Assembly: GCF_006345805.1 (NCBI RefSeq) | Contig: NC_043001.1 | Span: forward strand, 35,092,001-35,156,000 | Reading direction: 5' to 3' | Length of the DNA: 64,000 bases | From: Octopus sinensis | Taxonomy: Eukaryota | Translations under genes and position numbers: made by a program | The notes under the pieces: generated by a model | The model's input: only the letters and a program-made list of their open reading frames with translations | Databases searched by the model: none | What the model was told of the DNA's origin: nothing | In this document: one piece after another, positions 1 to 64,000 of the stretch | How positions within the stretch are numbered: position 1 is the stretch's first letter | Layout of the letters: every line of letters begins with the position of its first letter

Positions 1-610
1 AAATTACCTCAGAGCTTAATGACCACATCTAGAACCTAGTTTCCTCAAAGACCGTTCGTCGGGAGCTGCACAGGATTTCACGGGAGGGCAGCTTCAAAAA
101 CAAAAAAATACAAACGTTGCAAAACTTTTAGAGTGGGGTAAAACCTGCAGAATTTGTCCCTAGAGCAGTGGAAGAGTGTTATTTTCCCGGACGAGTCATC
201 CTTTACCTTATTTCCGACCACCGGCCGAGTATACGCATGGAGATAATCAAAAGAATCATTTGATCCAGACTGCCTTCTTCCAACTGTTAAACATGGAGGA
301 GGATCTGTGATGATCTGGTGATGGTGGGGGGTATATCTTGGAAATCTGTTAGCCCAAAGGTTTTCCCAATAGCAGAATTAATTGACAAGACTATTTAAGC
401 ATTTTATCTGATCAAATTCATCCTATGGTTACAGAACTGTTTCCGGAAGGAAATGCAATCTTTCAGGATGATAATGCACCAACTCACACAACTTAAGTTG
501 TATCTGAATGGCACGAGAAACATTGTAGTGAAGTTGACCATCTTATCTGGCCAACACAGTCCCCAGATCTCAATATGATTGAACATTTATGGTGCATTTT
601 AGAAAAACAA
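1..610 (+). mobile_element. Tc1-family DNA transposon, degenerate transposase remnant (runs off window start)
   Basis: Manual translation across stops/frameshifts: QWKSVIFPDESSF...TVKHGGGSVMIW...IFQDDNAPTHT...WPTQSPDLNMIEHLW, the Tc1 DD34E catalytic motifs. Confidence 0.9.
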
Positions 611-1647
611 GAAAAGAAAAAAGAAAATTACAGCTACGTTTCCTTTGACCCTAGAAGTCAATTAAATAATTTGTTATAGATTAACTAAATGGAGAGTGGT
701 CCAAAATTTGCGAGACAACTGCTCAATCTTGGGAGGTTGATGTTCTTCAGTTTGCCAACAGAAATTTTTTCCTATGCCTGCATTTGCTTAATATTTCGGA
801 TCTGGATTTAAATATTGTAATGGAGTTCGTGGATTTCAAATGAATATGTGAACTTTCAGATTTTACATACAACGTATTTTTTTTTTATTTGCATATAGCA
901 TGAATTTTTCCATGATTCTCATCTTCATTGTATATGGTATGCATTTGGTCTTCAAACCCTATACGTGGCTAGACAATTAAGTGGCTTTAATTTTGTTGAT
1001 GTGCTGGAAAGAAGACTGATTGTTTGCCTAATGTCTTTTAAATTTGTCTTTGCATAAACCGATGCAATCTCCCTTTTCCTGGAGATAACAAGTGGGTTTC
1101 TACATAATGATGTATTCTGCAAGAAATAACACCCAAATCCGTCTCAAATCTTTTATATTAAATAAGAAAAGACACATTAAATATTGTATTACGAAATACC
1201 TCTAAACATGAGATGGCTACGTTTAGAATAATTTTACTCTTAGTTTTGCAAAAAAAAAAAAACAGCAAAATCCCGAACGAAACAAAATAAATAGTACTTA
1301 TTTCGAACGACCCCAGAAAAATAAAATCAAAGAGGTGAGTGGCAGGAATTTATCCTAGAGTAACTATGTACGTGTACTTCAGAGACCGAAATATGAGTAA
1401 TTCAAACAAATAAAAAGGTGTTTTTACTCTGTTCATATCCCGACTTAACATTCTAATAATAATCTACGACTGTGATAGAAGGTTAGACAGCTGGCAAGCT
1501 GATATCCAATCTTTGTGGGGGTTTTTTGTAGATTTTATTTTACATTATCGATTCAAGAACATGGAAAAGGAAATCCAACTGAAACCGTATTTGGCCATAG
1601 GACACAGACATGGTTAAGTATCATAAGGTATATTGTTTGCTCAATGT

Positions 1648-1880
1648 AAGGCGGCGAGCTGGCAGAAACGTTAGCACCCCGGGCGAAATGCTTTGCGGTA
1701 TTTCGTCTGCCGTTACGTTCTGAGTTCAAATTCCGCCGAGGTCGACTTTGCCTTTCATCCTTTCGGGGTAGATAAATTAAAGTACCAGTAACGCACTGGG
1801 GTCGATGTAATCGACTTAATACCTATGTCTGTCCTTGTTTGTCCCCTCTATTTTTAGCCCCTTGTGGGCAATAAAGAAAT
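1648..1880 (+). mobile_element. SINE family A, full length, tail A1 (Tx1-like)
   Basis: A-box-like TGGCAGAAACG, B-box GAGTTCAAATTCC, central CCTTTCATCCTTTCGGGG..GATAAA..AAGTACCAG block (resembles Deu/Nin-type SINE domain, from memory); 18-bp TSD AGGTATATTGTTTGCTCA at 1626-1643 and 1881-1898. Confidence 0.9.
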
Positions 1881-3435
1881 AGGTATATTGTTTGCTCATC
1901 CACCACTCTCATAAAGAGGATAATAGCAACGTTTATTAAATTTATATTTTCGGTTTCTGAATATTTTATTGGCCTCGTAAAAAAAAAAAAAAGGTAGGAG
2001 AGAAAAAGAAAAGGGCAGAAACACTAACATCACAAGGTTTCTTCCGTTACTAATATTACGGTTTATCGAGGTTAAACTCAGGTTTACAAATTCAGATTCT
2101 TTGTTCCCTTATCAGAACTAATCCTTTGTGACATGTTGTACTCATTTATACATATATTTTTTAATTTCAATTTCAGGGTTAATGCTTAGGTGATCGTCAG
2201 GTGTTGGAAGACATGACATTTCAAGCGGAAATGCAAAGAAGTAGGAATAATCCCAACTACTAAATCAGATATATAGTTTAATAGACAAGTGGCTCGTCTC
2301 TCTTATATGGTCTACTTAAGTTCAAACATACACTCACATGTTTACATCTCACATAAACATACATGCGCATACACGCTTATAAACACGTATATGAGCATGC
2401 ATAATTACCTAGAAAAATCATACTACTTTTGCAGATACACACGCTTCCCTTTCGCATTCTTTTATATCTACCGATAGCTACATGCTTGTTTTTTATAAGG
2501 AATGTACAGCAAGCGCATGAAAAATCATAGACACATATATGTGCCTGTGTGTGTGTCTCTTAGTCTTTACATATACATATATATATATATAAAGCTGTAC
2601 ATTATGTATGTGTTTCTATATATCAGAGTGTGTTAGAACTTATGATGCTAGAGATGCATAGATTGACATAAAAACGAATAGGGAAACTGATATTTATTTT
2701 CGTACAAATTTGTAAGATCCCTGGTTCTGGTGCTGTCCTACCTTTTGCAACCGGCGTAACCAAATTATCTCCGATATACCCAGGAAGCCCTACAATTTCT
2801 TGTAGAAAGATATATGTCATTCGTCGGAAACACACTGCCTTGTGTCCCAATTCTAATATCATCCGATCCGAACCTGCTACGAACCACACCATCTGCCAAT
2901 ACCTCAAATATACAGGAGACATCTATTAAAACGTCATTTCCCTAGACCTTGAATCTTTCTACCTTTTTTATGTGCACCAGTATGTTTTTTGTACTTCGAT
3001 ATGAAACGGAAACTTACAATCCAAATTATATTTTAGTGCAACATTAAACAATATGGTACAAGCAGTGATGTTACCCTTGACATCAAAAGATCACTCGACT
3101 ACTGCTTTCTCTCAAATTGTTTTTAAAAAAGCTCCTCACCTACAGATTTTATCCCTCACATATGAATCACTAACGTCTTGTAAGATGGTAGTCTCAGGAC
3201 GTATGCAACTGGGGTTCTACATGACCCAAAATCTATCAGCCTTGATGTATCTCAGCTCTAGTTCAGATTTTGTCCTGCATATTCTTTCTCTTATACAAGC
3301 ATTTGACTACATATCCAACAAAGTCCTTTTTTTTCTCGATTATATTACCCTTTGTTTTTCTCAAATCTTTCCTATTTAAGCGTCATCTACAAATAAACTA
3401 GACACATCACGCTAAATATCTGTTCACGCCACAAA

Positions 3436-3519
3436 CAATCTTATCTCCTGAAAAGCATGTCGACCAATATTATCTCCGTCAAAAGCATGTCGTCCAATAT
3501 TATCTCCGCGAAAAGCATG
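3436..3519. repeat. 30-bp minisatellite, about 2.8 copies
   Basis: AAAAGCATGTCG(A/T)CCAATATTATCTCCG.. at 3451-3480 and 3481-3510 with partial flanking copies. Confidence 0.85.
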
Positions 3520-3707
3520 AAAACAAACACACTGTATACTTCTATCTGCGTTTGGAAGAAACGAAGTTCTATCTTAGGCAGCTCTTTTCATTTCACACTC
3601 ATCGACTTCAGCGTTATTCATATGCCGCAGAAATACGCAACCGGGACATCACACGGTAAATCTACTCTTTCATATGATTAGTCATGATCTTGTAGTTTTC
3701 GATAATC

Positions 3708-3887
3708 TTTTCTACTCTAGACACAAAGCCCGAAATTTTGGGAGGAAGTTGATTAGATCGGTCCCAGTACGCCGCAACAGGTACTTAATTTATCAACTCC
3801 GAAAGGATAACAGGCAAAGTCGACTCAGAACGTAAAGACAGACGAAATACCGTTATTTCGTCCTATTGCTAACGTTTCTACCAGCTC
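3708..3887 (-). mobile_element. SINE family A, diverged, tail A2
   Basis: Body similar to 1648-1880 in reverse, with the alternative tail (plus strand TTCTACTCTAGACACAAAGCCCGAAATTTTGGG). Confidence 0.75.
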
Positions 3888-4270
3888 AGAGATACACTGT
3901 CACTGTAACTCGTCATACGACGAAAACAATACTCTGTTACACATTCAACTATTTGTTGTCTAATGTTTGTAGACAACGCGCTGTTAACCCTCACAAATAT
4001 GTAAGTAATATAAGGTCTCACATTATCTGATGACACCTTGATGACGGCACATATGTAACATAACTGCTAAAATGACATCTCTGACTACTGCCTAAGAATA
4101 CTTAAACTCCTGTCAATTGGTGACCCTGAACAGAAGTAATATTATCTAGTTTGCGACAGATCTATTGTAGCTTGTCAGATACCTAAATGTTCACCAACCA
4201 ATACATTATAAACGTTTGCCCATATACGTGCTATCCAATTACCACCTACATTCTATAGCTTGTACAACAT

Positions 4271-4583
4271 TGTGAAAACGCGTGGCTTAGTGGGTAGAGC
4301 AGTTGGCTCATGACCGTGAGGTCGTGAGTTCAATTCCTGGCGTTTGTGTCCTTGAGCAAGTCACTTTATTTCACATCCCTCCAGTCCACTTAACTAGGAA
4401 AAATGAACAGTACCTGCATTTCAACGAGCCACACTCTGTGTCACGTTGAATATTCCTGAGAACTACGTTTAGGCTACATATGCCTGTGGAATGATCAGCC
4501 ACTTACACGTTAATTTCACGAGCAAACTCTTCCGTTGATCGTATCGGATGGAACCTACGACGTCGTAACCGACGGAGGACTCC
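4271..4583 (+). mobile_element. tRNA-derived SINE: CORE-like middle B + tail X
   Basis: TGGCTTAGTGG A box, GAGTTCAATTCC B box, TGTGTCCTTGAGCAAGTCACTT CORE-like block; 3' part shared with 14797-15165. Confidence 0.8.
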
Positions 4584-4998
4584 TTTTTCGTAGAGCATCC
4601 TCTGCACCTCTTAACAATCTAGTGGTAGAACACCTCTACCGAAACCCACTTGACTTATTTATTTCTTACACACATACACATGCACGCACATACTTACATA
4701 TGAATTATATGTGCCTTTTACATGCATGATTATACGTGTATATCATTAAAAAATGTCAAAGCTCCTTCCCGACTCACAAGCGCAGTGGAACTGTTTCGCG
4801 GATTTTGTGGCTCATATGTTCCCACTCTCTCGGAACATATGATTGTGCCAAATGATTGAACTGGAGCAACGTGAAATGAAGTGCTCTCCTCAGGAATACA
4901 ACGCATCACCCAATCCTGGACCCGAAACATCAATCTTACGATCATGAATGTTACACCTCTGCCATGAAATGATGGGCTATTACGTGTATATTCATACA

Positions 4999-6012
<1,014 letters not shown>

Positions 6013-6722
6013 AAGTACACATACATACATTCATATTTGTGTGTCTGTTTGTACGCATGCATAGATACTAAAATATGTACAGAGACAAAGAAATGGGCGT
6101 AAAAATACAAACACTTTATATACGCATGTATACTGCTGCTTATGTGCCTGGATATATATCTATGTGTATATAACCAGCTTTACTCATAGATACAATATTA
6201 ACATGGCTTCAGGAAGGATATTAATAATATTTTTTATGACTGTATCATATCACGAGCTGGGGAATCGTATTCCTTCCTCTAAACTACATATCAAGTAAAT
6301 GGTAAAAGGATACGTTGACCACCATTATATTAGTGGTGACGTCTTTTTATTGGTTGCTTCCTGTTTGTGTCATTATTTTGATATCGTTTTAGTAGTCTTA
6401 AAGTTGATGGTTTTATGTCTTTGCTCGTGTTGTCAGCCATTTTTGTATTGTTTCTCGATATTAATTTTCTTTCTATCGTGGTGGAATGTCAGTGTTGACA
6501 AAGTTGTTACTGCTGTTGATGGCTACTCTTCTTGAATTCTTTTTATTTCGTTTGTGTAGCAGGTGTTTAAATAACTAAATGAGATTTCGTGTTGTGCCAA
6601 GACTACGTGCTGCTTTGGAAGCTTCTGTCAAAACGATTTCTCATAATTGAATCTAATTTTAACACTATGGAAGCAATTTTGATTGGAAGCTGCAAGTTGC
6701 TATCATCATCCTAGTAAATGAA

Positions 6723-6861
6723 TGGTTCATTATTTTTTTCGATCCCAGGAAAACTGAAGGTAAATTTGACCGTGGCGGAATTTGAACTTGAAGCGTATAG
6801 AGCCAGAGCAAATACGTAAAGACATTTTGTTATTTTGAGGCTCTAAAATTCTGCCAGCTCA
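6723..6861 (-). mobile_element. Old degenerate SINE family A fragment
   Basis: GGCGGAATTTGAACT (reverse B box) and CTGCCAGCTC (reverse head) recognisable. Confidence 0.55.
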
Positions 6862-7894
6862 TCCAATTGAATTAATTTTTCATGAGGTGTGAAAACATGA
6901 GTCCTATGCACCTGTTTAAAGCAAATACTTCTAAGAGATATTTAACTGGTTCCAAAAGAATCATGGTTCAATTTTGACTTTGAATGATAAAAAGAAATTA
7001 TTTTCTTCGGCTTTCTAGGGGTAAACTGATTGGAGTGACAGCTTAATAGTTATTCGAACCGCTCATGTTATGAAGTCTCGAAATACTTATAATTCTACAC
7101 TGCTTTCATGGCCTTTGATAATGAATGACGAACGCTCCTGAACACTGCCTGAGTGTAATATTTAAGTATTTGATAGTTAAATATATGACATAAAGTCAGG
7201 TACTAACTCACTAACATTTTGGAGAGACAATATCATAATAACCAATCATTGCTTGCTCTGAATTAGTTTTTGATTCTCAATCGATGCTTGCTTGAATCCT
7301 TTAATCTAGAAATATATTTAAGTATTCACAATTCTGTGTTTTGATATACTTGTTAACGCTTATTCATATGAGTTCAATAAAACAAAACAACATCGACGTT
7401 ATAATTATCATATTCTCTCACGTGAATTTCTCAAGCTAACTGAGCCGTATGCATATCGAAAGACATACTATAGAGATTCCATATGACATACAACAATAAG
7501 TTTATTTTCTGTATTCTGGTTGTGAATATTTTGGAGAGTAAAAATTTGAGTCTTCAAGAGATAAATTTTACAAGTGCATGTCATTGATATTAAAAGTTTA
7601 TTTTACGTATAAGCAATAAAAATACTATAATTAGCTTTATAATAGATATGCATTATGATTTACAGACCATTTGGTAGTTTACAGTCGTCTAGTGACAAAC
7701 ACAGAGCTGTAATTTATTGCCTATTACTGTTGTGTGTATTACTATATGTAAGCGCATTTGGATGTTTGTGTTGTGTATGTGTATATCTAGGCTTTACGGT
7801 ATTCATAGTGAAACCAAAGCTCTAAATAATATTGTCCAATGATGGTAAAACTTTTGAATATTGGCTTCAATTTATTCATGTAGTAATAATATGT

Positions 7895-8213
7895 GAGTGT
7901 GGAGGCGCAATGGCCCAGTGGTTACGGCAGCGGACTCGCAGTCGGAGGGTAGTGATTTCGATTCCCAGACCGGGCATTGTGTGTGTTTATTGAGCGAAAA
8001 CACCTACAAAGCTCCACAAGGCTCAGGCAGGGGTCGGTAGTGACCCCTGTTGTACTCTTTCGCAACAACTTTCTCTCACTCTCTCTTCCTGTTTCTTGAG
8101 TAACGCTGCGATGGACTGATGTTTCGTCCAGCTGGGGGGAAGACATACGCCACAGAAACCGGGAAACCGGGCCCATGAGCCTGGCTAGGATTGAAAAGGG
8201 CGACGTTTATCGT
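7895..8213 (+). mobile_element. tRNA-derived SINE: head/middle D + tail E
   Basis: TGGCCCAGTGG A box, TTTCGATTCCC B box; 11-bp TSD TAATAATATGT at 7884-7894 and 8214-8224; head/middle shared with 14797-15165, tail shared with 61181-61443. Confidence 0.85.
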
Positions 8214-9863
8214 TAATAATATGTTCGTAACCTTCAAGGCGAATGTATTGACTTATTAAATGCGCATTCAAAATTTTGCATCTAGATACTGTATATTAAC
8301 TTAAAATGTACTTATTAGCTCTATAAATGTTGCTCATGAACTGAGTTGTAGTTTATAGGTAATGTTCTAGTGATAAGGATAACATTGTATTCTAGTATAC
8401 CCCATAATTTTGCTACGCTGATTGGTTACGCCAAATTATTAAATATAAAAGACAATTTATTAATGAAATGTGGTGAAATAAATTGAGTTCAGATAGCACT
8501 CTGTAAATTTATTAATACATTTATCTGTACAAACGGTATATCAAGAAGTTCTCAGATTTTAAACAGACGGACAAATACGAAAAGGGAAGAGTAGAAAAAG
8601 AAAAGAGGAAATCAAAATTACGAATTCCATTTTAAATCTCGACAGTTGGATATAGATTTCAACGCCAAAGGACGTCAAGCGCCACCGTACGGTATCTGCC
8701 AAGAAACCTGCTGAGGGATTTTCATTTTCACGGAAGATTGGCAAACGAAGAATTGTAAGATGGCAATGAGACAACTTTTAACTGTTGAGCTATATCTAAA
8801 GAATATCCGAACTTCTGCAATTTCACAATGCTACGAAAGTTACATATAAAATATATGATGGAAAGTTAGAAAAGTAAATTATTTGACGCAAAACAACACT
8901 ACACAACTATATTAATTCCTGTTTCACGTACATAAATATTCATACAGACCTATATCTAAATACGCATGGATGCAAAACCAAGTATCTACGTATGAGAATT
9001 TGTCTGGATATATGCAATGATGTACGTGGCAGAGGCTGGCATATTCTACTTGTCAAAATAGAAATATCGAGAATTTGTTATATATTCGTAAATATAGAAC
9101 TGTGATTAAAGCAGAATATATTAAAATAGCTAGATTTAAAGTATTTACTTTATACACCAGGTTGAACAAAAAAATACCCATGGTAGCCGAACGTCTATTA
9201 ACGTTTTGTATCGTTGGTTCAATAAAAAAGAATATAAAAGCTATATTTGATTTCCTTGTTTATTCTTGGTGTTTTTGTCTTGTATTTTTCGATATGTTGA
9301 ATATTGAAAATAGACTCTACGACTTGCAATACGGAATTGCGAAATATACATCATATATGATATTAAAATGAACAATAAAATAATATCGACTTTCTTTGAT
9401 ATTAAGATATATAATATCCGTTAAGGTGTCTTCTGGAGCTTGTAATATGTTGTATCATATAAAGTTCTTATACATAAAAACTTCAAATATTTGATGAAAT
9501 CTGTATAAGTTTTTGAATATGTACATGCATTCCTTAATGCATTTTCCCGTTATTGGCATTAAATATTTTCATAAGTACCAAGTAACATTATCTGATGGAA
9601 GAGAGAGGTTTAGCAGAACATATCCAAGAGTTAGAGAAAATAATATCTTGAAATACGTACATGGCTTTACATAATTATATAAGAAGCTGTACACTCAAAA
9701 TGGCGAAATATATATGAATTTAGGCAAAGTTGTATAGGGATTTTGTAAGGTCAAATCCTCTGTTAGTGTTCGCGTTATATATATATATATATATGGGGGG
9801 AGTGTGTGTGTGAAAGTGATCGTACGGTCGTAAGTTCGTGAGCTCAATTCCCGGCGACGTGTG

Positions 9864-10138
9864 TTGCCAAACAGGGCTGCACACAAACGGGACAAATTAC
9901 AAGGTAGAGCTTTTCTTTTTGGGGACAAAAAAGGGGGTTTAGTTTTCGATCAAAAGGGATCGTAAAAGGAAAGAAAGAGGAAAGCAAAAAAAAGGGGGGG
10001 ATAAAAGGAAAAGGAAAAACTCGATCAATAGGGATCGTTATCACAGAAATGTCAATATAAAGTGTAAAGGGGAAGACAGGTGAGGTTTACCTGTGGAAAG
10101 AAAAGCCTACAGAAAAGACCACAGTAACCTCGGTACAT
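9864..10138 (-). mobile_element. Probable LINE 3'-UTR fragment ending in a Tx1/SINE-A1-like terminus
   Basis: Minus strand is pyrimidine-rich and ends CCTTGTAATTTGTCCCGTTTGTGTGCAGCCCTGTTTGGCAA, similar to the SINE A1 tail; abuts a plus-strand tRNA-like SINE head fragment (about 9815-9863). Confidence 0.45.
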
Positions 10139-10146
10139 AGATAGAG

Positions 10147-10184
<38 letters not shown>

Positions 10185-10892
10185 GAAAATATGATTGTAA
10201 TATGCTTACACTGATCTACGAAATTAGCAATGTATTTTTGAAATTATGACGGCGATCTGTGATGCTTTGCTGGATCGAGTTACTTCATAAGTTTCAGCTG
10301 AAATTTGAGCGGATGTGTAGTATCATACTTAGATATTTTTCTCTATACCAGCAAACATTGTTGAAATTAGAAATTACTTCTTGTGTTGCAGTTTAGAAAT
10401 GTATAACAGATGAACAGAATTAGTTGTATTGAAATCCGAACATATATTAATACAATATATTAATTTCATATTATAAACTGTACAGCAGATAGTGTCTGAG
10501 TGGCATGTTATGAATCTTATTTCTCCTTAACAGAATCATTAGATGAATATGTATAATTATTAGTATCTAGATGTTTAACTAGAAATATTAATACGATTTT
10601 ATTGTTTCTGTGCGATTGTTTTCTGTCTATCTATCTATCTATCTAACTATCTATCTATCTATCTATCTATATTTGTGTATTTGTATGTGTGTGTGTATTT
10701 CCTTATGCATGCTACATATGTGAATTTTATACATTACATACACTATACAAGTAGATGAGCAAGCGATCAACTAATTGAACGACACTATAGCAGGAATATG
10801 GGTTTCTGGTTTTAATACTGCAACGTTTAAATAATTCAGAAAACAATATTTACATATTGTTACACAATATTTACATATTGTTACATAAGCTA

Positions 10893-11270
10893 CACCAATG
10901 CCTGAACGGGACGACACTGCATAGTGCCAAAGATCTCAGCAATGCCATCACGCTTCAGGACCAGTTACAGCAACAACCTGGGTTTCATGGGCCACAGCTT
11001 TTTAATATTCTCCCAAAGAGTCTGAGGAACTTGCACAAAGTAGATGTAGGGGTTTTTAAATCAAAGCTGGACTTCTTCCTGCTGAGAATCCCAGATGAAC
11101 CTACCTCACGGCAAGAGGTGCAAATGAGGGTAGCTGTATCAAACTCCATTCTTCACTAAGTGCCGCATATTAGAGGAGGCTCTTAGTAATAACAGTGTTG
11201 CACAAAACGGCGGTGCATCAGCATGGCCGCAGCTCTGAGCTGAAATTAGAAAAAGAAAACAAAAAGAAGA
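10893..11270 (+). mobile_element. CR1-like LINE, 3' end of ORF2 and 3' UTR
   Basis: GPQLFNILPKSLRNLHKVDVGVFKSKLDFFLLRIPDEP is typical of CR1-group ORF2 C-termini; 3' stem GGCGGTGCATCAGCATGGCCGCAG followed by an A-rich tail. Confidence 0.85.
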
Positions 11271-12004
11271 AAAAGAATATATTTACGCAACATAAATAAT
11301 TTCTGGATGCATTTTCAAAAGTGGTTTTTAACTTTAGCACAATCCCAGTTATTTGAGTAGTCGTATTTATAATCATTTCCATTGACAACAGTTCTGCACT
11401 AGTATTTATTTCTTCAACTCTAGATGTTTAAATGAAGCACATACAAGTCTGTAAACACATCGTCCTAAAAATATTTAAAAATATTTAAAAATATTTAAAA
11501 ATAAAATATTTCTATATATACCCTTAAAATAGGTTTATGTTAGTTGGAAAACTTACATCTTTCTTTGAACTAAGAACACCGACATTATTTTTTCTCTCTA
11601 AAATTCCTTGTTGATTTACCTGTGTTGCAAATATATTTTAGTTTTTCTTCGATAAACTGTAGAATTTCTCTGGACTACTACCCTCTCTATCCTTCCACTT
11701 TTCCTTTAATACGTTGAGCTACAATAGATAAGACAAATTCCTTGATCTCACTAAGACTAGAACGACTAAAAAGGTTATATAATCTGCTTTTTTTTTCTCT
11801 GGTTCACTAAGATTAAAACTAAACTGTGTTCAATTTTTTTCTCATTCCCTCCACAAAATTTATTTTCTCTTATAAGATACGATATTTACAAAATGAGAAT
11901 TGCAAATCCCAAACGGATTGTAATTTTACAACTGCAACGTTTACAATATGTAAAAATATTATGATTGATTCTTCTAGAAGAAGAAACAATGCAAATAAAT
12001 ATTG

Positions 12005-12798
12005 ATTTCAAATTTTGGCACCACGACTGCCATTTCGGAGGCAGGGGTAAGACGATTACATCGAACTAGTATTCAACTGGTACTTACTTTATCTACTGCG
12101 AAACGATGAAAAGCAAAGTCGACCTCGGCGAAATTAGAACGCAGAACATTAAGACAAGATTCTTATTTCTTTATTGCCCACAATAAAGACGGAATACCTC
12201 TTTCTTTATTGCCTACAAGGGGCTAAACATAGAGGGGACAAACAAGGACAGACAAACGGATTAAGTCGGTTACATCGACCCCAGTGCGTAACTGGTACTT
12301 TATTTATCGACCCCGAAAGGATGAAAGGCAAAGTCGACCTCAGCGGAATTTGAACTCAGAAGGTAACGGCAGATGGAATACCTATTTATTTACTACCCAC
12401 AAGAAGCTAAACACAGAGAGGACAAACAAGGACAACAAACGGATGAAGTCGATTATATCGACCCCAGTGCGTAACTGGTACTTATTTAATCGACAACGAA
12501 ATGATGAAAGGCAAAGTTGACCTCGGCGGAATTTGAATTCAGAACGTAACGGCAGACGAAATACCTATTTCTTTACTACCCACAAGGGGCTAAACACAGA
12601 GGGGACAAACAAGGATAGACAACCGGATTAAGTCGATTACATCGACCCCAGTGCGTAACTTTTACTTAATTTATCGACCCCGAAAGGATGAAAGGCAAAA
12701 TCGACCTCGGCGGAATTTGAACTCAGAACGTAATGGCAGCCGAAGTACTGCGAAGCATTCCGGCCGGCGTGGTAAGTATTCGGTTAGCTCGCCGCCTT
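12005..12798 (-). mobile_element. SINE family A tandem array: one head, three ~184-bp bodies, a mini-unit and an old terminal unit
   Basis: Unit junctions ATACCT at 12194, 12378, 12561 (periods 184 and 183); single head at about 12740-12798. Confidence 0.9.
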
Positions 12799-12819
12799 AA
12801 AGCAAATCGGTATTGCTAG

Positions 12820-12967
12820 GGCAGTTACGTTCTGAGTTCAAATTCCTCCGAGGTGGTCTTTGCCTTTCATCCATTCGGGGTCGATAAAGTAAGTAACAGT
12901 TGCATACTGGGGTTCGATCTAATCGGCTGGCCCCCTCCCCCAAAATTTCGGGCCTAGAGCAGAAAAG
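12820..12967 (+). mobile_element. SINE family A, 5'-truncated, tail A2
   Basis: B box and central block intact; TSD-like TATTGCTAG at 12811-12819 and 12970-12978. Confidence 0.85.
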
Positions 12968-13174
12968 TATATTGCTAGAGTAGTACGTCAAAGTGGACTG
13001 CGCAGTAAAAAAAGAAAAGATTTCATTGCAACAACCATTGGTTTCGTAATTATTATTATATGCTAGGTATGCATAGGCAAAAAGATGTTAATAACACAAT
13101 TCCACATTTCAGCGTCCTTCATAGACTGGTTGCGTGTCAGTGAATAAGGAAAATATTTTTCACCCAAATACCTA

Positions 13175-13404
13175 TTTCTTTATTACCCACATGGGGCTAA
13201 ACATAGAGGGGACAAACAAGGACAGACAAAGGTGTTAAGTCGATTACATCGACTCCAGTGCGCAACTGGTACGTAATTTATCGACCCCGAAAGAATGAAA
13301 GGCAAAGTCAACCTCGGCGGAATTTGAACTCACAACGTAACGACAGACGAAGTACCGCTCAGCATTTCGCCTGGCGTACTAACATTTCTGCCAGCTCGCC
13401 GCCT
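13175..13404 (-). mobile_element. SINE family A, full length, tail A1
   Basis: TSD TTTTTCACCCAAATACCTA at 13156-13174 and 13405-13423. Confidence 0.9.
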
Positions 13405-14315
13405 TTTTTCACCCAAATACCTAGACATTTAATTGTTCAGCCAAATGTATATATTTTTAGTTTGTTAAACCGAGGTTACAATGAAATTACTATGAAACAT
13501 TATAGCCATATGAGAATGATAATTTTTCGCACAAAAACCCCCAGACTAAAAAAAAATGTATTTATGAATAGATATATTTGTTCAAACTGCATACTTTAGG
13601 GACAAGTTTTCTGTGCAGGAAGTCCTACACTCGAACATAGGAAATTAAAATTTCTTTCGGTATTCTGTAATCGAAGGAAGTCTATCGCATAGTTTCTAAA
13701 AATACCTCATTCATTGAAATAAAGGATGTGTTTTTGGACAGCTTATTTCTGAAGGGAGAAAAAGGTTGGGATATGTTATTAAATGGCTCTCATTGTCAAT
13801 TAACCCAATGGTTTATGAATTTAAGTACTGGTTAATAAAATTAGCATATGTCTGAGAGGTTATGCATTGTGCTATTGATATTCGAGTAATAGGCATGTTA
13901 ATATTAGTTTCACAAAAACGTTTACGATTACCTCTTCCTCTCCCTCTCTCCCCCTCTCTCTCTTTCTCTCTCTTTCTGTACATGTGTATATATGTGTGTG
14001 TTTGTGCGTGTATTCAGGTGTGCTATGGAGGATGTGCCTGCCGCTACGTTTTGTTGCCGTACATATTCGATAGGTTTCTTACAAAAAAAAAACTAATGCT
14101 CTTAGCTTAGACTTTTTTGCTGACAACCAGATCGAACTGTCTCGCGTGTAACTGCCCGAAACAGTAAGGACTTCTAGTAACTTGACTGATAAAAGAAGGC
14201 CACGAATGACGCGTCTTATTTTGCCTGTCTTTCTAATGGTTGTTTCTACTGTACGCCTTTGGATCGTCTATCTGCCCGTATGCTTTATTGTCCTTTATTG
14301 CGTTTGTATTCCATA

Positions 14316-14351
<36 letters not shown>

Positions 14352-14539
14352 CTGTGTGTGTGAGTGTGTGTGTGTGTATTTATGTGTGTATGTATGTGTG
14401 TGTGTTTGTGTGTTTGTGTGGTCAAATCGGATGTTAAAAGCTGGATATTAACAATCGAACATTAAAAGTAACAATAACTAAACAAGAAGAGGACGTGCAC
14501 ATGGGATATCATAGTTTGACGCTCAATGCAAGTAGAAAA

Positions 14540-14585
14540 CGTGGGTTTTTAATGGTTTGAGCATAGCTCTTCGTCAGAAAGGTAA
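14540..14585 (-). ncRNA. Decayed type I hammerhead ribozyme motif within a short repeat (about 14470-14640)
   Basis: Minus strand CUUU-CUGACGA-A-GAGC-UAU-GCUC-AAAC: canonical 5' core and stem II, but G12 is missing and stem III is broken. Confidence 0.5.
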
Positions 14586-14796
14586 ACAGATAAGAACCGC
14601 AGAAGTTGTAAATATCCGTGATTCCGCTCGCTATGAAACATATGTAGCCCGGGTCTTATCTACTCCATTCCTTAAATCCTGTATTCTTATTCGCATTCCA
14701 GGCAACTCTGGTTGTTTACCGTGAAATATAAAAAAGAACATTTTTCAATTTATCGTACTTTGATACCGAAAAAAATCCACAACCTTCCATATCAAT

Positions 14797-15165
14797 GGAA
14801 GCACTCCGTCGGTTACGACGATGAGGGTTCCGGTTGATCCGACCAACGGAACAGCCTGCTCGTGAAATTAACGTGTAAGTAGCTGAGCACTCCACAGACA
14901 CGTGTACCCTTAACGTAGTTCTCGTGGATATTCAGCGTGACACATAGAGTGACAAGGCTGGCCCTTTGAAATACAGGTACAACAGAAACAGGAAGAAAGA
15001 GTGAGAGAAAGTTGTGGTGAAAGAGTACAGCAGGGATCACCACCATCCCTTGCCGGGATGGTGGAGCTTTAGGTGTTTTCGCTCACAACGCCCGGTCTGG
15101 GAATCGAAACCGCGATGCTACGACCGTGAGTCCGCTGCCCTAACCACTGGGTCATTGCGCCTCCA
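14797..15165 (-). mobile_element. tRNA-derived SINE: head/middle D + tail X
   Basis: Head as in 7895-8213, tail as in 4271-4583; TSD CTTCCAT(A/G)TCAAT at 14784-14796 and 15166-15178. Confidence 0.85.
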
Positions 15166-15419
15166 CTTCCATGTCAATAAACCACTATTGTCCCTGAAAG
15201 TTGCTTTGCTATTTTTACTACGAATTGCTTGAGGTTAACTATCTTCCTGCACCTCGATCATTGGATCTTATATATATATACGAGCAAAACGCCCCCCGTC
15301 CAATGGACGCTGCTGAATCATATCTGCTGAATAAAAAGCAATCAGTGTTTTCTTTCTATTAAAAAATGATTAAGCATGCCTTTATTTCAATAAATGTTTT
15401 TCCTTAAACGAAGTTATGG

Positions 15420-15770
15420 CAAAAATTAAAACTTTTTGAGAAACCAAATAGTCTTTCCTTCATTCATGCCAAGTTTGAAGGAAATATCTCTTTTGCATCT
15501 TACTTTTTTGGTCTCTTAAATATACTACATTTTCTGGCATTATTTCAAGCCAGTTGGCTTTTTTTGCGCAAACTGCACGTGCATTTTTCTCGCTCACGCG
15601 TGGTATCGATCGGTATATCTGATATACTTGCGCGTAAAAATGCACGCTCTCACGATTTTTCAAGACTTATACACACCCTAATACCGTCGGTATCTACATA
15701 TCAAATTTGAGCGCAATCGGATGGAGGATGCCCGAGATCCTAGAAGACACACACAGAGACAGACATATGT
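15420..15770 (+). mobile_element. Possible Helentron/HINE-like non-autonomous element
   Basis: Internal inverted repeat GTGCATTTTT/AAAAATGCAC and AAATTTGAGCGCAATCGGATG...ACACACAGAGACAGAC layout recalled from DINE-1-like elements; assignment is from memory only. Confidence 0.35.
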
Positions 15771-16390
15771 ATATATAAATTTATGAACCTGTTATATGTA
15801 TGTAAAGACAAAGATATAGATAATATTAGATAAAAATGCAAAAGAATCAAATTTAAAAAAACGTCGCGTCAAATAACAACAGAATATCCACATTTTTAAA
15901 AAACATTTGGCTACGCTTCATGATTCCTATATTATATTTATTGGTGTTTAGTCGCCACTGATCTTTGTACAGACGTTTAACGTGAAACATGATGTTGACA
16001 TCAAGAATGATTGTAACAAGACTTCAGGTATATATATACACATGAACATAGATATAACTACACAAACTTATAGATAAAAAAAGCAAAAATGTCATAAACA
16101 TACATGTACACATTTGTGTGTTGGCTTATATTAATTAATGTGCGCGTATATATATATGTATATGTATATATGTTGGCTTATAGAAATTAGTATATATTTA
16201 TGCGTGTGTGTAGAGAGAGAGAGAAAGAGAGAGAGTGAGTCGACGCAGAGTTGACGTGAACGTACATAAAGCAGACAATGCAGTCGCAAAAAAGAAAAAG
16301 AATGCAGACACTAGGTCACTTTTCAGCATAGAAGCATAAAGCTTGATTACTTTTAAAAACGCATAAAAATATGAATGCACGTATATATCT

Positions 16391-16622
16391 ATTTCTTTAC
16401 TACCCACAATGGGCTAAACACAAAGGGGACAAACAAGGACAGACAAACGGATTAAGTCGATTATATCGACACCAGTGCGTAACTGGTACTTATTTAATCG
16501 ACCCCGAAAGGATGAAAGGCAAAGTCGACCTCGGCGGAGTTTGAACTCAGAACGTAACGGCAGACGAAATACGGCTACGCATTTCGCCCGGCGTGCTAAC
16601 GTTTCTGCCAGCTCGCCGCCTT
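16391..16622 (-). mobile_element. SINE family A, full length, tail A1
   Basis: TSD ACGTATATATCT at 16379-16390 and 16624-16635. Confidence 0.9.
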
Positions 16623-16659
16623 AACGTATATATCTGCGCCTGTAACCTATGTGTGTGTG

Positions 16660-16722
<63 letters not shown>

Positions 16723-16779
16723 ATATGTGTGTGTGTGTAACATAAACAAACACGGTGTGCGTTGCGCTATATGGATACA

Positions 16780-17045
16780 TCAAGGGTTGAACTGAGAGAA
16801 CACAACAAGGAGTAAAAAATTAGACGAAACCAGAGCAAACGGAAAACTAGACGTTAACTTTACGGACAAAGACGCGATACACGAAATATTTGTAGCTGAT
16901 TTTTGAATCACGAGAAAACTCAGCTGCAAATATTCCGGGTCTCGTCTTTTTGCCTAAACTGCCTGTCCGTAAAGTTTTGTTTTCCGTTTGCTCTGCTTTC
17001 GTCTAACTTTTCCTCCTTTCTGTATTCTTTCTGTTCAACACTTGA
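16780..17045. mobile_element. Foldback MITE (whole element is a hairpin)
   Basis: TCAAGGGTTGAAC/GTTCAACACTTGA ends; inner arms TTAGACGAAACCAGAGCAAACGGAAAAC/GTTTTCCGTTTGCTCTGCTTTCGTCTAA, ACTTTACGGACA/TGTCCGTAAAGT, AATATTTGTAGCTGA/TCAGCTGCAAATATT. Confidence 0.8.
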
Positions 17046-17339
17046 CATATATACATTATGTAATTAAAACTAGCTTAACATTTTAATGAACGTGGAGATT
17101 AGTTTTGTTCTATGTGTTAATATATAAGAAAAATAAAGCTATAGAGATACGTATTCACAATATACATGCTCATAGTTCTACTGAAATTTTATTAGTCATA
17201 TGTATTCTATAGGTGAGTTTAGCACAAATAATTTATAATAAACGTTAAAAGGAAACAAGGGAAATTAGGGGATCACACGCTGCTTCAATTCTTTTGTATA
17301 GAAAACTCTTTTAGTATATACAGTTTTCGTTCCGCGGTC

Positions 17340-17470
17340 CCTCCACCATCATTTCATAGCTGATTTTGGTTTCTTTACGTCCCCATAACTTAGAGGTTCG
17401 ACAAAAGACACCGATCGAATAAGTACTAGGCTTACAAAGACTGAAACAAATAAAAGAATTAAAGAATAAA

Positions 17471-17472
<2 letters not shown>
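17340..17472 (+). mobile_element. SINE family C 3' fragment
   Basis: TTTACGTCCCCATAACTTAGAGGTTCGACAAAAGACACCGATCGAATAAG matches the reverse of 35380-35450; ends in (AAAGAAT)n. Confidence 0.6.
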
Positions 17473-17504
<32 letters not shown>

Positions 17505-18727
17505 TTATCTATATGTATGTATACATACATAGAAACGCACATATTTCCGAGTACGTGGTGATACTATAAAATGCAAATGTTCCTTACATTTGAAGTGTTA
17601 AAAGTCTGCAGGAACATGATGCTTTTGGATTCAGTGCACACCATTGTCCATGCTTTTTAGTTAATTGTGTTGACAGTTTGGAGATTGAGCGTAAGTGTAG
17701 GCTGAAAGGAGCCAGGAAGTAAAGAAGTTAATAAGTGTGCTATGGTCGACACAGGATTGTGATGGTTATCATGCCAGAATGATAGAGGTAAATGAGGAAG
17801 TTTGACCAAATAAATTGAACATTTTCAAGAAAGAATTATGCAGTTAAAACAGCGGTGTTAGGAAGCTATTGCGGATAGGCAGCATAGCATATATATATAT
17901 AAGCATACATTGTTGCATGCGTAAATACACACACACACACACGCACACACATATATATATATATATATATACATACTCTGCGACTGATATTTTGGAGCAG
18001 TTATTTCAACTTGTATGTGTGATTCTGTCATATAAAATAAAACATCTAGAAACAATTGATAGCTGGAATCGGCAAATGTATTTCGTGAGAACGCAGCTTG
18101 CATTATAATCTCTTACATATACATGTGTGTGTGTGTGTGTTTGTGTGCGTGTGTGTGTGTGTGCGAGTGTGTGTTTTTATGGTAACCTCCTTACATATAC
18201 AGGAATAAACACAGACACAGGCAGAGATACAGAGAGAAAGGAAAAGATGCAAAGGCATAGAAAGAAAATGATACCCAGATCGTATATGAAAGAGATAGAG
18301 ACAGAGAGGGAAAGAGAGTAGAGAGAGAGAGAGAGAGAGAGGGGGGGACAGCGAGAGAGAGAGACGGAGAGAGAGACAGACAGACAGAGATGTGTATGTT
18401 TGTGGGTGTATGTGTGTAGATTAAATACAATATATAAAATCCTTGATTGATTATTGATAACAGTCTTCTTTATACTTCAATATATTTCGTTCTTAAACCA
18501 GAAAAGAAAATTGAAATGCTAATTAATTTCCACCAGTTGATTATTTATTTTATTTGCATTTCATTCTACCGAATATATTTCGCAAGTTGATTTAATGAGA
18601 AAAAGTTATTTTGGTACTGAAATCAATTTTGGCACATGTGTACTCAACGTTTTCATAAATATATTATATATCACTAACGAGGGATAATATCAGAAAACCC
18701 ATACGACCAACTTATGCATTATCATAT

Positions 18728-18825
<98 letters not shown>

Positions 18826-18968
18826 TATCTATATCTATCTATCTATCTATTTATCTATCTATAGATATTGATATAGATATATATATATATATATATGCAT
18901 ATATATATCTATATCTATATATTTGTTTGTGTGCGTATATTTATATATATATATGTATATATGTATAC

Positions 18969-19027
<59 letters not shown>

Positions 19028-20723
19028 GTGTGTGTGTGTGTGCGTGTGTGTGTGTATGTTGTACAAATTTCAAAATATATTCCTCCCTTTTTTTTTTGCT
19101 AATCATATTTCTTCTGCGGAAATAGATTGCGAAGCGTATAAAATATTTTTGATTTTTATCTATTTCAACGTTTCGATTTTATTTCATTTTTATACGTAAT
19201 TATTTCTATTTTGACAAAGATTTCAAAGGATGAATGTTTTATGTTTCTTTAATTAACATTTCGTGTTGACATGGAAAATCGAATTTCTATTTCGGTCATC
19301 CTAAAAAGCGCACATGTACACCTAGACCTACATACACGCAAACACACACGCGTGCACACGTACACACACACACACGAACAGACTTACATGCTCCCTCTCT
19401 GTTTTTATTTCTCACATATACACACATATATATATATGTAGATACATATATTTACACGCATATATATGTATATATGTGCATGCATATGTATAGAAAAACA
19501 TATAGATATGAATATCTATCTATATCTACATCTAACTATCTCTCTCTTTCTCTCTGTCTCTCTCTCTCTATATATATATGTATATATATATGCATATATA
19601 TGTATGTATATATATATATATGTACATATTTTATCTTTCGTTTTGTCTCTCTCATCTCTCTCTCTGTCTCTCCTTTTGTATATATATATATGCATATCCG
19701 TATGCATCTATGTATGCACACATATGCATATGCATATGTGTGTATGTGTGTTTGTATGGGGGGTGCGCTCGTACATATGCATATAAATACATACTCGTCT
19801 ATATGCAGATAGACAACCATTACTATTTTCTCTAACCATACGTATTTCTCTACTGAGAGATACAGGCATTCGCTCGCGCAATATACATACATACGGATTA
19901 TAAAGTAATAACTTTTTACATTTTATTTCTTCCATTTCAATATCATATCTGCTGAAAATTGAAATTTCTATTACCCTTTTCTCTATTGATTGACACATAT
20001 ATTAAAAATTGTGGCTAGTTTTGTTGTTTTTAAGTATTTTACTACGATAAGAAGAGTGATATATTTTCAGATATTACTCGCGCTGGTTTTGTCACCAACA
20101 TCAATATTAATGATACTTTTTTCTTTTTTTTTCATGTTAGCAAATTTTCGTATGGCAGCTATCCGAAAAGATAATGCTGATGCTGTTGTTGTTTAGCTCC
20201 TGGCCAACCCTGATCGGGACTAAATATGACGAAAGATAATCCAACCGTGTACATCTCAACTCTTTCTAAGTTCAGTGCAAACAGGACACGTTATCCTATG
20301 TCCTGTTCATAGACTAGGGTGAACTTTAAAGACAGTTTGCGTACTATTTATAGCATATTGGTATTATATATATATATATATATATATAACTTGTAAACAA
20401 GGGCAATAAATGTAACCTTTAAAGGTATCTTTTAATAAGCTGGCCATTGATGGAATTTTTTCGAAAAATGTTATCGTATATTATATATATATATATATAT
20501 GTCAATATCAGGAGTTCATATATATATATATATACATACATACATATATATATATATATAATTTAGGATGAAATTTTTCGAAAAAAAAAAAGAGTTACGA
20601 TTTCAGGAGAACGATTGGGATCACGTGGATGAGAAAGGCGCGATCGAGAGAGGAGTGGACAGCGTGCCGTGACCAGCGGTGTCAAATGGACGCCTGACAG
20701 ACTGGTCGGTCAAGGTGATCAAT

Positions 20724-20771
<48 letters not shown>

Positions 20772-21631
20772 ATCGTTGGATAAATGATGCAATAGTTTCA
20801 TAGTGTTGTGATATATATGTATAACAGCCAGGACATCAAATCTTCCTCATGTTGCAGTAATAATTTAATGGTCTGATTATACTAGATTTCATTTTATGTG
20901 TATAAGATTGTGACTCTATTACTCGAGAGGAAAGCTAATCTTCAACGGAAAGCGAGTGATTTTCTCGCGGCAGAATGAATCTCCTAGACAGCTCTATCGC
21001 AATAGTCTATACTTTAGTGTAAAAATAACGTATATGCTCTTCATAAATCTTGAGTTAGGGTAATCACCTCTCGAATTCTTTTTGAACATACGTCAGCTTT
21101 ACTGCAAAAATTTTGGTGCGGAACTATAAAAAACAAAAAAAACCTTAACGATTTCATGATATCTAAAGAGATATGATAGAAGTTTAACGTCCATTAGATT
21201 CATCAGAGAATGAGAATCATGTTTAAGACCGGGCGTTTTTCAGATCTCATGAAAGTGTAAACACTTAGCATCTTGGAACTTTGAAACAGTTCCCTTGTCA
21301 GTGTACTGAGGATAGAGAAAGCAGTCCGCAGGAACGAACTATTGCAAAGCAGAAAGGCTCTTTCAGCATTTATCAGAATAATGCATTCGCCAATTTGTTT
21401 ACTGGGTAGAGGGAAAAAATTTCATGACTGACTGTTGATATATGTATACGTAAACACTGCTTAGCGCCATTACTCCGATATCTATACATAGGTCGTGCTA
21501 TTATTAAACCGGAAGCCTAACAGTGGTCCTATTATAGCACTTACATAGACTTTTGGATCTTCTGCAAACCAAAACCTCTCGTATATATACATATCTATCT
21601 ATCTATCTATCTATCTATATATATATATATC

Positions 21632-21663
<32 letters not shown>

Positions 21664-22016
21664 GAGAGAAAGAGAGAGAAAGAGAGAATGAGAAAGAGGG
21701 AGATATTTATATGTATACATATATATCTGTGCGTGTCTGGTGATCTGTTTTGATAGATTAGAGTAATTGTTGCTATATTTTTTCATCTATTCCTTATCAT
21801 ACAAGGGGCATAAGGACGAAAGTTTGTGTCAAGCCACATAAGCTCTCACTACTTTGAAAGTTTAATCCCTGATGGTCGCAATATCCCCTTTGTAAATCTC
21901 AAATAAGCTGGACTGGAAATAAAATCACAGTTTTATTGATATTGTTGATTTATTACTGCTGTTTTTGTTGACACTGACTGTTAAGCAACAAAACAATGCT
22001 AAGATGAATTTTATTG

Positions 22017-22231
22017 TCTACTTCTAGGCACAAGGCCCGAAATTTGGGCGGAGGGATCCAGTCGATTAGATCGTCCCAAGTACGCAACTGGTACTTAATT
22101 TATCGACCCCGAAAGGATGAAATGCAGATTCAACCTTTGTTGAATTTGAACTCAGAACGTACAGACAAACAGACGAAATAACGTTAAGCATTTCGCCCGG
22201 CGTGCTAACGTTTCTGCCAGCTCGCCGCCTT
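22017..22231 (-). mobile_element. SINE family A, full length, tail A2
   Basis: Head CTGCCAGCTCGCCGCCTT, central block and CTAGGCACAAGGCCCGAAATTTGG tail (plus strand). Confidence 0.85.
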
Positions 22232-22261
22232 AATGACAATATGAAATTTATGAGTGTTTAT

Positions 22262-22262
22262 A

Positions 22263-22326
<64 letters not shown>

Positions 22327-22327
22327 G

Positions 22328-22359
<32 letters not shown>

Positions 22360-22379
22360 ATACTACTACTACTACTACT
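22262..22379. repeat. (TAC)n microsatellite
   Basis: Seen directly. Confidence 0.95.
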
Positions 22380-23379
22380 GAGTAGAAGTCGTGATTTCGG
22401 TTCCTAGGTCGGCTGTACACGTGTTCCTGAACAAAAGATCTTCATTTGCAGTTGCTCCGATCTACTCAGCTTTAATTGGGCAACATTTCGACGAATTGTA
22501 GTACAACCCTGAATCCTGACTCTCTGGAATTTGTTGTTCAACCGTTTCGAAGGGCAGTCAAATACTACAACCACCACCATCACAACCACCACAGCCACCA
22601 ACACCATTTCTTTACTTTCTTTTAGACCAAGGGTTCTCAACCATGCTTTTGCTTATGGAGCCGTTCGACTACTTTTGACTATTTTTTGCCTTTGACTATT
22701 TTATTCAGGGGGATCTCCATATCATTTGATGTTCAGAAATTCTTTTTAATGATACTTCTTTCGAGAAATTCCTTTTTGTTTTTCTTTTTCGCACAATTTC
22801 TTGTATAGATTGAGCAATGTAAAACGCACGAGAAAAAAAAACTAGCAGTTTCCTACAATACTTAACAATATATACATCTAAGCAAAATTGTTTTCAGTGA
22901 TGTTTAAAATATTATTTAGGGTCATTAATTTGCGATTTTATTGCATGGACCCCCTAAACAAATTAAGGATCCTCACGGGCCATATGGCCATATTAGAACC
23001 ATTGTATTAGACAAATAATTGCCTGAAACTTACCAAAAGTAAAGATAATAGTATACAGTCGTATGTAACTGAAGATGTTAGCAGAGGATTAACTAGAACC
23101 ATACACATACGGTAACACGGCACATCTCTTCCTTCACAGCTCAGATTGCAATAGGTCTCAGAGATGTATTTACACCAAAAATGACTGAGCTAATTCTATA
23201 CGCATATGTGGGTGTATATATGTATACATGCGTGTGTGTTTGTGCGTATGCATGTGTGGGTGTGTGCGAGTGTGTGTGTGTGCGTGTGTGTGCATGCGTG
23301 TGTGTGTATAATCCAACGATCGATTCAAAATTGAAGCATGGTAGACATATGGTTCTTTATATATACATACGCACGCGCA

Positions 23380-23597
23380 AAGGCGGCGAGCTGGCAGAAA
23401 CGTTAGCACGCCGGGGGAAATGCGTAGCCGTATTTCGTCTGTCGTTACGTTCCGAGTTCAAATTCCGCCGAGATCGACTTTGCCTTTCATCCTTTCGGGG
23501 TCAATAATTTAAGTACCAGTTACTCACTGGTGTCGATGTAATCGACTTAATCCGTTTGCCCTCTTTGTGTTTAGCCCCTTGTGGGTAGTAAAGAAAT
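23380..23597 (+). mobile_element. SINE family A, full length, tail A1 (internally shortened)
   Basis: TSD ATATATACATAC at 23359-23370 and 23598-23609. Confidence 0.9.
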
Positions 23598-23706
23598 ATA
23601 TATACATACTCACACACACATACAAAAACGCACACATACATATAATATATATATATACACATACACAGATACACCCCCATATGCATATACGCGTGTGCGT
23701 TTATGC

Positions 23707-23756
<50 letters not shown>

Positions 23757-23937
23757 CCGTCCGTCCTTGAGGTTCGCTTACGGGAACCGTTTTTTCTTTG
23801 AGTACGCATATAAACTCCCCTATTTTATTATGTCGTTTACTATTTAGTGATTCTAATCTGCAACAGCGGTTTTATGGGATCGTATCGAGTTCTGTCGATA
23901 TAACGTAGGATAAATACATCAATATCAATGATAATCC

Positions 23938-24301
23938 TTTCTACAGGAAGCACAATGTCTCAAATATGGGGTAAGGGATTAATTCGTTTACATCGTCCCA
24001 GTGCGTTACTGGTACGTACCTATTTAATTCACCACGAAAAGATGAAAGGCAAAGTCGACCTCTGCGGAATACCTATTTCTATTTCTTTACTACCCACAAG
24101 GGGCTAAACACAGAGAGGACAAACAAGGACGGACAAACGGATTATATCGACCTCAGTGCGTAACTGGTACTTAATTTATCGACCCCGAAAGAATGAAAGG
24201 TAAAGTCGACCTCGGCGGAATTTGAACCTTGAGCGTAGCGGCAGACGAAATACCGCTAAGTATTTCACCCGGCGTGCCAACACTTCTGCCAGCTCGCCAC
24301 C

Positions 24302-24302
<1 letters not shown>
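23938..24302 (-). mobile_element. SINE family A dimer (young A1 unit joined to an older partial unit)
   Basis: Junction GCGGAATACCTATTTC at about 24065-24080; one head at 24250-24302. Confidence 0.8.
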
Positions 24303-24380
<78 letters not shown>

Positions 24381-24386
<6 letters not shown>

Positions 24387-24495
24387 TCCATACAATAACC
24401 ATCAGAGCATCACAACAAATCACAGCACATACCCAAGGCACACAGAGTTGCGCTCGGTAGTGAAGTGAAAGCACGCTATAAAAATAAAACTACTG
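24381..24495 (+). mobile_element. Probable R4/Dong-like LINE 3' tip embedded in (TAA)n
   Basis: Begins ILSIQ* and a short UTR, flanked by (TAA)n on both sides; family assignment relies on recollection of similar ends. Confidence 0.4.
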
Positions 24496-24753
24496 AATAA
24501 TAATAATAATAATAATAACAACAAACCATAGATGGAATTCGTGTTTTAATTAAAATATTCATAAACTCCTTACCTAGATTATTATTATTATTATTGTTAT
24601 TGTTGCTGTTGTTGTTACTTTATACATACATATATTTATGTATGTATGTATGCATGTATGTATGTATGTATGCATGTATGTATGTATGTATGTATGTATG
24701 TATGTATCTATCTATCTATTTATTATCTATCTATCTTTCTATCTATCTATCTA

Positions 24754-24802
<49 letters not shown>

Positions 24803-25268
24803 ATGTATGTATATGTATGTATGTATGTATGTATGTATATGTATATAAATCAGTGAAGAAACACCTTTTATCAATTCAACAATAAATTATATATGATTAA
24901 ATTAAATTATACCATATAGCAAAAAAATTAGATTTACAATAAAAACGTATACCAATAATTAAGTAAAGTATAAAATAAAAAATAAAAAATATACAATTAG
25001 TAAAAGGACAAATTATACATGAGTGAAAACTAAAATACTATAATTTAATCTATATACATTAAATTAAATAATTTATTTATTAGAACTAAACATATGCCAA
25101 TAATTAAGTAATGATTATCAATTAGAGAAGAACCACCTTCTATCAAATCATTGTTGAATTGATAAAAGGTGGTTCTTCTCTAATTTATATACATAAATTT
25201 TATATTGTGAAACTTGATTTAGTATTACTAAATTGAATTTTTCCCTGTAAGTTTGGAATAATATTCCC

Positions 25269-25350
<82 letters not shown>

Positions 25351-25998
25351 GTTGTTGTTGTTGTTGTGTTGTTATTGTTGTATATATATATATATATATA
25401 TATAGACGGCAAGTGTTAAATTTGCCAGCACGTTTACACATGCACGTACACAGCGGTAAATACACACGCATTTACATACATATGTACGCATACGTATAAA
25501 CGTATAGACTTATATACCAAGCAACCTCAATAGAGAGATTCAAATCTTTATAATGAAATTTTTCTATCTTAATCAGTAGCAGATCCCAACGATTCGATTT
25601 CGCTTTTAGGTTAACTCTTTAGAAAATCATGCACAAAGAACAAACGGTATTATTCAAAAAGTAAAGAAATAACGACAAATAAGAATTCAAGGAAGATTCT
25701 CGTGGGAATATTTCAGTAGTTAATATAGAAGTCTATTTATCATAAGCTTTGTTTTGGTTATGGGTAAATAAGTTCCTTTGCCCTGGCTAAGTCTAGAAGT
25801 GTCATTATTTAAAATATTTAGAAAACTTTTTGGAATGATAGTTCTGAAAATACAGTAGCATGTAACAAGGATCATTAGAGATTATTCAAAATATTCAAAA
25901 TGGAGAAGGAAATAGCGAATATGTTATTCTCATATTTTTCAAGAGACGAGATATTAATACTATATATATATATATGCTGTTTTCAAAAGACGGGCTAC

Positions 25999-26093
<95 letters not shown>

Positions 26094-26296
26094 ACATATA
26101 TACATATACATGTATATATATATATATACATGCGTGTATGTATGCATATATATACATATGTATATAAATAGAAGTATGTATATATATATGTGTGTGTGTG
26201 TGTGTAAATATAAAAGTATATAGATATGTTTATATCTTTGTGCATTTCACACTATATACGCTTCTATAATTTGTAATATATATATATTATGCATTG

Positions 26297-26327
<31 letters not shown>

Positions 26328-26828
26328 ATGTGTGTGTGTGTATGTATTTACATACACACATACATATATATTGATATATAGATATACATGTATAAATATA
26401 TATATATAAATATGAATATATGTATGTGTCTGTGACTGTATGCACGTATATATATATTCCTAATTTATCAGCTCATGTATTTTAATCTGTAATGATGAAA
26501 ATTATCTAGAAAAAAGTCTTCATTTGGGCACATTGTGTCTCATAAAAAAAGCATTTGTGTTTTAGGCGTCTGAGTGCGGGTGGTCTGCATAATTAAGTCT
26601 TCATCTGTGCACTTTCATACGTTATGGGAAAAATGAACAATAGATGTTAATATATTATCTATAAAGATACATTACAATATTTTTATATATAGTTTTCAAA
26701 GTTATCAGTGTGAAAAAGTCTGACGTAATTTTCATATCTCTTTAGATTATCATTAAATTTTGAAAATTCAGCGAGAATTTAGAATTAGGGTTACAATGGT
26801 GTAACAATGGTATATGTGGCATTAAGAA

Positions 26829-26990
26829 AGCGGTGAGCTAGCAGAATTATCACATCAGACAAAATATTTAGCACCAATACGTACGGCTCTTTACTTTCCG
26901 AGTTCAAATCCCGACGAGGTCAACTGAGTCAATTAAATAATGTACCAATCGTGTACTGGGGTCACCATAATTGACTTATCCCTTCTCTTT
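26829..26990 (+). mobile_element. Old degenerate SINE family A
   Basis: GCGGTGAGCTAGCAGAA head, GAGTTCAAATCCC B box, ACTGGGGTC downstream. Confidence 0.55.
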
Positions 26991-29599
26991 AAGAGAGTAA
27001 AAAAAAGAAAAAAATACAGATAAATTTATGGCGTTGAATTGTGCGAAGGACCAGCGTCTAAGTGGATTATCGTGATATCGTTAATTTATATGTCACGGCA
27101 ACCGAGTAACCGGACTTATGAGTTCAAAGGATCCACCAAAATAAAACAAAATGTTAATGAGAACACCAAAATGTAATCTATGACGTTCAAAAGAATGTAA
27201 AAACCTTTTATGCTTCGACTGCATGTAGGGGATTTTAAAATCTATCAGCTAGATCTCCTTTAAAGTTCTACATACCTTGATAAAAGGGATGGAAGGATAT
27301 ACTTGGTAGTGTGATTACAGCTCGACCTATACTCATTAGATGATCTTGTCTAGACGACTAGTCAACTCGAGAGGTTGCCATTCGCCATGGTGGAGTTGTT
27401 TAATGACTGCGCCGACGCCAATTTCGGATGCGTTGACTACAAGAGAAATTTCGGCATGAAGAATGGGGTGAGCTAACATGGAGACACGAGAGAGTTTCTG
27501 TTTAACATCGTCCAAAGTTTGTATTTCAGTAGGAGTTAAAGTTATATTTTCTGTTCTCTTCTCGTGATGTTGCAGAAATTTGTTGAGAGGGCATAAAGTT
27601 TCAGAAGTATAAAACGTTGATAGAAATTAGCTAATCCAAGAAATTGTCTGAGCTGTCTTAATGAAACATGAACTGGAATTTTCACGATAGCCTCAACTTT
27701 TTCTGGCAAAGGCCTAATCAATGGTGTGTCCAAGGAAAGTTAGTGAAGGCACACCGAAAATACATTTGGTAGCATTGATACGAATTTTGTATTGAGAAAA
27801 CCTTTCGAAAAGTTGCTTCAAATGAATCTCATTTTCTTTCTCGGAAGAATTAGCGTAGACGAAATATAATCCACGTATTACTTCATGAATGAAACGTTGT
27901 AGTACTGGCGGCGTTCCTTAACCCAAAAGGCATGGTAAGAAATTCAAATGACCCGAACGGGGTTGCAACATTTGTTTTCGAAATATCATTTGGTTTTACC
28001 GGAATCTGATTGTATGCAACCGTGTAGAGAAGATGCAAAATCTTAATTAACCGATATAGGATATATATCTGGAATGTTAATAGCGTTGAGTCGTCTATAG
28101 TCACCAGTAGGTCTAAAATCACTAGATTTCTTTTTCACTAAACAGAGTGGTGATGGTCAGTTACTCTTTGAGGGGGGAATTATTCCAAGCTGGAGCATGT
28201 GACTGAACTCTACTGTAGTAGTCTTGAGTTTCTCGGGTGATAAACATCTAGGAAACGACAAAACGGGAGAGCCATTGGTGGCTATATAATGTATAGCCAC
28301 CATTAGTTGTTTGTGTTGACATTGAAAGTTAAATTTGTTAATTCAGGAAAAGATTGAAGCAAGGCTTGATATTTGTCTGGTTGATCCACAATAAAAAATA
28401 GTGGGCTGACAGAAGTGAAAGTGAAATATCTTTCTAAAGCGCATAACTGTGTACTGCTATCGATAAGTCTCTTTCTTTTGACATCCACTAATAGTGAAAA
28501 ATGGTGGGGAAAATCAGCTCCTAAAATTGAGTGAGGAAGATCAGCAATGATGAAAACCGACTGGAAACTTCGTCTGAGATTCAGATCTAGTATGAGTGAA
28601 ATCTCATCGAAAGTTTTAATACGAGAGCTGTTGACTGCTTGAAGAGATATATCAGAACTGAAAAGGTTTTCTTTGACAAATTTAGACGATATACTGCAGG
28701 ATGCTTCTGAATCGACTAGAAATTACTTATTACACTCTAAATCTAGTATGAAAAATGCGTGACTAGGGGAAAATGCGCCAAGAATTGCGGTCACGCTCGG
28801 AGTTCGGCTTTTTAGCTTTCCTGAGTTTTAAATGTACAAAGTGAAATACATTTCTTAGCTGCACAACCAAACTTATAATGATATCAGCAAAAAAGATTTT
28901 TATCAGCTGGGAGAACGGGAATTAGAACGACGATAGCGACGAAGAGAAGAACTTCTATAGATACGCAAGAGACGAATTTCTGCGATTAGCTTATCTATAG
29001 TCCTTTGCCTAGATTCACAAAACTCTTTAAATTCAGAAGAAACTGCTACAACTGACAAAGGAGAGTTGTTCTGTTCTGGAGTGGATTTTGTATACTCCAA
29101 ACTTTTATCTGCCGACGCTGCAAGTTCGTCGACAGTGCTAATGTCGGTCAAATGGGCGAGCATACTTTGGACATACTGTTGCAATCTGGAGAAGAAGATT
29201 TGTTTAAGCAACTTACTTTCAGCAGGGTTGTTCTCTGTGAGTTACCGCATTTTACTGAGCATTTGCGATGGTGTTCTGTCTCCTAAATTCTCATCGGTGA
29301 GAAGTTTTCGAAACTGCTTTTCGGGAGAGAGCGAGGTTCCTCTTAAAATTTCATTTTTAATTGATGGATACGTTGTAAAGTAAAACGTAGAGTCACTATT
29401 GGTCTGAATTTTGCTTGTTTGTAGAGGAAAATGCTTCTAACTGGGCAAACCAGACAGCGATATCTCCTGTGAAAATTGGTAATATCATCATCGTATGAAT
29501 TGAAGATAATTCAGTTGAGGAAAATTATGACATGGAAAGTATTAGGATATAACTAAATATGTAGAATACAACTAAATATTCTCCAGGATAGAATTTGGG

Positions 29600-29621
29600 A
29601 TCCACGTCAGGCTTGTCACCA
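29600..29621 (-). promoter_or_regulatory. Primer-binding site, degenerate match to tRNA-Trp 3' end
   Basis: Minus strand TGGTGACAAGCCTGACGTGGAT, 5 nt from the LTR end, versus TGGTGACCCCGACGTGAT expected for eukaryotic tRNA-Trp (indels needed). Confidence 0.55.
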
Positions 29622-29626
29622 ATTTA

Positions 29627-29996
29627 TGTAGTGGAAATATATATTTAGTATCAGGTGTTGATATGGCTGCGTGTATATTATTACAAGAGTTCATATAGAG
29701 ATGAAGAATATATTCAAGAACTATATATTTTATTTACTGGTCGATGATGATACATAATCAAAATGTAGAATCTAGTTGAATAGAATGTTCAGAGATACGA
29801 AATGTAGAAATAACAGCTAAGTGGTGACTTTCAGACATGTGGCGTAGAGAAATAGACGGGCATAGCAATGACATGAATGGCTCTAAGTCTAATCGTCTAA
29901 GAAGTGAAGAGCACTGTTAGCAAGCTGTTTTTATTAATGGAATGCTAGACATTCTAGAAACCTCCAAGAGAACTACATAGTTCATAGACCACTACA
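29627..29996 (-). repeat. Gypsy 5' LTR (370 bp)
   Basis: Bounded by perfect 8-bp inverted ends TGTAGTGG...CCACTACA and adjacent to the PBS. Confidence 0.8.
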
Positions 29997-31950
29997 GACC
30001 CGTACAAGGGGCATCAAATAAATGATTTTAGGACTATAACTCTGCTGAACGCAGATTATAAGATTTTGGCCAAGGTTTTAGACAATAGATTAGCTCTTGT
30101 CGTCGACAAATGGGCCGGTTATTCACAGACACGCTATATCCCACAGAGATCTATCCACGGTAACCTCTACCTCATGCACTACAACTTAGGATAGGGAAGG
30201 AACCTGGTATGGGTGGAGCACAGATCAATTTCGAGTAATCGAAAGCTTTTGATAGGTTGACCATCAATATTTGGAAGTTGTCCTCGCAGTGGCCAGTTTC
30301 GGTCCCGTTTTCAGATGCTGGATCGCCGCAAGGTACAGCGACATCTGTTCTGTGGTAAAGTAAACGGCCACAAACCGGAATCGTTTAGAATCGCCTATTC
30401 TGTCCGTCAAGGATGCCCACTCTCTCCTCTTCTGTACGTGCTGGCTCACTAGCTCGAGAACTGGGGCGATCCACACTACCTTAAGGGGGTACGAAGCTAT
30501 GACACGAACAAAAATCAGGACAAGATGGTGGGCCTGTAGCACGGCACCTGGAGAGGCAGGTCCATGTCAACTGAAAGCTGGACAGAAGGACCAGTTAAAT
30601 TGCTTGGAGTCTGGTTTGGTCCGGACTACCAGGTGGCCAAGAAACAGGGGGTGGGTGTGACAGGCAGGTTAGCCAATCTCATCCAGAACTGGGCAGAGAT
30701 GAAACTGTCTTTGAATGATCGGGTGGTGGTGGTGAATGCGTACATCGTTTCCGTCATCTACTACCACCTGATCGTTGCCCCTTACCCTGCCTCATGACTG
30801 AATAAGCTGTAGCACTTGCTATTTGGCTTTCTGTAGAAGGGACGTGTTCTGCTCGTCAAACGGTCCATCTGCTGTCAACAGCCGCTTTGTGGAGGACTGG
30901 GCATGAAGTTGCTAACGATGCACGAACACGAGCTGAGACTGCGACACCTCCAATGTTTTCTTAACGGTTAGCAGGTTTGCTCGCCGTTTGTCACACAAAA
31001 TTTTCGGCAGCTCGTCTCATTGACGGAGCTACATTCTTTCAAGCGTAGACCAAGAAAGAGTGCTTGGTACCTGGAGTGCCGGTAAGCTCTCACAGCTCTC
31101 TGCTCGTCAGGCAACGCAGTTGATAGAAGTTCCACTGTGGAATTCTATAGGGGATTAGTAGCGGGGAAGAGCGACGACGTACTCGGGTAAATTTTGGACG
31201 TCGGGCAGGATCAACTAACTGGTTTTTCCGGAGGGCTTACAGGCCGGGCCCGATCGATAACTTCCAGAAATCCCTAGCGTGGTAGTGTTACTAGGGAGAT
31301 CTGGTTTGAAGCAAAGCTTTACAGACATGGAATTGCTGTCAGACGGACCTATCCGAGGTATTTGCAAGGGGACTGATTTGACGAGCTTTGTCGAACAGCT
31401 TTTGTCACGAGTAGGACAGATACAGTTATCAGTCGAGTCCATCGTGAAGAATGCTCCGCCGCCTTCCTTTGTGCGGGAGAGAAAGATAGTTTTCCCCTGT
31501 CTGGTGGCTACGATGAAGAAGGTATTGTGATGGATGAGATTGAAGGGACTCGAGACAGATACTTTCCTTTTCGATCAATCTCTCATTGACTTTTTCAAGT
31601 TCCACCTGAAAAGGAAAGTGAGAATAGAGAGGGAAGTTCTGCCTATCCACCAGTTGAAAGGTGGGTGAATTTTGCGAGGATATCTCGTGTGAATGGGCCT
31701 ACCAAAGGAGTTAGGGAAGGAGAGAGATGCCTGCTGAGTTCCATCTAGCGGTCGGGATAACCAGAATGTGCGGAGTTTGCCGGTTGTCCTTGTGAGGAAC
31801 TCCCCGCTTTCGGATAATTTTGTTGTTGGTTTTGTTAATTGTTTTTTGTTACTTATTGTATACACAGCATTCTTCAACACCTCACTTGTCTCCTGTATTA
31901 TATCGTCCCTATTTGTCTTGTGTTCGGTCCTTGTGGCCAATTAAAGAAAG
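29997..31950 (+). mobile_element. Tx1/L1-clade LINE, 5'-truncated ORF2 (RT to C-terminus) plus 3' UTR
   Basis: FRTITLLNADYKILAKVL, SKAFDR, SVRQGCPLSPLLYVLA, VKLLGVWFG, KLSLNDRVVVVNAYIVSVIYY, FFKFHLKRKVRIERE; degenerate; followed by short (ATT)n. Confidence 0.88.
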
Positions 31951-31975
31951 TATTTTCATTATTATTATTATTACA

Positions 31976-32186
31976 AAGGTGCCAACGCGGCAAAATTGTT
32001 AGCACGCCAGTCAAAATGCTCAGCGGCGATTTGTCTGTATATACGTTCTGAGGTGAAATTCCGCCGAGGTTGACTTTGCCTTTCATCCTTTCGGGGTTGA
32101 TAAATTAAGTACCAGTGAAACACTGGGATTGATGTAATAAAGTTACCTCCTCCCCTAAAATTTCCCGCCTTGCACCTTTAGTAGAA
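31976..32186 (+). mobile_element. Old SINE family A directly after the Tx1 tail
   Basis: Diverged head, AAATTCCGCCGAGG, central block; ATTATTATT on both sides. Confidence 0.75.
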
Positions 32187-32197
32187 ATGATTATTAT

Positions 32198-32345
32198 TCT
32201 TTTCTACTCCAGGCACAAGGCCCGAAATTTAAGGGAAGGGAGCCAGTCGATTAGATCGACCCCAGTATGCATCTGGTACTTAATTTATCGACCCCGAAAG
32301 GATGAAGGGGAAAGTCGGCCTCGGCGGAGTTTGACCTAGAAACGT
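32198..32345 (-). mobile_element. SINE family A, 5'-truncated, tail A2 (tail-to-tail with previous copy)
   Basis: TTCTACTCCAGGCACAAGGCCCGAAATTT tail and central block. Confidence 0.8.
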
Positions 32346-32979
32346 TTATAATTATTATTGTTACAAACGCTTACAATAATTAAATAGCTGATACGGTAGG
32401 TTGTCCGCGGTTACAGTGGTATGTAGCCATATATTATATGATAATATTTTGTAGATAGATAATTTTTCGTCATCGTATGTGTTACAGCATATCTATATAT
32501 ATATATCTATAGATTTTATGTATATGCAGTTTGTTTATATAATTCCAGATAACAAGATATCAAAGACGCATTATTGGATATAAATGAACGCAGATTATAG
32601 CCTTCAGCGATTTGAAGGGAAGATCAAAAGGTTATTTACGATCCTTATTGAGTCAATATATATCCACAATTATTATAGCTTTCTTTTATTGATTTCTGCA
32701 GGACATCCGTCTCAACTAGATTCGTTTTTCAAGACAGAAGCAGGATCAACACTACTTATTATCTTAGCGTATCTATATCACATATCCATTCTCATATACC
32801 ACGTAATTCTCTAACCTTCGCATTCTCCTTATACATGTCGGCGTGTGTGCGATTATAAAGATTATACATATGTATATGTACGTGTGTGTGTGTGCGTATG
32901 TATATATACACATATACATACCTATCTACCTACCTATACACACACACAAACACACTAATATGTATATATATGTATATGT

Positions 32980-33382
<403 letters not shown>

Positions 33383-33384
<2 letters not shown>

Positions 33385-34595
33385 GGGTGCGTAAGATATT
33401 TGAAGATAGATTTATGTTTATAAACAAAAACATATACGATAGATAATAACTTTGATTATCAAAAAATGCTATGAGGATAAAAATAAACCTTCTTTTCTAT
33501 AATGTTATTCAATAAAACCACAATCAGCTTCAACAACTCCTTCTATATGAGATCTAAATCATCTACATTCTTCAATCAAGTGGTTCTGGTTCATTTTGGA
33601 CATTACTTTGACTATGGCAGCTTTCAAAGAACCTTTGAGACTTGGGGAATTAGGAGGCCAAATGTTAGGGGTTATGTGATCATGAAAATTTACAGCCATA
33701 TATTCCCGTGTTACTAGAGCCATAAGTGATGGTGCAGAATCTTACTAAAACACATATGATCTTTCATTGCATACACTGTAAATCCTGGGTTTAACAATTA
33801 TTTGCAGGACCTCAATGTAAGCGGCAGAGTTAAATCTAAGGCCTTGTGGAAAGAAGCAAGGAGGCATCACATGTCCTTCATTACTGACAACCCCTAGAAC
33901 AATGATAGTTGCAGGAAATTTTGTATGTATAACACTTGGAACTTCAGAAGGATCTGGACATAACCATCTGTTATTTCTTCTATTACCTTTTTGATCTTGG
34001 TCCAAGTTTTATCTTTTGCGAAAGCCCAAATCTGCTTCTGCTTCTGCTGAATTTTTCAGTTTGTTTAAGAGCCTGTTAGATATGATGTGATTTTCTTTTG
34101 TTTTTCTGACAAATTGACCTTCCCTAATCTTATGGGACTTATATCTGATGTGTTCGTGGACAACATTTCTGATTGTTCCTTTTCACATATGGAAATCTTT
34201 TGAAATTGACTTCATGGACTTTCTGGGATTGTAATCAATGGGCTGCTGAGCTTGCTGGATAACTTCAGGTGTTTTGATTATTACAAAGGTGTTTAGAATG
34301 CTTTTTATGCTTTGATACTGGTGACATGTTTCCATCTTCAGTCTCTAGCTCCTTACAAACTTTTTAGACGAAAGATCCTGCAACTTTTACGAATCGAGAT
34401 ATTTGTAATCGCTAAGCTAAGCCTTTATAACCACAATAACAGCATGTCTCTTCATATCTTGAGTAAGCTGAGGGTATGCCTTTATTATTTTCTTAAACAA
34501 ATATTATACAGAGTTAGCAAAAAATGCAGCAATAACTAAAAAATGGTATGTCCTCAAATACCTCACACCCTCTCTCTCTCTCTTCACACACATAT

Positions 34596-34642
<47 letters not shown>

Positions 34643-34668
34643 GGCGAGAATTTATCCATCGTACCCTG
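33383..34668 (-). mobile_element. mariner-like DNA transposon (maT/DD37D-like), degenerate, about 1.29 kb
   Basis: NRWLCPDPSEVPSVIHTKFPATIIVLGVVSNEGHVMPP, YVF**DSAP, IWPPNSP; imperfect TIRs CAGGGTGCGTAAGATA (33383-33398) and TATCCATCGTACCCTG (34653-34668); the third catalytic Asp region appears deleted. Confidence 0.85.
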
Positions 34669-34720
34669 TATGTATTCTTGTGCGTGCGCGCGTATATATA
34701 TATATATATTTTTTAATTTA

Positions 34721-34782
34721 ATTTTATTTTATTTTATTTAGTTTCAGCTCACAAACTGTGGCCATGCTGGGGCACCGCCATT
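34721..34782 (-). mobile_element. CR1-type 3' tip (about 60 bp)
   Basis: Minus strand GGCGGTGCCCCAGCATGGCCACAG...GCTGAAACT(AAAAT)n matches 11209-11245. Confidence 0.7.
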
Positions 34783-35265
34783 ATATATATATTTGTATAT
34801 GTATATAAGGAATTGTTTTGAATGTGTGTGAGCTCAATATTTTAAACTCGTGGGTTCCATATACGGGCTATGCGATACATTGTTGCCGTATTGAAGGCCA
34901 TTGAATTTTCTATATTTCAATCTACTCAGCTAAATATAAGTTACAGTAGCATTACCAGCAGCGGTAGTACCAGCAACAGTAGCAGCAGCAACAGCGTTGT
35001 CAGTAATCGTGCATTGAATTTACATTAAAATAAATGCCTCAATGCATGTGCATATAATTCAGACTTGAGATGGCTAAGATAGTCGACTAACAAGCAAATA
35101 ATGATATTTTGTGCAAGCCTAGTACTTGCTTCTTTATGTTTATATATACAATAGTGTACATGCTTTCCTACCTGTAGGCCTCACCATATAGATGGAATTT
35201 TGCATTAGAATGAGGTCTTATGCTATGGGTCTTTCTACATTATATCTTGCCAAGATCGGGTAATG

Positions 35266-35488
35266 TTATTTTATTCTTTTATTTGTTTCATTCTTTTGAC
35301 TGCGGCCGTGCTGGAGCACCACCTTTAGGGGTTTTAGTCAAAGAAGTCGACCTCAGGACTTATTCTTTGTACGCCCAGAACTTATTCTATAGGTATCTTT
35401 TGCCGAACCGATAAGTTACGGGGAGAAAAACATACCAACATCGGTTGTCAAACGATGGTGGGGGCACAAACACAGACACAAACACGCA

Positions 35489-35522
<34 letters not shown>

Positions 35523-35654
35523 CAACGGGCTTCTTTCAGTTTCCTCCTACTAAATCCACTGACAAGGTTTTGGTCGGCCCGAGGCAATTAGCAATTGTAG
35601 AAGAGACATGCCCAACCTACTACGCTGTGGAACTGAACCCGGAACCATGTGGTT
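35266..35654 (-). mobile_element. SINE family C with CR1-type tail and internal (TA)n
   Basis: B-box-like GGGTTCAGTTCC (minus), CORE-like TTGGGCATGTCTCTTCT, tail GGTGGTGCTCCAGCACGGCCGCAG...(AAAAGAAT)n. Confidence 0.8.
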
Positions 35655-36771
35655 CACTGATTGATTGTTCTGTCATCTTCATAGGCTTTCCAGAACTTAT
35701 TAGACAAGCTAAATTAACATTCCTTAACAGATCTAAATTAACAGCTATAGAACTGGAAATGAACGAACCGCAAGACTAATGTATTTGCTGTATCCGTTTG
35801 AATACAGCAAATTCAAAATTTGTATCAGCCAAATTCTCACTAAAATCACTATGTAAATAAATATGTAAAAACACAAGATTAGCAGAGTATGTTCATGATG
35901 GAACACATTTTAACATGAATATGCAAAACAAAGGCATATTTGAGAGAACGTAACAATATAACATCTGTCACCTGCTTGAAATTAATTTTCGTAGAGCCAT
36001 AGATTTGGAACACTTGGAGTGGAATGGTAATTACATCGATCTTATCCGTCGAAAATGTCGGCGAAGGGTGTAGACATTCTCTCTCTCTTCTTCTCTCTCT
36101 TTCTTTCTCTCTCTCTCTCTTTCTTTTCTCCTCTCTCTCTCACTCAGCAGTTGAATTTAGTTTAATATAAAATGTTTGCAAAATGGTCGTGACCATATCT
36201 GCTTTTAAAAAGGAGGTGGGAAATTGCATTAGATAATCCCAAATGCAGTCATTTTATGAAGAAAAAGTTCAATGGTAACAGCTCGAAATAAACTGATCAT
36301 AGGTCTATTTTGTTAGCGTGGCCTAGACCGTTCTTCAGCTACACCATTGACTGAGATTCGCTCGAGGCCGTTAGGACATTCTCGACTTTGAAGTACTAAA
36401 TTCAAAATAAAAGAGGTGATGGTGACGGTAGGAATGTCTTTGATCATATGTTTCTTCAATCAATGTCGACAAAGTCGAAAATGAAGAACGAACATGATGC
36501 TTTTATACTCTTAAACTCACGATGTTTTTTCTTTGTCAAATATTCAGAATGTGTACTCTTTAACAACCTACAAAATATCTAACTTCGACAGCAAACCACA
36601 CCTCAATTTCTGAATAAATTGACATAGAAACGTAACAGAATTAACTGAATGTTTTATTTTATCTGTCATCCTTGTTCTTACGAATAAACACACGAAGGTA
36701 TATATATATACATACATACATACATACATACATACATACATGCATACAAACATACATACATACATACGTAC

Positions 36772-36824
<53 letters not shown>

Positions 36825-38349
36825 TGTGTGCTTTTAAATATGTATGTATGTATTCGTAGTGTTATAAAAATTAGTTGTAAAATATGTAATTTTTCGTTGT
36901 TTATTTATAAATAGATATAACAAGTGTGGATTTTCCTAAGGAAATTATAAGAATAAAGCTTAAAACCGTTTAGCTTTTTCCTTTCTGTTTTGTCTTCGTC
37001 GAACGCTGGAGAGTTTATCTTGTCAATCACATGGAATATATATATAAATATAAAAAGAATGTTGAAAAGATTTAAGTTCTGTTCTATCATTTCCTTGGGA
37101 AAATCCAGAATTTTTATATCTAAATGTAAGGAAAGAAAAGATATCTCTAGACTCACAGAATAATATTTCTATCTCTACTAATATATTTCACTGTACAGTA
37201 TGAAGAAACTTTATCCCTATATACATATTTCTGTGTTTGTCTATATATCCATGCATCTCTGTTTGTATGTACGCATGTATATGAAGAAAATATTATGACA
37301 CAATGAAACAACATAAATGTATATTTTTTAAACGTTTCCATGTAGGCATATTTATATTCTTAGCTATTAATATAGACATAGCCAAAACAGTATTCCTACC
37401 TAACTGTTAATATAAAAGTAATGTTAAATAAAAGACAACATTCATGCGTCTTTTCTAACAGATTCTTACAAAAAATAACATTTTCTGGAATTTATGCAGT
37501 TTAGTCAATGTAAGCTTTAGAATATTACAAATGGACGCTGAAGATTATATTAATCAAACCTCGATAAATATAATATGGGAACTCATGGAACACAATGTCT
37601 GTATCAGCATAAGAGCATATCTATTATTTCCTACGTGTGTGCATATGTGTGTATCCTTCTTCTGTATCTACTTTGTGTTTATATTAATTGAACAGTAGAA
37701 GAGAAATAGCGCGTATGATCTTTGTCTGGTGTCTTAAACTCGGGTGATCGATACGGTTACTGCTTGGATTGATCTTCAGAAAAGTCGATTCTAACAAGAA
37801 AGAAGTGTTAATTAAGTTGATTGCTTTGATATTATATAATTAGATGCATAATTGACATGTTCCATTATATATAATGGTTTCCCGTTCTTTAATCTATTTT
37901 AAAGTATATTTGGTTTTATGTCTTATAATATTTTTGTATAGATTGTTTTTGTCTGATAGTAGAAATATGGTTTCCAGCTTTTCATGATTCAATCAAGAAG
38001 CATATCAGTGGCACCATTGTAAATAACGACCCAGCCAGCGACGTTCGTTTTATGAAGTCGCTCGATATATTGGTTGTTGTCATATTTCCTACGTAATAAA
38101 CTATTTCGGCTTTATAATAACACAGCTGAATTTTGAAAAGAAAAGAGATTGGCTGGCTGGCTGGAAGGTCAAGGTTAAATGACATTAAACTGAAGGAAAT
38201 GCTTTCTTCGAGGAAGAAACAACTTAATGAATAAAAAACATAACCATTTCTAAATGTTAAGTTCAAGAAAGAGTAAAATTAGAGATTCAAGAAAATAATG
38301 AGCAAGAGAACAGTGCAGGGATTGAACCAGTTTGTACAGCATAACCTAC

Positions 38350-39250
38350 ACAGCCCGGCAATTATTCAGGATCTTTGTGGAATTACAAGAAGAACAAACG
38401 AGAAAAGATTTTGACAAGAAAGCCAGAAATGTTTTAAGGAAAAGGGCAATAATAGCTATGTCCATTTAACCCATTCAATGAAGAACACTTCTTAATGTTG
38501 AGTATTTACATCTAAAGAAATTACTCATGTAATCTCTGTATGATATCTAATCTCTCTTCCTGTAAAAGTATTTTTTGATAAAGAAGCCCTGCCCGAAAGA
38601 GATAATATTGTGCAGTCAAACAAGGACCAAACCTTATCACAAACACAAGACACTAAAATTGTTTGCACTCTCTAGGCTCCTGAATGTTAGAACTCATGTT
38701 GGCAAAAAATTCTTTGCCTTGATTGATAATCATTTCTTCGATAGACATAAATATGAGAAAATATTCAAAGCATGTTCTGTGTAAACTTCCTACAACTGTT
38801 ACCCTAATGTGAGAAGCAAAATTTCTAGTGAGCGAACCAGCATGCACTCAAAGCCACAATTTTAGGAATTCAGAAATTGCCCCACCATACCAGGCACGCA
38901 TAGTTAACTCATTCGGTTACAAAACAGAGACCATCTCTGTTCCGTCAAATACGGGAATCGAAAGCAAAACTATATAACATTATGCAAAAAGTGATTTGAA
39001 AAGAAATACAACAATCACCTAGTCATTTTCCAAACACGAATGCACAAAATGAATGCACAAAAGCTCGTAAATCTTATCTGAAATTTGAAAAACAGTAACA
39101 AACCACACGCTGTCTATCTCCACGCATAGAGAAATCTATGCCATATATTAACAGGTCAAAATGTATATCCCTTGTATTGCTGAAAGAAGACAAATCGAAG
39201 AACTGCATCGAACTCGAGAGAATGTTGTGACGCAGATTTATAGAAACAGA
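38350..39250 (+). mobile_element. Penelope-like element remnant (RT C-terminal linker and GIY-YIG region), highly degenerate
   Basis: NVRTHVGKKFFALIDNHF...KIF...SYNCYPNV resembles the PLE linker motif; KKYNNH and YIPCIAERRQI resemble GIY-YIG-domain motifs. Confidence 0.55.
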
Positions 39251-39654
39251 AGCAGTATGGCGAAACCAAATGGGAATATCCGCAAGATCATCGCAGGAAA
39301 TAACCCCAGGGGAGCATTCAGCGTAGAAAACGCGGATACAGTAGGATGTTACATATATAAAATATTAAGCTGGAAATATTTCATTAACTTCGATTATCTG
39401 CACAATTAGCGTTTAGATACATAGTTAAAAATAGTTGAAGTCTGACATACATACAGTCGGTCTATATTTGTTATCTTACTGCATATTAATTAATGCTTCT
39501 CAAGTTTAGACTTTAGTATGAATACATATTCAAACATACCCATTCATCGATATACATATTGAAACATATGTGCGTATATGTGTATTCACACAAACACTCA
39601 CCCTTACAGATACTCACACTCACATATAATCTCACACGCATATATAAAACGATC

Positions 39655-39728
<74 letters not shown>

Positions 39729-40498
39729 ATGATGGATGGAGGGATAGATGGATATGTATGCATATAATCACACGTAAATACATACTATGGACTTAAATAT
39801 ATACATAGAAAGACATAGCTAATATAAATGAATATACAATGGTTTAACATTCTGCATTCGTAGGATTTCGTATTTGCTTTTTATGCAGTCAATCATATTC
39901 TGCTTCATATCATACTCTAAATATAAATTTATCATAAAAAGTCGGATTGTAGTGCTTTAGAAAAATAAATATTTGCTCTGAAAAATAAAATCAATGAAAA
40001 CAAGAATTATGCAAATAATAATAGAATATTATATGAAAAGTAATACCTAATCAAGATATCAACATAAAATACTAGATCCGTTTTATTTTTTATCTCACAA
40101 CATATGAAATCTCACATTAATACATCACATACAAACACTCACGCACATACAGAAAACCACCCGAAGATTCAGTCGCACAAAAACTGCACACATTTATATC
40201 AACCATTTTTAGTATATGCACACATTCTTTTCTTTTTAGTAGTGCTGTCAGTTATACTCACATCCACTTTTTCCTTATTGTATTTTAAGCTATGAAACAC
40301 AATGATATTTATTCTGTTCTATACTTTTGTTTGTTCAAGAACTAAATGCTTAGTGAATTATTATACATTTTTCGGCTGAGAAAGAAAAAAAAAGAGGATA
40401 TTAACAATTTGTATTTAGTTTAGCCTTTTATTAATATTGATTTATATTTGACTAGATATAAAGTCATGCAATGGAGGTGATGTTTTCGATAGAATATT

Positions 40499-40897
40499 CT
40501 TTTCTACTCCAAGCACAAAGCCCGAAATTTTGGGGGAGGGGATCAGTCGATTAGATCGACTCCAGTAAGCTACTGGCGCTTAATTTAATCGACCCCGAAA
40601 GGATGAAAGGCAAAGTCGATCCCGGCGAAATTTGAACTCAGAACGTAGAGACAGACGAAATACCTATTTCTTTACTACCCACAAGAGGCTAAACACAGAG
40701 AGGAGAAACAAGGGCAGACAAAGGAATTAAGTCGATTATATCGACCCCAATGCGTAACTGGTACTTATTTAATCGACCCCGAAAGGATGAAAGGCAAAGT
40801 CGACCTCGGCGGAATTTGAACTCAGAACGTAGCAGCAGGCGAAATACCGCAAAGCATTTCGCCCAGCGTGCTAGCATATCTGCCAGCTCGCCGTCTT
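40499..40897 (-). mobile_element. SINE family A dimer: head + A1 unit + A2 unit inside a single TSD
   Basis: Junction CAGACGAAATACCTATTTC at 40652-40670; TSD GATAGAATATT at 40488-40498 and 40904-40914. Confidence 0.9.
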
Positions 40898-41175
40898 ATT
40901 ATTGATAGAATATTGCATATGTATACTTCTGATATGTTACTTAATGGTCCTAATGGATCTAAGGCAAAATTGTGCTAGGTAAGTTTTCAATATGGAGCGT
41001 GTACTAACTACATGTAATATACATAGAGTACACTTTCGACTAAAATTTTACATCACCGTTAAAAAGAAAAGAAAAGCACAGCATTTTATCCGATATTCAA
41101 TTTTACAGCAAAGGCTCCGTCACAAAATTTTTCTATATAATTGTAATAAATTTAACTTTAGAGATGTTGGTAATT

Positions 41176-41300
41176 GCAGGCATGGCTGTGTCGTAAAAAG
41201 TCTGCTTCCCAACATTATGGTTTCGCGTTCAGCCCCACTGCGTGGCACCTCGGGCAGGAGTCTTCTATAGTCTCGGGCTGACCAAAAACATGCGAGCGGA
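41176..41300 (+). mobile_element. SINE family C 5' part
   Basis: TGGCTGTGTCG A box, CGTTCAGCCCC B box, GGCACCTCGGGCAGG CORE-like block; complements the 35580-35654 region. Confidence 0.65.
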
Positions 41301-41698
41301 ATTTTTATAGTATGTTGTTCTTGTTTAAACGTTGCTAAACTGTATGTGCAGGGTTAGATGTAATTGTGACAAATCCTGGTATTGTGCATTTAGAGCTACC
41401 CCGAATAGCGTAAAATTTCTTATTGTAACAATAAGCACCGTGTATCTAAAGGTAAGTATAATGCATTATCTAACGTGTGCTTCGGTTTTCCAGATAAATT
41501 TGGTGATTATTTCTCCAAGTCGACTGACAGTATCACAGAGATTCTCCCTTGTTAGCAATATAATAGCAACGTCTGCAGTAGAAACCTGGAATTATTTTAA
41601 ATAACTGAAAACTCTTCGCCTCATATACACTCTAACCTTCGTCAGGTGCCTTGGGGGTAATTTCGAACCTGGGTTCTCATTCCTATGGTATTTTTCGA

Positions 41699-41762
<64 letters not shown>

Positions 41763-41852
41763 ATCATTATTATTATTCAGCGCGGGCTACTAACCCTAAG
41801 ATTCCGAGTTTGATTCCTGAATAACAACAACAACAGCAGCAGCAACAACAGC

Positions 41853-41948
<96 letters not shown>

Positions 41949-42682
41949 AATAACATCGAAAAATACAAATAATGAAAATAACGTACATAATTCCTCATCT
42001 CTTAAATATAGAACTGTAACTGAAAAAAGAATTATAATTTGCCTCCAGACTCAAAATATCACTTTCTTTTGCTGGTGACGTTCTTTGTATTTTTGTAGCC
42101 TAAACCGTAAGATATAAAACATAGTAAATATTCTACCATGATATTCCTCGCACAGTAAATGAATCTCTATGTCCGTCTCTCTGATTATTCACCTTGTTCC
42201 ATCATTTGAAATGTCTATTCATTTTGTTAGTATGTAAGATGCTGTGTACGCTATAGGTACTTTCTTACTTTGGCACTGTCATCTAGCAGAATCCGCGTGT
42301 TAGAGAGCATAGAAAGAATGAGTATGTGGGTGGGCAAGATCTTGCAAATGTTTTGTGATAATGGTCCGTTTTATGACATCGTAACCTGAATCTCGCGAAA
42401 TGAAGTGTTTGTGTCTTTGTACTAAAAAAAGAATTAAAGTTTAAAATGGTTATATGTAACGGTGTCTAATAGGTTTGTGCATCATATAAAAATAAGCGAA
42501 ACGGCAAATAAAATCTCAGGCATTTTTTGAAAAGTTACTTGAGGAGAGGTATTCAATTCATTGAACAGCACATCACGTGTAAGATACCGGGGCATGCTGT
42601 GTCGAAGCGATAGTAAAGGTTCTGGATAAAGAGTCTCGTGAATTCAATATTCTTTCTCTAAAATATACATACATACATATAC

Positions 42683-42729
<47 letters not shown>

Positions 42730-42732
<3 letters not shown>

Positions 42733-43074
42733 GAAAGAATGGAGTCGAACGACGATTTAACAAAATTCCTTTATTCTCGACATATGTTTCGAAGACTGCA
42801 TATTCCTAATTCCGAAGGAATAAGGGGTGCATTATGCCGCCTTCTCATCAGGAAAGACAAGGAACTTATGTCAGCATCATGACGAACACAAATTTTTAGA
42901 TGACTGCCCACACGGAGTCCACAGTGATAAAAAAAACACACAAATTTCCACACGAAAGCACGTGATCTCTGCCCTTAGCATGTAGCTTCAACCGTGTTTT
43001 CTGACGTGAATTTGCTACCCAGGTATCGGTTAACCGAATTATCCATACTAGGATAATTCATTCAACTACTTAAA
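42730..43074 (-). mobile_element. Short element in (TA)n carrying a hammerhead ribozyme (Penelope pseudo-LTR-like)
   Basis: Unique-looking 345 bp flanked by (TA)n on both sides; hammerhead near the 3' end followed by AATAAA. Confidence 0.6.
42766..42864 (-). ncRNA. Type I hammerhead ribozyme with complete canonical core
   Basis: UUCCUU-GUC-UUUC CUGAUGA GAAGGC..GUCUUC GAAA CAUAUG UC|GAGA-AUA-AAGGAA: core CUGAUGA/GAAA/GUC, stem I 4+6 bp, long stem II, palindromic stem III ACAUAUGU. Confidence 0.85.
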
Positions 43075-43080
43075 TATATA

Positions 43081-43130
<50 letters not shown>

Positions 43131-44289
43131 AGTGATGAAGGTGGCTAGAGGCTAGATGCAATATAAACCAAACAAGAAAAAGTTAATTGTCACTAATAGT
43201 AAGTGAGGTTGCAGAGTAGCATCTATATTATTAGAAATAAGCGTTAGAGACTCTTATAGCCACAAAAAGCACATTGTCTATATGCTAACAAGGTAGATAA
43301 CAGCCCCACAGCGAACGAAGTCTTTATACTAGAGAGCTAATTTCGCTTGGAATCAAAGCCGTTATATATATATATATATAATAGATCAGGATTCAAATGA
43401 ATCAGACACTTAAATGATAAAGCACCAGGTCGGGTTGAAAAATAAAATGTGTACACAATTAAAGTAGCGGAATACATACGCAGCTATCGAAGTACAGGCG
43501 GAAAGATATTCGGATTATGTATGCGATTAACTGTACCCAACTTCTGATCGGCACTGGTCGGAGAACCATAAAGTGCCATAAGATGTTGACTTTTGAATTT
43601 TTCTGAATTTTGTAATTCCTTTATTCGCTAGATGAAAACGGCTTATTCTAATGACGTAATTTCTCAATTAATCATTTACAAACATGTTTGAAACAGCTGT
43701 AATGGATTGACACACTATTCATCTGTTGCTCTGTGTGTGTGTGGGTAGGTGTGTGTGTGTGTATGTGTGTGCGTGTGTGTGTATGTGTGTGTACATAAAT
43801 ATGTATGTATGTATATGTGCATGTGTTTGGCTGTGTGTGTATGTGTGTGTTAGTATCTCTGTGTGCACCGGTGTAGATATAAGAGAAAGATAAGAATTCA
43901 AAATAGAGAAGCATGTATGTTTTTCATTGCTAAATTAGTTTGATAACTGCAACACGCAAATCTCTTCAGTCAGTTATGTAAGTTTTTGAGTCACTTATGT
44001 AACTTTCCAGTCCCATAATGCATCTGTATGTGCACCTTTCTATGTCAGTAAGTATCTAGAGTGAATAAGTTCCCACACCTGTCATCATACATTATATGTG
44101 TCTTTGATAGAGGAAAAAGGTGCATATTGCAATTTCATGGGGTTAAGTTTTGATGGCTAATTTATATGATATAACAGCACTCTCTTTCGCTTCCTTTTGT
44201 GTGTTTATATAATTCAGACCAATGGTAATCTTCTTAGCTTTCTTTACGCACTCGTGTTTACTTCAAGCATTACACTCCTTCAAATACGC

Positions 44290-44459
<170 letters not shown>

Positions 44460-44546
44460 TCGCAGCAGCCGTAATAGTATTATTAGAAATGCCATAACTT
44501 TCTCATTATGCATAGATCCTGGTTTATATATATATATATATACATT

Positions 44547-44605
<59 letters not shown>

Positions 44606-44635
44606 CATATATACATATATATATGTATATAGATA

Positions 44636-44685
<50 letters not shown>

Positions 44686-45371
44686 ACATGTAGCTGGTGA
44701 TTTGATAAATGACATATTCATGTGAAGAATGTAGTGCTCTTCAACACTGAATTCAGAATTGTGCATTGAACAAATGTATACTAAATAACTAAATAAAGCC
44801 TAAACTCAACTGCGGTTTCTTCAGTGCACTCTAAACATATATTTGTAGAAACCTCCAATGTCAGAAATATGTAATGCGTGATAGGAATATACTCTCATGA
44901 TATAAACAAACAGTGATAAACAAAAAAGGTCATGAACAAACATTGTCTGTTTGGAATGTTCGACGATAAAAAATAAATGTGTAAATAAAAAATAAAATAG
45001 AACACGGTAATTTGGGGAAAAAAGATAATGACGAAATTCACTGAACGGGATTGCTCCCTCTTATTAGATACTCATGAGTGACGGCTGGTTAACATTTATA
45101 GAGGAACGGATGTTTCCCAGACATAGCTTATACAGTGGTAACGAATCGAATATTTTTGGCTTTGTTATTTGCAGGATTTGTAATGAATAACTGTACTTAT
45201 TTCACGCATGGCTAGAAATAAATCATCACTTGTTTTCTTTTTGGGATTTTCTTTTGCTGCCAACCAACTAACAAGATTGTACTCTGTGCTCACAAAAGAA
45301 ATATAGCTAATAACGTAAAATAGGCATCATTCCTTTAAAAACAACATCTACCACTTATTCCTATTTACATA

Positions 45372-45415
<44 letters not shown>

Positions 45416-45500
45416 ATATAGATACATTTATAAACATATATATGTACATATATGTATATGTATATGTATATGTGTGTATATATATATACTATATTTATAC

Positions 45501-45571
<71 letters not shown>

Positions 45572-46262
45572 CATATGTATATATAAATGTATAGGTGTGT
45601 ATATATGTATGTATGTATATTTCTGCCCAAAAATGTATAACTATGTAAATATATATATATATATATATATTTATGCATATATATATACTTACATACATAT
45701 ATGTGTCGATGCTGGTGTAGGAAGGAAACGTGCTTTAAGAACACTCTCAGTTCTCTAGTTAATAATCTTAGAGTAATCGACTCGTTTATTCCCCAGTAAC
45801 TCTTTCTCTCACAATACGTTACAAGCCATTCCTTTCTCAAATTATATTTATGTGACAGTGAATACCCTTTTTTTATAATCTACCCAATTGTCATTCATTC
45901 CTTGCCTCATAAAAACCGTCAAAGATGTGTATTCGGACGAACAAAATAAAGCGTAAAAATGATATAATAGATTTGCTATTCAAGGAAGGTGGGTGATGAA
46001 TATTTTCTCGTCTTGGGAGAAGATACATAAGTGTGATTCATACATTCCGCAAAAGATTTTTCCTTTATATGTTGATTCCATATCGTTATTGAATTCTTTC
46101 GAGCTAAACGAACGGTTTTAGAAATTTCTGTAAGAATATGAATCAAAATGTTGTGAAGATCATAGGCTTTCTTACTACTATAATATAGAAAAGTAAGTTA
46201 CAATCACTTCAACCCGTATAAGAAATCATAGTTGTAAAAAGTGACATCACATTTTTGTTATC

Positions 46263-46356
<94 letters not shown>

Positions 46357-46368
46357 AAGAAGAAGAAG

Positions 46369-46880
46369 AATGATAAATGCCCTGATGCAGTACCAGACAG
46401 TGACTTTCATGGCTTCTGATCTTAACTGATTGAAAGTGTTATCATGTACATTGTTTTGTCTTGGTATAAAAGATGGGCTACAGCAAATATTCTACTCAAT
46501 GCCACAAATATGCTTGTCAGTTGTTTGACCTTAACCAGTTGACCATGTCCCTTAGTGGCTGACGATATGTGCATCTCTGATCATGAGCAGAATTAGTGGG
46601 GGTGCATCATAGCCGTGCGTTGAAAGGAATTCTTAGAGGTTTGGATATTTCACCTCTGGAAACATGGGCGGTTCGTTCAACATCCTTAAACAATCCTTAT
46701 TCAGGGACCTTTTGAGTGGGATGGGCTACTCGACCAGAAGAAAATTCTAACTGGGCCCCACCTGCAAGGACATGCGCTGTTTATCTTGATATGTGATCAC
46801 CACGTCGCGCACATATGGTTGTGATGCATGTGCCTGGTGTATCCATATCAGATGGGTAGTTATGATGGATATACTGGGCT
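46369..46880. mobile_element. Interspersed repeat adjacent to (TAA)n(GAA)n, family unresolved
   Basis: GC-richer block starting right after the trinucleotide run; resembles a repeat I recall as abundant in octopus assemblies (unverified; single copy here). Confidence 0.35.
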
Positions 46881-47030
46881 TCTCTTTATTAAAATGCTTA
46901 GAAAATGACCTGCAAAAAGGTTTAACTAAATTGGTTCTTATTTCTCTTGCAAACGGAATACTTAGCCGTATATAATTGGCTTCATCAAAATAATCATTAT
47001 GAAATTTATCAAAATTCAATATGAGGTGTA
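46880..47030 (-). mobile_element. Possible Penelope-like linker fragment
   Basis: IPFAREIRTNLVKPFCRSFSKHF resembles the same motif seen at 38690-38760. Confidence 0.35.
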
Positions 47031-47179
47031 TCTTTTCAGCTTAAATTTACTTTTAATCTGAATATTTTTTTTATTATAGTTATAATTATACTGATTTAGG
47101 ATATCTACATTATTAGTAATAATTTTAGAACATAAATTTCCATTATATTTCACTCTGTTCATAATTTGTTTATTTCTTT

Positions 47180-48060
47180 AGCTCCAAGACACCCCAGACA
47201 CACCAGAATGAATATCCCCTTCAGCCTAGCAAAAATGATCTGTACTAGAGTAACTAATGCAAGCACCAGGGACACACGACTACATGAACGAAAGGATACA
47301 CTCAACTCGAGGAACTACCCACCTTCACTAATTGACCTATGTTTTCAACGTGCCCTTCAACTCATCATCCAGGATCTCAGACATCCCAGATTCAAGAAGG
47401 ATTTACAACCAAAAGCCCTACCATACATCTCCACACACAACCCACCTAACAATGAAGCCTTCGACACCATCATTCAAAATATTCCCCTGGTAAAAAAGGA
47501 CCACTGGATGAACTTAACACTTTAAACACACACCATCATAAAAACCAAGAGACAACACAAACCCGAATACGCTCAACAACAACAGTGAAGCCGTCAGTAA
47601 AAAAATGCGAGAACCCCAACTATGGATATGCGTCAATTTAATTGAGGGATCAGAGTTCTCCTTAAAATAGGGGCAGCGTTTCACAGTGAAAAGTAGCTTC
47701 AGATGTCCTTCAGAGAACCTGATGTACGCAGTAAACTGCTTTAGGTGTCAAGAATAATATATAGGCCAAACAAAAAACAGTCTACGTAAAAGAACGCCTC
47801 TGCACAGATCCCAGATCAAAATTCTCCAAAACACATAGACATTTGTGCCAATAACATAGACATTTGTGCCAATAACAAAAATCCAAGCTTCAGAATTTTC
47901 ACCTCTACCAATTCAGGGACGATACAACCTGTAACCAAGGAATTAGTAAGAGTCGTTCTTTATCACAAAATACAGACCCCTTTTGAATGCATCTACAACA
48001 AACGACATATCCACCGCGACCTTAGAATAACACACGCAAATATTAAAAATGATACATTCA
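47180..48060 (+). mobile_element. Penelope-like element, 5'-truncated: RT thumb and GIY-YIG endonuclease
   Basis: HPRHTRMNIPFSLAKMIC...RDTRL...RNYPPSLID; FRCPSENLMYAVNCFRCQE*YIGQTKNSLRKR..LHR. Confidence 0.88.
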
Positions 48061-51000
48061 AAAGAGATACCAAAGAATTCATTAAAAACAGTTCCAATCA
48101 CTACTATAATCCGCAAGAGTAACTTTTAAGTCACTTGACTATTTAACATCCTACTACTATCATACCACTCCCGCATTCTTTTACTCTTCTTCTTCTTCTT
48201 CTTCTTCTTCTTCTTCTTCTTCTTCTTCTTCCTTTTCTTCTTCTGCTCCTTCATCTTGTTGCTGTTGTTGCTGTTCTTCTTCTTCTCTGCCAAGAATTCA
48301 CAACAACCTCGAATCCACAAGAGTAAACAACAGAGACCGAGACAGGTAGAAACAAGGAAAATGCCCCTTATATTTGAATACTATGCAAATAGTTTTTCAA
48401 AAAACTTTTCATTTAATTTCCAAAACTGAATTGTTTTCCATACTTAAAGTTGAAAATGTCTCATTGACTGGAACCGGTACTAAAATGTTTTTATGATAAA
48501 ATTATTTTAGCAATTTCTATCTTGATCTTTTTTCTTTATATATGTATATGTATGCATACATACATATCTATATATACATACATATCTATATATACGCATA
48601 CCTATTGGCTGAATAACCGTGGAGCCTGAGCGTTGAAAGCCATTTGTTGGATAACAGAAAACTGTTGGACTATTGATAATTTCAGAATCGATTTATGATC
48701 AATATTAAAAGAAATAATTTTAATTTATTATGGATAATAATTTTGCAATTTACGAGAAGTGAATCTAAAAACCTTAGCAGTATTTTTAACTAGTTACCAT
48801 ATGCGAGTTTTATGAGGATAGGTTTGTATTGGTATGGATTTCCTATATATTTGTAGGAGCATTTCAAATTATCATGACTAACAATGTCTCTACAAATGTT
48901 TTAGTTTTTCCCTAGATAATTTGTTACTTTTCAATATAGTCTTGATATTAGTAAAGTTATCCTCATCAACACAGGAACATTTTCTACTGAACATTTTCTA
49001 CTGAAGAACCCCGTCTACCTATCGTTTACCTATTGCTCACCGACTGGTAAAGCTAATACTATCTAAAATGTAAAACTATGTAATCTCTACATATAATTTT
49101 TAAAGTTAATATTTATAGTATTCATAAATTTGAGCGATCTGCAATTTATTAGCAAATCCAACGGAAAACATTTAGTAAATTTAAATAATGAGTATTCTGA
49201 ATTTTTCACAAACTGTGATTGCTCCATATATCTAATGGCTGTTTCAATCAATAGAAATTGCATTGACAATAGAATTATTATTGAAAGTATTATTATTCAC
49301 AAAGAATATTTCTCAACAGAGCTGTTATAATAGAAAATGTAAAATTGGAATTTTTTTATGGTGCTCGAAAATTATCTCAAGAAGAGACGCATTCTCCATA
49401 TACATATACCTGTGGTTTTTCTCCCGCAGTGATTCTTTCTCTCACCTGCCCGCTCTAAATATACATACATATATGCATACATAAATACATACATATCTAT
49501 ATATAAATTATATATACATATACATATATATATAATTATTTATATATATATATATATATACACATATATATATTAGTATATATACACACACATTGGCCTG
49601 TGCAGTTTCTCCCAAAATTTAGAATAGCAGTTCTTACACACACGCATATATACACACACACATATATATATATACATGCATACATACATATATACATACA
49701 TACATACGTAAGTATGTATGTGTGCGTACTTATTTGCAATGCATATACATTTATATAAGTATTTCCATTTCTATATACATACAAATGTGAAGCATCGTAC
49801 ATTCATGAAATAATGAATATATGTTCTTTTAAATGAATCGACAAGCATAGTAAGAGAGATAAAATGGTGGGGTTACTATATATATACATACGTGTATATG
49901 TGTGTGGGTGCCTGTCGGTATGTGTGTTGTTCATGCGCCTGTGTATGCTGAGTGTTCTTGCGTGTGCGTGTGTGTTTATTTCTCTGCATGGATGAGTGCT
50001 ATGTGCTTTTCTTTGACACGGGTTTTAGTGCGTATATTCAAAATTTTTATTCAAAACACGTGAAACGTATTCTTTGTAAGACAATTATAATGAAAAGATG
50101 AACATAAAAATTGTGTTTCTATTTTCTTGAAGAAATGAATTACAATTAGCACTTGAAAGTTTACCAATTTCTCAATTTTATATTTTTTTGAAAATTATTC
50201 ACTCATTCAGAAATGTAAAAGGAAATTACAATTTTTCAAAACAATAATAATTAGAGACTTCAAATGAAACTTCGAAATGTCCATCATATAAGATTGTTCT
50301 TTTACTTTTTTTATATATTTATCGATGTTGCTTATTGTTATTGAAATAAAAAATGTGAAAATATATAGATTAAACCCCAGATCCCAAATTTGAATGGAGG
50401 GACTGTGAGAACACATGTTTCTATAACTGAATGGTTAATTATTTAACGGTATAACAGTGTATGATTGGTGTTAGTGTCTTTGATGTTGACATAGCTTTGC
50501 CTCTTGTCAGCTTTTCCTGGTAAGATGAAAGCTATTCAAGTGTTGGCAGCATATTTTCCACTTTGAAATATTATCTGGAGTGTTATTAACAAATCTATCT
50601 GTACTTTTCTTGTTAATGATCGAAGAAACACTTTATATCTCCATTGAAAGGTGATATATTCTTAATTTAAACACATATAACACTACATGCATCTTCTTAA
50701 AGTAATGAATAGTATGCTTTAAGTGTTAATGCTACACTACACTACAGAAAAATCCCTATAGATTTCAGGCAACAATGTACACTATAAAACTGCTCCCACG
50801 ATAAAAAAAAAAACATTGGTTAGCGTCAGTAATACAAAAATCGAATCAGCTGCTAATAATGTATTCATCATGCAAATCATATTAACGACGGAAGCAGAAT
50901 CAGTACCGAATAACAATCTGCACACCTTACTTAGCGTGGATATACTATAGGAAAGCCACATACTAAGATGTACGTTTTGACAAATTATCTCGTATAGACG

Positions 51001-51289
51001 TATAGTACTTTCTACTGATACGTAGTACTTCTGTGTGTCTAAGCATACGAGATGCTTTCTCGGGGCTAACATCGCAGTATTGTGGTTCTCTTTCAGCATA
51101 TTCAAGTTAAGGAATATATAGACTCACACGCACGTACACCCACACTCATGCGCGTATACACGCTCATACACACATGTATATATACTCATAAACACACACA
51201 CACGCACGTACGCACGCTCACACACACATGTATGCAGACACTTTATCTCGTATAGACGTATAGTACTTTCTACTGATACGTAGTAAACC

Positions 51290-51295
<6 letters not shown>

Positions 51296-51351
<56 letters not shown>

Positions 51352-51700
51352 CGCTCAGTCGAAGTCGACTCTCGGTTACGCGATGGGTCAGTGTCCTCCA
51401 GTCAGTTCTATCCTGGGCCGCTTCTTTCAGATTGGCTACGTCCATTCCGGTATCACTCGTGATGGTGTCAAGCCAGCGGATTCTTGGTCAGCCTCTTCCT
51501 CTCTTGCCACTGATCATTCCGAGCATGATGTCCTTCTCCAGGGATTTTCTCCGCATAATATGACCAAAACATGTCAATCTGTGCTTGGTGATCCTTGCTT
51601 CTAGCGACATTTTCGGCCTAATCTGCTTAAGAACTTCTCCATTGGTGAGCCTCACTGTCCATGGAATCTGTAAAAGTCTTCTCCACACACACACACGCAT
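51296..51700 (-). mobile_element. RTE (BovB-like) LINE 3' end with (GATA)n tail
   Basis: WRRLLQIPWTVRLTNGEVL...RLTCFGHIMRRKSLEKDIMLGMISGKRGRG; terminal DWRTLTHRVTESRLRLSG* followed by (GATA)n at 51296-51350. Confidence 0.9.
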
Positions 51701-52278
51701 ACGATATTGTTGGAGATATTTAGTGAAAAAGACTAATTTACGGAAGAGATCTCTATAAAAGTGAAACCTATCGAGTTGATTACATTTATTTAGTTAATAG
51801 TAAGAAAGTGAAAACAATAAATATAGTCGCTAACGTCTGTCCAATGTAAGTAATGAATATGAATTTATACATACAGTGTTGGTTGAGAGATATGAGTTTA
51901 TATTTTTGTTACGTGTCTCTATTAATACGCTCACTGGTAGACTAACAATAAATTGGAATTTGTAGTATATATCGGAAGTGATAAGTCATGTGTTAGCATC
52001 GGGAAATTTTCGCAGTGAGTAATTCGAGGTGAGACCCCTTTAGTCTTTTGATGTTCTTGTTCAGCTGGATATGTCTTTGCCTTTCGAGGTTGATTAACGG
52101 TCAAACTTATGATCAATTAAAGGCTGAAGACTGAAACAGATACAAATGACTAAAACTCTACCTCCTTCAAAAATTCTGCTCTCCGCGTTTGCATCTTTCA
52201 TTGAGCTGCTAGAAATGACAATTAAATTTCCACTCAAACCATATCTTTGGTGTCATAAAAATGACAAGTACAGATTGG

Positions 52279-52348
<70 letters not shown>

Positions 52349-52428
52349 GTTTTGGTCATTTGTAAAATTACCTGTTAAAGTTAGTTTCTCTTGTGTTTAA
52401 ATGTACACTATTTTATATTGAGAATATG

Positions 52429-52474
<46 letters not shown>

Positions 52475-52628
52475 ACCACTTCCTGCCGCTCGAGCTTTGA
52501 ATGCACCACAGTTATTCTGCTACACCAGTGTAATTTGGAAACCGACTACTACCAACGCCCCGATACAAACAACGTTATCCAGCTACAGCTATGGGATAAA
52601 TGTGAATATTATAACTTAGAAGCCTCAT

Positions 52629-52690
<62 letters not shown>

Positions 52691-52694
52691 TTTA

Positions 52695-53080
52695 GGTGCC
52701 ACGCTAGGAGAAACTTAGCTTGCCGGACAAGATGCTTAGTGGCATTTTGTCTGAGTATACGTTCTGAGTTCTGACGAAATCGATTCGCCATTTTTTCGTG
52801 TGTCTTTACGTTCTAAGTTCCAACGAAGCCGACTTTGCTTTCATCATTTCGGGGTCGATGAAATAAGTACCACTTGAACATTAGGATTCGATGTAAACGA
52901 TTTACCCACTCCTATGAAATTTGCTGGCCTTGTGCCAACATTTAAAATCATTATCAATACTTAGACGACAAGCTAACAGATTGCTTAGCGGCATTTGTTC
53001 TGAATCTATAAATTGTGAGTTCAAATTCCGTTGTAGTCAAATTTGTCTTTCATCCATTCAGGATAGATAACATATAGTAA
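52695..53080 (+). mobile_element. Two to three old, rearranged SINE family A copies
   Basis: Repeated diverged TTACGTTCT.AGTT and CTTTCATC.TT.CGG.GTCGAT blocks. Confidence 0.6.
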
Positions 53081-53123
53081 CGGCCAATGAAATCGTTTTT
53101 GTTTCCTGTTCTCCTTACCATAA

Positions 53124-53186
<63 letters not shown>

Positions 53187-53289
53187 AATATATATGTATG
53201 TATGTATGTATGTACTTACGCACACATGCATGAGAGGGAAAATGAAGGATTACAGAGGAAAAATAACAGCATGAAATATAAAAACACCA

Positions 53290-53354
53290 TCATCATCATC
53301 ATCATCATCACATGACCGCAAAAAGAAAAGGAAGAAAAGAATGTAATAATAATG

Positions 53355-53442
<88 letters not shown>

Positions 53443-53605
53443 TAATAATAATAATGATAATAATAATGATATTAGTAATAATAGTAATAATAATAGTAAT
53501 AATATTAATAATAGTAATAATAATAATAATAGTAATAATAATAATGATAATAATAATAATAAGATGAAGCAGCAGTTGCAGCAGCAGCAGCAGCAGCAGT
53601 AGCAA

Positions 53606-53672
<67 letters not shown>
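53290..53672. repeat. Compound trinucleotide tract (CAT)n-(AAT)n-(CAG)n-(TAG)n
   Basis: Seen directly. Confidence 0.9.
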
Positions 53673-53674
<2 letters not shown>

Positions 53675-54422
53675 GTGAAAGGAACTTTAAGAACTGAGAA
53701 CTTGTATTTTGCTTAGGTATTTCTTCCCTTCCCACCGGCTATTAATAAAGAAATAGAAAAAATGTCCATATAGTTTGACATAAGTACACAGTAATCCATT
53801 ATGTTTAGTTCGGCTGCAAATTTGTTACCACAAACAGCAAATAGAAAATCAAATGAAACAACAAAACCGAATACAAACAAAAGCGATTTCGTTCCACTCG
53901 GTGATCGCCGCTTCCTAAGGCAAGACAACCCCTCAGTGATTTCGTATTCCCCTGGAGGTGTTGCCTCGTATTATTCGGCAAGTCACATGAGTCGTGCTCC
54001 AGTTAACCATGTCCGAAGAAAATAATGATAATAACAACAATTAAAAAAAAAGTAATAACAATAATAATGAATGTCCGACTTAGAAACTTGAACTGTTTCT
54101 GTGTCAGATTATTTTTCTTCAGTTGCTTTTTTCTTATTTGTGTTGGGGAAATTAGGTTTCTTGTTTGCTTACTGCCCTGGTTTCTAGCATTAAAGGCTAT
54201 TTCGTTTCGTCTCAGGAATAAATATTTTATAGTGACCTGTGTAGAATTATGTGCGTGAGTGTGCATGTGTGTGTTTGTTTTTGGAGTGCAGAAAAAATGC
54301 GTTTTACGTTGTCTGTTCAGCGAAAGTGCTGCTTTATAAACTTTATATTAAATCACTTCAGATTTACGCTGTGTGGTGCACACTTACATACACATGTTGA
54401 TAGAAAAACATATAGAGAGGTA

Positions 54423-54496
<74 letters not shown>

Positions 54497-54497
54497 G

Positions 54498-54573
<76 letters not shown>

Positions 54574-56059
54574 GGAGTTTGAAATTATACCTGCGTTAAA
54601 CTCCATTTATTTATTAATATATTATACAAAAAGTTCCTCGTAAACCCGAAGTTTCTACCTTTAAAAACAAGGAGTTACAACCTCTTTACTAGTGTGATTT
54701 TCTGCTACCCTGGTTACTATTTATCGATTAATTGTTAACAAAGGAAAAATACACTCATCTATTTATATATATCTTCTATGTATATGTATATATATATATA
54801 GCATACATACATATATACAAACATACACACACCCCACACACATAGATACATACATATATACATACATATAGCTGAAGAGAAGAACAATATTTTCAAGACT
54901 GAACATAGTAACAATAGCAAAAATATTTTCAGGATTTCTTAAATATTATGGGACTCGCATATGTTATATCGAGTTTATTGCAGTAAATACGAAGTGTTAA
55001 ACGTTTTACAAGTTCTCATTTTCGTAATTCAGTGATTAATGAATTGTATGTGGCTTACCGATGTATGCTGCAAAATAACAGACACGAGTAACGTTAACGT
55101 TATGTAGTAAAATCAAAGGAAAGGATCTCAACTTTGTCCTGCTAGTAATAACAGCCAAATCTCCCATAAATTACACTCTAGCGTTTTTAATATAAAGAAA
55201 GGACATACTGGAAAGTGTATCCTGAAGTGTCTACACTAAATAGTTGAAAGGAAGAAATGAATGACTGCAATTCTTATTTTCCTTCCCTGGTAGGTGAATA
55301 TCAGATGTGTTTTCCCGCTTTACATTGAGTACTAGTGTTGCAGCTCTTCAAACTAAAGCCAAGCAAGTTTATAAGTGGAATTTCATTGAAACAAAAACCA
55401 TAAATCCAACTCACCAAGTACTCACATGAATAAATGAAATATATGAATTATATGGAAAAGATGTATATGGATGTATACAATCATTCATTCATATATTCAT
55501 GTTCATGGAATATTTTGATTTTGATTGTTTGTTTCCATATGCATTTAGTTGAGATGATTAAAAACCAAGTTGCAAGCTTCTAACTCTCTACCCTCATAAA
55601 AATGAAAAGTGCATTGTAAATAGCATAGGTTTAGATAATCTTTGGAACACAGATTTTTCGCGAGTGGACACAGCTTCTCAAAAAAGCAACTCGATCAGAC
55701 TGATTTTGAGGAGTCGAATTAATCCGTTAATCAGATTTACTCAGTACTTCTCTATCTGATAAAATTAATCACTTGGGTTCTAAGCATTGGGGCCATTCTT
55801 CCCTTTGAGAATGACTTTTCCTGTTTTGCTTCCGAAACCCTGAGAGATGTTATAGGCATATTTTCACCATCAAAATCATTAAAGAAAATTAATTTTAAAA
55901 ATAGAACTAATAATTAAATTTCTCGTCTGATTTCATTCCGTTTCATGTGCTGTTAAAACCATTACAAATGACATGAATTTCACAATACGCTCTGTCTATC
56001 GCGACACATAAAATACAGAGTGATAGTTGTTCAAACAATGATAATAAATAATGGTTTTA

Positions 56060-56232
56060 ATTTTTGATACAAGAGCGGAAATTTCGCTCAACTACTAGCT
56101 TCTTTTATCAACACCAAAAGGTCGAAAGACAAAGTCGGCCTCGGTGCAATCTGAACTAAGAACGTAAAGACAGCCAAAATATCACGAAGCATTTGGTCCG
56201 GCGTGCTCACGATTCTACATGCTCGCCTGCTT
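56060..56232 (-). mobile_element. Old SINE family A
   Basis: CAAAGTCGGCCTCGG, GAACTAAGAACGTAAAGAC, CCGGCGTGCTCACG recognisable in reverse. Confidence 0.6.
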
Positions 56233-56243
56233 AAAAATGATAA

Positions 56244-56590
56244 TCTCTCTATATATAAACGGCAAAATGTCTGTGTGTGTGTCCTTCATAGAAATCCACA
56301 ATTTTTTAGTTAGAGCACTCGCACTTTCTATGGTCATTTAAAACCGTTCATCTTTACATTTCCCCAGTCACCCCGCAAAGCCATTAAAAAATCAATAGAA
56401 GTGACTTTTTTGTGAATTTTCTATCCAAAACCCAATCAAAATGCCCGAAACTTGATACGCCAATTGAATGCCCGCTAGCTGTGTGTGATTGGTCGGAAAT
56501 TTGAAAGTACTCGCGTGTACGTGCGCACGCACGCAGCTGTATATGCATGCACTAGCACTATGACTCGGTGTTGCCGGGTCATAGTGCTAG
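56244..56590 (+). mobile_element. Non-autonomous Helitron-like element
   Basis: Inserted A|T; 5' TCTCTCTATATATAAA; 3' 18-bp hairpin ACTAGCACTATGACTCGG/CCGGGTCATAGTGCTAGT ending CTAG. Confidence 0.75.
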
Positions 56591-59204
56591 TAAATAATAA
56601 AAAGCATTTAGTTATAGCAGTGACTTAGAATAAAATTTAACAAGAACTCATTTGGAGGTTTAGTTGAGACACAAAACTTAAATAAAGTGTTACTTTAATA
56701 CTGAAACTGTTTTGTTTCACTACAAGAAACTAATACATTGTTGCATTGTCTAGAACTAATTTCATTTCAATTTCACAGTCAGCGTCGTTAAGATAGAGGA
56801 TGAATCCTCATTAACATTACAATTTACTTTCTTTCATTGAAATGTAAGTTATTTATTGCAATTCTAAGAACAAACCAGATACTATGAGGATGTTAGTATT
56901 GTTGTTTATCCTTTTGTTAGTTCTGGTTAAGAATGTATACAATCAATGGCATTCCAGCTGTGATGGTCATGTCATTTTCAACGCATTTAAGATTGCGCTA
57001 TTTAGTGTGTCCTTTTCTTTTCAAGAAGGAGGTGTAATTTGAATGAAACGTTGTGCCATTTTCAGTAAGTTGATTCGGGCAATCATGTAGATGATCCCTC
57101 ATTGAGTCAGAGCTAATATATAGCAAGGTACCCCTAGATTAAGTTGTGCAGTAACGATATAAGCGTATTATAAAGCATTTACTATATGCATTATTCACTT
57201 TCTCATCTCTATAAGTATTACTCACGTCATTCAATTCACAACATTTTTTAATGACATAAAATTTCCAAAGTCGTTTTGAAATTCCAATGGCGACCGTTCA
57301 AAGGCAAATGTAATTTATCACGCTAAAAGCGTTCTGAGCCTCAGTTAGAGCGTAAGTCTTCATTTCAATCTTATCAATAATGCTTTTATAAATGTAGGAA
57401 TATCACTGCTGCCAATCTTTCTAATCGATAAGATACAAAGCTTTCGTGCCAGCTGAGAAAACCATTATTATTTTACGAACTGGAAATGTGTGGCTCTATC
57501 GTTGCATTTCTTCTCTAAATGGTTCTTAGTTTCATCTGTCAACATTCATGTTGGGAGCCATTTAAATGTTAGCTAGAAAGTAGAAAGCCAAGCGATATTT
57601 GTTTTGAACTTGTACTGTGAGCAAAATGCTACCGAGGTCAAATTCGCCTTTCAGCTTTTCGATGTCAATAAAATAGTACCAATCCAGGCCGAAGGACTAG
57701 TGAAACAGAAAGTAAATGAAACTGCATGCCATGTGCTTCACTTTCTGGATCTTTGCGTTCTCTCTCCAAAACCTGCGATGGCCTGCTGCGTTGGTAGATA
57801 TGTTATGTCACCAGAACCATTTGTTCCCTTGCGTGCTTTTTGCGGTGTTCACTTTATTTGAAACACTCGGACAGTCTCCAGTTGGTGGATAAATTCCTTC
57901 CTCTTAATAGTCTCCATCTAACTGATTAGATTAGAAGGTATATACTGAGACTGATGCCATTGACTATATCCGCTGCGTGTACAAATGTGAAGTCCAAGAC
58001 CACTATAGAAACCCATAGCTTTTAGTCTTAACTTTGCAGAAAGTTATATTACTCTTATCAAACTTCCCTGAACTATTATGGAATTACTTTCTCTGAGATG
58101 CCTGTACTTGGTTACACAGCAAAATCGTTATCATCAACATGAAAAAAACCCAACGGAGTAAGTACATATATGGACACTAAATTTGCTAGAAATAGCAGAC
58201 AAAGCACGATCATATCACATCTTTAACATAAAGACTGCATGATCAAGGTTTGAACATCATTGCGACTAGGTCTAACAGTTCAGGACTGACCAGTGTTAAA
58301 CAGCAGCAGCAGCAGCAACGACAACAACAACAACAACAACAACAAAAATAGCAGCAACAATGATTTTCAACGATATAATATTATAAACGAGTACAAACGA
58401 ATACATGTGATTCTAGGGCACACCATCTTTCAAAAAATATTACCGTTTGTCCAAAGTAGAAAATCAATATTTGTTATATATACAACGTTAGCTTGTTAAT
58501 CGAAGCTTCCAGAGTTGATTATGCAGTTCATTAAATTCAAGTCTATAATTTTTTGGGGTATTACGAGAAAATTCAGTTTCTGAAAAAGGATTTTGTTCTT
58601 ATTTACTCGCTCCAGTGAGACAAGTACTAGAAAGGAGGTATTCAATGTTGCATTCTTCATTTCAGTGAGACACAAATTCTGATAATTTCTACGTAATAAC
58701 TCAAGGTAAATTCTCTGTCAGTGCAGACAACAGTTAAGAAATAACAGGACAATCGTTGAAGTAAAACAACCAGTAATGGAAGCAACGTAACAGAACATTA
58801 TTTTGTTGTAAATAATGTTGGCGCAAGATTGGTTTAAGCCTTCAAGACTACCATTATATCGCCCTGAGCTTAATAGCTTTAGTACAAAAGCGTTAATACG
58901 TGGAACAAGAGCAGCAGTTAAAAGAAAGAAGTTTCAACAGATTAATGACAACTAGAAGAAAAACACCGATAGAGGACTGAAATACTGCCTGTTGCTAGAC
59001 AACACGTTAATTACAGAGGACGGATATATCCCTCCATATGAACACTTGATTTGGTAGAAATAGCAGACAGAGCACGATCATATACGAATAGCGACTATCA
59101 CATACTATACATGCACGCATGCATGCATACATGCATGCATACATACATACATACACATACATACATACATACATACATACATACATACATACATACATAC
59201 ATAC

Positions 59205-59265
<61 letters not shown>

Positions 59266-59344
59266 AGAATTCACGAAAAAAACAAAAGACGAAGACAGGT
59301 GGCGTAGAAAACAAACAGATGTATTAGTATAAAGCTCGGGAATT

Positions 59345-59577
59345 AAGGCGGTGAGCTGGCAGACACGTTAGCATGCCGGGCGAAATGCGTAGCCGTATTT
59401 CGTCTGCCGCTACGTCCTGAGTTCAAATTCCGCCGAGGTCGACTTTGCCTTTCATCCTTTCGGGGTCGATTAAATAAGTACCAGTTACGCCCTGGGGTCG
59501 ATATAATCGACTTAATCCATTTGTCTATCCTTGTTTGTCCCCTCTATGTTTAGCCCCTTGTAGGTAGTAAATAAATA
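59345..59577 (+). mobile_element. SINE family A, full length, tail A1, nested in copy B
   Basis: 19-bp TSD AGTATAA(A/T)GCTCGGGAATT at 59326-59344 and 59578-59596. Confidence 0.9.
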
Positions 59578-59602
59578 AGTATAATGCTCGGGAATTGAAG
59601 AA

Positions 59603-59648
59603 GTCTTTTACGTTTCGAGCCTACGCTCTTCCACAGAAAGGAGCACAG
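59603..59648 (-). ncRNA. Hammerhead-like motif with non-canonical core (U6, extra A after A9)
   Basis: CUUU CUGUGGA A GAGC GUAG GCUC GAAA CG UA|AAAG: stems I and II, palindromic ACGU stem III and GUA triplet are intact. Confidence 0.6.
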
Positions 59649-59810
59649 AAAGAAACAAGGAGAGAAAAAAATGTATGTAGTGGCTACCGATCTGTCATGG
59701 CGACTATCATATATATATATATATGTATATATATATATGTATATATATATATGTATATATATTTATGTATATATATATATGTATATATATATATGTATAT
59801 ATATATATAC

Positions 59811-59841
<31 letters not shown>

Positions 59842-59842
59842 C

Positions 59843-59923
<81 letters not shown>

Positions 59924-60017
59924 TTACTATTATGGGACGCCACCTTGAAGGGAATAGTCGAGCAAATCGACGCCAGTAGTTCTTCTTACACCTTATTCTA
60001 GCGCACATTTTTTTCCG

Positions 60018-60150
60018 AATCACAGCACTGCTTGGGACCGCTCGAATACTTCGGATGGTGCTCGAAAGTAAGGGGTGTTACCTTAATTCACTGGTAGTAA
60101 ACGTCTGACACCGCAGTACATTTCCAGCGTTAGCAGCTGTGCAAAGACAA
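60018..60150 (+). mobile_element. R4/Dong-like LINE 3' tip followed by (TAA)n
   Basis: [16 protein letters not shown] matches the usual C-terminus of restriction-like-endonuclease LINEs; (TAA)n at about 60150-60250. Confidence 0.7.
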
Positions 60151-60195
60151 TAAATAATAATAATAATGATGAAGATCATAATAATGATGAAGATC

Positions 60196-60246
<51 letters not shown>

Positions 60247-61098
60247 TAATAATAAAACAGAATTGAAATACACGTGACGACCATGTTTTATTTATAAAAT
60301 AAACGTTCAAAAATTCAAAATCTTTTTGAAGACAGAAACTTTACATGAAGAGTGTTGTAAGTGAAATAAAAATTCGAAATATCACTATATATCTGCTTGC
60401 ATGTATGTGTTTATATGTATGTATATGTACGTATTATAATTTTAGTTCATACTACAGTCAATGTCACAAGAGTATTTCATTTTGACAAGTTGTAAAATTG
60501 TAGACATTTCACAGATTATGGAACAATGTAGATATGTGTGCGGTTCCGCCTTTAAATAAGCTCGAAACAACACAGTCTATTTTACTTGATAGCTTAGAAT
60601 GTGCTTTCAGAATATAACTTCACACACAAACACACACACAAATACAAACACACATGCATATAGACGTTTATGTGTGTCTGTGTGTGTGCGTGTTTGCATA
60701 TAGGGCGTTGCTATATGTGTTTGTCCGTTATGACCGCTTAACAATTGATGTCGTTGAGTTTATTTTCCTGTTATCTAGCAGTTCCTCAAAAGAGGTCGGT
60801 AGAATAAGTACCAAACTTAAACAAAATAGCGATCGATTCCTTCGAATAAAATTCACCAAGGCGGTGTTCTGCACTCTAATGAGACGATTAAAAAGACAAA
60901 AAGTTACATACATGTATTAATGCAATATTCACGTTAATCAAGCTTCCAGGATATCCCTGGAGGAATGTATAGAAATAGAAAGAAATAAGAAGGACAGGAA
61001 ATGAACATGCGAATGCATAGTTATAAGAGATAAGTAAGGGATATTTGTATCGCAGCATTTATATGTAGGTATTGCTGTTTCTCGGGCTGTCTCTGTCT

Positions 61099-61145
<47 letters not shown>

Positions 61146-61180
61146 TTCCTTCATACATAAGTTTAGATAACTAATTGTGT

Positions 61181-61443
61181 GTGGAGGCGCGTGGCTTAGT
61201 GGTTAGGGTGTCAGCATCATGATCGTAAGATTGTGGTTTCGATTCCTGGACCGAGCGACGCGATGTGTTCTTGAGCAAGACACTTCATTTCACGCTGCTC
61301 CAGTCCACTCAGATGGCAAAAATGAGTAACGCTGCGATGGACTGGTGTCCCGTCCAGCTGGGAAACACATACACCATAGAAACTGGGAAACCAGCCCCAT
61401 GATCCTAGCTAGGCTATAAAAAAAGGGCGCATTTGTTTTTATT
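61181..61443 (+). mobile_element. tRNA-derived SINE: CORE-like middle B + tail E
   Basis: TGGCTTAGTGG A box, TTTCGATTCC B box, TGTGTTCTTGAGCAAGACACTT; tail shared with 7895-8213; TSD-like TAA(T/C)TGTGT. Confidence 0.85.
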
Positions 61444-61549
61444 TAACTGTGTTACAGTAACAGCTTATAACATTGTAATCCATTTTCCTAATTTCTATGA
61501 GTGCTAAACCGTAATTATAATATATTTCACGCAACTTAATTTTTTCCTT

Positions 61550-61750
61550 TTAATTTTGGCAAAGGACAGCAAATTTGAGAAGAGGGGCAATTTGATTACA
61601 TCGATCTCAGTTATTATCTCATTTATATTATCGACTCCGAAAAGATGAAAGCAAAGTCAGCTTCAGGGGTATTTGAACCGAATAATATAAAGCTAGGCGA
61701 GATACCGCTAAGCATTTCGTTCGGCGTGCTTCCGATTCTCTCAGCCCTAA
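61550..61750 (-). mobile_element. Old SINE family A
   Basis: ATCGACTCCGAAAAGATGAAAGCAAAGTC and ATACCGCTAAGCATTTCG blocks. Confidence 0.65.
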
Positions 61751-63643
61751 CGCAACTTGATAATTAAAAATGTAAGTACAAGACATTTCCTTTACAATTC
61801 ATTGCATTCATCTTCATCAACAAACATTGATCAAGCAATTATATGTTTATGTCGTGAGCGGTGAGAAACACGACCTGTTCAATATTGTGGGACGCTGATT
61901 TAATTGAAAGAAAACTACTCGAGAATATCATTTTTATTAAAATGAAATGGATTACAACAACACATGCATAGCATGCTTACATAGAACAGGCATAGAGTCA
62001 TATACATGCAGACCCACACATATATGGAGAAATATAGGTTACACGTTAGCTTAAATGTGTAGTTGGCTATTCGAGATCCTATTCGGCCAGTAGACTTTCA
62101 AAACCTTTCGTACAGACTTATTTTATAATACAGGGATGACGGTCATATAGTCACTCATAATTTAAACGGTCCTGAGTAAGATAAACTTAAGAAGAATCTG
62201 ATTACATTCTTCTAAAGAATGGCCTTACGGATTACAATAGAAAGTAACCTTTATAATGTTAGATTTTTTTAGATATCAACTTAGATTTGCAATTAGGTGA
62301 ATTTAAACCTTATCGCAAGCCCAATGATAAATTATGTTATATTAGCAAAGAATCAAATCATTCATAATTGTCTAGTTTTAATGGTTATTGTTCGTCTAAG
62401 TAGGGTGCTTACTTGTGTTCAACCGACACTGAAATGGCGCAGCTTAGAACTACTTATAAAAGTGCTACAAATAACAAGTATTCGTTTTAATTATTTGCAT
62501 ATCATTTCTATATTTCTAAGAGATTAAAGGAAATTATTTCACATTTTAAAAGGTAATGGGAGAAAATAGTGTGTGTAGTTATAAACTGCAATACCTAAAA
62601 AGGATAGGATGTGTAAGGTTAGATCCCCTTTAATAAAAAAAAAACGTCTTTCAATCAGATCTTCTTTGATGTTAACCATCAACAACAAGAACAAGAACAT
62701 TAGGCATATCTCCACCTATGCGAATTATCATAAATATATACATGTTTAGACAACTTCTAAAGTAATCGTTTGTGACGTTACTTCCGTCGGAAAGTTAAGT
62801 GGGTGACCTTTTGAATAATTCCAAGAATTTAGTTAAGAACAAGAAAAATATGTTCTCCCTTAAATTCACGCCAACAATAAATATGTGTAAAAATTACTTT
62901 CTGTTTGTCGAAATTCTTCAAAGAAAATTATCATTGCCGACGCAGAAATATATTTTGTGACCAAACCGATAAAATACAGCTCATTAAGTATTTCCCTCGT
63001 GAATAAGATAACATCAGATTTTACGACCAAGTTAACTGTCAAAACGAATCATTCATACTGCTTTATATATGTGATAGTTTGCTAGATGTGCCACCACGAT
63101 AAATTTTTATGATATTTTTATTCCGAATATACTAAGTATAGAGAAACTAAATCTCATATATTGAACACTGCAATATGAAACCAAACAAAACATCCCTCTT
63201 ATAACTCCACTTTTATAAATACGTGTGTATGCATACATAAATGCATACGTACGTACGCACATAATACATACATATATATATATATATGCATATTTTTGTG
63301 TGTGAGTGTGGTGTGTGTGTGTGCATAAATACACATATATACATACATATATATATATCTGTGTGTGTATATACATATATATATATATATATGTCCGTAA
63401 GTGAACATATGTGTCTTCTCATATGTATATCGCTGAATGCATTCGTACGTGTTTGTGTGCGCGTGTGCATGTGCATGTATGTGTGAGTGCGTGCGTGCGT
63501 GCCTGACTGCCTGTTTATGTGTGTGTGAGTGCGTGCGTGCGTGCCTGTCTGCCTGTTTATGTGCGTGCGAGACTAAATCAATGTTCTGAATTTTTTCAGC
63601 TGGCCTTGAGAAGTTACTTAAGCAAATATCACAATCCCTACAA

Positions 63644-63713
<70 letters not shown>

Positions 63714-63718
63714 GTAAT

Positions 63719-64000
63719 TTAAAAAACAAGAGAGAGTAAACAATTGGAAAATGAAACTACTGCATGGTCAATTACTCCGAGAAACCGAGGTAAAGAAAAC
63801 ATCGACCCTTGGAGATGGCTAAGAAAAAGTGATCGGAAAGGATGCACTGAAGCATTGATATGCAGCGCCCAGGAACAAACTCTGAGAATTAATTACATCA
63901 AGTTCCAAACACATAAGTGTAGCGAATCGTCCCTTTGTAGGTTGTGTGGCAGCAGAAACGAAACAATCTTACATATTGTGAGTGAGTGTCGCATCCTGGC
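63719..64000 (+). mobile_element. R4/Dong-like LINE, 5'-truncated, starting right after (TAA)n; runs off window
   Basis: WKMKLLHGQ...WRWLRKSD...TEALICSAQEQTL...CRLCGSRNETILHIVSECRIL (CCHC knuckle preceding the RLE domain); (TAA)n at 63644-63712. Confidence 0.85.

What the first reader, a model, noticed from the sequence alone, without database searches (positions are those of the whole stretch)
12005..12798. SINE appears to build tandem arrays by inserting into its own internal target site
Seen: one head followed by three ~184-bp bodies. Each junction falls at the same point (sense ...GAAATAGGTATTTCGTCTG or close variant). In intact copies this point reads GCGGTATTTCGTCTG or GCCGTATTTCGTCTG, i.e. 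the element carries its own NNRTAT target just upstream of the B box. The units are not clones: the 12194 unit carries markers of the 1648-type copy (TTATTGCC, ATAGAGGGG, TTACATCG), the 12378 unit matches the 40660 unit (TTACTACC, CACAGAGAGG, TTATATCG, CTTATTTAATCG), and the most degenerate unit is 3'-most. Inference: serial retrotransposition into the internal site, with the cDNA end joining seamlessly by homology. This would grow a satellite-like array under one Pol III promoter; read-through could give multimeric RNAs. I do not know of a description of this in cephalopods.
Basis: partly seen in the sequence, partly recalled or inferred. Interest (0 to 1): 0.78.

Follow-up and report, generated by a model that had tools for sequence, protein, structure and literature searches.

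The report
Headless SINE copies stacked inside older SINE
A short mobile element has repeatedly landed at one fixed spot inside an older relative, each time adding a copy that lacks its own front end, so a small tandem array has grown by jumping rather than by local copying.

Summary
Window 11997-12798 (minus strand is sense) has one SINE head, then three 183-184-bp bodies joined at ...AAATAGGTAT|TTCGTCTG. After them come a 28-nt 3' fragment of the same SINE ('A-type') and a last unit from an older SINE family ('C-type').

- **One insertion block:** a 9-bp target-site duplication (TSD) bounds the block. The joined flanks rebuild the head of a third, inverted SINE.
- **Different sources:** the three bodies carry three marker haplotypes, and two recur in dispersed copies. 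They are not each other's closest relatives.
- **Older head:** the head differs from the A consensus at 20.6% of positions, against 2.9% for the adjoining body (p=3e-5).
- **Target match:** solitary A copies (5 of 5 full length) have TSDs starting RGTAT or TATAT. The internal junction site reads GGTAT.

Best reading (0.6): young A elements integrated serially at the internal GGTAT of an older host SINE. Homology with the host fixed the 5' join, so each event added a headless unit. Two other loci (40485-40897, 23931-24302) show A-into-B composites.

This head is decayed and the first unit carries TTTT. Genome-wide frequency could not be tested. Similar one-head arrays are published for a clam and for squamates, so this is a new variant of a known kind.

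The parts
12799..12807 (-). 5' copy of the TSD of the whole block (sense ATTTGCTTT)
   Evidence: It matches 11988-11996 at 8 of 9 positions. P is about 0.006 against random windows of the same sequence. The joined flanks rebuild a SINE head colinearly.
12750..12798 (-). Head (element positions 1-49) of the host SINE; old and decayed
   Evidence: 10 of 49 mismatches to the A consensus, against 5 of 170 in the adjoining body.
12745..12749 (-). Head-proximal internal site (AGTAC here, GGTAT in the consensus)
   Evidence: Alignment to intact copies.
12561..12744 (-). Unit U1: A-type body, positions 55-238, ending in GGTAT; consensus-like haplotype
   Evidence: Positions 69-238 differ from the consensus at 5 of 170. 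TTTT lies at 12697-12700.
12378..12560 (-). Unit U2: A-type body with the haplotype of the dispersed copy c40660
   Evidence: Its nearest neighbour is c40660 (distance 0.092; 61% bootstrap).
12194..12377 (-). Unit U3: A-type body with the haplotype of the dispersed copy c1648
   Evidence: It is flanked by GGTATTCCATCT (5') and GGTATTCCGTCT (3'), which share T56C.
12187..12193 (-). TCCGTCT: host sequence just 3' of the site; with the preceding GGTAT it forms the left TSD copy for the 28-nt fragment
   Evidence: The right copy reads AGAATCTTGTCT, the last 5 nt of the fragment plus the first 7 nt of U4 (12152-12163).
12159..12186 (-). 28-nt 5'-truncated A-type 3' end (TTATTGTGGGCAATAAAGAAATAAGAAT)
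   Evidence: 2 mismatches to the A tail 20-mer.
11997..12158 (-). Unit U4: body and tail of the older C-type host SINE
   Evidence: Its tail is shared with the copy at ~52690-52985. Core divergence from A copies is 20%.
11988..11996 (-). 3' copy of the TSD of the block (sense ATTTGCATT)
12808..12975 (+). Inverted B-type SINE into whose head the host SINE inserted; it continues at 11988-11996
   Evidence: the joined flanks align without a gap across the junction to B copy 22003-22231.
40485..40914 (-). Second composite: head plus A body (40660-40897), junction AAATAGGTAT|TTCGTCTG, B-type body and tail (40499-40659), flanked by AATATTCTATC (40488-40498 and 40904-40914)
23931..24302 (-). Third composite: head plus A body, duplicated AAATAG, GGTAT, then a B-type unit lacking about 26 nt after the site

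Best explanation
**Background (shown).** Three related SINE families in the window share a head and core but have different 3' tails.
- A is young, with about 9% pairwise core divergence.
- B and C are old, at 20-22%.

**Target site.** A-type RNA ends in ...AAAUAGGUAU. A copies integrate at sites whose TSD begins RGTAT or TATAT, so the nicked target strand can pair with the RNA 3' end (shown by the TSDs). All three families carry GGTATTT at positions 50-56, just 3' of the head.

**Order of events at 11988-12807.**
1. A C-type SINE inserted into the head of an inverted B-type SINE, making a 9-bp TSD (shown).
2. A-type RNAs were then reverse-transcribed from nicks at the host's internal GGTAT, and later at the junction copies of that site (inferred).
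3. The second nick falls about 11-20 nt downstream. The freed top-strand end is therefore homologous to positions 50-61 or beyond of the incoming cDNA, anneals there and primes second-strand synthesis (inferred).
4. The guest's own head is never integrated, so each event adds one 184-bp unit (positions 55-238) with a seamless junction (inferred).
5. One early event aborted after 28 nt and joined without homology.

The likely order is host, 28-nt fragment, U2, U3 (into the junction 3' of U2), then U1. This order is weakly supported.

The result is one old head, several young bodies from different source genes, and the host's own body and tail at the 3' end.
For: 1. **Units are not local duplicates.** There are three multi-site haplotypes: U2 = c40660 type, U3 = c1648 type, U1 a third. 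They do not form a clade, and U2's three nearest sequences are dispersed copies.
2. **Head older than neighbour.** Head 14/68 against U1 body 5/170, Fisher p=2.7e-5; non-CpG sites only, p=5e-4. Heads of the three composites (30/201) are more diverged than heads of five solitary copies (20/340, p=6e-4), while the bodies are equal (25/497 against 49/831).
3. **Hosts belong to older families.** Core pairwise divergence is A-A 9.4%, B-B 20%, C-C 22%. B units inside composites are as diverged as solitary B copies.
4. **Site equals target.** Solitary A TSDs start GGTATAT, GGTATTT, GATATAT, AGTATAA and TATATAC, with lengths of 11 to about 20 nt. The internal site reads GGTATTT.
5. **Enrichment at the site.** Six of 11 A 3' ends in the window abut the SINE-internal site. 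Only about 5 of 105 RGTATWW sites are SINE-internal.
6. **Head loss is specific to nesting.** 5 of 5 solitary A copies are full length; 6 of 6 nested ones lack their own head.
7. **TSD traces inside the array.** U3 is flanked by GGTATTCC[A/G]TCT on both sides, sharing a T>C seen in no other copy. The 28-nt fragment is flanked by ...TCCGTCT and ...CTTGTCT.
8. **One insertion block.** An 8/9 TSD with P about 0.006, and an empty-site reconstruction.
9. **Family specificity.** Only A, the family whose target motif matches the site, is found as guest. No B-B or C-C arrays occur among 9 B/C copies.
Against: - The head-proximal site copy (AGTACTTCGGCTGCCATTACG) and the junction 3' of U1 (GGTATTTCGTCTGCCGTTACG) should be TSD twins. 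They differ at 4 of 21 positions, against roughly 1-2 expected; two of the four are CpG transitions.
- The ages of U1, U2 and U3 (5/170, 13/169, 9/170) do not differ significantly (p=0.15), so serial timing is not proven.
- The junction at 24062-24084 lacks about 26 nt after GGTAT. This is either a later deletion or a different join point.
- In the 40485-40897 composite the head cannot be assigned to host or guest.
- No partner LINE or endonuclease was identified, so the homology-primed 5' join is inferred and not observed.
- All evidence comes from three loci in one 64-kb window.
Confidence: 0.6

Rival explanations
1. Single-event chimera by reverse-transcriptase template switching. Reverse transcription starts on a B- or C-type RNA at a genomic target. 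At positions 50-54 the nascent cDNA end (...ATACC) re-pairs with the GGUAU 3' end of an A RNA, and this repeats several times. The multi-unit cDNA is then integrated once.
For: - There is one TSD around each composite.
- The units come from different RNAs.
- GGTAT provides a 5-nt microhomology at every junction.
- The ages of U1-U3 are statistically indistinguishable.
Against: - The head should come from the same RNA as U1, yet it is about 7 times more diverged.
- B and C units in composites are as old as solitary B and C copies, not as young as A.
- Nothing explains why the enzyme would leave its template exactly at positions 50-54.
- The TCCGTCT/CTTGTCT repeat around the 28-nt fragment, and the private T56C shared by both flanks of U3, are unexplained.
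- A hybrid remains possible: a multi-unit cDNA primed at the host's internal site.
Confidence: 0.15
2. Local DNA-level duplication. An A element duplicated its body by unequal exchange or slippage between the two GGTAT motifs (positions 50-54 and the 3' end). The array then grew by unequal crossing-over, as proposed for clam and squamate SINE arrays.
For: - A direct 5-nt repeat brackets the unit.
- The literature explains similar arrays this way (PMC11481361, PMC10702118).
- U1 and U3 are fairly close to each other (distance 0.087).
Against: - U2 carries a complex marker (GATTAAAT against GATAAATT) plus two further linked states that are identical to the dispersed copy c40660.
- Within-array mean distance (0.112) is no lower than the distance to dispersed copies.
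- The 3' units are of other families in all three composites.
- The head is older than the bodies.
- The 34-nt stretch containing the 28-nt fragment differs from the corresponding end of U3 plus its junction at 9 of 34 positions. That is too many for a duplication younger than U3.
Confidence: 0.07
3. The composite formed elsewhere and was retrotransposed here as one multimeric RNA, using the C-type tail. On this view the single TSD and the old head are properties of a multimeric source gene.
For: A single TSD bounds the block. The consensus A body has no T4 run, so read-through is conceivable.
Against: - The three composites differ in unit order and content (A-A-A-fragment-C, A-B, A-B'), so no shared master is visible.
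- The head is heavily mutated in its promoter-like part.
- This reading only moves the question of how the composite first formed to another locus.
Confidence: 0.1
4. Rolling-circle or ribozyme-type tandem element (retrozyme or Penelope-like), or an assembly artefact.
For: The unit length of about 184 bp lies in the range of such repeats.
Against: - Rfam gave no hammerhead or any other match, even at E<=10 across 11950-13450.
- The units are heterogeneous and the last is from another family.
- The units differ by 9-13%, so collapse or expansion of identical repeats by an assembler is not an issue.
Confidence: 0.03

Closest known systems
TSD1-(SINE)n-TSD1 tandem-like SINE arrays in the blood clam Scapharca broughtonii (Mob DNA 2024, PMC11481361)
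   Same: A first unit with a complete head, then repeats truncated in the head at one fixed position, then a final unit with a complete tail, all within one TSD. Arrays that include elements of another family are also reported. The host is a mollusc.
   Different: In the clam the units are also truncated in the 3' tail, and the authors discuss unequal recombination between TSDs. Here each unit keeps a complete A 3' end, the units come from different source copies, and the junction coincides with the family's own target motif. That points to retrotransposition.
SINE-derived satellites (sSats) of squamate reptiles (Vassetzky et al. 2023, PMC10702118)
   Same: Tandem repeats made from part of a SINE, with a longer terminal unit that reaches the SINE terminus. 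Short, variable loci are seen as the 'library' stage of satellite birth.
   Different: sSats reach up to 1000 homogenised units and favour subtelomeres. Their origin is ascribed to duplication or unequal recombination. Here there are 3 units, not homogenised, and each looks like a separate insertion.
Head-to-tail multimers of full-length SINEs (B2, Dip, Ves; PMC8466645), possibly formed by integration into the tail of a resident SINE
   Same: On one reading the resident SINE offers the preferred integration site for the next insertion, so clusters build up. That paper leaves open whether these multimers arise this way or move as dimeric templates.
   Different: Those units are complete, each with its own head and tail. 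Here the site is internal and the guests lose their heads.
Retrotransposition-mediated SINE gene conversion (proposed for Alu by Kass, Batzer and Deininger 1995; cited from memory)
   Same: A cDNA primed at a nick in a resident SINE is resolved by homology with that resident copy.
   Different: There priming is in register at the tail, so sequence is replaced without gain. Here priming is out of register (guest 3' end on host position 50), so homology-guided resolution adds a unit.
Template-jump chimeras of LINE reverse transcriptases (U6-L1 type; from memory) and partial tandems of Penelope-like elements (from memory)
   Same: Head-to-tail joins of retro-copied RNAs within one TSD.
   Different: Those joins normally occur at RNA 5' ends. 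The age differences found here within one array do not fit a single event.

Membership tests
SINE (short, LINE-mobilised, Pol III-type retroposon) | Short (<600 bp), dispersed, multi-copy | tested here: met
   The A consensus is 238 bp. The window holds 7 dispersed A copies plus the 3 array units and a 28-nt fragment, at least 9 B/C copies, and there is one copy in an unrelated ENA contig, L014.
SINE (short, LINE-mobilised, Pol III-type retroposon) | Flanked by target-site duplications of variable length | tested here: met
   TSDs of 11 to about 20 nt flank 5 solitary A copies, 11 nt flank the 40485-40914 composite, and 9 nt flank the array block.
SINE (short, LINE-mobilised, Pol III-type retroposon) | Head derived from tRNA, 7SL or 5S RNA, with internal A and B boxes | tested here: inconclusive
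   ARAGORN found no tRNA in the window and nothing credible on the consensus head. Rfam gave no tRNA match even at E<=10. There is only a by-eye B-box-like GAGTTCAAATTCC at positions 73-85.
SINE (short, LINE-mobilised, Pol III-type retroposon) | 3' tail shared with a partner LINE | not testable with these tools
   No LINE with an A-, B- or C-type tail lies in the window, and no host genome was reachable.
CORE-SINE superfamily / octopus OR2 (Ohshima and Okada 1994) | Central domain homologous to the CORE domain; sequence identity to OR2 | not tested
   The resemblance of GCCTTTCATCC...GGGGTCGATAAATTAAGTACC to the CORE domain is recalled from memory. PMC4758252 states that OR2 is a CORE-SINE, but no reference sequence was available.
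SINE-derived satellite DNA | Head-to-tail repeats of a SINE portion | tested here: met
   TRF: period 183/184, 3.0 copies.
SINE-derived satellite DNA | Amplification to long arrays with homogenised units (concerted evolution) | tested here: not met
   There are only 3 units, 8.7-13.3% apart, and no closer to each other than to dispersed copies. Other loci in the genome could not be examined.
Nested target-primed insertion | Host older than guest | tested here: met
   Head 20.6% against adjoining body 2.9% (p=2.7e-5). Host families show 20-22% pairwise divergence, against 9.4% for A.
Nested target-primed insertion | Guest flanked by a duplication of the host target | tested here: inconclusive
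   The U3 flanks GGTATTCCATCT and GGTATTCCGTCT match at 11/12 and share a private change. The 28-nt fragment's flanks match at 7/12. The U1 flanks match at 17/21. Because guest and host are homologous at this site, a TSD cannot be told apart from guest sequence by sequence alone.
Hammerhead retrozyme / Penelope-type tandem | Self-cleaving ribozyme in each unit | tested here: not met
   No Rfam match at the gathering score across the window, nor at E<=10 in 11950-13450.

The most novel reading that the evidence does not exclude
A SINE family whose 3' end and target preference match a motif conserved inside its own superfamily. Retrotransposition into resident copies, resolved by guest-host homology, then systematically adds headless units. 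This would be a retrotransposition-driven route from dispersed SINE to tandem array (proto-satellite), distinct from unequal crossing-over. It could also explain the one-head arrays reported in clams and squamates.
Probability: 0.4. Interest if true: 0.65.

Novelty: new variant of a known kind. Interest (0 to 1): 0.5.

Why it matters
How dispersed repeats turn into tandem repeats is an open question in satellite-DNA biology. The first duplication step is usually assigned to unequal recombination without direct evidence.

This locus offers a case where the sequence argues for another first step. Units come from different source genes, the head is old, and the junction equals the element's own target motif. 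Together these point to repeated insertion into an internal self-like target with a homology-guided 5' join.

If this is general in this genome, where SINEs are reported at about 12% in Octopus vulgaris (PMC13282606), it makes three testable predictions:
- a fixed junction k-mer;
- hosts that are older than their guests;
- unit-number polymorphism between species.

It would also mean that repeat annotators which merge adjacent hits under-count insertion events.

Tried and rejected
1. **More copies through proteins.** I searched the antisense junction-spanning ORF of the consensus dimer against 5.8 billion proteins. It returned one 109-aa ORF on a 543-bp ENA contig, which is a monomer.
2. **Junction 18-mer in metagenome contigs.** There were 13 hits. 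None contains the SINE, so they are chance matches.
3. **Core 20-mer elsewhere.** Prokaryotic genome contigs gave one chance hit and viral contigs gave none.
4. **tRNA origin of the head.** ARAGORN and Rfam found nothing.
5. **Ribozyme or rolling-circle idea.** No Rfam hit.
6. **Age gradient along the array.** U1 2.9%, U3 5.3%, U2 7.7%; the differences are not significant (p=0.15). There is no simple 5'-to-3' increase among the A units.
7. **Assigning composite heads to a family by markers.** This was uninformative. The c40660 head variant GCTTTGCGG also occurs in the solitary A copy c1648.
8. **The 28-nt fragment as a recent local duplicate of the U3 end.** Rejected, because the 34-nt stretch containing it differs from the U3 end at 9 of 34 positions.
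9. **Literature.** No description of this in cephalopods turned up in the searchable library.

Full report
**1. What is there**

Tandem Repeats Finder reports a single long-period array in the window: 12187-12748, period 183/184, 3.0 copies, 87% matches. The element's sense strand is the window's minus strand.

A BLAST of the region against the window and inspection of flanks define a ~238-bp dispersed element, here called A-type.
- Full copies lie at 1648-1886(+), 13166-13405(-), 16385-16622(-), 23380-23598(+) and 59345-59582(+).
- Two further copies belong to composites, at 24079-24302(-) and 40660-40897(-).
- The consensus begins AAGGCGGCGAGCTGGCAGAAACG... and ends ...GTAGTAAAGAAATAGGTAT.

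Two further families share the head and core but have other tails.
- B-type has the tail ...CCCCTCCCCCAAAATTTCGGGCCTTGTGCCTGGAGTAGAAAAGAWTAT. It has seven copies.
- C-type has the tail ...TGTGCCAAMATTTRAAATCAWTAT. It occurs at 11997-12158 and ~52690-52985.

**2. Anatomy of the array (sense orientation)**

| Part | Coordinates | Note |
|---|---|---|
| TSD | 12807-12799 | ATTTGCTTT |
| Head, positions 1-49 | 12798-12750 | |
| Internal site | 12749-12745 | AGTAC here, GGTAT in the consensus |
| U1 | 12744-12561 | 184 nt, positions 55-238 |
| U2 | 12560-12378 | 183 nt |
| U3 | 12377-12194 | 184 nt |
| Host 7-mer | 12193-12187 | TCCGTCT |
| A 3'-end fragment | 12186-12159 | 28 nt |
| C-type body and tail | 12158-11997 | |
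| TSD | 11996-11988 | ATTTGCATT |

All three A-A junctions read ...A[A/G][A/T]AGGTAT|T[T/C]C[G/A]TCTG. This is the A 3' end fused to position 55, with GGTAT shared between the 3' end and positions 50-54. Its 'degenerate 3'-most unit' is really another family.

**3. The block is one insertion**

The 9-mers immediately outside the head and the C-type tail match at 8 of 9 positions. A match this good within 12 nt of the tail end occurs in 0.6% of random windows of the same sequence.

Joining the flanks and removing one TSD copy gives a sequence that aligns without a gap across the join to the head and body of B copy 22003-22231. So a head-bearing SINE with a C-type tail inserted, in inverted orientation, into an older B-type SINE (11988-11996 plus 12808-12975).

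**4. The units are not local duplicates**

At seven variable sites the units have three haplotypes.
- U2 has TAAAT/A/T/G/TAG, identical to c40660 at these five sites. This includes the complex GATTAAAT-against-GATAAATT marker, also shared with c16385 and c59345.
- U3 has AAAT-type/G/C/A/CAA, the c1648 haplotype.
- U1 is consensus-like.

In a neighbour-joining tree of positions 69-238 the units do not form a clade. U2 pairs with c40660 (61% bootstrap) and U3 joins c1648 and c13166 (50%). Distances within the array (0.087-0.133) are no smaller than distances to dispersed copies. Support values are modest because the sequences are short.

**5. Head and last unit are older than the bodies**

- Against the A consensus the array head (positions 1-68) has 14/68 mismatches and the adjoining U1 body 5/170. 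Fisher p=2.7e-5, and p=5e-4 without CpG positions.
- Solitary copies show no such contrast: 2/68 against 9/170, 6/68 against 12/170, and so on.
- Pooled, the heads of the three composites (30/201) are more diverged than the heads of the five solitary copies (20/340, p=6e-4). The bodies do not differ (25/497 against 49/831).
- Pairwise core divergence is 9.4% within A, 20% within B and 22% within C. B units inside composites are as diverged as solitary B copies.

So young A bodies lie between the head and the body of an old element.

**6. The junction equals the A target**

Solitary A copies carry TSDs of 11 to about 20 nt whose first bases overlap the element's 3' end:
- GGTATATTGTTTGCTCA
- GGTATTTGGGTGAAAA
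- GATATATACGT
- AGTATAA[A/T]GCTCGGGAATT
- TATATACATAC...

The conserved internal site reads GGTATTT. Of the 11 A 3' ends in the window, five lie in unique DNA and six abut the SINE-internal site (U1, U2, U3, the 28-nt fragment, 40660|40659, and 24079 region|B). Only about 5 of 105 RGTATWW sites on both strands are SINE-internal.

All five solitary copies are full length, and all six nested ones lack a head of their own. Only A, the family whose target matches the site, occurs as guest.

**7. Traces of separate events**

- U3 is flanked by GGTATTCCATCT (5') and GGTATTCCGTCT (3'). The two agree at 11 of 12 positions and share a T>C at position 56 that no other copy has. This is what a 12-nt TSD of a U3 insertion into the junction 3' of U2 would look like.
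- The 28-nt fragment is flanked by GGTATTCCGTCT and AGAATCTTGTCT (7/12). This looks like an old, 5'-truncated A insertion with a 12-nt TSD.
- The 34-nt stretch containing the fragment differs from the corresponding end of U3 plus its junction at 9 of 34 positions. That is too many for a local duplicate younger than U3.

**8. Mechanism proposed**

*Shown:* an old host element; young guests from at least three source lineages; a fixed junction at the family's target motif; a single outer TSD.

*Inferred:* each guest was reverse-transcribed from a nick at GGTAT. The second nick, 11-20 nt downstream, leaves a top-strand end identical to positions 50-61 or beyond of the guest. That end anneals to the cDNA there and primes second-strand synthesis. 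The guest's head is therefore excluded and a seamless 184-bp unit is added. It is an out-of-register version of the retrotransposition-mediated SINE conversion proposed for Alu (from memory). Each new junction recreates the target, so arrays can grow from any junction.

The divergence values (U2 7.7%, U3 5.3%, U1 2.9%) and the U3 TSD suggest the order fragment, U2, U3, U1. The differences are not significant (p=0.15).

**9. Weak points**

- The head-proximal site copy and the U1|U2 junction differ at 4 of 21 positions, more than expected for TSD twins of a young insertion. Two of the four are CpG transitions.
- The third composite (24062-24084) lacks about 26 nt after GGTAT.
- The head of the second composite cannot be assigned to host or guest.
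- No partner LINE was found.
- Everything rests on three loci in one window.
- The organism was not verified by any tool. No coding ORF is present, and GC content is 34%.

**10. Rivals**

- *Single-event template switching* explains the single TSD and the mixed units. It does not explain the old head, the old 3' units or the internal TSD traces.
- *Local duplication or unequal crossing-over* is contradicted by the haplotypes, the foreign 3' units and the old head.
- *A multimeric master copy* is not excluded, but the three composites differ in content.
- *Ribozyme or rolling-circle elements* are excluded by Rfam and by the heterogeneity of the units.

**11. Promoter and read-through claim**

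The head is mutated at 14 of 68 positions, including GAGCTGGCAGAA>GAGCTAACCGAA. U1 has TTTT at 12697-12700. This array is unlikely to give multimeric Pol III transcripts now. The A consensus body has no T4 run, so the idea remains open for younger arrays.

**12. Comparison with the literature**

- One-head arrays within a single TSD, sometimes including other families, were described in the blood clam in 2024 and discussed in terms of unequal recombination (PMC11481361).
- SINE-derived satellites with an extended terminal unit are known in squamates. The authors mention both unequal recombination and 'insertion into the same locus' (PMC10702118).
- Full-length head-to-tail multimers are common for B2 and Dip (PMC8466645).
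- Searches found no cephalopod report.

The architecture is therefore known. Two things are new here: sequence evidence for a retrotransposition origin, and the specific self-target, homology-join mechanism.

**13. Verdict**

This is a new variant of a known kind, of moderate interest, pending a genome-wide test that these tools could not run.

Noticed in passing
window 24303-24383 and 31990-32030: Two B-type heads abut (TTA)n/(ATT)n microsatellites, and B tails end in ...GAWTAT with TSDs starting AATAT/ATTAT. B-type SINEs may be mobilised by a LINE that targets TAA-like repeats.
   Followed up: no
window 32030-32345: Two B-type SINEs lie tail to tail in inverted orientation, meeting at ...GTAGAAATGATTATT|ATTCTTTTCTAC. 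Together they form a ~300-bp near-palindrome.
   Followed up: no
window 52690-53100: A C-type SINE has a duplicated stretch around the same internal site (GGCATTTTGTCTG...GTTC, then 15-20 nt of unknown origin, then GCCATTTTTTCGTGTGTC...). Another head-deleted SINE follows directly after its tail. This may be a further event at the internal site.
   Followed up: partly
window 1644-1647, 16623, 40898-40903: Extra bases (ATGT, T, AATAAT) lie between the 5' TSD copy and the first base of the head in three insertions. They could be untemplated additions or transcription starts upstream of the head.
   Followed up: no
window 24073-24084: The A 3' end is duplicated (AAATAGAAATAG before GTAT). This looks like slippage at the start of reverse transcription.
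   Followed up: no
L014 (ENA metagenome scaffold, 543 bp), 172-400: An 88%-identical full-length A-like SINE copy sits in a contig labelled as metagenome. It is probably host animal DNA in that sample.
   Followed up: partly
window 12697-12700: A TTTT run created by a C>T change in U1 would act as a Pol III terminator about 100 nt into the array.
   Followed up: yes
whole window: There is no credible coding ORF. GC content is 34% and TRF lists 109 rows, mostly micro- and minisatellites, including a 42-bp minisatellite at 63475-63571. The shared SINE core resembles the CORE-SINE domain (recalled from memory, not tested).
   Followed up: no
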